Shown here: one piece after another, positions 1 through 64,000 of the stretch
How the letters are laid out: every line of letters starts with the position of its first letter
How positions within the stretch are numbered: position 1 is the stretch's first letter
NCBI GenBank assembly: GCA_024679065.1
Contig: JAGIQG010000008.1
Span: forward strand, 48,360,001-48,424,000
DNA length: 64,000 nt
Origin: Sphyrna mokarran
Lineage: Eukaryota
Direction: 5' to 3'
Notes under the pieces: generated by a model
Databases searched by the model: none
Seen by the model: only the letters and a program-made list of their open reading frames with translations
What the model was told of the DNA's origin: nothing
Program-made: the position numbers and the translations under genes

Positions 1-954
1 TCCTACACTGATAGTTAGTCAGTGCCCCAGTGGTCAAGCTCAAAAGGCTTTGCCTCCGCCAGCTAATATGCATCCTCAGCAGTGGTCCTGGTCAATAATA
101 CATACTCTTTCTGGACAATATATTTCTAATATTAATGGATGAATACTCAAAGTGGCTGGATGTCCAGCTGATGAAGTCCACGATGCCACTGCCAACACTG
201 AGAAATTGAGAAAAACCTTTTCCATTCATGGGATCCCGGAGGTCCCGGAAGTCTTAATGTCAGACAATGGCATATCGTTAATGGTGGAGGAGTTTCAGAA
301 ATTTAGGTCAATGCCTGATCGCCCAACTTCAGGTGTGTTTGTGGAATATGCTGTGCAAACTTTCCATGTTTCACTGAAGAATCTCTACCTTTATGGATTG
401 CCAGCTTTTTTCCCTGTCTTTTAACAGCATGCAAAATGTGACCATGAGGGTCACGCCAGTTGAGTTGATAATGGGAGACTGTTTAAGGACACATTTGGAT
501 ATGATATTCCCAGATTTTTGGTGGGGAGAATGGAGGCTAGGTAACTCTCTCAGAAAGAAAATCATGACTCAAGGAAGAATGACAGAGTTTTTCAAGTTGA
601 GGATTTAGTCAAGGTCAGAAATTTTGCTGAAGGACCAACATGGGTGGCTGGTAAGATTGTGGAAAGGACAGGACTAGTCTCCTATATTGTAAAGGTACAA
701 GGACGTCACATCAAGAAACATGTAGAGGGTCACATGGTCAGACCGAACCAAATGGAATGTCAAAGTGGGGAGCTGAGCCAATCGAGTGGAAGGGGGCATT
801 CCCGGATGGGAGTTATCCTCTGTTTGAGCAAGAGAGGAGTCATTTACAGTCACGTAGTTATTCTATCTCACTCTGTTTGTAAATATTGTTATTTGTCTAT
901 TCATAATAAAGTCTTTGGATCTTAAGCCTCATTGAGTCACTCTCAATTTATTAC
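1..954 (+). mobile_element. Decayed Gypsy-type LTR retrotransposon 3' end (integrase remnant, polypurine tract, partial 3' LTR)
   Basis: Broken frames give integrase motifs (MDEYSKWLDV, EKLRKTFSIHGIPEVLMSDNG, TPVELIMG..LRTHLD, W..GKIVERTGLVSY.V). Purine tract AGCAAGAGAGGAG at ~826-839, then an AATAAA-containing segment ending TTACA at ~954. Confidence 0.75.
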
Positions 955-1301
955 ACTGGTGGATTGGAGGTGCAGTAGGGTTAGCTACAGTGAAGGTGTC
1001 CTGTTTGTCACTTCAGGAGCCAACAGGCTCTGTATCAGTGAAGTAATCTTGTGTGTGGTTGTGATGTGCTACTGTTCACTCAGGGAGTCTGGGTGTTGTG
1101 GTAACATATACTTCCACATGCACATTGGAGCTATGGATAATGGATGACCAAATCTCCAACTTTTCTTCCATCTCACTGCTGACCAGGAATTACTCCCACT
1201 CTTCCCATCTACTATTGGCATGTGTTGGAAGGATTGCAGATTGAGTCTCACCTACTTGGCTGCATGATAAATGCAGATTTGTGGCCATGAAGCCCTGGGA
1301 T

Positions 1302-1605
1302 GAGAAATGGTGATGCAGTGGTAACATTACTAGATTGGTAATCCAGAGGCCAGGCTAATGTTTTGGGGACATGGGCTTTAAAATTTAGATTCAATTACTA
1401 AATCTGGAATATAAAACCTAGTTTTTTAAAGAGGGAAATTTGCTGTTCCTTACATGGCCTGGCCTACATTTACCTCCAGACCTACAGCAATGTGTCTGAT
1501 TCGGAGCTATCCTCTGAAATGCCTATCAAGCCACACACTTCAAAGGCGTTTAGGCTTGGGAAACAAATGCTGGCCTTGCCAGTGATATCCACATCCTATG
1601 AAATT
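1302..1605 (+). mobile_element. tRNA-headed SINE, family B (tail shared with the LINE at 4975-6170)
   Basis: Matches the copy at 62192-62523 and ends in ..GGGAAACAAATGCTGGCCTTGCCAG..CACATCC. Confidence 0.7.
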
Positions 1606-2399
1606 ATTTTTAATAAATCTATAGTGTCTGGCTAGAGGCAGGTATGACGACCCACTGTGTCACAAGACCACCAATATCTTGTATGTTGGAGAAGTCCTGC
1701 AAACAAACATGAAATAGAAAGGCACATATTGAGAATGCAGTCATGATATACATACCCATGGACATTACATACAAGTGCCACAAACAATTGCTCGGCAACC
1801 TGCTTTATTTTTTTCTGCTGGCCCATGCTAAGCCCCTACAATTTTACCGTTCTTTAGCTGTTGGGCAAGTATATCTACCAGGCACACATTATTGAGCTCC
1901 TTACAATTAAAGATCACAGCATAATGTAACATCGTGGCACAGTAGTTAGCAATGCTGCCTTATAGCAAATGCTATTGGAAAAATCCATTTGATGGCATCA
2001 GGGTATTGAAAGGAAAGGGAGTGATGTTATTTCTCTCACCTCAGCCAACTGATTTCCAATGGGCACTAGGGTTAAGTTAGACCTTTTCTTTGGCTTTTGT
2101 GATAGCCACCTAAAATAAGCACTATGTTAGTGAATAGTTCAGCTGTTGTTTCAGGACCTCTCTGGGAAACTGGGCTTCCCTGACCAGAATGGGCTCTGCA
2201 CCTGTGCTTCTCAGGTGTGGTTGAAGCCCAGCAAACACCCGCCAACAGTTGGTAAGTATATTTTTTTCCAACATTCGATGTGGAGCCAAGTGGAGCTGCA
2301 GTGTTTTTCCAAGTTCTACAGCATGTCTGAAGGACATTGCTGGCCCAAGTTCATTCCACCTTGGCACCTAGTAACAGTGGCACAGGCTAGGCTGGAGAT

Positions 2400-4680
2400 T
2401 TGGAGTAGCAAATCACTCGACATTGCTCTCAGTGACCTCACTAAGGCATTTGATTTTGCTGGCTGAAACAGACTTTTTAAATTGTTTTGGAAAATAGGCT
2501 GACTCTGGGACTCCTGGGTGCCATTTCTCTTTCCCATGTGAACATGCACAACTCCATTAGTTACAGTGGAGCAACAGCAGAAGATCAGCAGCGAGATAAG
2601 ACAGGATTGTGTATCGGTGCCAACTCTCTTTGTCGCAATCTTCTCTATTGCATGTGGGTGCTCACGTAGGTGTCCAAGTCCATGAGTTACTGTTCATTGA
2701 TGACACTGCACTGACATCCCATACTGAATATCGCTTGCAATAGAAAGTTCACAATTTGCGAGGTGCATGTGTACGTGCGTGCATGTACGCGATAACATAT
2801 TATGGACACAAGATTGAATGGCTGGCACAAAACAGAGAGTTTGTATAAATGAGGTCTTTGTCTGATTGGCAGGATATGATGAATGGAGGGGTATGTGCTG
2901 TGCTTTCACAATTTACATCAATGACTTATTTAAGGGGAGCAAAGACATAGTCGCTAAATTTGCAGAAGACACAAAGATAGATAGGAAAATACATTCCAAA
3001 GAGGGCATAAGTAGCGGGTATAAATAGATTGAGTGAGAGGCCAAAGGTTTGGTAGATGGAGTATAATGTGGCAAATGTGAGGTTGTTCACTTCGGCAGAG
3101 AGAATAAAAAAGCAGAGTGTTACTTAAACAGAGAATGAATTTTGAGATGCAGAGGGATCTGGCTGTTATAATGTATGAGTCACAAAAAGAAGGCTAATGG
3201 AATGCTTTCCTTTATTACAAGAGAAATTGAACATGAAAGTGACAATATTTGGCTTCAGTGAAGCAGAGCATCGATGAGACTATGTTTCAAATACTGTGTA
3301 CAGCTTTGGACTTCTTTCTTAAGAAAGGATGAAAATACATTGGAGGCAATTCAGACGAGCTTTACTATATTAATTTTGAATTGAGCACATTGTCTTATTA
3401 AGATAGGTTGGATGTACTGGCTTTGTTTCCATTGGGGTTTAGTGGCGACTTGATTGGAGTTTATAAAATCCTGAATGGTCCTAACAAGGTGAACGTGTAA
3501 AGGATGCTTCCCCATTATGGGTGAGTCCTTGCACTAGGGAGCACTGTTTTAAAATTAGGAGTCATCCTTATAGGACACAGAGATGAGGAGAATTTCTTTT
3601 CCCTGAGAATTGTGCAACTTTGGAACACAGAAGGCAGTAGAGGTGGGGGTCATTGAATATTTTTAAGACAGATTCTTGTTAGGTAAGGGAATCAAAAATT
3701 ATCAGGTGTAAATGAGAATATGGAATTTGAAATACAAACAGATCAGTTGTGATCTTATCGAATGGTGGAGCAGGCTCGAGGAGCTGAATGACCTATTTCT
3801 GTTCTTATTTTGTATGTTCATAACAATTAGTAGATCAATTCTCCCAAGCTTGTAAGGAGCTTGGACAGACAATCAGTATCAGGAAGACCAAAGTTGTGGG
3901 CCATGTCATGGAGACTTTACCTTTAATTATCAGCATTGTTTTTTTAGGATGTCACTGACAGCTTCTCATGCCTTAGATCACCAGCAATCTCTCCCTTCAT
4001 TCCAATATCAACACCAAGATTGCCATGGCCACAGCTGATATGCAATGTTGAGAGGCTGTGTGCTGACTGAAAATACAAATCTCTGTATTCTCAGCATCTT
4101 TCTTTACAGCAGTGAGGCATGAACAACTTCAGCAAACTAAGAAAAATGGCTGAATAACTTCCATCTCTCATGCCTCGGATGACTATTGATCAGAATGCCA
4201 GAAATACATCAAGTTAGAGGGAACTCCAAAGTATTTGTCCCTTGAATCAGCAGTGACTCCATTGTTTGGGCCATGTGAGCTGAATCAATGATAGCTACAT
4301 TCTCAGACACAATGATGAGCTTGCTTTGGGAATGAGTCCAACAGCTCCTCCAGGTCGGCAATATGAGACCACCTACAGCAACACCTCAAGTTGACTGAGA
4401 TTGGAGTCGATGCACGCAATATCTTAGTTGCTGACTGGAATGCCTGAAGCCAAGCAGTCAGGAAGGATATGGAAAAAGCAGAAGGAGAAAAGAAATGGCC
4501 AGATGGCAAAAACGAAAGCCCATCAGAAACGAACAATCTTCTGTCAACTTTGGACCAGCACTATTTGTCTGTGCCGGCTTTGGAAGGAATTGACGCTCAT
4601 GAATCACTCTCTCTGTGGCCACAAGAGACAATGTTCAGCACAATGCCTCACTTCTTGAAGTGAATGGATACCTACTACAA
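2400..4680 (+). mobile_element. Degenerate RTE-clade LINE, split by a CR1 insertion
   Basis: DLTKAFD at ~2434 and FIDDTALTSHTE at ~2695. Resumes at ~3840 with SQACKELGQTISIRKTKV and has a C-terminal Cys/His remnant near 4570-4635. Confidence 0.65.
2860..3820 (+). mobile_element. 5'-truncated CR1 LINE (RT C-terminus and 3' tail) nested in the RTE copy
   Basis: YINDL..KFAEDTK, KCEVVHFG, YCVQLW motifs and the CR1 terminal hairpin GAGCAGGCTCGAGGAGCTGAATGACCTA. Confidence 0.8.
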
Positions 4681-4974
4681 CAGCCCAAAGGCTGGCATTG
4701 CTCTACTAGTATCTAATCTAACTATTGGTCTTTGTGTGGGATAATGAGTGTAAGCAGGGTATGAAACTGCATTGTCCACTTCAGTCCACCAGCCACAATT
4801 GTGTCTGTGGACATTAAACTACAGCAGAGATCATTGGATGATGATTAGGGGCAGGAAGACTCTGATTTTCAAGCTCCCTTACCCTGGGGATGCTGAGGCC
4901 CATTCCAATATTCACACCGCTGAGCTTTTCCTAATGGATTCCATAATGGCCTCAGTTTGAGTTTCCCACTGTCA

Positions 4975-6170
4975 TTCAGCTCTTGACCTCATTACAGCCT
5001 TGGTTCAAACATGGACAACAGAGCTGAATTCCAGAGGTGAGGCAAGAATAACTGCCCTTGACATCAAGATCGCATTTGACCAGGCACGGCATCAAGGAGT
5101 CCTAGCAAAACCGGAATCAGGGAGCAAACCATCCGCTGGTTGGAGTTATACCTGAAACATAGGAAGATAGTTGTGATTGTGGGAGGTCAGTCATCTCAGC
5201 TCCAGGACATCTCTGCTGGCATTCCTCAGGATAGCGTTCTAGGCCCAACCATCTCCAACTGCTTCTTCAATGACCTTCACTCTGTTATAAGGTCAGAAAT
5301 GGGGATATTCACTGATCATTGCACAATGTTCAGCACCATTCGTGACTCCTCAGATACTGAAGCAGTTCATGTTCAAATGCAACAAGATCTGGACAAATGT
5401 CAAATAACACTCACATCACACAAATGCCAGGCAATACCCATCATCAATAAGAGACACTCTAACATTTGCCCTTGGCATTCAATGGAGTAACCATCACTGA
5501 ATCCCCCACTGTCAACATCCATGGGGTACAATTGACCAAAAACTCAACTGGACTCACCACATAAACACAATGGTAAATAAGTAGGTCAAAGCATAGGAAT
5601 ACTGCAGTGAGTAATTCACCTCCTAACTCCCAAAAGCCTGTCTGCAAGGCACAAGTCAGGAGTGTGATGGAATACTCTCCACTTGCCTGTTTGGGTGTAG
5701 CTCCAATAACACCCAAGAAGCTTGACACCATCCAGGACAAAGTAGCTTACTGATTGGCACCACATCCACACTCACTCCATCCGCCATGACACTCAGTAGT
5801 AGCGGTATGTACTATCTACAAGATTCATTGCAGGAATTCATCAAAGATCCTCAGACAGCACCTTCCAATCCCACGACAACTTCCATCCAAAAGGACAAAG
5901 ACAACAGATACCTGAGGACAGCACCACCTGCAAGTTCTCCTTCTAAGCCACTTACCATCCTGACTTAGAAATATGTTGCAATTCCTTCTCAGTCGGTGGG
6001 TCAATATCCTGGAATTCCCTCCCTAACACCATTGTGGATCAACCGACAGCATGTGAACTGCAGTGTTTTAAGAAGGCAGCTCACCACCACCTTCTCAAGG
6101 GCAACTAGGGATGGGCAATAAATGCTGGCCAGCCAGCAGCACCCATGTCCCACGATTGAATGAAAAAGAT
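4975..6170 (+). mobile_element. CR1-like LINE fragment (DIKAAFD-type RT and 3' UTR)
   Basis: ALDIKIAFD and ORF 5140-5490 with GIPQDSVLGPT and FTDHCT. 3' end CTCAAGGGCAACTAGGGATGGGCAATAAATGCTGGCC. Confidence 0.8.
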
Positions 6171-6479
6171 ATTCCAAACATTTTTGCTCTAGGATTAAAA
6201 AAAAATGTAAAGGCAAATTATCCATAACTCTGGGATACGGGGCTAGGTAGGATTGTTGTAGATGTAGACTTGAAGGGCTGAATGACCTTTTTCTGCATAG
6301 TCAGTGTTCTGATTCTATAAAATAGATAGAATTTTATGTCCTGGTCAGTTTTACAAAATGAAGTGATTTTCCCTCTGCCATTTCACACACTCGGAATTGA
6401 ATATTAGCAGTTGATCAGATGTAGTCTGATTTTAATTGAATGACTGTAATTGTTGAGCTAATTGTTTATTGCACATATG

Positions 6480-7480
6480 ACTTTACAGAATGAAGAAGTA
6501 AGGATTATAACGTGTGTCTTAAAGAAATTAGCAATGAAGCTCATAGGCTGCTCAAAGACCTTGAACATTCCAACCAGCAACTAAAGCACATTTATGTGCA
6601 GACTAATCCTTTGTCTTGGTGGTAGTTTTCTTTCAAAGGGCCCTTTTGAGTCTGCGGCCTGTGATTATTGTGACAGTGATCGTTTGGAATGATAAGGAGC
6701 TTTATCGTCAAAAAAGTTGACTTGGTAACTAAGCCAAATGACAACAAACCAGTAGTCTCTCTAATTAACCAGGTACATGTCACTCCCTTGTAATACCTTT
6801 CACAAAGCTACAACCTTCCGAAAAAAATAAGTGTTTTTACTGCTGGCAGCTTGACAACGAGGGAAGGGATCTAAACCGCAAAGAATGTGAAAGTTGGAAA
6901 GGTTGGACATTTTGGACCATAGTTTCCTCTGTTCAGTGGTTTTAATGAGAAAGCTGATTTGACTAAAAACTACTGCATCATTAGAAATAAGTGCTAATGC
7001 ACCACAATTCTCGTAACTCTCCAAAAATGGATTAGCAGACATGAGCGGGAAAAAAATTGATTGACTTATACTTGTTAAGGCCTTGTTATTAGCCTTAATT
7101 TGAAAAAGAAATGCCCAAATTGCAATGAAATTGCAAAATGACATTTTGCCCCATTTAGATCAGGTCAGAGCTGGCTTTAGAGTTTCTAAATGAAAAATGT
7201 TAAAGTAACACCACAGCAGGAATGAGTAGTCATGTAGGGTGAAAACGTGATTGGAAATGGCAGGAGCTTCTGATGGTTTTATCCGAATCCCTTCTTTTAA
7301 CTGATGCTCGTAAGAAAAACCTGAGACAGAACAATTGGAGAAAAGAGAAACTGTTACTTCTGTTTGAAAAAGTGCATGTCCAACAAATGCAATCATCAAG
7401 CAAGTCGAATGGGATTGCTGCCAAATTGCCTCTAATAGTAAGATTTTGTCATCTAATCTCCAGCAGTACTTTCACCTGGT
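6480..7480 (-). pseudogene. Putative very old LINE (L2/CR1 group) ORF2 RT fossil
   Basis: Degenerate RT motifs occur in the correct order on the minus strand (see findings). Confidence 0.45.
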
Positions 7481-7696
7481 GCTAAGTATGAAACATCTTT
7501 CCTATAAAGCTTTCAAAGTTTCATATTAAGATCACTAGGAAAGCTGAACAAAAAGGCCTGTGTGCACTCCAATTTCGTGAATTAGCAAATGTATATTGTT
7601 CATGGGGTCGGGGAGTTGTGAGCACTACTATTGGACTCTGTTTCACAGTGACTGGGAATCCCAAGCCCCATCGGTACACAGTGGGGGTGACAGTGG

Positions 7697-8823
7697 GGGC
7701 AGATTTTCATCTGAGAGGCTCTCTGTTGAGGTGGAAATCTGGAAATGGCTGAAATACTTATGTCCCACTCCTGAGCTTAGTGGGACAGGAGTCAGGCCAA
7801 GATTCAAGCATTTGTGAATCATAGACGAGCTGGCCATTTAAATTTCCAGCTCCCTCTGCTGATTTCCAATTTTTGTACCCCAGCTACAAAAATCCAGCAA
7901 TGTGCAGAGTATCCAGATAAAAGTAGGTATGAAATTGATAGATTCCTTGGATTATCATCAGAGAGATAAGGCACTCTTTTGGATAGGGTCGTGGACACAT
8001 TTGAGAGAGGTAAGGCACACTTTGGGAAAAGTAGGGCACCATCTGAGGCAGGTATGGCACCCTTTGGGATTGTTAATGTTAAATGCGATTATGTACTTTT
8101 TATGCACAGACTCATTGGAACTGTTAAGCAGTCAAGGAACTGTGCAATTGTCAAGCAATGTCCAGTCGTCACAGAATTGTCTAGGAACCATCCAGCTATC
8201 AATGAATTGTCTGACTGTTGAGCAAAGCTGTCAAGGCTGTTCAAGAAGTGTCAAAGCTGTCCAGGAAATGCTCGTACTGTCAAGGTACATTGAAGGATAC
8301 CAAATAAGTACGTATGGCTGGAACAAGGGCAAAGGATAGTGGGAGGGCCTGGCACAAGTTGGCATTAAATTGACATAAGGTGTGTGGGGCCATTGGCAGT
8401 AGATAAAGAGACATGAGTTGGCATGGGACTATGAGGGACAGTTAAGGATAGTTTGGAGCATGGATTGGCATGTGTGGGGAGCCATGAGGGATGGGTGAGG
8501 GAATGACTTGGCATGAACGGCGCACATGAAGTGTGCATGAGTGAGGCAAATTAGGTTTGAGGGCTGGAAGAATGTGTTTTGTTTTATTATTTGTTTTATT
8601 TATTTAAGGAGTACTGAAGCACAGTGGTAGGCCTTCTACCTAGCCCACCTCCACACCAAGCAGTCTCCACACTTGTCTGGGGTTGGCCACCCTGACTTTT
8701 CCAGCACCCCCCCATCACCGACTGAAAATCTGACCCCTGAGTGGACATTTTTAAAAGTTGGTTTCGCTGAGTCAGAAAAATCCTCGGCTCGGCGATCTCA
8801 ATCTGGAAACAAAAATCTGCGTC
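7697..8823. mobile_element. Non-autonomous DNA transposon, probably Harbinger-like
   Basis: Imperfect TIRs GGGCAGATTTT / AAAATCTGCGTC; interior resembles the element at 56797-57707. Confidence 0.45.
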
Positions 8824-9896
8824 TGGGATTTATCCCTTTTTGCTGTTGTCTCTCTCAAAAATTGAAAAATACTCCTCTGATAAATCTGCTGTTTTTATAC
8901 TGGGCTTTAAGTGCCATTCTGTTAATGGATTACTATTCTGAACATCCGCTTTGGAGAGGGGGGTGGAATTATCCAGCTGTTCATGCTGGCAGGATTTTCC
9001 AGTCCTTTTGCAGTGAATGGAGATTTGGCTCAGCACCAAATTTTCCTTGCTTACTGGCAGTAACAGTGGGGCATGAATGGCTGGTAAGATTGCGGCCATG
9101 GTGTTGTTATGTTAGATTAACTATTGCTGGATAATTAGGCTAAGTACATTTTAGTAATATTTAATTGTTGTATGTTCAGTGTGTTCGGTGTGCTGATTAT
9201 TCTCTTAGCTTCTTTGTTTTGATGGATTTGTATTCAACGTGTACTGGTAAATCATTATTTAAAATGCAGAATGTACTAGATCATTTACTTATGGGCCCAT
9301 GCCTTCCAATTGTAATAGGAGGGAACTTCTACCCACCACAGAAATTCCTTCCTTGATGGTTAATTCTTTGACTCTGTGCTGCACACAGGCTGTCTGGACT
9401 TGGCTGGCACTGGCATTAGACATTTTGGCATCAGACTGGATTTGAAGCCCCCTCTGGGTCTGGAGCTGAAAATAACTCCACCAGCCAGCGTGTTGATTTC
9501 CTGTCTCCATCCTGCCTCTGGACCATTTTTGTGGAGTAGGGTTTGGGAATGGCTTACTGGGCTTGCATGCCAGTATAAAATAGACAGCCAGCACACCAAG
9601 TTAGCTGAATGAATCTACTCCAACTGAAATTTTCCCAGTTGGCCTCCAGCAGTGGCACCATCCGCTCTTGGAGCTGGTGGCAAGCTGGGTGAAGGGAGTG
9701 GGGGAGGGGGGGGGTGTTTGTGAGAGGGGCAGTACTAATGGCACTGCCTACCTGCCGGGTGCAGTCAAAGACACTGGTTACCATGGATGGGCTTCCCGCA
9801 CCCCTACAGAAGTAAACTTTCTCCAAAAGCAACTTATAAATTTGGATTTTAAAACACTGGAGAGAAGTTTCTCCATCTATTCTTAACCAGCAGATC

Positions 9897-10248
9897 TTTT
9901 TGTTTTAATTCTTTCATGAAGGCCAATGTTTGTTGCCCATTCCTAACTACCCTCTAACTGGGTGGCTTGTCAGAGGGCAGTTAAGAGTCAACCACCTTGC
10001 TGTGGGTCTGGAGTCACATGTAGACCAGATTGGTAAGGATGGCAGATTTCCTTCCCCAACGGACATCAGTGAACTAGGTAAGTTTTTTTCTAATAACAAT
10101 TGGTGATTGTTTCGTGGTAACCATTACTGAGGATAGTTTTATATTCCAGATTTAATTAATTGAAGTTAAAATTTCACCAATGCCGTGGTGGGAGTTGAAC
10201 CAATGTCTCCATTAGCCCAGACAGTTGTATTACAAATCCAGTGATTGC
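9897..10248 (-). mobile_element. SINE family B
   Basis: Reverse complement of the 62192-62523 type (GGATGGCAGATTTCCTTCCC, GGGAGTTGAACC B-box). Confidence 0.75.
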
Positions 10249-10877
10249 TCTCTTCTCTCAAGCTGGGAGACCGCTGACAGGCCCTCCAGCTTTAAGAGAC
10301 GCCACCGCCTTCATTCAATGATGAGCCTGTGTTGAAGCCACACACTCCCCACTCCCCCACTCCATGAAAATCACACTGAACGACTATATAGCTGGAGGCA
10401 GATTTGGCCCTGGAAACAGTCCCAATGTTTGTTTTGTGTCTCTGGAGAGAAAATCCTGCCTGGAGCCTTGATGCAGTGGGAGGAAGATGACACTTGCTGA
10501 GGTGCAGAGCAAAGCAAAACAGATTCATTCTTTTTGTGAACCTTTCTTCATTACTGTTTAGGTTGGTGTCTGGATATGAAGCAAATACACATTCATGGCT
10601 CCTCTTATCATCTTTTTCTTATGTTTGAAAGTTGAACATATTGAAACGGAGAAACATGTGGTAGGGTTTGTTTTTCCATTTGCTTATATAATTTGTGCGT
10701 GCCCAATCACCCACCCTTGTGAGCATCTTTTGGGGCTGCTCTCCACAAAATTGTGAGCCTTGAAATGTATCCCTGAATTACTGTCCAACTGCAGGTTGCA
10801 GGATTGACAAACCAAGGTCAGAGGCCATTTTGCTATTCTATGCCGCTCTGTGAACAGCTCATTATTTTAGAAAGACT

Positions 10878-11015
10878 GGGCAGAATTTTCCTGTCCCTCC
10901 CCGTCACAGGAATAGTAGTGGAAGGGACAAAAAGTTTGGTGGACCATGCAAAAGGGCATTGGCCTTGGGCAGAAATTGCCAGCTTTGGGGTGAACATTGT
11001 CAGAAAATCGCACCC
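10878..11015. mobile_element. Short MITE with GGG..CCC termini (relatives at ~24255-24355 and ~26040-26129)
   Basis: GGGCAGAATTTTC ... GAAAATCGCACCC termini; the related ending CAGAAAATCTCACCC / CAGAAAATCCCATCC recurs at the other two loci. Confidence 0.5.
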
Positions 11016-13089
11016 AAGTAAAGTGGAGAATTCCATTCTCCAAGCTGCGGCAGCCGAGTCGGTAAAATTCCGGCAATTCTGTTTGTGGATCATTTTTCAG
11101 TGTACACTGTGACTGATTGCAATTCGCTTTCGAGAACTGTAATTTCAGACAGGAAACATTCCGAGATTGTTCATTCCTATATTTTGCAAAAAAAAGAAAA
11201 TGGGCCTCACCTAATTTTGTTCCCGATAGGGGACAATATGGCCTCTAAATGGGTATCTTATGAAACTATTTTAGTTTAGCCAACTCGACATAGCAATTCT
11301 CTTGTGGTTTGAGTTGATGCCAATTCTGACTAAACCAATTTTTTTTTATTGCAACATTTTTCAACAATTATTCTTCACTTGTCTGACTTTGAGCAAAGTT
11401 ATATCTTAAGACAATAAAATTCCACTAAGATTTGTACAATGACGATAAAAACGTTTTAAAATAATTTATTAATGAAAGACATCTGTGCCAGCAATCATTT
11501 GGAAGCATGTCCTTGCCAAGAAATTATTCTTTTCATGTCTAATCTTTTTAACCAGTCCTTATTTCATGAACGATGATATTTTGTTGGGTTAAAGTGTTAA
11601 AAGAAATTCTTTGATAATAATGCATCAGTAACTTTCAATCATTTATCTGGCTTAGAATAACACTGTCATCACTGTAGTGTACTAAATGCTATTATCTATT
11701 TTACCAGTATAGCCTAATTGCACGTAACAGTCACGAAATGTGAAAAACTAAGTGATGCTGCCAGCGGGAAACCCAGAGTGTTTCACATTGGCTCTGGCAG
11801 CACTTGCTAGGTGGTATTAAACCACCTTTAGTAGTTAAAAAAATATTTAAAGCCAGGAAGCACACTAGCCAGCCCAACTTTCCAGAATTAGGAGTGCTAT
11901 CTTTAAAGGGTGTCTGATCCCGCCGCGCCACTCCTCCCTCCCCCAGCACCAATACCCATGGCAGTGACACTCTGGGGTGACTGATTTCAGTGTGTATCAC
12001 TGTCAGGGTATCACTTATCAGTGTATCACTGCCAGGGTATCATTGCCAGGATGGCGGGGGGGAGAGGTGCCACCTCTTCAATATCATTGCCAGGAACAGG
12101 GGCAGTGGTGCCAGCCTTTTCTATGTCATTGTCAGGGGCAGGAGGAATGGTGGCAACCTGTCTATGGCTGAAAGCAATCTTGAATGCAGACGTACTCTTC
12201 CAGACAAGAGGTTGAAGAAAACCATTATAAAAAACAGTGAGCCCAAGTTGTCAGAAGAAAACATAAGCTGATTTTAAAAAGCTGCAGTTATACAAGAGAA
12301 AGTACTTCAAATTCACTCAGCTGTGAAAGGAAACAATCACAAACAAAGCTGTAAAATTGCCTGGACCCATCAGTCAGGAAGATCTTTAAAGGTACTGAAG
12401 TGTGAAATTAAATATAAATACAGTATTTCAAAGCCTTTCAGCTTTCTAGGAAGGCCCAGAGATTAGAAAAAAAGAAACTACAGTGTTAAAAGGTTAAGGC
12501 AGTTGTGGTGAAAAAAGCAAGAATTTGAGGCTTACTGGAGTGTGCATCAATTGACAATGAACTGCCAATCAAAGCAGTTCAAAGTGGCCAGGCTGAACCC
12601 ACAGCTCATTCAGGCTATGGAGGAGAATCTCCCCAATGTAACTGCCATCTCCTGTCAGTTAGAGGACTCAAAAGTGTTTGTTCACACCCTGGGACTTCTG
12701 AGAGAAAACAAGGGAAGCCCCATATCCGCTTCAAAGATTTCATTGTATACAGACAAGAGTGAAGATTTTTAATAGAAAGTTTCCTGAGAGATCACCTCGC
12801 TAAGAGTGATCTCCACTTTTCCCAGGGCAAGAAGGGGAAGTCCAGCCGTAAGGTTCCCATCCCGCAGAACCTTGCATTGGGGATGGTGGAAGCATCCCAG
12901 GAGGCCGGAGAATCAGGCTTCCAGCTCATCAATGACGTTTAAATTAGGAAGTATGCAAATGTGGTTCATGCTTGCTGTGTGGGAACCAGATCAAGGCTGG
13001 TACAGTGGTCAGGCTGACAGCCAGGCAGAATCCCATTTTAGCCCTCATGCCTGTTTCAATGGGTTAGCGTAAGTCCCGCTAGCAGGGGT

Positions 13090-13425
13090 GTTGGACATAT
13101 CACTATGTGGCAGAGTGTGGGATAAGTAGCTATATGATAGGGGGAATGGGATAAGTTACTGTATAGCAGGAACTGGGATAAGTTGCTATATGGCGGGGGG
13201 TGGGATAAGTCACTGTATGGCAGGGAAATGGGATACATTGCTGTATGGCAGGGGGTGGGATATGTTGCTGTATGGCAGGGGGTGGGATAAATCACTGTTT
13301 GGCAGAGGGTGAGTTAAATTGTTGTATGGCAGGGGGGTGGGATAAGTTGCTAGATAGCAGTGGGTGGAATAAGTTGCATTATAGTGCGGGTGGAATAAGT
13401 CGTTGTATGGTAGGGGGATGGGAAC
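13090..13425. repeat. ~25-bp minisatellite
   Basis: About a dozen imperfect units of GGGGTGGGATAAGTTGCTGTATGGCA. Confidence 0.85.
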
Positions 13426-13529
13426 CAAAGGGTTGATTTTGATGGATCAGATTCAGATCAAGCAATCTGGGGTAGAATATTTGTTAGTGATGTAGTGGAA
13501 AAACAAAGAAAATGAGGGTTAAATAGTGT

Positions 13530-14380
13530 CTAGCAAAGGAAATTGACAGATTTTAGTTATTTATGCTTCAATGCAAAGAGTATTACAACAAGACAGGTGA
13601 ACTAAGGGCAACTTAGCTAAACACATGGCAGCATGATATTTTTGCTATAATGGAAATCTGGCTGAAGGAGGGACAAAATTGGCATCTCATTATCCCTGGA
13701 TATAGAATTCAGGCAGGATAGTGAGTAACAAAAAAGGAGGAGGAGGATGGAGATGGGAGGGGCAGGATGGATAGTATTGTTGGTTAAAAAATCAGTTACA
13801 GTTGTGAAAGGGATGATATACTAAACTTTATAGGTTGAACTTAGGAATAAAAAAGGGACAGTCACATTACTAGGAGTATACTAGACCCCCAGATAGTGAG
13901 AGGGAGATAGAGGAAGATATATGTAGACAAATTTTTGCTTGAAGGAATAAAGGGCAATAACAGTAGGAGACTTTAACTTCCCCAAAATCAAATGGGTTTC
14001 AAACAATATTAGGGGCATTAAAGGTGAAAAATGCATGTACTGTATCCAAAAATTTTTCTTTAAATAATACATGACAAGCCTAACAAGAGAGAACACAATT
14101 CTGGATTTAGTCTTGAGAAATGAAGATGGGCAAGTGGGTGTAGTGACAATGGACAACCATATCTGGGGTAGTGACAATAATTTGGTTAGATTTAGCATTG
14201 TTATGGAAAAGAACAGAGATGAATCAGGATTAAAAGTTTTAAATTTGAAAAAGATAAATTTTACAAAACTGAGAAATGATTTGGCTAAGGTGGATGGGAC
14301 AAGATTGCTGAAGGATAAATCAGTAGGAAAACAATGGAAAGCACTAAAGTGTGAGATTGTAAGTGTACATATCAGAGGCT
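13530..14380 (+). mobile_element. CR1 ORF2 N-terminal (APE endonuclease) fragment
   Basis: CFNAKSI, VGDFNFP, PTRENTILDLVL, GSDNNLVRF motifs. Confidence 0.8.
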
Positions 14381-14685
14381 CATAGAATCCTACAGTATAA
14401 AAGGAGGCCATTTGGCCCATGAAGTCTGCACCGACCACAATCCCATCAAGGCCCTATCCCTATAACCCAATGCACTTACCCTAGCTAGTCCCCCCTGACA
14501 CTAAAGGGCAATTTAGCTTGGCCAATTCACCTAATCTACACATCTTTGGACTGTGAGAGGAAACCGGAGCACCCAGAGGAGACTCACGCAGGCAAGGGGA
14601 GAACATGCAGGCTTCACGCAGAGAGCGACCTAAGCTAGGAATCGAGACCTGGCGCTGTGAGGCAGCAGTGCTATCCATTGTGCCT
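14381..14685 (-). mobile_element. HE1-like V-SINE with CR1-type tail
   Basis: CATAGAATCCTACAG..GGCCATTTGGCCC tail, V domain GAGGAAACCGGAGCACCC, tRNA-like head. Confidence 0.85.
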
Positions 14686-15144
14686 CTCCAGTCATAGTAA
14701 TTTCTGGGGCTGAAGCATTTTTTTTTCTGACATTCCTCCCTTGGAAGCTAATCTGAACTTCTGATACATTACATCATAATATAGCATTGCTCAGGATCAT
14801 TTACATGACATCCAATACACTTGACATGAAAGATTAGTCAGGCATTCAAGCATTATCCAGCAGATTGGCCTTCTATTGTTCTTATTGTACATGGTGTATA
14901 ATCATTTTACAATCAGTATCCCCATTCTTTGCCAACCCAATTGACAGGTCTGGATTGGTGGACAGTAATAGTTCATATGTTTTTGGGATTTCAGATCTTC
15001 CAGCTTAAACATTTTTGGAGCTCTTTATATGGGGAAAATATATTTACCGCACTTTGTTTCAAATGAGCTAACTAATAAAGCACACATCCTGGTCGCCCGG
15101 CTGCAGTATCTAAATGAACTTGAGGTCTCATCCACCTGTCCATC

Positions 15145-15572
15145 TTATAGAATCTTAGAGATCAACAGCACAGAAAAAGGCCCTTCAGCCCAATGTGTCT
15201 GAGCCAGTCAGAAACAAACCACAACTATTGTAATCCCATTTTCCAGTACTTGGCCCAGAGCCTTGTATTGCAAGTGCACATCTAAATATTTCTTAAATGT
15301 TACGAGAGTCTCTACCTCCATCACTCTTTCGGGCAGTGAGTTCCAGACTTCCACCACCTTCCGGGTGAAAGAGCTTTTCTTCACATCCTCTCTAAACGTC
15401 CAGCCCTTTACCTTAAATCAATGCCCCTAGTCATCGATCCCTCCAGTTTGTTCATGGTGACTCTATCTGTATCCCTCATAATTTCATACATCTTAATCAT
15501 GTTCTCCCCTCAATCTCCTCTGCTCCAAGGAAAATAACCCCAGTCTATCTAATCTCTCTTCATAACTAAAAT
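15145..15572 (-). mobile_element. CR1 3' fragment
   Basis: Tail AGGCCCTTCAGCCC and antisense C-terminal ORF2 motif (GAGTTCCAGACTTCCACCACC). Confidence 0.75.
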
Positions 15573-16169
15573 TGATTTGGATAATTACACAACTTTTACC
15601 CACAACATTAACTGAATTGTCCGGTCTGTGGGAAGGTTGTCATTTGATTATCACCGTCCGATGCTGTGATTGTTTTCTGTGGCTGACCTAGGTTTTAGCT
15701 TAATTACTGCATGTTTGTATCTTCTACATTTAATTGAATGCAGATGCCAAGGATTTGCCCGCTAGCTTTATGAGGACTTTAGAAAGTGGCACCAAGCCAT
15801 ATTGACCAGGAAGATCCTTCTGTGTTGTCCCAGAACTCTACTGAGTTAATCAGGCAGTCCAATTAATCTGTATATCCCTAGCCTCAGGATACAGGCACGT
15901 CAGAGGGAGGATAGCAGAGGATAGAAAGATAGCAGGGAATGAAAGAGTGGCAGGTTGGGGGGGGGCGGGGTCTTACTGTTCAATAGCTGTGAGCAAATAA
16001 TTTTGGGGTGGAGTGTAAGATGGGAAATAACTTTGGTAGAATTATGTTATATATGATACTCATTTAAAAGAAGCAGATGACTGTATTAGTGCTAGAGATC
16101 GTAATAATATCCATTTGTAAAGATAAGGAATTTTAATTATTCTGATGTAGACTGGAGTTACTGGTTGTA

Positions 16170-16560
16170 TATATCATGGAGTTTAGTGAAGAACTTTCCT
16201 TTCAATCATATAAGCTTGTTGTTAAGCAGTGGACCATTTTGTCCATGCTCTCTGTGTCGACTTTGCTGAAGCAACTCTTTAAGGATCATGGTTTATCTAA
16301 GAAGGGGAGGCTGTGCTGGTGCTAAAAAGGGAAACTAATTTCTCCCAATCGAGATGTACTGTTCCTGTTGGTGGTGAAGAGCTAGAGGTTTTCCTCCAGG
16401 AAATGCAGCTAAAAGAGTTGAAATCACCTTCTGATGAAAGTACATTTGTTCTACAGAAGTATAAAAGTCACAATCCTGCAATTGACATTTGGAATAGTTT
16501 TGGGAGCAGAAGAAGATCTGTTCTGATGCATTAGTTACCAGGTTCTGAGAGGAGCAGCTC
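16170..16560 (+). pseudogene. Putative old CR1-group RT fossil
   Basis: HG.. then VHALCVDFAEA (cf. VDxxYLDFxKAFD), RGFPPG (cf. SGVPQG) and PSDEST (cf. FADDT), in order. Confidence 0.45.
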
Positions 16561-16797
16561 TGTGTGTGTGGTTGTGAGGTGTAGATAGTGATGAAAATTG
16601 TAATTGGATATTGTAGTACCCAGTTTCACAATGGCAAACAGAACCAATCCGGGTGAATATGGCCAAATGGTTTCACATCCCTGGTGGGGAAAATTCTAGA
16701 ATCTTTAAAGATGAAATTGGTAAATGACAAGGTGAAGAGAAAGGAAGCTGAAAGAGTTAATTTGGATTTCAGAAAGGGTTAAATTTTGTCATTATTA

Positions 16798-17068
16798 GAA
16801 TAGAATAGAATTCCTATAGTTCATTAGAAGGCCATCAAGTCTGCACCAACAACATTCCTATCCAGGCCCTATCCTCTTAATCCCACATATTTACCCTGCC
16901 AAATGCCCTGACACCAAGGGGCAATTTAACTTGTCCAATTATTCTTACTCACACAAACACGAGGAGAAAATGCAAACTCCACACAGATTGTGACCCAGAG
17001 CCAGAACTGAACCCGGGTTCCTGGCACTGTGAGGCAGCAATACTAACCACTGTGCCATTGCACCACCA
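16798..17068 (-). mobile_element. HE1-like V-SINE with CR1-type tail (internally deleted)
   Basis: Head TGAACCCGGGTTCCTGGCACTGTGAGGCAGC and (TAGAA)n tail. Confidence 0.8.
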
Positions 17069-18126
17069 TGTGCATTGAGGAAGTCTGACCACCAGGAATT
17101 GGGAACCAGTATTGTGCAGGTGGCTGATGGGACCCCGGAGAAGCATTTTACCAGCAGCAGCTAATAAGGAGACCACTGCCAATAACAGCCCATTTCCCAG
17201 AGCTGCCAGCTCAGTCAAAAAGAGTGCAGCTCAGTTTACTTCATAATGGCTGAGGGTGAGGAACATATTCCAGGTACAGTGCCTTATCTATGGGGGTGAT
17301 GCTATTGCCTTCAGACTGAGATGTCCTTGGAAAGGCCAAGGTGGAGGTTCCCCCCCCCCCCCACCCCCCCCCCCCCCCAACTGCTCCCACTCTCTGTGAA
17401 TTCAGTAGGAAGACACCAGAGTTTACTTGATGGTCACCCCATGTGGTAGAGGTCAGTCCCAATGCAGAAGAGGTTTGGGAAGTGAGCCCTAATTGAACAG
17501 TTAAGCGGCTGTATTGCCTGCCCGATGTGTGGTCATGCTACTGTGGTTCCCAGTGGTGATAATATGTCACAACAGAAGGAAAACATTAGGTATCCACCAC
17601 ATTATCAGCATTCCATCCTCCCAGCCCATTGCCAAGGTCTGCTGATATTCAGTCACATGGTTGACAAACCTGGTGTAGAGTTTTTTGAAGTGGGGCCAAA
17701 CAGGTGGGATAAATGCAGTGGATATGATGTGCATGAACCTTTGTGCATGTGCATGGACCTTTGACAGAGGTTCACACAGGACTACTGGAGAAGATTGAAG
17801 TGAATCCACCTCATTGTTCTCTGGGACAGAGTGTTTGGAAGTGCTGGTGGCTGAGTGTGAATTTTTCAATTTGCTTTTTTTCTCTCTCTCTTTTTGAGTG
17901 CTTTTTGCTGCTGTAGTTAGGCCTGGGGCTAGCTGGGAAGGGAACCGGGGAGTATAAAAAGAAAGTGGCAGTAGACAGCGGGCAGCATCGGGAGCAGGCA
18001 GTGTGAATGAATAGGGAAGCAGAGTGAGAGATACAAGGGCTTTGGCTCGCAGGGCTTGGGCTAGAGCAGGCTTACACACAGAGTGCTACTGGTTTTCCAT
18101 TGGAATTCACACCTCCAAAGGTGTCC

Positions 18127-19044
18127 ATGACAATGGCAGGGATTAAGGGAAGACGCCTCGCCTGTGTTACGGTGTCACATGTGGGAGTTCCTGGAGGTGA
18201 GACCTCTCCGGAAAGTCCACGTATGCACCAAGTGTTTGGAGCTGCAGTGTCTGAAGGCTCGGGTCAAGCAACTAGAGCGCCAGTTGGAAGATGCATTTTT
18301 AGTCAGGGAGAACGAGGCAATCATGGAAGGGAGGCAAAGTAAGGTGGCAGACCCGGAGCCTAAGGGGGGGATCCTGACCCTTCCAGGTGGATTACTGTCA
18401 GGAAGTGGAAAAAGGAGAGGGGAAACAGTCCAAAGACTTCCCCAGTAGCAGCCCCCCAAAATATCGAGGGCGGAGGGTTAAAAAAGGCAAGGCATGAGGA
18501 CCAGAGTACCTCAAAGGGAAGGAAAGGGGCTAGAAGGGAGACAGTGGTGGGGGATGGGAGGGTTAAAGGAATAGATAGACGCTTCTGTGGTCCAAGGCGG
18601 GACTCCAGGATGGCAGTTTGCCTCCCTGGAGCAGGGGTGCAAGATGTGTCAGACAGGGTAGAGGGCATTTTGAAGGGTGAGGGGGCCAAGGCGGATGTGA
18701 TTATTCATGTAGGAGAGAAGGATGTAGGAAGAAAGAGCAGGGAGGATATAAGAAGGCAGTTCAGGGAGTTGGGGGGTAGGCTGAAGAACAAGACCTCGAG
18801 GGTGGCGATCTCAGGGCTGCTTCCAGGGCCGGGTAATAGTGGAGCCAGGAGAAATGAGATCCTACAGCTGAATGCGTGGCTGAAGGACTGGTGTAGGGAA
18901 GAGGGTTTCATATTTGTGGATAACTGGGAAGTCTTTGTGAAAGAAGGGCACCTGTATAGAAGGGATGGGGAACACTTGAATGGGAAAGGTGTGAATATCT
19001 TAGCTGGGAGGTTAGCTGGAGTGTTTCAGCAGGATTTAAACTAA
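18127..19044 (+). pseudogene. CR1 ORF1 (zinc finger/leucine zipper and SGNH/GDSL esterase), frameshifted
   Basis: C..CHMWE...HVCTKCLELQCLKARVKQLERQL, then VVGDG, CLPGA, IHVGEKD and LYRRDGEHLN esterase blocks in a separate frame. Confidence 0.85.
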
Positions 19045-19091
19045 TATAGAAGGGAGGAGGGGATGAGACCGATCTCTCGGTAGAGAGTGAG

Positions 19092-21955
19092 ATGGGAGAT
19101 AGAGTAAGCTTGGATGAGAAGAGATGCACTGGGGAGAAGGAGGTTCCGAGTTTGCTTGGAGGTCTGGAGTGTGTCTGTTTCAATGCGAGGAGCGTAACGG
19201 GAAAAACAGATGAACTTAGGACCTTAATGTTTGCGAGGAACTTGGATGTGGTTGCAGTGACAGACGTGGTTAAAGGAAGGGGAGCAGTGGCAACTGAACA
19301 TTCCTGGGTATAAGTGTTTCAGGCATGACAGAGGAAGGTCCAGAAGAGGTGGGGGAGTGGCGTTGTTAGTTAAGGAGAGCATCATGGCGGTGCAGAGGGA
19401 GGACAATACAGAGGAGTTAGGAGTGGAGTCACTGTGGGTGGAGTTGAGGAATAGAAAGGGGGCAATTATTATGCTAGGGGTGTATTATAGGCCACCCAAC
19501 AGACCACGGGCAGTTGAAGAAGGCATATGTAAAGACATTTTGGATACGTGCAGAAAGAACAGAATCGTTATAGTGGGAGATTTTAATCTCCCTAGGGTGG
19601 ATTGGAAAGTACCTAGAGCTGGGGGTTTGGACTGGCAGGAATTTGTAAAATGTGTACTGGAAGGATCATTGGAACAGTATGTGGCTAGCCCGACTAGAGA
19701 GGGGGCTACATTGGATTTAGTTCTGAGTAATGAGCCAGGGCAGGTGGTTGATGTTGTAGTGGGGAACATGTAGCTAACAGTGACCACAATTCTGTCTACT
19801 TTAGGATACAGATGGAAAAGGATGCTTGTTGCCCTAGGGTCAGGGTGCTAAATTGGGGGAAGGCTAACTACGGTCGAATTAGGCAGGAATTTAGGGAAAC
19901 TGATTGGGAACGGTTGTTTGAGGGTAAGTCCACGCTAGGCATGTGGGATTCTTTCAAGGGAATACTGAAAATGTTGTAAGATAAGTACGTGCCGACCAAG
20001 AGGAAAGATGGGAAAGGTAGGATTAGAGAGCCGTGGGTTACTAGGGATATTGAGGACTTGGTTAGGAAGAAAAGAGAAGCGTATGATAGGTTGAAGCAGC
20101 TGGGAACCGAGACAGCATTGAAGGAATATAGAGAGAGTAGGAGGGAGCTCAAACTGGGAGTTAGAAGGGCAAAAGGAGGGCATGAAATGATTTTGGCGGA
20201 TAGGATTAAGGAAAACCCAAAGGCTTTTTACTCCTATGTTGGGAATAAAATGGTGGTTAGAGGAAAAATTGGACCTCTTAGGGACAGAAGAGGGGAACTG
20301 TGCTTAGAACCCGAGGGAATGGCGGAGATCCTGAATGAATACTTTGCGTTGGTATTCACAAAGGAGAGGGGCTTGTTGACAGCTCCTGTCTCTGAGGGAG
20401 CTGTGGACCTGTTGAGGGAAATATCCATACTGGGGGAGGAAGTGTTAGAGCTTCTAGGTAGCATTAAAACTGATAAATCTCCTGGGCCTGATGGCATTTA
20501 TCCCAGACTGCTTAGAGAGGTGTGAGGTGAAATTGCTGGGCCTCTGATGCAAATCTTTGTCTCTTCCTTGGACACAGGTGAGGTCCCAGAGGATTGGAGA
20601 ATAGCTAATGTTGTACCGTTGTTTAAAAACGGTGGTAGGGATAACCCTGGAAATTATAGGCCGGTGAGTTTGACGTCAGTGATAGGGAAGCTGTTGGAGG
20701 GGATTCTTAGAGATAGGATGTATAGGCACTTAGAGCGTTGTGATCTGATTAGGGATACGCAGCATGGATTTGTTAAGGGGAGGTTGTGCCTTACATATCT
20801 GGTAGAATTTTTTGAGGAGGTGATGAAAACGGTGGATGAAGGGCGAGCTGTTGATGTCGTCTATATGGATTTTAGTAAGGCGTTTGACAAAGTCCCTCAT
20901 GGGAGGTTAGTCGAGAAGATCAAGGCAAATGGGATACAAGGACAGGTAGCTAGATGGATAAGCAACTGGCTTGGTAATAGGAGGCAGAGAGTAATAGTGG
21001 AAGGGTGTTTTTCTAGCTGGAGGTCGGTCACTAGTGGTGTGCCACAGGGCTCGGTACTGGGACCTCTTCTATTTGTAATATATATAAATGACTTGGAAGA
21101 GGGAGTAAGTGGAGTGATCAGCAAGTTTGCAGACGATACAAAGATGGCTGGACTTGCGGATAGTGAGGAGCATGGTCAGGTGATGCAGCAGGACATAGAT
21201 AGGCTGGTAGCTTGGGCAGACAGATGGCAGATGGAATTCAATCCTGATAAATGTGAGGTGATGCATTTCGGGAGAAAAAATGTAAGGGGGAGGTATATGA
21301 TAAAGGGTAGACCTATTAAGAGTATAGAAATGCAGAGGGACCTGGGGGTGCAGGTGAACAAGTCTCTGAAGGTGGCAGAGCAGGTGGAGAAGGTTGTGAA
21401 AAAAGCATATAGTATGCTAGCCTTTATAGGAAGGGGTATAGAGTACAAGAGCTGGCCTTTAATTTTGCAGTTGTATAAAACGCTGGTTAGACCTCATTTG
21501 GAATACTGCGTCCAGTTCTGGTCGCCTTACTACCGGAAGGACGTGGAGACTCTGGAGAGAGTGCAGAGGAGGTTTACCAGGATGCTGCCTGGTATGGAAG
21601 GTCTGAGTCACGAGGAGAGATTAGGCAAATTGGGACTGTTTTCCTTAGAAAGACGTAGACTTAGAGGAGATCTGATAGAGGTGTACAAGATTTTGAAGGG
21701 GATAGATAGAGTAAACAGGGCTAAGCTTTTGCCTAGGATGGACTCAAATAGCACGAGGGGTCACGGGCTTAGGGTGAGGGGGGTAAGGTATAATTTGGAT
21801 GCTAGAGTGAGTTTTTTCACACAGAGGGTGGTGGGGGGTATGGAATGCGCTGCCAAGTAAAGTGGTGGAGGCAGGTACTCTGGAGTTATTTAAGAAATAC
21901 TTAGATGGGCACATGAACAGAATGGGAATGGAGGGGTATAGAAAACTGATTTAAA
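19092..21955 (+). pseudogene. CR1 ORF2 (APE endonuclease and reverse transcriptase) with about five lesions
   Basis: FNARS, YYRPP, GDFN, NYRPVSLTS, DFSKAFD, GVPQGSVLGP, FADD. Frameshifts at ~19262, ~19770 and ~21835; stops at ~19977 and 20523. Confidence 0.93.
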
Positions 21956-22896
21956 ATAGGGCTCATGAGCTTTGGGAGTCCCTGGGAAGTGTGTAAATAG
22001 ATGATGATATTGATGTACTTGTTTTTATCCTACAGGTGCTTTGGTCCACCTTGTTGTTTAACGAGGGGCATACACGCGATGGGTCGTGAGAGGGCTGCTC
22101 TTGGATCTTTTGAGACTATCCTACTGCTTCACACCGTTAGTGTATGCTTGACCTGGACCATCTGATGAGCAACACGACAGCTCAGTGACTATCGCTGTGC
22201 TGTGCAGATACATGGATTTGGGCCTGTGTCTGTGGAAGTTTGCGCATTCTCCCCGTGCTTGCGTGGGTTTTCTCCGGGTGCTCCGGTTTCCTCCCACATC
22301 CCAAAGATGTACTCTTAGGCTAATTGGCAAAACAAATTCTCTCTAAATTGTCTCAAATTTGGTTTTTAATCCATAGATCTATAAACATGGACAGGGATCG
22401 CGTGTAGAAGTGGGAACATCGAGTTGGCGGCACGGGCTCGTTGGGCCGCAGGGCCTGTTTCCCATGCTGTTTTGTTCTTTGTTCTTTGTATGGAATTAGG
22501 GGAAGATAGCACAATTGGAGTTAACAAATGATGAAAAGGATAGGAACAGAATAAGAGTTAATGCCAGTTCTTCAATGGTTGGAAATGGATAATATCTCTT
22601 CTAAGACAGCTTACATTCATTTTATGGGCAACAGTTTAGATATAATATGAAAGGGAGTAGGGTTCAAATTTGTGGATGATACTAAAACTGGAGATGTGAT
22701 TTACAATGAAAGAGGACATTGAAAAAAAATGTTGGAATGACCACAAAAGCAGGTGACAGAATTCACTAGTGCATTTTGATGCTAAAATTATAAAGAATAA
22801 TGGATTGGAATAAAATTCAGTGATGAGAATAATTCAGGTTCACAAAAACACGAAGGCAAGACTTCAAGTATGTAAAGCTGTAAAACAAAGGTAATT

Positions 22897-23816
22897 ATAC
22901 CAAAGAAAACCAGAAGATGCTGGAAAAGCTCATCGGGGCCAATTTTATCACTGGGTTGTGCGAAAACTTGATGAAGTCGGGCGTGAGATGAGTAGTGTGA
23001 TCTATGCCCCTCTCCGCATTGGTTTCCCCCTTTTCCTAGGCCTGAAAATGGCTGCGAACAGGAATGTGCCCAAAACAGACACTTGCATGCATTTAAATTG
23101 ACCTGCTGGGCTGCACGTCCAACTTTACCAGCATGTCCCCCTTTACCACTGCGTTCACCCATCCAGAAACGGCGCAAAAGAGACGTGCTCCATATAATTC
23201 TGATTCAGGTGCTCCAGTTAGTGAGAAGGTGAGTGCCGAGAATGCAATGGCTCTCTGCTTGAAACAGGTGAGTCCACTGCCACTCTGCTTGAGATCAGCA
23301 GGGAGGGGGGAAGGAGGTCCAGTGCCACTTTGCCTGAGATCACTGGGGGAGGAGGGTCCAGCGATCGATCTGGGTTGCGGAGGGGGTGGCCCTATAAGGT
23401 GGTCAGTAATGTTGGGGAGGGCGGGACAATGTTCATGTGGGCCGGAGGAGGCATTATCTGGCCCGGGAGGGGAGCAGCATTCTATCACCTTTTTTTCTGT
23501 GCGTGTGCAGTTGGAGGTACCAATCGAAGCTGCACGTGTTTCCGGGTGCATTAAGACCCACCCACTGGCTTGTGCAGTGTGGTTTGGACTCCCTGAAACT
23601 TTTTCAGGCAGAGTGCGTATGGGGACACTTCAGAACAGGTCTACAAGTCAGATCTGAAACATCCCTAGTTTCAAATCAGCCCAGAACTTACAATCGAAGT
23701 GGTAAAATAGGCTTGTTGTCTCCATTCTCTCTCCACAGGGGCTGTCAGACCTGCTGAGATTTTGCAGCATTTTCTGTTTCAGATTGCAACATCCGCAGTA
23801 TTTTGGTTTTATTATT
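22897..23816. mobile_element. Short palindromic (MER6/Penelope-associated-like) element with 9-bp TSD, split by a MITE
   Basis: Arms CAGAAGATGCTGGAAAAGCTCA / TGAGATTTTGCAGCATTTTCTG. AAGGTAATT is duplicated at 22888-22896 and 23817-23825. A related half-copy lies at ~44460-44530. Confidence 0.6.
22935..23714. mobile_element. CpG-rich MITE, probably Harbinger-like
   Basis: TIRs GGCCAATTTTATCAC / GTGGTAAAATAGGC; non-coding interior. Confidence 0.6.
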
Positions 23817-24144
23817 AAGGTAATTGTTTCTTGGTTTTATCGCACTAAGATGTTGACTCTAATAAAGTATTTCAGTCAGATAAGAGTTGAAGCATTGTGT
23901 GTCACTTTGGGCTCCACATTACAAGAAGGAAACTGAGATAATAGACAGGTCACAGCACAGATTCACTGCAGGCTGACTGATCAGAGGAAGTACAAATAAC
24001 AAAGAAAGACTTGAAAAATTGCAATTGTTTCATCCCAGTGGAAATGATGATTGAATGATGAGAAAGAGTTTGTAGAATATGTTTTCATGTACATATTGGA
24101 CTGCTGAAGATCTTACAGTAAACCATTTAAATGATAGTTCTACA

Positions 24145-24237
24145 CAATAAGAAGTTCCACAACACCAGGTTAAAGTCCAGTAGGTTTATTTGGTAGTAAA
24201 TGCGGTAAAGTAGCTTTCGGAACGCTGTTCCTTCCTG
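24145..24237 (-). mobile_element. Penelope-like element end with partial hammerhead ribozyme motif
   Basis: Minus strand reads GAAGGAACAGCGTTCCGAAAGCTA...CCAAATAAACCTACTGGACTTTAACCTGGTGTTGTG. Confidence 0.6.
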
Positions 24238-24629
24238 CGTTTGCCCCAAGACCAGAAATTCCCACCCGAGATCAATGGACCTTTAAATGATCTGCCAAAT
24301 TTTCTGTTGCGCGTATTATGATTCCCAAGGTGAGCACAACCAGAAAATCTCACCCAATATGAAATGTACAAGGTTCAGATTGAGAGCAGGAGAAATATGC
24401 TTTCCACAGAGGATTGAGAGGCTGTAGGATTCACTGCTGGAGTTAACGGTTGGACTAAAGACAGGTACAGGTGAGATCGAAACTCTAATCTCCCTCCCCT
24501 CCTTTCCTTCATGATCCAATTAATTTGGAAACTTCTTATTGGGCTTGTGAATGTCAATCACACTCCTACTAATACATGACACACCACCTGCTGAAATGTT
24601 TCTTGATCATTACATTTTAAAGTTTTAAA

Positions 24630-24918
24630 AAATCTTTATTAGTGTCACAAGTAAGCTTACATTAATGCTGCAGTGAAGTTACTGTGAACATCCCCTAGTT
24701 GCCATGCTCTGGTGCCTGTTTGGGTACACTGAGGGAGAATTTAGCATGTCTAATGCACGTAACCAGCAAGCCTTTTGGGCTGTGGGAGGAAACTGGAACA
24801 CCTACGGGAAACCCATGAGGACTGTGCAAACTCCACACAGGCACTGACCCAAGCCGGGAATCAAACCCGCGTTCCTGGTGCTGTGAGGCAACAATGCTAA
24901 CCACTGTGCCAGCATGCT
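24630..24918 (-). mobile_element. V-SINE with alternative (Rex1/Babar-like) tail
   Basis: HE1-like head and V domain; tail TTTATTAGTGTCACAAGTAAGCTTACATTAA..GTTACTGTGAA. Confidence 0.85.
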
Positions 24919-25269
24919 GCTGTATATAGAAATTACCTTGAGACAGAAGTAGTACAAAGAACTAGTTTTATTTTCACTGAGGAGATACAGAATAGTTAAA
25001 TTCTCTCTCTCTCTCTCCAGTCTTGCAAATGTTCTAGCTATTGGAAAATCTAGGTGTGACACTCCTTTAAACTGGATTGAACAGGGATTTAATATCATTT
25101 TAGGGCTCTGCTCCTTCCTGCTTTTAAATGTGGGAAAAGAGTGTTTCAGCAAGTGCATGATAATGCTGATTCAGAGAGAGGTGTCCTCGATCAGCCAGCA
25201 TCGATACCATTTTACCACCTAAGCATTTGCCTTCCGCAGATCTCAAGATTCATTCAACGTATCTTGGCT

Positions 25270-25500
25270 TTGATCGCAGTCTAATCATTGACTGTTCTCT
25301 GACCTGCGGAGGGCATTTGACACGGTTTGCCATAAATTACTAGTCAAAGAGTTTAAATTGTTTGCTTTCAGAGACTGAGACAATTTCCTGGTGTTAATCA
25401 ACTCAGAGTAAGTTGTAAATGATGCATTATCAGCTCTTTTTGCAACATTGCTTAGTGCTATCCAAAGCTTAGATTTTGCCCCTCTGTTATTCAAGAACTC
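25270..25500 (+). pseudogene. Old LINE RT fossil
   Basis: FSDLRRAFDTVCHKLLVKEF, then VVNDALS and SAIQSLDFAPLLF (cf. GVPQGSILGPLLF). Confidence 0.6.
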
Positions 25501-25539
25501 TGCACATCACCTGCTGTTTTCTTCAGAGTTTATGGTAAG

Positions 25540-26285
25540 TTTTTCTTTATTTTCCATGGGACGTGGATGTTGCTGGCAGGACCAACATTTGTTGCCCATC
25601 CCTAATTGCCCCTTTAACTTGGGATGGCATGGTGGCACAGTGGTTAGCACTGCTGCCTCACACTAGCAGGGACCTGGATTCAATCCCCGGCTTGGGCACT
25701 GTTTGTGTGGAGTTTGCATGTTGCTCCATACCTGCGTTGGTTTCCTCTGGGTGCTCCAGTTTCCTCCCACAACCTGAAAGACGTGCTGATTAGGTGCATT
25801 GGCCATGCTAAATTCTCCCTCAGTGTACCCGAACAGGGATTTTCACAGTAACTTTGTTGAAGTGTTAATTGCAGTAAGCCTACTTGTGACACTACTAAAT
25901 AAATTTTAAACTTTAAATTGAGTGTCTTGCCCGGCCATTTCAAAGGGCAGTTAAGAGTCATCCACAATTCTGTGGATCTGGATTCTCATGTAGGCCAGAC
26001 CTGGTAAGGATGGAAGATTTCCTTCACTAAAAAACATCAGGGTAGAATTTTCCCGTCCTGACCATCATGGAATTGTAGTAGATGAGATTTTCTGACCTTG
26101 GGGCGAATTCAACCAGAAAATCCCATCCATTAGTGAAGCAGATGGGTTTTCAATGGATGATAATTTCATGGTCACCATTACTGAGACCAGCCATTTTATA
26201 TTCCAGATTTATTGGTTGTTACCAAGATGGAACTTAAACTTGTGTCCCCAGTACGTTAGGGTTATTGTCCTGTGATGCCACCATT
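25540..26285 (-). mobile_element. SINE family B interrupted by a V-SINE and a small MITE
   Basis: Tail at 25540-25615; the body resumes at ~25915. Confidence 0.7.
25621..25905 (+). mobile_element. V-SINE with alternative tail
   Basis: A-box TGGCACAGTGG, B-box GGATTCAATCCC, V domain, tail TTTTCACAGTAAC..CTTGTGACACTACTAAATAAA; flanked by CTTTAA repeats. Confidence 0.88.
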
Positions 26286-26632
26286 CACCTTTATTTTATG
26301 TATCTTGCTGAAATTGCCAATTTTTACCCAAGTTATTGATTTTTCACCATCACTTGAATTGCACACAATTCCGGAGAGGTCACACAGATCCCAAATTAGA
26401 TTGATAAAGATCATATCATCTTTTGGAATAGGATGGCGTTCAGTTAACTATCTACAAAAGAACTAGGGCACGTTATATCATTAACGAGCAGTTCTGATAC
26501 TGGGGCCGCTTAAAGATTTCTGAGCACCTTAAAGTGGCAGGAATATAAATGTGCACCAGCAATATTCTGCATGCCATTTGAAACGATAATGAGCGATGCA
26601 ATATCTCAGTAATGTTGACCAAGATTGTTGTG

Positions 26633-26845
26633 AAAACCCACCTCCTTCACTAATGTCCTTTAGGGAAAGAAATCTGCCATCCTGACCCAGTCTGGCCTAC
26701 AAGTAAGTCCAATTGTGTTGACTCTTAACTGCGCTTTCAAGTGGTCTGGCAAGACACTCAGTTCGAAGGGGGCTTTCAGGAATGGGCAACGTGTGCTGGC
26801 ACTGCCAGGGATGACCACATCCCATGGGAGAATAAAGAGAAACAA
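26633..26845 (+). mobile_element. SINE family B, 3' half
   Basis: CACTAATGTCCTTTAGGGAAAGAAATCTGCCATCC..CACATCCCATG. Confidence 0.75.
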
Positions 26846-26884
26846 ATCCTAAATACTTTACAGAACACCAGCAGGCAATGTGAC

Positions 26885-28915
26885 TAGTGTGAGCAGTGTA
26901 CGGCTGGTGGGGGGCGCAATGGGTAAGAGCAGTGTCAGGATGGGGGAGTGAGGAAGTGGAAGCAGTGTTGGTGCAGAGGGTGAGGAGATGTGAACAGTAC
27001 TGGGGGAATGGGGATGAGGGGATGTGATCAGTGTCGGGGGTAGGGGTGAGGGGGTATAAATAGTGTTGTGGGGGTTGGGTGAGGTGGAGCTGGAAGCAGC
27101 ATTGGGGGGTGTGGGTGTGGGGATGGATCTGTGTCGGGGTGATGGAAAGAGGGTGTGAGCAGTGTTGGGATTGGGGGTGAGGTGGGTGTGAGCAATGTCA
27201 GGGTGTGTGGGTGAGGGGATGTGATCAGCATCAGAGTGGGAGAGGGAGGTTTGAGCAGTGTCGGCATGGGGTATGAGGGTGTCTGAGCAGCGTCGGGGAT
27301 GGGGCGAGGGGGTGTGAGCAGTATCGAGGGGTGGAAGTGAGGGTGTGTGAGCAGTGTCGGATGTTGGCGTGAGGAGGTGTGAGCAGTTTTGGGAGGGTGG
27401 GCATGAGGGAGTGTGAGCAGTGTCAGGGAGTACAGGTGAGGGGGTGTGAGCAGTGTCAGGGGGTGGGGGTGAAGGGGTGTGAGCAGTGTCGGGGGGTGGG
27501 GTGAAGGGGTGTGAGCAGTGTCAGGGAGTACAGGTGAGGGGGTGTGAGCAGTGTCGGCGGGTGGGGGTGTGTAGTGCCGGGTGGGGGTGAAGTGTGAGTA
27601 GTGGCAGGGGATGGGTTGAGGGGTGAGCAGTGTTAGGGGTGGGGATGAGGGGTGAGCCGTCGGGGGGTGGGGGTGAAGGGGTGTGAGCAGTGTCGGGGGG
27701 TGGGGGTGAGGGGTGTGAGTAGTATCAGGGGGTGGGGGGTGAAGGGGTGTGAGCAGTGTCGGGGGGTGGGGATGAGGGTATGTGAGCCGTGTCGGGGGTG
27801 GGGGTGAAGGGGTGTGAGTAGTGTCGGGGGGTGGGGGTGAAGGGTGTGAGTAGTGTCAGGGGGTGGGGGTGAAGGGGTGTGAGTAGTATCAGGGGGTGGG
27901 GGTGAAGGGGTGTGAGTAGTATCAGGGGGTGGGGGTGAAGGAGTGTGAGTAGTGTCAGGGGGTGGGGGTGAAGGGGTGTGAGCAGTGTCGGGGGGTGGGG
28001 GTGAAGGGGTGTGAGTAGTGGCAGGGGGTGGGGGTGAAGGAGTGTGAGTAGTATCAGGGGGTGGGGTGAAGGGGTGTGAGTAGTGTCAGGGGGTGGGGGT
28101 GAAGGGGTGTGAGTAGTGTCAGGGGGTGGGGGTGAAGGAGTGTGAGTAGTGGCAGGGGGTGGGGATGAGGGTATGTGAGCCGTGTCGGGGGGTGGGGTGA
28201 AGGGGTGTGAGCCGTGTCGGGGGTGGGGTGAAGGGTGTGAGCAGTGAAGGGTCGTCAGGGGTGGGGGTGAAGGGGTGTGAGTAGTATCAGGGGGTGGGGG
28301 GTGAAGGGGTGTGAGTAGTATCAGGGGGTGGGGGGTGAAGGGGTGTGAGTAGTGTCAGGGGGTGGGGGTGAAGGAGTGTGAGTAGTGGCAGGGGATGGGG
28401 TTGAGGGGGTGTGAGCAGTGTTAGGGGGGGGGATGAGGGTATGTGAGCCGTCTCGGTGGGTGGGGGTGAAGGACTGTGAGCAGTGTCGGGGGGTGGGAGT
28501 GAAGGGGTGTGAGCAGTGTCGGGGGGTGGGGGTGAAGGGGTGAGTAGTATCAGGGGGTGGGGGTGAAGGGGTGTGAGTAGTATCAGGGGGTGGGGGAGAG
28601 GGGGTGTGAGCAGTGTCGGGGGTGGGGGAGAGGGGGTGTGAGCAGTGTCAGGGGGTAGGGATGAGGGTGTGTGAGCCATGTCGGGGGGTGGGGGTGAGGG
28701 TGTGTGAACCATGTCGGGGGTGGGGGTGAAGGGGTGTGAGCAGTGTTGGGGTGGGGATGAGGAAATGTGAGCAGTGTCTTGGGGTGGGGGTGAGAGTGTG
28801 TGAGCAGTGTGAGGGGTGTGGGGGTGAGGGGGTGTGAGCAGTGTCTTGGGGTGGGGGTTGAGCAGTGTCAGGTGGGGGTGAGGGGGTGTGAGCAGTGTCA
28901 GGGTGTGTGGAGGGA
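26885..28915. repeat. ~2-kb G-rich minisatellite, ~30-32-bp unit
   Basis: Tandem GGGGGTGGGGGTGAAGGGGTGTGAG(C/T)AGTGTC; homogeneous centre and degenerate edges. Confidence 0.95.
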
Positions 28916-28965
28916 CGAAATGTGGAACATTACCGGAGTGTGGGCGGGGTGGGGTTGGTTGAGGG

Positions 28966-29277
28966 TGGGCAGCACGGTGACACAGTGGTTAGAAATTCTG
29001 CCTCATTATGCCAAGGACGCTGGTTCAATTCCAGCCTCAGGTGACTGTGTGGAGTTTGCGCATTTCCTCTGTGTCTATGTGGGTGGGTTTCCTCCGGGTG
29101 CTCCGGTTTCCTCCCTGTCCTAAAGACATGCTGGTTAAATTGCCCCTTAGTATGTCAAGATTAGGGAGATTAGCAGAGCAAAGATGTTGAGTTACGGGAT
29201 CAGGTTTGGGTGGGACTATTGTCAGTGCAGACTCAATGGGCCAAATGGCCTCCTTCTGCACTTTAGGGATTCTATGG
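28966..29277 (+). mobile_element. HE1-like V-SINE with CR1-type tail
   Basis: GGGCAGCACGGTG head, GGTTCAATTCC B-box, tail GCAGACTCAATGGGCCAAATGGCC..GATTCTATG. Confidence 0.85.
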
Positions 29278-30660
29278 TTTATTTGCTCAGGATTAAGTTT
29301 TGAACTATTAATAAGGCTTCGCGTTACAGCTCTCACACTTGACAGCTGTAATGAACAGTGGTAGAATAGAGGGATAAACTTCTGGGTAAGTTCAGAACAT
29401 CAAGCCCAGCTCCCTAAGGTCAGTGTAGGTGTCATTCTTGGAGGTACTGTGGAACATAAACCTACCCACTGGAGATTTAAACTTTTCGGTTAAGGCCCTG
29501 CATGTGTGAGGTTGGGGCCTCCTCAAGATCCTGACATGCCGAAGTGGTAAACTGCTCAACATTCAGTGCTGTTGTACCCCCAGGTTCTGGGCCATTTTGT
29601 TTCAGTGTTTTTCCTTTCTCATAATGAATGTCAGTGAAGGTCATCTAGCCTGGTACATCATTGCTGCTTCATGCTGTTAACTCCCTGTGTAGAATGCTGC
29701 AATTCATTGCAAGATGACTCCTAAACTGATAAGAGTTGAAATTCCTGCTGGAGAAAGCTGCTAAGAAGATGCTAGATAAATGCAAATTCTTATAGACTGG
29801 GGCCAGGGGCAGTTGGGTTGTGTTAGCAGTTCATTTGTGTCTTCTGACGAATGAACAGTAATTATTCAGAATAAAGAGTCAATGCATAGACATAATGATG
29901 TGCTAAACTATATACTTAAAGGATGTTTATATGTATTGTCATTGATTTAACAGCACTGTTCCCATAGAAATGAGCTGGAGTTATCAATATAAACATGAGA
30001 CAATCATTGTAAAATAATCAAATAGCAAGACCTCCTTTCACTTAAATATTGTACCAAATATAGAGATTGACCTTGTTCCCTTGCTTATTAAGTTCTTATC
30101 TATATTATACTCGTTTAACAAGGCTTTAAAATGGAAATAAATATTGTTTTAATGCAATTTTCCTGCATTTCTTAAAAACAGTGTCTCGCACTGTACTGGT
30201 TAATCTCTCCTTGGGATCAACTCCTTTTTGATGTTTGGCTGGTTGTAAAATATTTTTTTGAAACTAAATTGAAACGTGCAAGCAGCATGCCTGCAATTAG
30301 TGTCTCCCGCATGCTTGCTTAGTCAAAGCAAGCTTTTAAATCCCCACAGATCAGACAGATCTTTCAAATTTTCAATAACAAGGCTGCTTTGTACAGCACG
30401 CTGGCACATTCGGAGGATCTCAGTAAACAAAGCTGCACAAGCTGTTCAAAACCCATGGTCCAAACGGTGTTGGGAAAGGGAAGTAAGAACTTGCAGCTGG
30501 GTTTTGCTGTGATCTTTCAGCTTACCTCTGACATGTTCTGGATGACTCAATTCATATTCCTGCAATTGTTGAACCAGTAAAATAAAAAGTTGTAACAAAC
30601 TGCCCTGTTCACATTTCATCGTCCTGATAACGGGAAAGACATTTTCAAAGAACCCTCTGT

Positions 30661-30905
30661 ATAGAATCCCTACAAGGCAGAAAGAGGCCATTCAGCCCAT
30701 CGAGCCTTCACTGACAACAATCCCACCCAAGCCCTATCCATGTAACCTCAAGAATTTACCCTTCTAATCCCCTGACACTAAGTGACACTAAAGCATGGCC
30801 AATCCACCTAACCTGCACATCTTTGGACTATGGGAGGAAACTGGAGCATGTGGAGGAAACCCAAATAGACATGAGGAGAACATATAAACTCTTCACAAAA
30901 AGTGA
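30661..30905 (-). mobile_element. HE1-like V-SINE, headless
   Basis: CR1-type tail and V domain. Confidence 0.8.
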
Positions 30906-30959
30906 CTAATTACTAATCTGTGAACAATCTGTGCTGGTATGCGTGCTATTGGAGACCAT

Positions 30960-31058
30960 AACACCTCATTCATCTAACGAAGGCCATAGAGTCGAAAGCT
31001 TGCGAGCTTACTATCAAATAAATCAGTTGGATTTAAAACTGGTGTGGTCAGACTTTTT
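30960..31058 (+). mobile_element. Penelope-like element end with degenerate hammerhead motif
   Basis: CTAACGAAGG..TCGAAAGCTT..CAAATAAATCAGTTGGATTTAAAACTGGTGTGGT; homologous to 24145-24237. Confidence 0.55.
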
Positions 31059-31292
31059 ACTGTGTATGGAGTTTGCACATTCTCCCTGTGTTCCGGTGAT
31101 CCGGTTTCCTCACACTGTCCAAAGGTGCGCAGGTTAGGTGGATTAGCCATGCTAAATTGTCCCTTAGTGTCAGGGTGACTAACTAGGGTAAATACATGGG
31201 GTTATGGGGATAGGGCCTGGATGGGATTTTGGTCAGTGCAGACTTGATGTGCCAAGTGGCCTGTTTCTGTACTTTTGGATTCTATGTCTATG
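31059..31292 (+). mobile_element. HE1-like V-SINE, headless
   Basis: V domain and CR1-type tail ending (TCTATG)n. Confidence 0.8.
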
Positions 31293-31294
31293 TC

Positions 31295-32030
31295 TATATA
31301 GCACCTTTTGCAACCTCACAATTTTCTGAAGCACCTTACAGCCACTGAAGTACTTTCAAAGTGCTGTGTTTTAGCAATTGCAGGAGGCAATTTGTTCACA
31401 GCCCTGTCCAGCAAGCAACAAGGTGAAACTATCAGCTAATCTGGTTACTGTGTGTTGGTTGAGGAATGAATATTGGTCAGGAAAGAAGGATGAACTTGTT
31501 CCCTGGGTGGCCACCAAACAGGTTGGAACGGTGGTACAGTGCCTCACAACATCAGGATCCTGGGTTCAATACTGGCCGCACGTGACTGTCCATGCAGAAT
31601 CTGCTTGTTCTCCCCATGTTCTGCGTAGATTTCTTCGGGGACTGCAGTTTCCTCCCACAAGACAGGGGATTGGCCATGCTAAATTGCTCCTTGTTTGTAA
31701 AGATTGTAGGTTAGTGGGATAAATTTGTGGGGTTACAGGGATAGGGCCTGAGTAAGATTCTCTGCTGGAAACTTGGTGCAGACTTAATGGGCTGAATGTT
31801 CTTTTCTAAAACTGTAGGGATTCTATGATTCCAGAGTCATGGGATTTTTACTTCCCCCCCAAAAGAGCAGACTGGGCCTCAGTTTCATACCTCACCTAAT
31901 GTACGGCACTCCCACTAACAGTGCAGCACTATCTTAATATGGAATGGGAACGTCAGCCTGGATTATGTGCTCAAGTTTTTGCAGAGGGATTTTGACTACC
32001 TGAATCTCAGGCCCAACCAGTGGAATGTTA
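31295..32030 (-). mobile_element. Deu-domain SINE (SacSINE1/AmnSINE1-like) split by an HE1-like SINE at ~31520-31830
   Basis: CATGGGATTTTTAC, CAGTGCAGCACT, GTCAGCCTGGATTATGTGCTCAAGT and TGTTGGTTGAGGAATGAATATTGG match the reverse strand of the Deu-SINE body as I recall it. Confidence 0.65.
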
Positions 32031-32504
32031 ACAAATCCCTGCTGAGGAACTATTAATCGCTGCAACACTTGTGGCTGCAGCCAGCAGTATCAGCTTTGGC
32101 TGTCATTTAAAGCTCTTCCTGATAACTTCTCCACTCAGTCTGTGCCCTTCCGATGACTCATGCTACTTGAATACGAATGGGGTTAATCCAGTGAATCTCT
32201 GCTGGCTCTGTGTAGCTCCGCAAACATTAGTCACAAACTAAACTGACTGTCAACCTAAATATCCCAAAAACTGGATGTGGGGGCTGGTTGTTCACAGTGA
32301 CTGATTTTGAAAGCGCTGTGAAGTGGAATCCAGCTTCTCTTGTCTCTGGATGTTGTAGGAACATTCAGTCTCCTTGTCCAGCACTAACAATTACTCACTC
32401 TGCCTTAAAACTTCATGTTTCTAAAAATCACTCCTCGGAGATCTATTTGCTGCCACAGATTCAAGCTCAAGTAGGATCAGCTTCTTGTCCAGCAAACAAC
32501 TAAT

Positions 32505-32800
32505 AAAGTTTATTAGTCACAAGTAGCCTTACATTATCACTGCAATGAAGTTATTGTGAAAATTCCCTCACTGACATGCTCTGGTGCCTATTCAGGTACA
32601 CTGAGGGAGAATTTTGCATGGCCAATGAACTATCCAGCACATCTTTCAATTGTGGGAAGAAACTGGACCATTGGGAGGAAATCCCCACAAACATAGGGAG
32701 AATGTGCAGACTCCACACAGACAGTGATCCAAGCTAGGAATCGAACCTGAGTCCCTGGCGCTGTGAAGCAACAATGCTAACCACCGTGCCACTGTGCCAC
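32505..32800 (-). mobile_element. V-SINE with alternative tail
   Basis: Same organisation as 24630-24918. Confidence 0.85.
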
Positions 32801-32924
32801 CCCCAACAATCCAGCCACTCATCTGCTGGTGTACAAATTCAGAAGAAAATATTCTCAGATGCCTCACTGGGTAAGCTATATTTGTTACTGAATGGCCTTA
32901 ATATAGATAACTTAATGACCAATG

Positions 32925-33360
32925 TTTCTTCAAAGTCACTCGTAATTAATTGTAGCTGCCCTTGTTCTTCTAGCTGTTAGTGGTCATGGGTTTGGAAAGT
33001 GCTGTCTAAGGAGGCTTGGTGAATTGCTGCAGTGCATCTTGTAGATGATACACACGGCTGCTACTGAGCATCAGTAATGGAGGGAATGAATGTTTGTGAA
33101 TGGGCTGCTACTCAAGTGGGCTGCTTTGTTTTGGATGGTGTTAAGCTTCTTGAATGTTGTTGGAGCCGCACACAATCAGGCGAGTGGAGATTATTTCATC
33201 ACATCTTGACTTGTGCCTTGTAATGATGGACAGGGTTTGGGGATTCAGGGGGTGAATTACTTGCAGCAGATTCCCAGATGCTGCTTTAGCCACAATATTT
33301 ATATGACTAGTCCAGTTTAGTTTCTGGTCAATGGTAACTTTCATGTTGATAGCCATTAAA
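32925..33360 (-). mobile_element. Fragment of the 4975-6170 type LINE
   Basis: Reverse complement of the 5530-5880 region (GACTTGTGCCTTG, GGATGGTGTTAAGCTTCTTG). Confidence 0.75.
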
Positions 33361-34434
33361 AGATACCATGGTAAAGGTGCCAGCAGGTATCGTATTAGTT
33401 GACACAAAGCAAGTGGTCTCGGTTTGATTCTTGGGCTATGATGGAAAGAGTTACTCAGCTGACATTACCATTGCCATTGATTTTGAGGAGATGAAGCAGG
33501 ACCACTCCTTCTCCAGCTAACAGTCCAATGAGCCCTGCTGTAGTGTGTATTTTGAATAACAGTATGCTTAAGATGCCTTTCGTAGTCCTTCTTTTGCCAA
33601 CGTTCACCACCGGGCTTCTGTTATGATCCCTGTAGAAACTGATAACATTTTCAATAAAGGAATTTCTATTACATTTACTGAAAGAAAACTAATGCAAAGA
33701 TTTCACTTTTGAAAACTTTTACTGTCGCAAACTAATTAAAATTGACATAATTCAAGCATTAATTAAAAGACAAAGAATATTTCAAAAAAGAAGCTAAATT
33801 TTATTTCAAACAGTTCCACAACAAGAAATCTGCTTCATGTTGTTTCAAGCATTCATATTACTTCTCCAACAAAGTTGACATCAAGTGCAATTTTACAACC
33901 TTTCCAGCTCAGCCTCTTGTATGTAGATCTCTCACTTCTCACTCAAAGGATTTGGCCCTTGAGTCATTTTCACCAGCGACCTTAGGTTTATGACAATCTT
34001 ACTGACACAAAATCCTCAGAAACTCCTTTCTCTGATCCCTTTAAACAGTTTGGTTAGGTCTGGTGAAACTGGAATAATAGGAAGAGTGTTCTTGTCCAAT
34101 CTGCAATCCAAGTTCTCCCTTCCTTAGCTCTCTGATCTTTTCAATTGTGTAACTCACCCACACAGTAACAGTGTTCCTGCTCTATTCTCAGAATCCTCTC
34201 CCTGCTTTTTGCCAAGATCTGTTCTGAACTGCCAGTTCTGAGATCAACTGAAATTCAATCTCCAATTAGCTGTCAATTTACTTCTTGTCTTTTAGCTTTC
34301 ATCGCCATAGCAATCTTGAATCATGTGCGCATTTCTTAGAAGTCAAATGATCTCCAGAAATGATATATCCAGAAAAACTAACCTGAACTCTTTCCTGAAT
34401 AGCTTCATTTCACTCTGTTCTTTGAGAGTAAAGT

Positions 34435-34790
34435 TGTAGTGTAATGGTAATGCCATTGGGCTAGTAAACTAACAGCCCAAGTTAATTCTCTAGATATATG
34501 GATTCAAATCCCACTACAGCAGCTGGTGAAATCTAAATTCAATTCATAAAATCTGGAACTGTTGGGTGGAATTGTGGTACAATGGTAGTAAGTCTGATTC
34601 CAGATCAGAAGATTGTGTGTTCAAATCCATGGAGGTTTTCTGCTGCTCTAGTTCCTGGATTTTAATTCCTGTGGTGGCTTAGTGATATTGTCAATGGATG
34701 ACCAGCTCAGAGACCCAGGGGCTTGCTGTAGGGATCGGGATTCAAATCCCACCATGGCAAATGGTGCAATCTGAATTCCATAAAAAATTT
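34435..34790 (+). mobile_element. Two SINE family B heads flanking a tRNA pseudogene
   Basis: B-box GGATTCAAATCCCAC at ~34500 and ~34738, each followed by the family-B GAATTC/AAATTC segment. Confidence 0.6.
34568..34638 (+). pseudogene. tRNA-Trp(CCA) pseudogene
   Basis: GTGGTACAATGGTAGTAAGTCTGATTCCAGATCAGAAGATTGTGTGTTCAAATC aligns to vertebrate tRNA-Trp (GTGGCGCAACGGTAGCGCGTCTGACTCCAGATCAGAAGGTTGCGTGTTCAAATC), mostly with CpG-type decay. CCA anticodon at 34600-34602; acceptor stem broken. Confidence 0.75.
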
Positions 34791-35333
34791 TGGTTTTATA
34801 GGGACCAAGTGGTGAGAAAACAAAGTTTTTTTTTCCTAAAGGACAAGTGTCATCACATTCTCAGTTCTAATAAAGCTTTTAAGAAACAGACTTTCTGGAG
34901 GCTTGAGAAATATTTTGTGCATCATAATGTAGAATGGTATAAAATCAGTGAATGACAAATATTTCCCGATTTATTACTTTCAGATGTGGCTTTGGATTGC
35001 GATGTCAAAGAAACTTTTCTCAAGCAGTTGACATCTTTCCAAGAGAAAGGAGGACATTCAGGGGACAAGAAAAATCCTGTCTTACAGGAGTTTTTTTTAT
35101 GTGCATGATACTACGCCCATGGGTTTTCTGTAAAATGGTAATGATCCACTCACTTTCAGACTAAAATTAGCCAACTATTGGTGCACAAAATGTTGATAAA
35201 GTTAATTTTAAACTACAAAGGGAATTTGAAGGATTGATGATTCAGGGAAGAGAGGTGCTTATGGCAGATATTATTTATGGCCCTCAAGAAAATGCCAACA
35301 ATATATTCAAGATTATTACAAACTCTTGAACCA

Positions 35334-35802
35334 CCTCCCTAGATTTTCTGTTCTACATATTCACCTCGAAATGTCTGTACATGTGCCATTTTTAAAAATT
35401 TTAGCCCATGTCCCCTGTAGTGCCCAACAAATATAGGGTTAATGTTCGATCATGTACAGTCCGATGGTAGGATATTGCTAACAGATCAATAGATCTTCAT
35501 AGTCTTATATAGATTAACTGTAAGTTTTTATTGATTCTTAGAACCATTACAAATATACAGTAAAGGGTGCATACTAAGAGCTTTCTCCATGCTTGTTGTT
35601 ATACACAGCTCTGTCCAACACTGGACAGACCCTAGGTATGGCTCATGTGCTCTCTTACATCACTGTGTGGGCAGGACTGTATACGGTCGAACAGTAACCT
35701 TATATTTGTTGGGCACTACAGGGAACATGAGCTAAACTTTCAAAAAATGGCAAGTGTACAGACATTACGAGGTGAATGTGTGGAACAGAAAATCTAGGGA
35801 GG
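35334..35802. repeat. Foldback/MITE-like element with ~129-bp inverted arms
   Basis: 35334-35462 is an imperfect reverse complement of 35674-35802. Confidence 0.85.
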
Positions 35803-36200
35803 CAGTGAAAAAGGATAGCATTGATATAAGCTGAATGGGAATTGGAAAACTATTTGAGGGAGTGGGAGTCTGTATTAGGTTTTCGGTCTGAACAGATAGA
35901 TTGCAATTTTTTTTCACCCTGCAATTTAATATGTTCCAAAGTACTTTAGTATTAATAAACTATTGGCTCATGATCTTTCTAAGAATAATATGTTCCAAAT
36001 TTGTGGGAGTCCCTGTGAACCTTAGACATTGCAGCTAATCCCTGGTCTCAGCAATGAAAATCACTAGTAAACTGTATGATGAAGAAGGATCTGTAATCTG
36101 AAGGTGGCATGGTAGCATCATGGTTAACACTGCTGTCTCACAGCACCAGGGATCCAGATTCTATTCTACTGAGCCACTGTCAATGGACTCTGCATGTTCT

Positions 36201-39200
36201 TGGGAAAGCATCTCGGGAATGGTGATCATAATTCTATCACCTTCACGATAGCATTGGAAAGAGATAGGATCAGGCAGGATCAGAAGGTGTTTATCTGGAT
36301 TAGGGGGAAATATGAAATCATCAAGCAGGAAATTGGAAGTGTAAACTGGAAGGAGGTGTTTTTGGGGAAAAGTACTGAAGGAAGGTGGCGGATTTTCAAG
36401 GAATGCACGACAACGTTCTGGTGAGACAGAGAGGTTTTGATAGGTCGAGAGAACCGTGGTGCACAAAGGTTGTGATGAACCTAGTTAGGAAGAAAAGAAA
36501 GTTGTACAATAGGTTCAGGGAGCTAGGAGATGTTAAGGATCTAGAGGCGTATAGGACTTGTAGAAGGGAGCTTAAAAAGGAAATTCGAAGAGCCAGAAGG
36601 AGTCACGAGAAGGCTTTGGCGGGTAGGAGTAAGGAAAATCCCAAAGCATTCTACAAATATGTGAAGAGTAAAAGGATGAGAAGAGAAGGGATAGGACCTA
36701 TAAAAGGTGAAGGGGGAAAAGTCTGTGTGGAACCAGAAGAAATGGCAGAGGTGCTTAATAAGTACATTGCCTCAGTATTCACAGTGGAAAGTGATCAGGG
36801 GGGTTGTACTACAGGATTGCAGCAAATGAAAAGATTGAGTATGTGGACATTAAGAAAGAGGAGGTGTTGGAACTGTTAACATAGAACATAGAACATAGAA
36901 CAATACAGCACAAACAGGCCCTTCGGCCCACGAGTTGCACTGATCACATCTACCAATCCACAGACCTATCTATAACCCCCTATCCTATTCGTTTCCACAT
37001 ACTCATCCAGAAGTCTTTTAAAAGACCCCAGCAAGTTTGCCTCAACAACCTCTGATGGCAGCCGATTCCATTCACTCACCACCCTCTGAGTGAAAAACTT
37101 ACCCCTATCATCTCCTCTGTATTTGCTTCCCTGTACCTTAAATCTGTGTCGTCTCATAGTGACCATTTCAGCTCGGGGAAATAGTCTCAGAGAGTCCACC
37201 CTATCCATTCCTTTCAACATTTTATAAACCTCTACCAGGTCGCCTCTCAACCTACGTCTCTCCAGTGAGAAGAGTCCCAGCTCCCTCAACCTATCTTCAT
37301 AAGGCCTGCCTCCCAATCCAGGCAGCATCCTTGTAAATCTCCTCTGAACTCTCTCAATAGCCTCTACATCCTTCTATAATGAGGCGACCAGAACTGCGCA
37401 CAATACTCCAACTGGGGTCTGACAAGAGTCTTATAGAGCTGCATCATTACCTCCTGACTCCTAAACTCTATTCCTTGATTAATGAAGGCCAGTACACTGT
37501 ACGCCTTCTTGACCACTTCCTCCACCTGCGAGGCCGATTTAAGAGTCTTATGTACCTCGACCCCGAGGTCCTTCTGCTCTACAACACAGCTAAGACTCCT
37601 ACCCCTTATATTGTACTCCTTCATCCCATTATTCCTGCCAGAATGGACCACTACACATTTATCTGCGTTGAAGTCCATCTGCCACTTCTCCGCCCAGTCT
37701 TGCATCCTAAATTCCATCAAGGTTAAATGCCATCAAGGTAGATAAGTTGCCAGGTCCAGATGGGATGTACCCCAGATTACTGTGAGAGATGAGGGAAGTG
37801 ATTGCAGAGCGCCTGGCGATGATCTTTGCGTCGTCAATGGACATGGGAGAGGTTCCGGAAGATGGGAGGATTGCGGACGTGGTGCCTATTTTCAAGAAGG
37901 GGAACAGGGATAGCCCGGCAATTACCGACCAGGGAGTCTGACCTCAGTGGTCGGTAAGTTGATGGAGTGGATTCTGAGAGATAGGATTTATGAGCATTTA
38001 GAGAAGTTCAATATGATCAGAAAGAGTCAACACGGCTTTGTTAAGGGCAGATCGTGTCTTACGAGCCCAGTCGAGTTCTTCAAAAATGTGACAGAACACA
38101 TTGACGAAGGAAGAGCAGTGGACGTGGTTTACATGGATTTCAGCAAGGTGTTTGATAAGGTCCCCCATGCAAGACTTCTTGAGAAGGTGAGAGGGCATGG
38201 GATCCAAGGGGCTTTGGCCTTGTGGATCCAGAACTGGCTTGCCTGCAGAAGGCAGAGAGTAGTTGTGGATGGGTCTTCTTCTGCATGGAGGTCAGTCGCC
38301 AGTGGAGTGCTCCAGGGATCTGTTCTAGGACCCTTGCTGTTTGTTATTTTCACAAATGACCTGGATGAGGAAGTGGAGGGATGGGTTAGTAAGTTCGCCA
38401 ACGATACAAAGGTTGGTGGTGTTGTGGATAGTCTGGAGGGATGTCTGAAGTTGCAGCGAGACATAAATAGGATGCAAGACTGGGCGGAGAAGTGGCAGAT
38501 GGACTTCAATGCGGATAAATGTGTGGTGGTCCATTTTGGCAGGACCAATGGGATGAAGCATTATAGTATCAAGGGTAGGAGTCTTGGCAGTGTTGAGGAG
38601 CAGAAGGATCTTGGGGTCCGGGTCCATAGGAGTCTTAAATCTGCTCCGCAAGTGGAGGATGTGGTCAAGAAGGCAGATGGTGTACTGGCCTTCATTAATT
38701 GAGAGATTGAGTTTAGGAGTCGGAGGTAATGATGCAGCTTTATAAGACCCTTGTCAGACCCCACTTGGAGTACTGTGTGCAGTTCTGGTGGCTTCACTAT
38801 AGGAAGGATGTGGAAGCTATTGAGAGGGCGCAGCGGAGATTTACAAGGATGTTGCCTGGATTGGGGGGCATGCCTTATGAAGATAGGTTGAGAGAGCTAG
38901 GTCTCCTCCCTGGAGAGACGAAGGTTGAGAGGCGACCTGATAGAGGTTTATAAGATGTTGAGAGGAATAGATAGAGTGGATTCTTGGAGGCTATTTTCCA
39001 GGGCTGAAATGGTCACTACGAGAGGACACAGGTTTAAGGTGCTAGGGGGCAAGTACAGAGGAGATGTTAGAGGTAAGTTTTTCACTCTGAGGGTGGTGAG
39101 TGTATGGAATCGGCTGCCGTCAGTGGTGGTAGAGGCGAACTCGCTGGGGTCTTCTAAGAGACTTGTGGATGAGTACATGGGATGTAATGGGATTGGGAGT

Positions 39201-39290
39201 TACAGATAGTTCTATGGCCTGGTAAGTACAGATTTGATCGGCACAACTTGTGGGCCGAAGGGCCTGTTTGTGCTGTAGTGTTCTATTTCT
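36201..39290 (+). mobile_element. 5'-truncated CR1 (end of EN, full RT, short 3' UTR), disabled
   Basis: LGNGDHN, KENPKAFYKY; ORF 37947-38702 with QHGF, DFSKVFD, GVLQGSVLGP, FAND; ~80-nt 3' UTR with hairpin. Confidence 0.92.
36880..37707 (-). mobile_element. Inverted CR1 3' fragment of the same family nested in the 36201-39290 copy
   Basis: Minus ORFs MQDWAEKWQMDFNADKC and MLPGLGGRPYEDRL; (CATAGAA)n tail at 36880-36900. Confidence 0.92.
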
Positions 39291-40199
39291 ATGTTCTCCT
39301 TGTGTCTGCATAGGTTTCCTCTGGGTGTTCCTGTTTCCTCCCACAGTCCGAAAGATGTACTGGTTAGGTGCATTGGCCATGCTAAATTCTCCCTCAATGT
39401 ACCCTGTAGGTGCTGGAATATGACGAGTAGGGGATTTTCACAATAACTTCATTGCAGGGTTACGTAAGCCTACTTGTGATAATAATAAATAAACTTAAGC
39501 TTCAATGTGTTAGGAAGGCCCTTCAAAAAATGGCTGCACATTTCAGCTTCACGAATATAATTAGTTACCTCTAGCATAATCATTCCATTTCAAATCCAAG
39601 AGAAGCACATTTAAGATATTTGATCCCAGTCACACAGCAATTATTTCACTATTACTGTAAAGCAGCTTTACACCAGGAAGCTGTGACAGAAATCTAAATC
39701 TCAAGTCAGAAAGGAAGACAGATTATCAAAACAAACTACCACTCATAAAGACTTCTTAGGACTGCAAATATGATGCTGATTTCAGTACATCTTACTGAGG
39801 ACCACAAGACCATAACTGAATACAAAACTATTTTTAATACTGACCCACCAATGCATTGTTTAGAGTGGAAAATCATTGATCAATCAGCTGAATAACTTCA
39901 GCCAGCAGACTGCATTACAAGAATAATAGTTCGGGGACACCAGGATATTCCTGGGTTTGTGGTCACTGATCTGGGGTTACGGTCTGCCTGCAAGGTTCTG
40001 ATCCAAAGGGATCGACGTCCTGTTGAGAGCTTCAGTATTACATACCACCACGTAACGCGAGAGTGGTTTCTGCTGTGCTGTAATGCAGAAAGCAAACTGT
40101 AACCACAGCTGAACCTACTTCAGATCAGGACTTCTACCCAACCATAACTGAGAGCCACTTGAAGATTGAGAAGAATTTGGTGAATGCTGCTGAGGAAAG

Positions 40200-40527
40200 T
40201 CAATTCCTCCTCTGACTGAGAATGGAGGGAGCTGATGTATAGATCTCTGCAATGCGCAAGATTCTGCCGTCGACTGAGATTGAGAGGGGGTGCAGGCAAT
40301 TTAACTTCATTCCGTCTGCATCACCCAGTTGGAATGTAAAATTAATTGGTATTGCTGAATCCAAATGCTGGAACTCTGTACCTAATGCTGTTGTTGGAGC
40401 AGCTTTGCCGTGTCCTCGACAGCAGTTCAAGGGGTAGGTCCACCACTACACTATTGAGGGTGATTAGGAATGGCCAATTAATGCTGGATATGCTAGAATC
40501 CCATATTCTGAGATTGAATAATAAAAG
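40200..40527 (+). mobile_element. Old 3' end of a LINE related to the 4975-6170 family
   Basis: CWNSVPNAVVG and tail TTAGGAATGGCCAATTAATGCTGG..AATAATAAAA. Confidence 0.6.
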
Positions 40528-41367
40528 CACCACATGTTTCCTTACTGAAATGCTTGTTGATATAGTTCTGTCTATAGCTTGTGCACATAGTTCTCCAAAT
40601 AATTATGAGTTTGAAGAAAAGTACTGGATCAAATAGAGGAAAACCAGGCTGATGGAATGCTCTGCTTGGTCAGACATTAGACTAATCAGAATTGCTACTC
40701 CAATCCAGATATTTGCTCTCTCTGTTTATATTGCGAACGGTTTTCTGAATTAGGGGAAATATGCTACTTCTGTCCTTCCGTGCAGCTATTTTTTCTACTT
40801 ACATGGGTTGCTGCATAGGGCCTGACTCTTGGCAGAGGAATTTAATGAAAAGCCAAGAAAGTTTATGAACACAGGTCTCATGTCAGTTTTACTACATTGA
40901 CCAGACACACAGCTGCAATATCAGAAGAGTGTTGCAATGTCAGAAATACTGTCCATGTGATAAGACTTTAATTGGAGGCCTGTTTTTCTGTTTAGTTGCC
41001 ATGGTACAATCCGATGTTCTTCTGGTGCTCAGGCTAAGATATCTTCCTCAACAGATGGGGAGGTTAGTTAATCCTACATCTATTGCCGCTTATGGGGATG
41101 TTGCTTATTGCAAAACGGCCACTTTGTTTTAAAGTCACTGGAGCTCTGAGAATCTGTTTGAGCAATTTTGAGAGTTACGTTAAAATGTTGAGTACTTGTT
41201 TGATATGTATATATGGTGTTTTGTGATGTTGGTGTTTGCAGTTATTCTCACAGTGTGCCTGTTTTCCTTTAGGCCTTTTCTTTATAACATGATGTGGTCC
41301 ATTCGATCATTATCAAAACTTGTTTGCGTCTTGGTCCCTTCACTGATTATTTACTTGATCGTAGAAG

Positions 41368-41692
41368 ATCATGGAATCCCTACAGTGCAGAAAGAGGCCA
41401 TTTGGCCCATTGAGCCTGCATTGACAACAATCCCAAACAGGCCCTATTCTCTTAACCTCCTGTATATATCCCTAATATATACTCCTAGTGCCCCTGAAAT
41501 TAAGGTCAAGTTAGCATGGTTAAATCCACCTAACCCGCACATTTTTGGAGTATGTGAGAAAAACGGAGCACCTGGGAGAAACCCATGCAGATACGGGGAG
41601 AAGGTGCAAACTCCACACAGTCGTCCAAGTCCGGAATTGACCTCGAATCCCTGCACTGTGAGGCAGCAGTGCTAACTATTGTGACACTGTGT
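41368..41692 (-). mobile_element. HE1-like V-SINE with CR1-type tail
   Basis: Complete head, V domain and tail. Confidence 0.85.
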
Positions 41693-41747
41693 CGTCCAAT
41701 GCACTTAGAACACAACTTTTTATTAAGTACTGTTTTTAAATTAATTA

Positions 41748-41838
41748 TGCATAAGCAGGATGTGTCTGCTCTGTGTGATCATTTTTGCAGGATTTTTGCA
41801 TAAGCAGGATGTATCTGCTCTGTGTGATCATTTTTGCA
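41748..41838. repeat. 42-bp direct duplication with 7-bp spacer
   Basis: TGCATAAGCAGGATGT(G/A)TCTGCTCTGTGTGATCATTTTTGCA occurs twice. Confidence 0.9.
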
Positions 41839-42639
41839 AGTGCACACTTCAAAATTTATTGCTGTGAATTAAAGAAACAAGGCTTTCTGTCAGAGCCGCT
41901 ACAGTCTAGTCAGCACATAAGCATATTACTTTGTAACTTTTTCCCCCTCATATGGTGGCATTTAATCACCATCCCCCCACCCCACAAAGTTTGGAAATGT
42001 TGATACAGAGAGTGCTCTTTCAGACTCCAAATGAAATATGGAAAAGCCCTCTTGTTTGTTAACAATAAGCACTCTCTCAATGCTACAGCGCCAATAGACA
42101 GGGAACATGATAATGTAGGCTGACTTAATAGTTTCTAAAACAGACTGTAGATGCCTTTGAGACGAATCATGCACTTGAGTGGTGCAGGACATAGCACCAT
42201 TTCTAACAGTACTGCTGGCACTCTGATGGAACTTGAAACTACGCCTCGACAATGATATTTGTAAGCTATGCTCAGTGGCATGTCTTACAGAAGGGTGGTA
42301 CTATGATACTATTGTGCCCGTAATTATTGTCCATTTAATGCTTAGAAATTTTCCAGCTCATTCTTTTAAAGAAAATCCTCCTTACATTAATTCTCAGGCT
42401 TTTTTTAAAAAAGTGCACCTAATTGAACCCCAAATTGCAAAAAGTTTGTTGGAATTTATGGTAATAGACAATGACTTCAACCCAGATGAATATGTAAGGA
42501 ATTCCCATGTAGGGGCTTGCTGCTATGTAGATTTAGACTGATTCATAAAAATGGCTTTTGAGAATTTTTTTTTAACAGCGCTTGGCTAAAACTGCTTATT
42601 GTGATCTGAATTCTTTGAGTGCTTATATTTCTCTTAGAA

Positions 42640-44238
42640 ATTCCCCGATGAGTACAAAGCGTTCTGTGCACATTTTGAACAAGAGGTCAGCGAGAGCACA
42701 CCCTCCATCTCGGAATCCTCAGATGAACCTGTATCCTAGTCACCATTGTTGATATCAGAGCAGCCTTCTCAAAGGTCAACCCAGGAAAGCAACTGGCCCA
42801 GATGGATACCCGGACGGGCATGCAAGTACTGTGGAGGTCAGTTGGTCTGGGGTATTCACAGACATCTTCTACATTTACATCAATTTGAGATCCCTACCTG
42901 CTCTAAGAAGCTGGCCATCATCCAAAGAAAGGTCAGGCAGTGTGCCTTAAAGACTATCATCCAGTGGTTCTGACATCCACCATTATGAAATGCTTTAAAA
43001 GGTTAGTCATGGTACAAATCAATTCCTGCCTCCCAGACTGTCTGGATCCACTACATTGTGTCTATCACCTCTACAGATCCACAGCATATGCCATCTCCTT
43101 GGTCCTGCACTCAACCCTGGAAAATCTAGATAATAAAGGCACTTATATCAGACTCCTTTTCATAGATTACAGTTCAGTTTTTAACACCATTATTCTATGA
43201 GATTCATCTCCAAGCTTTGTGGCCTGGCACTCAGCTCCTCCCTTTGCGACTGGTTCCTTGAACTTCCTAGCCCATAGGTTGCAGTCAGTAAGGATCAGCA
43301 ACAACATTTCCTCCATGCTCATCCTCAACACCGGTGTTCTGCAAGGCTGTGTCCTCAGCCCCTTACAATACTCTTTATATACCTCTGACTGTGTGGCCAA
43401 ATTCCCCTCCAATTTGATTTTCAAATTTGCTGATGACACTACTGTAGTGGGTTGGATCTCAAACAATGACGAGATACAGTACAGGAAGGAGATAGAGAAT
43501 TTGATGTACTGATGCAAAGACGACAATCTCTCCTCAATTTCAACAAAACGAAGGAGATAATCATCAACTTCAGAAATCATAGTAGAGAGCATGTCCTGTT
43601 TACATCAATGGAGGTGAAGAAGAAATAGTCAAGAGCTCCAAGTTTTTAGGTGTCCACATCACCAACAACCTGTCCTGGTCCCTCTATGCAGAAGATATAG
43701 TTAAGAAAGTCCATTAACATCTCTAATTTCTCAGGAGACTAAGGAATTTTGGCATGTCTGCTACAACTCTCACCAACTTCTGTAGATGCACTATAGAAAG
43801 CATTCTTTCTGGTTGTATCACAGCTTGGTATGGTTCCTGCTCTGTCAAAGAAACTACAAAGGGGTCATGAATGAAGTCCAGTCCATCATTCAAACCAACC
43901 TCCCATCCATTGACACTGTCTACACTTCTTGCTGCCTCGGAAAAGCAAAATCAAGGACCCCACGCACTCCAAACATAGTTTCTTCAACCTTCTTGAATCA
44001 GGAAGAAGATGCAAAAGTCTGAGGACAGGTACCAACTTCTTCCCTGCTGCCATCAGACTTTTGAATGGACCTACCTTGTATTAAGTTGATTTTTCTCTAC
44101 AGCTATACTTGTAACACTTCATTCTGCACCCTCTCCTTTCCTTCCCAATGTATGGTATGCTTTGTCTGAGCAATGTGCAAGAAACAATACTTTTCAATAT
44201 ATACTAATAAATGTGACAATAAATCAAATCAAATCAAA
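42640..44238 (+). mobile_element. Rex1/Babar-type LINE (RT and 3' UTR), disabled
   Basis: LKDYHPVVLTSTIMKCFKRLV, LDPL, RST..AIS..LH, RLLFIDYSSVFNTI, GVLQGCVLSP, KFADDTTVVG; ends TGTGACAATAAA(TCAAA)n. Confidence 0.88.
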
Positions 44239-44734
44239 TGAATATTATACTCTTGGATCATATTATTAAGTGTATTTTTTGACATAGGCATTAGTTCATT
44301 AAGTATCTGGTTAAATAATGTATATGAAGGAAGTTAATTTCAATTAACTAAAAAATCTGGACCAAAAAGCTGGTCTCAGTGAGGCCAAAATTACTGGATT
44401 GTTATAAAAACCCTTCTAGTTCACAGACATGTATAGAAGGATCATTTGTATCCAAAATATGAATTCTGTTTCACTCTCCACAACTGCTCCCAGACCTGCT
44501 GAACTTATCCAGCATTTTCTGTTTTTATATTACTAATGTCCTTTTGAGGTGGAAAACCAAATGAAACATCTGGCATTGACCTAGATGTTGGATATGACAA
44601 AAACACACTTAGTCAGTTGACACTGCAAAGTCTTCATTTGGAAATGTGCCAAAAAATTGGGAGACCTATCAAGTAACAGCTCACAAATCAGTTCTGTGGA
44701 TACATTGGATAAACTATAACTGTTCTCCTCAAGA

Positions 44735-45357
44735 ATCATAGAATCCCTACAGTGCAGGAGGCCTTTTGGCCCATCAAGTCTGCACCAACATTTAATGGAG
44801 GTATTCAAAGTCATGAGGTGTCTAAGCAAAGTAGAGAGAGAGAAACTGTTCCCATTGGTGAAAGAGTTGAGAACCAGAGGTTACCAATAGAAAAAGAATG
44901 GTAAAAGAACCAACAGTAACTTTTTTCTAATGTAGTGAAATGTTTGGATGTGGGATTTATTTAGTTAATTGAATATACTGTCTGACAGTATGATGGAAAT
45001 AGATGCAAAGTTTTCAAAAGTGAATGGGATAAGTGTGTGATGAGCAAAGGTTTGCAGAGGTGCAAGCATTAGGCAGTAGAGTGAGACCAGCTGGGTTGTT
45101 CATGCAGCGACCTGCTTTAGACATCATGGGTTAATGGTCCAGTCTGGGATTCTAGATGGAAATGCTTGTGGATTAATGTCATCATAAGGACTTTCCATTC
45201 ATTCAAGTGTTAGTTACTTAGTATTCCAGGATGCATAGGTTAGAGGGATTTGTGGGTAAATATGTGAGGTTACAGAGATAGGGCTGGGGTGGGATTGTTG
45301 TCAGTGCAGACTCAATGGGCTGAATGGCCTCTTTCTGCGCGATATGGTTTCTATGAT
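44735..45357. mobile_element. Cluster of fragments: SINE tail (-), CR1 3' piece (+), SINE tail (+)
   Basis: CATAGAATCCCTACAG at ~44737, EVFKVM at ~44798, GCAGACTCAATGGGCTGAATGGCC at ~45306. Confidence 0.65.
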
Positions 45358-46170
45358 GAAACAAATCTGTTGATCATTACAATTTTAATTACTATCCTCC
45401 TCTGGTTTTGGCATTATATGTACATTGTAGCAATTTTTTACTGGATTTTTTTCCAAGTTATCTTGTGTCACAAAATACTGAAATAATCTCTGATGTTCAA
45501 CTATTTTGCCCCACAAGGGGGCAATAAGTGTAATCTATTCGGGTGCTGAAATCTTTCACTGAAAGAATAACTCCGAGAAGGGAACATGTGCCAGCAGCCC
45601 AAACCCGCAGCCTGGCAAGATGTGAATCAGGAGGCTTGAATGTTTAGAACTGGTCATCTCAAGTATTGTAAGTGCAATATGCTCAGAACGTTCCTTTTCT
45701 GTGACAATATATACTTTGTACAAATAGCTTGTGCAACTGTCAGTATCGTTTGCCACGCTTAACCCAGTGAGCAAAATGCTCGAAAACTTGACTGTAAGAG
45801 GTGTGAGGTAACTGCATTTTAAAATAAAAACACCTTAAATATGAATGGATTCTAGAAGATGTTACAATGTTCAGAGTTAGAAGAGAAAACAGCAGACCAG
45901 AGCCATAGTGAAGTCCATGAAACTGTTCATCTTCAAATATCCCATAGGGCTAATAATCTCAGAAGAGAACAAAGCATATCTGACAAGATACTTCTGTCAG
46001 AGTTTCCAAGACCATCCTAGCAAATGGAGGGTGAAGATAATCATTCCCACTGAAGCAAAAGAAAGATGAGAGATCACAAGGTATTTCTGATAAACCTCCT
46101 CTGAGCTGGATGCAAAATTCTATGAAAGGCTATCAAATTCATGAGCAGTTCTCCTCATGTGATTAATGCA

Positions 46171-46899
46171 GCGGGCTTAGGGTGAGGGGGATAAGGTATA
46201 ATTTGGATGCTAGAGAGAGTTTTTTCACACAGAGGGTGGTGGGGGTATGGAATGCGCTGCCAAGTAAAGTGCTGGAGGCAGGTACTCTGGAGTTATATAA
46301 GAAATACTTAGATGGGCACATGAACAGAATGGGAATGGACGGGTATAGAAAACTGATTTAAAATAGGGATCATGAGTCTTGGAAGTCCCTGGGACGTGTG
46401 TAAATAGATGATGATATTGATGTACTTGTTTTTATCTTCGAGGTGCTTTGGTCCACCTTGTTGTCTAACGAGGGGCATACACGGGATGGGTTGTGAGAGG
46501 GCTGCTCTTGGATTTTTTCGAGAGTATCCTAGTGCTTCACGTCGTTGCTGTACGCTTGACCTGGACCATTTGATGGGCAACACGACAGCTCAGTGACTAT
46601 CGCTGTGCTGTGCAGATGCATGGATTTGGGCCTATGTCTGTGCGAGTTTGCGCATTCTCCCCGTGCTTGCGTGGGTTTTCTCCGGGTGCTCCGGCTTCCT
46701 CCTACATCCCAAAAATGTGTTCTTAGGCTAATTGGCAAAACAAATTCTCCCTAAATTGTCTCAAATTTGGTTTTTAATCCATGGATCTATAAACACAGAC
46801 AGGGATCACGGGTAGAGATGGGAGCATCGGGGTGGCAGCGTGGTCTCATTGGGCCGAAGGGCCTGTTTCCCGTGCTGTTTTGTTCTTTGTTCTTTGTTC
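46171..46899 (+). mobile_element. 5'-truncated copy of the chimeric-3'-UTR CR1
   Basis: Near-identical to 21764-22487, including the ORF2 end, long UTR and (TTCTTTG)n tail. Confidence 0.92.
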
Positions 46900-46904
46900 T
46901 ACAT

Positions 46905-47305
46905 GTCTTAGGCCCAGTTATCTTTAGTTCCGTTGTCACTGACCTTTCTTCCAAAATAAGGTCAGAAGTAGGGATGTTCACCCATGGTTATATATTGATT
47001 AGCACCATTTGTGACTCCTCAGCTACTGAAGCAGTCCATGTCCATACTGCAGCAAGACCTGGACAATGTCCTGTCTTGGGCTGAAAAGTGGCAAGTAACA
47101 TTTATATCATGCAAGTACCAGTCAAAAACATTTCCATCTAGAGAGAAGCTAACCCTTTGATATTTAATGGAGTCACCGTCACTAAATTCTTCATTATCAA
47201 CTTTTTGGAGGTTACCATTGGCCAGGAAACCGAACTGGACTAACCATATAATTACTGTGGCTACAAAAGCAGGTCAGAGGATAGAAATTGTGAAGCCAAC
47301 AACTC
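46905..47305 (+). mobile_element. Fragment of the 4975-6170 type LINE
   Basis: IRSEVGMFT..STICDSS.TEAVHV matches ORF 5140-5490. Confidence 0.75.
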
Positions 47306-47309
47306 ACTG

Positions 47310-47610
47310 CCTGGTTACATCACCAACTTCATGCCCAGTTACGGCACCAGCGTGCAGCCCTGGTTACATCTAGCTCACTCCCTATTTACAGCACTAACTT
47401 CACTGCCCACTTACAGTACCAACCTCACTGCCCAATTATAGTACCAACCTCACTACCCAATTATAGTACCAACCTCACTGCCCAATTGCAGCGCCAGCCT
47501 CACTGCCCAGTTACAGCACCAGCACGTGGCCCCGGTTACACCTGGCTCATTGCCCAGTTACAGTATCAACCTCACTGCCCAGTTACAGCATGAGCCACAC
47601 TGCCCAGTGA
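47310..47610. repeat. ~25-bp minisatellite
   Basis: Tandem CCTCACTGCCCAGTTACAGTACCAA variants. Confidence 0.85.
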
Positions 47611-48109
47611 TTTCAGCAACACTTTCTGAAACAAAGTAGAAAGAATTCCAAAACATTCCTGGAGGCGCAATGGTAAAGAATGTCCTGGTTTGACCATAAT
47701 CTGTATGAAAATAAGGCAACAAGTAATTAACATTTTCACATTTATCACGCATTTAAAAAAAACATTTTGATTTAGATGCCAAGTTCTTGGACATTTTCTG
47801 ATGTGAAAATCTACACTACTGATCATTAATTATTTTGTTGCTTTGCAAACTGCTGTTTTCTTTTGAATCGCCTTTTTGTTTTCCTTCTGTTCTTTTCATT
47901 ATTCCTATGACTCAGCGGAAAAGTGTTTGAGTGTTCCACCATATCCTGTGCCCACTGTTACACTCCCCTCAGCTCTCAGCTTTCGTTAAGACTCAGCAAT
48001 CTGATTTCTGGCTATTGTGGAGGCTTTCTCTTCCTTTCTCCCTTTTACTTGCTCTTCCAGTTTTTTTTTGTCTTTTTACAGTCACTCCTGAAGACCCTCA
48101 CCAGCACAG

Positions 48110-48306
48110 AAAATAGTTGTGGCCAAATGTTGTCTGATTTCAAGAAGAAATTAGAGGTAGTTCTTGGGGCTAAAGGGATCAAGAAATATAGGGGTGAAAA
48201 GGGATCAGAACATTAAATGCGATGATCAGCTATATCAAACTGAGTAGCAAAGCAGGCTCGAAGGGCAGAATGGCCTCCTCCTGCCTTTGGTTTCAGTGAT
48301 TCTATG
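48110..48306 (+). mobile_element. CR1 3' end
   Basis: FKKKLE..L..KGIK.Y and hairpin GCAGGCTCGAAGGGCAGAATGGCCTCC. Confidence 0.75.
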
Positions 48307-49024
48307 ACCCTTATCATGAGTGGAGGAGTGCAACAAAATGGCCATTATCTCTTCTTAGAGGAAGCTTTGAAGGGAGAGTGTGGAGAAAAGCCATTGTGTG
48401 GAGGAGGGGGATGTTTTGTGGTGGGCTGGGAGTTCTGTGGTAAGATGGGAGTTCTTATTTTATTTAGGGCTGGGGTCCTTGCGATTGTTGATTTCTTCTC
48501 TCCGGCAACCTTCGTTATATTTTCTAACTAGGCAATGGGCACTGATATACAAATAAAAGACATAACTTGTACCTACAAATCAGGATTCCATTTTCCTTTT
48601 GGTGGAAGTTACAGCATTGGTACAGAAATAGTGCTGTGATGTTTGTGGCTACTTATTTTTTTAGTTACAGAAACGTGACATAATAAATGAGTGGCTCATG
48701 AATACAGTGAAAAATCACATTACGTTGAATTCACAACACAGGATCATTCGGCTCAACTGGTCTCTGCCGGTATGTTTGCTCCAACAGCCCCCCTTCCATC
48801 CTCTCCATCTAAATATATGCAGGTATCGTTCCATTCTTTTCCATCTTATTGCTTACTCAGTTTTTCCTTGATTGTATCAATACTCTTCATCTCAGTTGTC
48901 CCAGGATTTATATTCCATCCACTCTCTGGGTAAAGATCATTCTTCTGAATTTCTCATTGATTTATCAGTGGCTATTATATTTAAAGTCCTCTCAGTTTGA
49001 ATTTGTCCACAAGTGGATACACAT

Positions 49025-49365
49025 ATCTATCCTATTGGAGACATAATGGCACAGTGGTGAGCACTGCTGCCTCATAGCGCCAGGGATTCCGGTTCAATTC
49101 TGGCCTTGGGTCATTGTCTGTGTGGAGTTTGCTCATTTTTCCTGAACCTGCATGGGTTCCCTCCAGGTGCTCTGGTGTCCTCCCAGTCCAAAGATGTGCA
49201 GGTTAGATTGATTGGCCATGACAAATTAACCCTAGTGTCTGGTGATTAGCAGGGTAAGTATGTGGGGTTACAGGAATAGACCCTGGGCAAGATTGTGGGT
49301 TGATGCAGACTTGAGGAACCAAATGGCCACCTTCTGCACTGTAGGGATTCTATACATTCTATTCT
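49025..49365 (+). mobile_element. HE1-like V-SINE with CR1-type tail
   Basis: A-box TGGCACAGTGG, B-box GGTTCAATTC, V domain and tail. Confidence 0.85.
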
Positions 49366-49487
49366 ATCAAAGCCCTTCATATTTTAAAGACTTGCATGAG
49401 GTTACTATGTAGCCTTCAGTTCTCTCGAGAATAGAGCTCCAGGCTATCCAGTCTTCCATAATAGGCATAATATTGCAATACTGATAG

Positions 49488-52440
49488 AAACATAGAAAAT
49501 AAGAGCAGAAGGAAATCACTGGGCTATTGAGCCTGCTCCATCATTCAATATCATCATGGCTAACCTCTATCTTAATGCCATAATATAGCGAAGGTTGCCG
49601 GAGAGAAGAAATCAACAATCGCAATTTCCATATTCATTGATTGACACTAGAGTTTAGAAATCTATTTCCTTTTTCAACTTATTCAATAAATTGACATTCA
49701 TAGCCTTCTGCGTAGAGAATTCCACATGCTCACTACTCTCAAAGTGAAGAAGTTTCTCCTCATCTTTGTCCTAAATGGCCTACTTTGCATGCTGAGACAG
49801 TGACCCCGAGCCAGAGGAAACAACATCCCTGTATCCAGAATGTCCAGTCCTGTCAGAATTTTGTATATTTCAATGAGATCCCCTCTCATTCTTCTAATTT
49901 TCAGTGAATGCAGTCAACCCAATCTCTCCTCATACAACAATCCTGCCATCCCAGGAATCAATCTGATGATTATTCGCTGCACTCCCTCTATGGCAAGTAC
50001 ATTCTTTCTTAGCTAAGTAGGCCAAAACTGCACACAGGTATGGTCTCCCCAAGGCCCTGTGCAGCTGCAGTAAGGTATCCTTACTCCTGTACTCCAGTCT
50101 TCTTCCATTAAGACCAACATACCATTTGCCTTTTTAATTGCATGTTGCACCTTCATGCTTTCTATCAGTGACAGTGTACAAGGGCACACAGGTCTCTTTT
50201 GTGCATCAACATTTCCCAATCTATCACCATTTAACTAATACTCTGCCATTCTGTTTTTCTAGCGAAATGAATAACTTCACAATTATTTACATTACACTGG
50301 ATCTGCCATGTATTTGCCACACACTCAACTTGTTTAAATCACCTTGAAGCCCCTTAATGTCTTTATCATTGCTCACATTCTCGCCAAATTTCATGTCATC
50401 AGCAAACTTGGAATATTATATGATGAATGCAGTGAAAATTACATTACATAGAATATAGAGCATAGGAAAATTCATTTAGCTGGACTGGTTCATGCTGGTG
50501 TGTTCGCTTTGCTCAGGGCCCCTCCCATCCTCTCCTCATCAAAATCATTAATATATATTGTTAATGTTTTTATAGCAAGGTGGTGGTAGGTAGGATGCAG
50601 ATTTGGGATTACTATCAAATTGGCCATGATTTTATTAAATGGCGAAGCAGACTCGAGGAGGTGCATGGCCGACTCCTGCTCCTTGTTTGTGTGCTGTAAG
50701 TTCGAATAGCTGGGGTCCAAGCTTGGTACACCCACTAGTCACAACCCACTGTTCATTTATTCCTACTCTCTGTTCTATGTCAGTTATCCAATTATCGATT
50801 AATGTCAATATATTACCTCAATCCCATGTGTTTAGTTTTTCACTCTAACTTTTTAGCTAGACTTTATCAAAAATTTCTGAAAATTCCCAAGGACCACATG
50901 AAAGGGCCAGACCCTACGGAATATCAAGATGGGAAGCTGAGTTAATGGGTTGCATAGGGATATGTCCGAGGTTGGGGAGGATCCTCAGTTGGAGCTAGTG
51001 AAGAGTGGAAAATGGTCACAATGTTAGTTCTGTCAGACCTTTATTTGTAAATGATTATTTTTCATTAGCAATAAACTCTTTTATACTTTGAGCTACATCG
51101 AATCGCCCTTGATTTATTATACCCTCAAACTCTATCTATCCTTTTATCCTCCTTTGTTGAATTCTAAATTGCATCTAATCCTCAGGTTTCCTACTTTTTC
51201 TAACAACTTTAAATCCTTTGCTTAGACTTAGGACCCTAGTTTCAGATGAGGCTATTTCAGTTTCATTGCAAATGAAAAATTCTATCATGATGTGGTCACT
51301 GTTTCCTAAAGGATTCCCACATCAAGATTATTAATTAAACTCTTCTCATTGTACGGTACTAAATTTAGAATAGTATGTTCCCTTATTGGTTTTTTGATTT
51401 ACTCGTCTATAAAAATATTCTGTACACATTCCTGGCATTTATCTTCCACAGTATTATTGCAAATCTGTTTTGACTAGTCTATATGTAGATTAAAATCACC
51501 CATAATTGCTGTATAATTTTCCTCCTTCATCACTGTGCAGCCATGTCTCCATAATCACAGTCATGTCATATCTGTTTACATCTACTTATTAACTTGTCTA
51601 CCTTATTGTGAATACTCTACGTATTCAGCTACAGCACCTTTAGACTTGTATTTTTACACTTTTTTTGTGCTCTGACCCTATTGCTGCTAGCTTTTGTTTC
51701 TTCTGTCTTCCACTTTTGCTTTCTATTGTTCTGTGTTTCATTTCTACCTTTGTATCCCTCCCTTGAGCCTTGTCGCTTAGGTTCCCATCCCCTGCCACTC
51801 TAATTTAAACTCTCCCCGACAGTGAATACCCTGATGAGGCTATTGGGTTGCAACCAGCTTGGACAGATTCTATTTTCCCCGAATCAGTCCCAATGCCTCA
51901 GAAATCTAAATCCCTCCTTCCTACACCATCCCTCCAGCTATGCTTTCATCTGATCCATTCTCCTAATCGTGCTCTCATTTACACTGGCATTAGGAATTAT
52001 CGTGAGATTACTACCTTTGAGGTCCTGCTTTTGAATTTGTTGTAGGATCTCAGCCCTCTTTTTACCTACATTGTTGGTACCAATATGGGCCACAATCTCT
52101 GACTGTCTGTCCTCACATTCAGAATGTCCTCCAGCCATGCAGCGACATCTTTATCCTTGGCTCCAGTGGAGCAACGTACCATATTAGTATCACATCTGCA
52201 GTCACAGAAATGTCAATCTGTTCACCTTATATTAGGTTCCCCCTATCTCTATTGCTCTCCCACTCTTTTGTATGCCCTCCCTGTGCAGCTGAGCCACTCA
52301 TAGTGCCGCGGACTTGGGTCTTGCTGCATTTTTCTGAGAAACCACCTCCCCAACAGTATCCAGAACAGAAATTTTGCTTAGAGAGGGAGATGGACCCAGG
52401 GGACTCCTGCACTATCTGCCTAGTGTTTCTGCTCTGTCTG
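49488..52440 (-). mobile_element. Old, internally deleted near-full-length CR1 (ORF1 esterase, EN and RT remnants)
   Basis: Tail at 49488; RGDLIEIYKIL; KFADD at ~50395-50410; EN motifs at ~51290-51510; ORF1 IVAHIGTNNVGKKR at ~52060-52100. Confidence 0.75.
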
Positions 52441-53439
52441 GTGGAGATGACCCTTAAAAATCTTCATGCATCTTCTCCAGTTTTTCTATATCTTTTTCTA
52501 TAAAACAGTGCTTTATTGAATTGCATTCCAGCAATGCCTGGGTGAAAGATCTTCCCTGCAGTTGCGTTTCCTGGGCTGGCCAGGCTGGGTGTGATATTTA
52601 TTGCATAGCAAAGGTCAGCATTAGCCAAGCGAGTGCTATAAATATTAGAAATTATATAAATGTCAGCTGTAATCGTTCTAAGTGAAGACTTCTGGGCACT
52701 GGTCCTGTGGCATGTGCATAGCGCTGCTGATGTGTGTGGCAGGTGCAGTAAGTGATGCCTGTTGTTTTCTGTTCAAACTAAGTAGATTGCCTATTGGTTT
52801 CTTGGAAAGCAAACGGGAAGAGAAATATGCCATTTGTTAGGATGCTGGCTGCAAGAGATTCCCCTCACTCTATCCCTTCTTCAGAAAATGCTTCCATGGC
52901 AATACAATGCAGCAAGATGTCTGAAACATGCCTGTGCAAACCTTGTGGAGGGGGGTTAGGTGGTTCTTCTTTATGAGAAAGCCTCTAATTCTCCATCACA
53001 CTTTGTACTCTGATGTGCAGTGGAGCCTCTTCAAAGATTGTCAAGTTCTTAGCTGACCACTGTTGCAGTATGACATTATAACTACATTTACATGAATAAT
53101 GAGATACTTTCCTAGAGTTTGGTGCTATCAATTACATGACTATCACTGAGAAGGATATTTAATAGATAACATAGTAAAACACAGCTCTCTGACTGGAGCT
53201 GCTCAGGCATTTACAACCTTACAGAGCAGCACATAATTGATGTATTCAGAGCGACCAGTTAGATACTAATGGGGAAGCTAAGCAGATGACAATGTCACAA
53301 AAGCAAACCTGGATGGCAATGACTATCATTACAACTTGTACTGGTCAAATTGCAAGAATAGCGATAGGACAGATGGTCAGACAACCAAACTGCTAGCAGG
53401 AGACGGACTAGAAATGTTAATATCAAACAGAGGTTATAT

Positions 53440-54090
53440 ATCTCAGATTCAACTTCCTCCAAACCCTCTCCCCCAATTCTCTAATCTCCACCCCCCCAAT
53501 CTCGTCCCTGCCAACCCTTCAATCCCTCCACCTCCAACCTCTCCAATTCCCCCTTCTCAACCCCTCCAATCTCCTCTCTCCCTACCCTCCAATTTACCCT
53601 TCCCCAATCCTCCAATCCTCCACCCCCAATCTTCCAATTCCCCTCCCCCTCCAATTTGCCCTCCCCTACAATCTCCCACTCTGATCTCTCCCCTCCAATC
53701 CCCCTCCTTAACTCTCCAAACCCCCTCCCCACCTCTCCAATCCCCCTTTTCCAACCCTCTAAATTCTTCTCCCCCATTCCTCCAAACCCTTCCCCCTCCA
53801 ATTTCCCCTCTCCCTCCAATTTCTTCTCTCCCCAACTCTTCCAATCCTCCCTCCCCAACCACTCCAACCCTCTCCCCAACCCTTCAATCTCCCTCCCCAC
53901 TTCTCCAATTCCCTCCTGCCCCAACCCCTCCAATCCCCTTCCCCCTCCAATTCCCCCCTCTTTCAACCCTTCAAATCTCCCCTCTCCAACTCTTCCAATC
54001 CACCTCCCCCACCCAACCCCTTCAATATTGCCCTCATAATTCCCAGATCTTCCCTCTGGACTTTCTGATCCCTCCTACCCTCCTCTGACC
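53440..54090. repeat. C-rich low-complexity repeat (CCCTCCAAT-like units)
   Basis: Strong pyrimidine strand bias; the Pro-rich and Gly-rich ORFs are artefacts of it. Confidence 0.9.
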
Positions 54091-54689
54091 TGCTCCCTGA
54101 TTGCACTCTGGTGATGAAGTCTTCCTGACCCAGCACAGCCACCCTCTCAACCTGTCTGGCAACAGAAACAGAGATGGGAAATGGTAATCAGCTTCTGTTG
54201 GTGAATTTGAAAGGAGCTGAGGGAAAGCTGAGTGTTTCCTGATCAAAGCAACCCACCTGATCCCTCCCCACCCCCACCTTCCAGTTAATATGAGGGCCAA
54301 AGGTCAAATTTTGAGAATATTGTTAAATACAATCTCAAATAATCCAAGTCAACATGAGGTTATATCTGTGAAGCCTGAGGAAAATGTTCTCATCCCATTC
54401 ATTTTACATGGCTGACTACAGCAAGGACTTTGCAAAGATAGAGATGTGAGATGTCCCTTGTTAAACAATTGCCATTCACCCCAGAAGGGCAATGTTGCTG
54501 GTTAGTTGGTTATGACTCACCCTCTGAGATGTGCTTCCTTTTTCTTTCTCTTCTGCCCAAATGTACAGGGTGAACTGCCATAAGAAAAGTGAGATACTAC
54601 CTGCAACATCAAAGCATGATTAGTTAGGAAAATGTACCCAACAGTCAAATGGCTCAGCCCTTCTAAAATCAGAGGGTGAGGGACTATTG

Positions 54690-55040
54690 CAAGGATAGAT
54701 TGGAGAAGCTGGGATTGTTCTCCTCAAAGAAGAGACACTTTGAGGAAGATCGGAGAGAAGGTTTCAAAATCTTGAAGGCTCTGGATAGAGCAAATAGAGA
54801 GCAACTGTTATCCATTGACAGAAGGGGCAAGAGAGCCAGAGGACACTGATTGGCATGGTGCCCCTGTGGTTAGCAATGCCGCCTCACAGTGCCAGGGGCC
54901 TGGGTTTGATTCCTGGCTTGGGCCACTGTCTGTGTGGAGTTTGCACATTTCCACCATGTGTGTCTGGGTTTCTCCAGGTATTCTGGTTTCCTCCCATAGC
55001 AAGAAGTCTCACAACACCAGGTTAAAGTCCAACAAATGTT
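54690..55040. mobile_element. CR1 fragment (+), V-SINE 5' half (+) and Penelope-like end (-)
   Basis: RLEKLGLFS; SINE head at ~54852; AAGAAGTCTCACAACACCAGGTTAAAGTCCAACA at 55001. Confidence 0.7.
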
Positions 55041-56796
55041 AATCATCCTAATTTCCTCATTTTATTGGCCCTAAGTTATCTTTTACTTTTGATATGTAAC
55101 TTGTGTTTTCTCCTGTGAAGACAGGCACAAAATATGTGTCCAATGTCTGTCATTTCATCATTCCCTATGATAATTTCTCCTGTCTTTGTTTCTAAGCATC
55201 CAATATTTATTTAGCTACTGTCTTCCTTTTAATGTACATATTTGAAGGCTCTTAAAATCTGTTTGTATACTTCTGGCTAGTTTACACTTATCATCTATTT
55301 TTTTTCCCTATTAATCAGCACTTTACCTTAAATGAGAGCTCCAGCATAACTTCATAAAGGGCAGAGCCTCTGCTAACTCCTTCCAAACCCAAGTCATAAA
55401 CACGGTGAGGCTGAGGGCAGGAAGTCTCAACATTAATCGTTCCCATTTTCCTGACCTCAGTCAAAGCTGGTGCAACTTTGGAAGCTAGTAGCTTTCATGA
55501 AATAAGATATACATGCCTCCAATTCTTTAAATGCTGCTTTAAACTGGTTCGGGCCATTACAAAGACACTGGCACTTGGTTTGAAATAGATCTTGAGGCCC
55601 AAATGCTATTCTCTGGGACTGGTGCGATCTACTAACAGCACGGGGAGGTTGGAGAATCACCCCCAATACATATTATTTTTCTTAAAAGCACCATGTAAGC
55701 GAAAGGTAAGTAAAATACATCATATATGTATTTCATTCATATAGGTTTTATTTGTAAAATAAATCAGCTTTTGGAGAGTCATATTGATGGAGTATTTTTT
55801 AAAAATATTTTTTAAAACTCTGCAATGCAAAAGGAAGCCATTCAGCCCATCGAGTCTGCACTGACTCAGCATTTTACCCAAGCCTCCACATCCTTCACTC
55901 CCCCATGCCTGCCTGATCTCTGTAATCCCTAATCCATCTAAATGGCACAATTTGAAACTCTAAGGGATAATTTAGCATAGCCAATCCACCTAATCTAAGC
56001 ATCCTTTTTCAACCTATCTACAAAACAGAAGTAAGTGTAGTTTCTTAAAGAGTCACATTACCACAGTAAGCATGTGATTTTACTGTACTGAGCAAAGATT
56101 ACGTGTTATCATCCTTGGGTTCTGCTTCATTTATTTGATAATAAGCAGAAAAACAAATAGACCCCATCGTAGATGAATTTAATGTCTCCTTCTAATTTTG
56201 ACCAATGATTTGAACCTAAGACAGTATTGAAAATAAAACTTAAAGATCTTGCGTGCTTGTCTTTGATTTCTGGAGTGAAATGGAAGGTGCATGGTCAGTG
56301 TAAGGTTGATGAATTTAGCCAAATATTCCCTTAATTGGTTCCTTGCAGGCACTTAACAAGGCAAACAGCATGTTTGCTACAACAAAACATTATTTTTCAG
56401 AAGTATCGGGAAGTTCGGTGCCAACAATTTGACTAGAAACTTATTGTTTGAATGAAGTTCTAATATTACACTTCAGCAGTACAAAAAGAATTCCTGTTTT
56501 CAGTATGAAAGACTGATTTCTAGGTCAAAATGCCTTGGTCACTCAAGTGAAAACACTGTAAACTTCTAAACTGAACAATTTTAATCCTTTGTTATCACCT
56601 CTTACTTAAAAGGCAAAGTCCAAATACAATTAACAATTACTGTTGCAGGAAATAATTCTCATGAATAGCCCTTCATTTTTATTTTTTTACCATTCTAGAC
56701 ACCATGCTCCGCTGACACTATAGATGCCAAGTCTGCTGGAGCCTTCTAGAACAGAAACACAAAGGAAGTGGAGTAATTTATAATTTAACAATATCA

Positions 56797-57707
56797 GGGC
56801 CCAGATTTTCACCACGACAGTAGCTTTTTCATTTTTGCAAATACAGTGGACAAGTCCCAAAATTCTAAGTTCCACTCCTGAACGTGGCACTCCCAATTTT
56901 TGTGGATCAGGATTGGAGTCAGGCATAAGTATTTTATGGAGGCATGTTTTGGCATTCTCATCACCAATTCCCTCCTCCATTGAAGGGGGATTTTGGTAGG
57001 CTAAGAATGCGAAACTCAAAGTGTGCAGATTGAAGATGTCAAGAGGCAGGCTGAACTTGGTGGATTCATTTGAATAGCCAGGGTACTTCTGTGGAGTGGT
57101 AAGGTAACCCTTAGGATACGATCCCTTTGGACAGAGTAATGCAGCCTTTGGCATAGGTAAGGCATCCTTTTGGAGATGTAAAGCAACTTTTGAGGTTGTT
57201 AAAATTAAATATGATTGTGTGTAAAAAGTACATAAACACATTGGAACTGGCAAAGTTGTCAACAAACTATCAAAGAATATTAGGTGAGGGCAATGGATGT
57301 GGGTTGTTTTGGTTGGCATGAATTCTTATTAAGTTGCATAGGAACTACAAAGGACCATGGGGATGAGGAGACATAAACAGTACAAGGAGCTATGGGTATG
57401 GGTAGAGGGACGTGATTTGGAACTGGGGCTATGACAGGCCACAGAGATCAATAGAGGGCATGAGTAGAGGGTGGGAAAGGCCATAGATGTTGAATGAGGA
57501 ACATGAAGTGACATAGATTGGCATAAATGGAACAAGGAGAATGTGTGGCTGGGTGAGAGTTGGAGATTTTTTATTTTAATCATTGTTTTATTAATTTCAA
57601 CAAAATGTCTCTGCATCCAGCAGCCTCAGCACTCATTCCATGGTTGGATGAGCAGCCAGGAATTCTCCTGTCGCTGCGCACCTAATCCAGGAGTGAACTC
57701 TGAGCCC
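56797..57707. mobile_element. Non-autonomous DNA transposon, probably Harbinger-like
   Basis: TIRs GGGCCCAGATTTTCAC / GTGAACTCTGAGCCC. Confidence 0.45.
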
Positions 57708-57967
57708 AAATATCAGGATTTAGTCAAGATTGTGAATGAGATGAATAGACTTTATTGAGTGCCTTTGCATTGTTTTACTGCAATGATAATTCTATACATC
57801 GTACAATAATAACTATCTCCTCTGCGTCAATCTGAACATTGCTGAAGATCAATTACTTTGATGTATTAACCTATTGCCAAATTATTTCATTGACTGGCTG
57901 GAGTAACTAACATCAACCAGAAACTGGCAATCAGATTGACCAGTTTATGCAGCCACATGACTGGTTT

Positions 57968-58940
57968 AACATAAGAACATAAGAACTAGAACAGGTGTAG
58001 ATCAAGTGGCCTCTTGAATCTATTCCTCCATTCAATAAAATCAAAGACAAAGCACCATGGGAAACAGGCCCTTCGGCCCAACGAGCCCGCGCTGCCACCT
58101 CGATGTTCCCATCTCTACCCGTGATTTCTGTCATCCCTGTCTATGTTTATAGATCTATGCATTAGACCCAAATTTGAGACAATTTAGGGAGAATTTGTTC
58201 TGCCAATCAGCCTAAGAGCACATCTTTGGGATGTGGGAGGAAACCGGAGCACCCGGAGAAAACCCACACAAGCACGGGGAGAATGCGCAAACTCCCACAG
58301 ACACAGGCCCAAATCCATGTGTCTGCACAGCACAGCGATAGTCACTGAGCTGTCGTGTTGCCCATCAGATGGTCCAGATCAAGCGTACGCCAACAACACG
58401 AAGCACTATGCTACTCTCAAAATCCAAGAGCAGCCCTATCATGATGCATTGCGTGTATGCCCCTTGTTAGACAAGGCGAACCGAAGTACCTGTAGGATAA
58501 AACAAATACATCAATGTCATTGACAATTTACACACTTCCCAGGGATCTTCCAAGGCTCATGATGCCTATTTTAAATCAGTTTTCTATATTCCTCCATTCC
58601 CATTCTCCATGGCTGATCTTTTCGTGGACTTAGCTCCACTTACCCGTCCATTCACCATAACCCTTCATTCTTTTACTGTACAAAAATTTATCTGTCCTTG
58701 CCTTAAAAAAATTCAATGAGGTAGCCTCAATGGCTTCGCTGGGCATGGAATTCCACAGATTCACAACCCTTTGGATGAAGAAGTTCGTCCTCAACTCAGT
58801 CCTAAATCTGCTCCCCATTATTTTGAGGCGATGTCTCCTAGTTTCAGTTTCACATGCCAGTGGAAACAACTTTCTGCTTCTATCTTATGTACTCCCTTCA
58901 TAATCCTTTATGGTTCTATAAGATCTCCCTTCATTCTTCC
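57968..58940 (-). mobile_element. CR1 3' fragment interrupted in its tail by the chimeric-UTR CR1
   Basis: (CATAAGAA)n tail; minus ORF 58630-58869 RFRTELRTNFFIQRVVNLWN; CCATTCAATAAAATCA|TGGCTGATC is split by the insert. Confidence 0.8.
58043..58606 (-). mobile_element. Third copy (mostly 3' UTR) of the chimeric-UTR CR1
   Basis: Reverse complement of ~21920-22480. Confidence 0.9.
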
Positions 58941-59174
58941 TTGAGGCCATGAACAACAATGAACCAAAGAGTTAGTGAGCAAAAGGAAGCTTCAAAATGG
59001 GAGCTGGTGCCCAGAGAAAATAATCAAAATTTATTTTAAAAAGCTATTGAAAGACACAGAAATTCATGTTTCTGAAAAGTTAAACTGGGATGACAAGTGG
59101 AAGAGAACTTATTAAAAAGATTTATGTTAAAAAAGTAAATCTTTTTAATTTTAATACATTAAAAAATGCCTCAC

Positions 59175-59671
59175 TACAGGAAGAATGTGGAAGCTATTGA
59201 GAGGGTGCAGAGGAGATTTACAAGGATGTTGCCTGGATTGTGAGGCATGCCTTATGAAGACAGGTTGAGGGAGCTAGATCTCTTCTCCCTGGAGAGACGT
59301 AAGTTGAGAGGTGACCTGATAGAGGCTAATAAAATGTTCAGAGGAATAGATAGGGTGGACTCTCAGAGACTATTTCCCAGAGCTGAAATGGTCGCTACGA
59401 GAGGACACAAGTTTAAGGTGCTGGGCAGCAAATACAGAGGAGATTTTAGGGGTAAGTTTTTCACACATAGAGTGGTGAGTGAATTAAATCAGCTGCCGTC
59501 GGTGGTGGTAAAGGCAAACTCGTTGGGGTCTTTTAAAAGACTTCTGGATGAGCACATGGGATTAAATGGGATTGGGAGTTACAGATAGTTCTATGGCCTA
59601 GTAGGTATGGGTATGTTCGACGCAACTTGTGGGCCTAAGGGCCTGTTTGTGCAGTAGTGTTCTTTGTTCTA
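59175..59671 (+). mobile_element. CR1 3' fragment, same family as 36201-39290
   Basis: ORF 59247-59588 MPYEDRLREL..GIGSYR followed by the short 3' UTR. Confidence 0.9.
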
Positions 59672-60002
59672 AAACATAATTAGTAAATATCTGCAGTTAT
59701 AATACTGTTGAGAGCTGCCTATTACTCTTATAAATCAGTATTGTGATACTTGAACCGCAATTTGAGTAGCTCCAACACACTGGGATTCTGGGAATCCAAT
59801 GGTCTAAATCTGCATGAATTCTGTTGGAGTTAATACTTGCATAAAAAATAGTGTACATAGCAATATGTGAGTCTGTTAAATTTTCAGATAAGAAATTTGC
59901 CCATAATAATTTCCAACCCTTTTATCTCTTCTCATTAGCACTGGTAACTTTACAGAAGTTTGGGTAACTCTGCTACCTTTATTGTAGGAAACAGAAGACT
60001 TT

Positions 60003-62079
60003 GGGGTCAGTTTTGATGGGCTTTGCTTGAAGATAATCACTTCAAAATGAAGCTGGTCACTGTCCTACCCGTTAACAGTGATAATGGCTAACTAATAAGC
60101 TTCAGCACCACCCATCTCTAATAAGTCCCTTTTAATATGGGAATTAGATCATGTGATATAAAGGGATCTTCAAATGCCATTTCTGGTGAGAACTGGCTGT
60201 GATCTGTAATCCTTTACAGGCAAGCAAGCTGAAGCGGAACACATAAGGTGAGTGTCAAAATGGAATGACCCTGGAGTCTGTGATGCGAATGCTTTTCCAG
60301 GCTCACAAGAAGTAGTCTGAGTAACTGCCACTTGGTGAATTTGACTGCTGCTACCCAAGCCTGATCCGGAGGCCTCAGCCCAGCAAACTGTACCAAAGAA
60401 CCTGTTTCATGCCCTTCAACTTGTGTATAAACTTTTATGAGACCGAGGCCTTGAAGTTGTGAAGGACGTTGGCAGAAAGGCCAATAGCATTCGCTGCTGA
60501 TGCCTTTTCTGTTGCCCTTGTTCTTCTAGCTTCGGGTGTTCACCATTCTGGAGTCTGCTGCTGAAGAACGCACGTGGATTAGCTGCAGTGCATCTTTCAC
60601 GTGGCACAGAGTTGCCATTGGGTTGGTGTTGAAGATGAGTAGCACGTAAGTGCCACCGGTCTCCCAGTTGCTCACAAATCATCTTTTCCTTTGTGCAGGA
60701 CAAGTCAATGTACAACAGCCAGCAGAGAAAGATAAGACGTCAGGGGGCCGTGCCCAAACCCTTCCCACCTCACACCATTTGAAGATCCGGCCTCCAAGCT
60801 GGCAGGGGAGGGTTGAGACTCTGAAAGTAGAGATGATGTGATCAGTCTCCCTCAGCCACCCAATGAGGAACCATTCTTAATGTCTTCACATAGAAACATT
60901 AGGACAAAACTTGGTGTAACGAGTGGCAATCACTCATTTTATCCACTTTTCATTACAAGTACAAACACAAAGAGGGTTAGGTCAGTGCCCAAACCCCAGT
61001 TTAACTCCAGCTTCAGTCTGCAGAGTGGTGAAGAAGGTGAGGACAAGGAAGATATTGCACCTGTTGAGGCATCACTGCAGCTGTGTCCTCCATTAGCCCA
61101 GAGACACACACCCCAGTGGGTGATAGAACTAGTTCAATCAAGTTTCACACTTGGGTGGTCACTGCATGGACAGGTGCCCACAGCTGGAGGAGGCAGCGAC
61201 AGCTAAGGTCACCAGCACTCAGAGGACTGCTGGGAAAGAGGCCATGCTAAGTTGAAGTCAAATGATAAGCTGCAGGAACCAGGTCTGGAAATGATGCTGG
61301 AGATTTAGTGGGAGGTAGGGAAACATCAGGCAGAGGGGTCGGACGCTCTCAACAGGGTGGTAAAGGAGTCCATCCATGTGTTGATTGATGAAGTGGTGCT
61401 GACATGTGTGCACAATAGTCTGCACAAGGAGAGTGGCAGAGCCATAGAGAACCTGGTCCAGCAGAACACACAGTTCTTGCCAGAGATGCACACAGACCTG
61501 CGCCCTATTGCTGTATCTGCGAGTGAGCTATTGTAGTGGCTAGTGAAAAAGGGATGGAGCCCCAATGAATCAGGGAAGAGGCCTCAATCCCCCAAAGAGA
61601 GGAGGAGAATCAAGCAGATACCTCTGGGTCTTCCACTCAGAACTCTACGAGAGTGACCAGCCCTTCTGAATCCCCATTATCTACGATCCCATCAGCTCCA
61701 GCGTCTGGGACTGCAGAAGTTGCACTTGCAGGAGAGCCAAGCCTTCATGATCCAGAGGACACCTGCCAAAGTCATCAAAGACAACAGGGAATAATGGTGA
61801 GTAGGCTGTGCCTCACCCTGCTGCAGGAAACAAGAATGAAGAAGTTCTGATTTCACTATGTTAGCACAAGAGTGCTCTCATTGTTCACTGTTGATGCACT
61901 GATTTTTGAGCTTCTACTGTGTTGTTCAGCCTGCCATGGATTCCACCTGTTTAAAAACTAATGTCATCTTTGCATGGATATAAAATGTACAACGTTGCCA
62001 CTCAAGGTTTGCAATACTGTGAGATACTTTGGAACAAACTTAGTGTCAAGAATAATCACTGACCCTCAAAACTACCCCC
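60003..62079 (+). mobile_element. Decayed PIF/Harbinger transposon with Myb/SANT-like gene remnant
   Basis: TIRs GGGGTCAGTTTTGA / TCAAAACTACCCCC. Broken frames give RTWISC and, after a TTTTCCTTTGTGCAG acceptor, KTSGG..LTPFED..A..LAG, which resembles Harbinger Myb/SANT (NAIF1-like) proteins. Confidence 0.6.
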
Positions 62080-62191
62080 AAAGGAACATGCAATTCTTCT
62101 TTTAATCATGAAAATACATCTCATAAAAACACTGTAGAATCAAAAAGGTACTTTTAACATCACAAAGAAAAATCATTTTTTTCTTCTTTAA

Positions 62192-62523
62192 AGAGGTGTA
62201 GTGGTATTGTCACCGGATTGGTAATCCATAGACCCAGAGTAATGCTTGGGGGACCCCGGTTCAAATCTCTCCACTGCAAATGGTTTGATTTTAATAAAAA
62301 ATCTGAAATTAAATAATGACCATGAAACCATTGTCAATTGTCGTAAGATTCCGTCTGGTTCACCAATGTTGTTGAGGAAAGGAAATCTGCCATCCTTACC
62401 TGGTCTGGTCTGCATGTAACTCTAGAGCCGCAGCAATTTGGTTGACTTTTAAATGCCCTCAGGAATGGGCAGTAAATGCTGGCCCAGCCAATGACACTCA
62501 TCTCCCATAATGAATAAAAAAAA
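62192..62523 (+). mobile_element. SINE family B, near complete
   Basis: GGTGTAGTGGTA A-box, GGTTCAAATC B-box, tail GGAATGGGCAGTAAATGCTGGCCCAGCC..GAATAAAAAAAA. Confidence 0.85.
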
Positions 62524-63689
62524 TCTGAAATGAGGTTCTTTTCATTCAAACAGGGCTTTGAAGACGAACATATTGTGTACAGTTTGAGAAATTATTCCAC
62601 CTGAGAATGCATTTTAAGATCCTGAGGCTATATTGCATTAAATGGTCAGAAATAATCCATCTCACAAACGTAACAGATAAAACTGCTGTGGTATGGGGGG
62701 TGGGGGCGGGGTGATGTGTTTGGGGGTCGCGGGGGTGGGAGGGGCAAGTTTCTATGATTTGGATTATGTGAAGAGCAGCAAGGATGGTATTGGAGAAACG
62801 TGGGTGGGGGAGGGTGTATTGGATGCAAAAAGAGCAAGATAATGGTTTCAGTGATGTTTGAATTGTTCTCAGGATGAAGGCAGACAAGGTGGAATTAAAA
62901 TGTTCCTTGGAGTTGGATAGGGTATGGGATGTGGCCGGCATTGTGTTAAATCATGCAGGGCATATGGTTCAGTCTGGGAGACCAGTTATCAAAGGGATGG
63001 AGTACGAAATATCTGGAGTTTCTGGTGTGGGTGCAAAAAAAAGCATGTTACACCGAAATGAGCAGAGCCGTCCTGAAAATCAGGTCCTAATGAAGATTTC
63101 CAAAGTATTTCTTGATGAAATACTTTGATGTAAAAAAAATGTTTGGGGCATGGGTCTCCACTGATCTTATAAGCCTGTTCTATAATCTTGTCATTAGCCC
63201 AAGAAAATCCACAGAAGCTTAGAGTAAGTCTGTCAATCTCTGCAGAGGGAACAGGAAGGCTTTGACATCTTGGGTGTGTACAGTTCACCGAAACCTGACA
63301 ATATTTTGTTGCACATTTTTCCTCAGAAAGAGAATGTGAAATGCCACTCAAAGAATGAATGGGAACAATGCATATTTATATAGCTGTTGTACCTGGAGCA
63401 AATGTGCTTAGAGTAGGATAATATCTCAGAACGCTTAGGGGAGGGAATATTGTTCTGCTTGCTTATAGAATTCCGAAACAATCCGGTAGACTTACAACTT
63501 GGCACCTCAGATGGAATTAAATGAAACAGTTGTGGTTTCTTTTTTAACAGTCCCTTTCATTAATGGGAGGCTAATCCATGTTGCAAGTTTCATTTGATGC
63601 GATATGTCGAAAATATAATAATAGTTAATATAACTGTGAGATAAATGGTTTAGTTATATTTTATATAAATGCTGATCAATATTCTTCCT

Positions 63690-63997
63690 TAAGTTTATTT
63701 ATTTATTGTCACAAATAGGCTTACATTAACACTGCAGTGAAGTTACTGTGACAATCCCCTAGTAGCCACACTTTGGTGCCTGTTCAGGTACACAGAGGGA
63801 GAACTTAACATGGTCAATGCATTTAACTAGCACATCTTTCAGACTGTGGGAGAAAACTGGAGCACTTGGAGGAAATCCACGCAGACATGGGGACAAAGTG
63901 CAGACTCCACACAGATAGTGTCTCAAGCCAGGAATCGAATCCAGGTTCCTGGTGTTGTGAGGCAGTAATGCTAACCACCATGCTACCATGCTGCCCA
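63690..63997 (-). mobile_element. V-SINE with alternative tail
   Basis: Same organisation as 24630-24918. Confidence 0.88.
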
Positions 63998-64000
63998 TAC

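Follow-up and report, generated by a model that had tools for sequence, protein, structure and literature searches.

A 64,000-nucleotide stretch of the Sphyrna mokarran genome (the window) contains a CR1-type LINE whose 3' untranslated region (UTR) holds sequence resembling the head and V domain of a V-SINE. The locus raises the question of how SINE sequence came to lie within a coding retrotransposon, whether the two amplify together, and why the V domain has persisted there. An earlier note on this DNA had proposed that the LINE absorbed a whole V-SINE by read-through and adopted its tail.

Layout of the composite element

The element has the features of a CR1-type LINE, namely endonuclease and reverse transcriptase in ORF2, an esterase-like ORF1, a 3' hairpin with short tandem repeats, and frequent 5' truncation. 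Above the Pfam cut-off, ORF2 contains Exo_endo_phos and RVT_1 (E=2e-32). An esterase-like ORF1 domain is a feature of vertebrate CR1 and L2 elements; here it lies in the second ORF1 piece (18364–19041; Lipase_GDSL_2, SGNH/GDSL esterase-like, Pfam E=1e-8), and a Pfam search of the first piece (18028–18339) returned no family. We take the element to belong to the CR1 clade; our trees contain elements of this genome alone. ORF2 of the window copy is disabled by in-frame stops and frameshifts, and in the composite family it ends with a TAG stop at 21957–21959. Just upstream of ORF1, a pyrimidine-rich stretch with a TATA-like motif (window 17850–17960) probably marks the 5' end of the element. The features are as follows, with families A to D denoting the composite families described below.

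18028–19041 (+): ORF1 region of the near full-length window copy, broken by stop/frameshift
19100–21959 (+): ORF2, endonuclease and reverse transcriptase (start coordinate approximate; from Pfam, the stop list and the family consensus frame)
21960–22007 (+): variable first part of the insert, from alignments; about 80 nt longer in B and C, entirely deleted in D
22008–22042 (+): splice-acceptor-like pyrimidine tract ending CAG/G at 22033–22036, present in all four families
22043–22159 (+): predicted structured RNA module, a three-way junction plus a long hairpin (fold z, covariation)
22167–22226 (+): tRNA-derived head of a V-SINE, now a relic with 2 mismatches in the A box and the B box lost by an 18-nt deletion; predicted hairpins kept
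22227–22298 (+): V domain core; 67/72 to the free HE1-like consensus, 67–70/72 among composite families
22299–22345 (+): post-V, the final SINE-homologous stretch; 32–36 of 46–48 to the free SINE consensus
22346–22425 (+): fast-evolving, family-specific linker, 75–135 nt across families; no alignment to the free SINE 3' body
22426–22488 (+): the LINE lineage's own tail, a hairpin plus 7-nt terminal repeats
46172–46899 (+): second copy, 5'-truncated, family A; 90–97% identical to the window copy
58027–58606 (−): third copy, 5'-truncated, older A subfamily; 81–95% identical to the window copy

Several observations of the earlier note hold. It had described an unusually long UTR, and about 490 nt separate the ORF2 end from the tail hairpin here, versus at most about 50 nt in the window CR1 ends at 39200, 59579 and 36960 (minus). 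The degenerate SINE-like head starting at 22167, with its B box missing, was confirmed, as was recurrence of the composite in the window as independent 5'-truncated insertions. Local BLAST recovers spacer, head, V domain and tail again at 46363–46897 (+) and 58569–58027 (−), with a short ORF2 end before each, and both of these copies are truncated inside ORF2.

Families, copy number and a single gain

The spacer used as query gave 1870 first-look candidate matches in the 2.77 Gb genome. ORF2 lay upstream in all 29 non-self loci listed, and 28 of the 29 continued through the V domain and tail, in agreement with the earlier claim that the composite moves as one unit; a single copy among these spacer-picked loci (L025) was interrupted. 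Flanks and truncation points differed in 29/29 cases, which rules out an origin of the composite by segmental duplication. From the coding side, the full UTR was present in 17 of the 19 best non-self reverse transcriptase (RT) matches. None of 95 RT matches had an ORF2 open over its full length (longest open frame, 848 aa), so present-day activity of the composite LINE does not follow from these sequences.

Four composite families were distinguished. Family B was found next to one locus, at 79% ORF2 identity, and family C through the single match to a pattern of spacer end followed by B box. The family C head is 18 nt longer than the others and colinear with the free SINE (50/73 positions); ORF2 lies directly upstream in 21 of 30 family C loci, the others being truncated or interrupted. 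In family D, which includes a very young subfamily, D2, the first spacer part is missing. The best-matching copies, a set biased towards top matches, were on average 99.3% identical to their family consensus in D2, 97.4% in A, 93.3% in B and 92.1% in C, and 93.6% in a short-UTR family, S. We note that D2 (L193–L212; L133, L140), the youngest composite subfamily, ends in an A-run in place of the 7-nt repeats.

Copy number was scaled from an 800-kb sample, made up of 80 regularly placed 10-kb stretches on five large contigs, which held 15–17 spacer matches and 150 V loci, 19 of them composite. The composite lineage (families A–D) accordingly comprises roughly 50,000–65,000 copies, and free V copies number roughly half a million genome-wide. 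All 19 composite V loci were classed by composite head or by linker plus tail, and the spacer-bearing ones extend upstream into spacer or ORF2 unless truncated. LINEs account for about 13% of the V domains here (19/150 in 800 kb), and annotation would wrongly assign these to SINEs. Part of the UTR, not necessarily joined to ORF2, was also found in sequencing runs (20 of the 23 rows listed). Two other organisms had shares of 0.59 and 0.46 and several more had shares near 0.3; small shares were left unused.

The main ORF2 tree comprised 1043 columns and 48 rows, with a maximum of seven per family plus 14 outgroups, and was midpoint-rooted; one duplicate row and a nested chimera (L205) were excluded. 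In this tree, the 28 carrier rows formed one clade (100/100) whose sister was family S (100/99). Within it, the 21 rows with a deleted B box formed one clade (99/98), and the seven rows keeping the B-box region were basal and paraphyletic, their monophyly being rejected (AU p=0.003). A 300-nt tree gave the same branching order, and a 560-nt tree, from which the length filter had removed family C, grouped carriers at 63/73. The excluded L205 is 98% identical to D2 over 200 nt and then continues as another CR1; it is a short-UTR CR1 fragment lying inside a D2 ORF2 at about the homologous position, with an in-register junction (L205:655–1105).

Since short UTRs are present in four separate outgroup lineages, the simplest reading is that V-SINE sequence was taken up once by a CR1-type LINE lineage. 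The trees also establish the order of promoter decay: a full-length but damaged head came first and the B-box deletion second, the deletion occurring once. With one ORF2 clade, and with spacer loci joined to ORF2, the earlier note was right that a coding CR1-type LINE acquired V-SINE sequence and amplified with it; its direction, from SINE to LINE, is borne out by the basal family with its uninterrupted head.

Tail, head, V domain and spacer

The earlier note went too far in holding that a whole V-SINE had been absorbed and that the SINE tail had become the new RT recognition site. SINE homology ends at 22345, 47 nt past the V domain, and the linker cannot be aligned to the free SINE 3' body. 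The 63-nt tails match sister family S at 55 (A), 56 (B) and 57 (C) of 63 positions versus 44–45/61 for the free HE1-like SINE (for C, p=0.011), and their 7-nt terminal repeat is the same as in family S. Because the tail is S-like and SINE homology stops at 22345, the acquired cassette is bounded by the ORF2 stop on one side and by the LINE's own tail on the other. The embedded segment itself aligns to the SINE consensus, as the note had expected, through the V core and the family C head. The composite differs from an HE1-type V-SINE in that it neither has a SINE 3' body of its own nor moves as a short unit. We take the free SINEs to be HE1, following the earlier note, and they fit the HE1 description.

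These results bear on the leading alternative, read-through capture, in which the LINE was transcribed into a downstream V-SINE mobilised by the same CR1 lineage and the SINE tail became its 3' end. Such a capture would fit a head whose first position coincides with the SINE 5' end, and the spacer could then be flanking genomic DNA; a SINE partner of family S, possibly extinct, would moreover carry an S-like tail, so tail identity alone is not decisive. The predicted partner did not appear, however. The 131 free V loci of the 800-kb sample comprised 51 with an HE1-like tail (3 assigned by eye), 19 with a second tail type and 61 with none recognised. The composite tail was not seen as a SINE's own tail among the 131, of which 70 had a recognisable tail; of the remaining 61, the 38 with a free head were inspected and none showed it. 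A genome-wide pattern of intact head plus LINE-type tail (exact match, one spacing range of 240–270 nt) gave 13 matches, each of which proved to be a LINE 3' end lying within or behind a free SINE. Neither family B nor family C shows a remnant of an older LINE tail after the ORF2 stop, and the linker aligns to neither free SINE 3' body. We therefore regard read-through capture as unlikely.

Three further observations concern joins between LINEs and free SINEs. In six of the 13 pattern matches (L213, L214, L216, L217, L220 and L223, at about 1500–1800), a 5'-truncated composite LINE end abuts, in register, V or post-V sequence of a free SINE. These junctions yield an intact head and V domain with LINE linker and tail, and in five of them the rest of the host SINE follows; they are a possible route for SINE tail exchange, and the spacing of the pattern favours such cases. 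The window also holds a second family of free V-SINEs, at 24560–24960 (−), 25620–25910 (+), 32420–32850 (−) and 63600–64000 (−), which shares the head of the first but has a non-CR1-like tail ending A-rich. At 39150–39500, a short-UTR CR1 3' end is followed by a headless V-SINE remnant, which is probably a CR1 insertion into a SINE and a chance look-alike of the composite in reversed order.

The captured head has lost the intact promoter of a V-SINE. Both free families show 0 mismatches in the A and B boxes. Family C has two in each box; in A, B and D an 18-nt deletion removes the B box. Counted against today's free consensus, from which the actual donor SINE may have differed, the family C head has changed at 23 sites, including the two in each promoter box. 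The predicted fold of the head and V start is nevertheless more stable, at −41.3 kcal/mol in family C versus −37.5 in the free SINE, with the same arms, and only 4 of 2000 random 23-substitution mutants with the same transition share were as stable as the family C head. From C through B to A and D, the families record how a LINE disarmed a captured promoter and kept its predicted fold.

The V domain is conserved in excess of silent sites. Between families, V identity is 93–97% (67–70/72) versus 60–79% at fourfold-degenerate ORF2 sites, and the excess is seen in all six family pairs (p from 5e-3 to 2e-7; pairs not independent). The linker just downstream of V is not conserved. The conserved V domain of HE1-type SINEs spans about 80 nt; against the free-family consensus of this genome, V matches at 65–69/72. 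Head plus V folds at z of −2.5 to −5.2, and a terminal hairpin with an internal loop is predicted in three of the four folds of V alone and in all four of head plus V; it resembles the hairpin that PMC4758252 reports in the block of V that is most conserved. A V domain inside a coding LINE evolves beside an internal clock, the silent sites of ORF2, so that its constraint becomes measurable.

Such conservation could also arise in a neutral passenger, if the roughly half a million free copies kept the V domain uniform through gene conversion or recombination. Potential donors are dense (150 V loci in 800 kb), and LINE 3' ends do join free V domains in register. Nine columns of V and post-V, three of them in the V core, are nevertheless common to all four composite families and differ from both free families, which argues against continual conversion from free SINEs. 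The remodelled head, for which there is no free donor, is also conserved (87–95% among A, B and D2), and its substitutions preserve the fold. We consider a neutral passenger slightly less likely than read-through capture.

The spacer, which the earlier note had called unrelated sequence, instead has an acceptor-like signal that is conserved and a 117-nt module with a predicted fold. The module (22043–22159) folds at z of −2.3 to −4.4 in five family representatives. Over its 47 predicted pairs, these five sequences show four compensatory and 14 one-sided changes and 14 pairs with a non-standard cell. Compared with silent sites, the module is no better conserved in pairs with D2 (69–74%). An Rfam search of the spacer gave no match near threshold (best E=3). 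All 30 pattern-picked module loci run on into the SINE head; an evolutionary stage with module but without SINE was thus found in 0/30.

The acceptor-like site could point to a role at the DNA or splicing level, in which acceptor and V domain let host transcripts pick up copies or bind a host factor, thereby favouring master copies. The family D deletion covers the spacer up to the pyrimidine tract and CAG, which stay, and host-side roles of conserved SINE domains have been proposed (PMC6887750, PMC4758252). Spliced retrocopies, however, were not seen: none of 30 loci begins at the acceptor-like site, and we rejected spliced short derivatives on this count. The fold-preserving changes, for their part, point to RNA structure, and we judge such a role improbable. 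The reverse direction, in which V was native to the LINE UTR and V-SINEs derive from it, would extend a proposal of LINE origins for SINE bodies (PMC5786205, which knows no LINE source for the conserved ones), but we consider it refuted for this lineage by the decaying tRNA-type head that accompanies V, the nesting of carriers among short-UTR CR1s, and the range of V-SINEs from cnidarians to fish (PMC4824008).

Proposed history and comparison with known systems

We consider it probable, from the sequence comparisons above, that the cassette was gained once and that selection on the LINE RNA then removed the Pol III promoter and kept the fold and the V domain, which likely aid retrotransposition. 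The cassette would comprise the acceptor-like signal, the predicted structured module, and the V-SINE head and V domain, set between ORF2 stop and LINE tail. It may have entered by template switching during reverse transcription, with synthesis passing from the tail to a foreign RNA (SINE plus upstream flank) and then returning to ORF2. Alternatively, it may have been inserted into a master copy and the SINE 3' part lost afterwards. An intact internal promoter upstream of a cognate tail would have let every copy produce a short SINE RNA in competition with the LINE, and this competition may have led to promoter loss. The V and head fold would act in cis, affecting the stability of the RNA or the assembly of the RNP. 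Stringent LINEs recognise the loop of their cognate tail (PMC4176376), which fits the retention of the lineage's own LINE tail.

For the persistence of conserved SINE domains, three competing models have been set out: aid in LINE interaction, a recombination hot spot, or host benefit (PMC5499810). More tentatively, and with some doubt, we suggest that the V domain, which is conserved in the SINEs of diverse animals, is a portable cis RNA structure that raises retrotransposition; that this CR1 lineage domesticated it through fold-preserving substitutions silencing the Pol III promoter, followed by deletion; and that truncated copies re-join free SINE heads at V, giving SINEs a new LINE tail. 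Within a LINE, V is open to deletion in a retrotransposition assay in cis, which would make this long-unexplained sequence testable.

In the literature searched, we found no account of a V domain within the 3' UTR of a CR1 element; an unpublished entry in a repeat library may exist. The passages of PMC5753468 consulted contain nothing on such an element, and the main text of PMC5786205, a Repbase comparison of LINEs and SINEs, reports no LINE holding a V domain and no sequence similar to the conserved SINE bodies. Related systems have been described. The HE1 V-SINE and HER1 LINE of sharks and rays (listed in a table of PMC3747384) share with the composite a tRNA-type head, a V domain and a CR1-type hairpin tail. 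There, however, the SINE borrows the LINE tail, whereas here the LINE 3' UTR contains the SINE head and V, with the promoter disabled. Zebrafish ZfL2-1 and ZfL2-2 (PMC4176376), examples of stringent tail recognition, likewise have a conserved 3' hairpin tail but belong to another clade. Ingi-3_AC, with a Ceph-SINE-like 5' UTR, and RTE-1_DAn, with tRNA-like sequence (PMC5786205), are LINE consensus sequences containing SINE-related or tRNA-like sequence. Unlike the composite, they hold it in the 5' UTR or at an unspecified position, without a V domain and without staged promoter loss. The closest known system is MER6/MER6A, a Mariner-derived MITE with a V-SINE segment (PMC6887750); there too, a transposable element of another kind picked up V and multiplied it as it amplified. 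MER6 is a long-inactive DNA element without coding capacity, whereas the composite described here is a protein-coding retrotransposon that moved through an RNA intermediate, formed successive families, and carries a V domain under measurable constraint.
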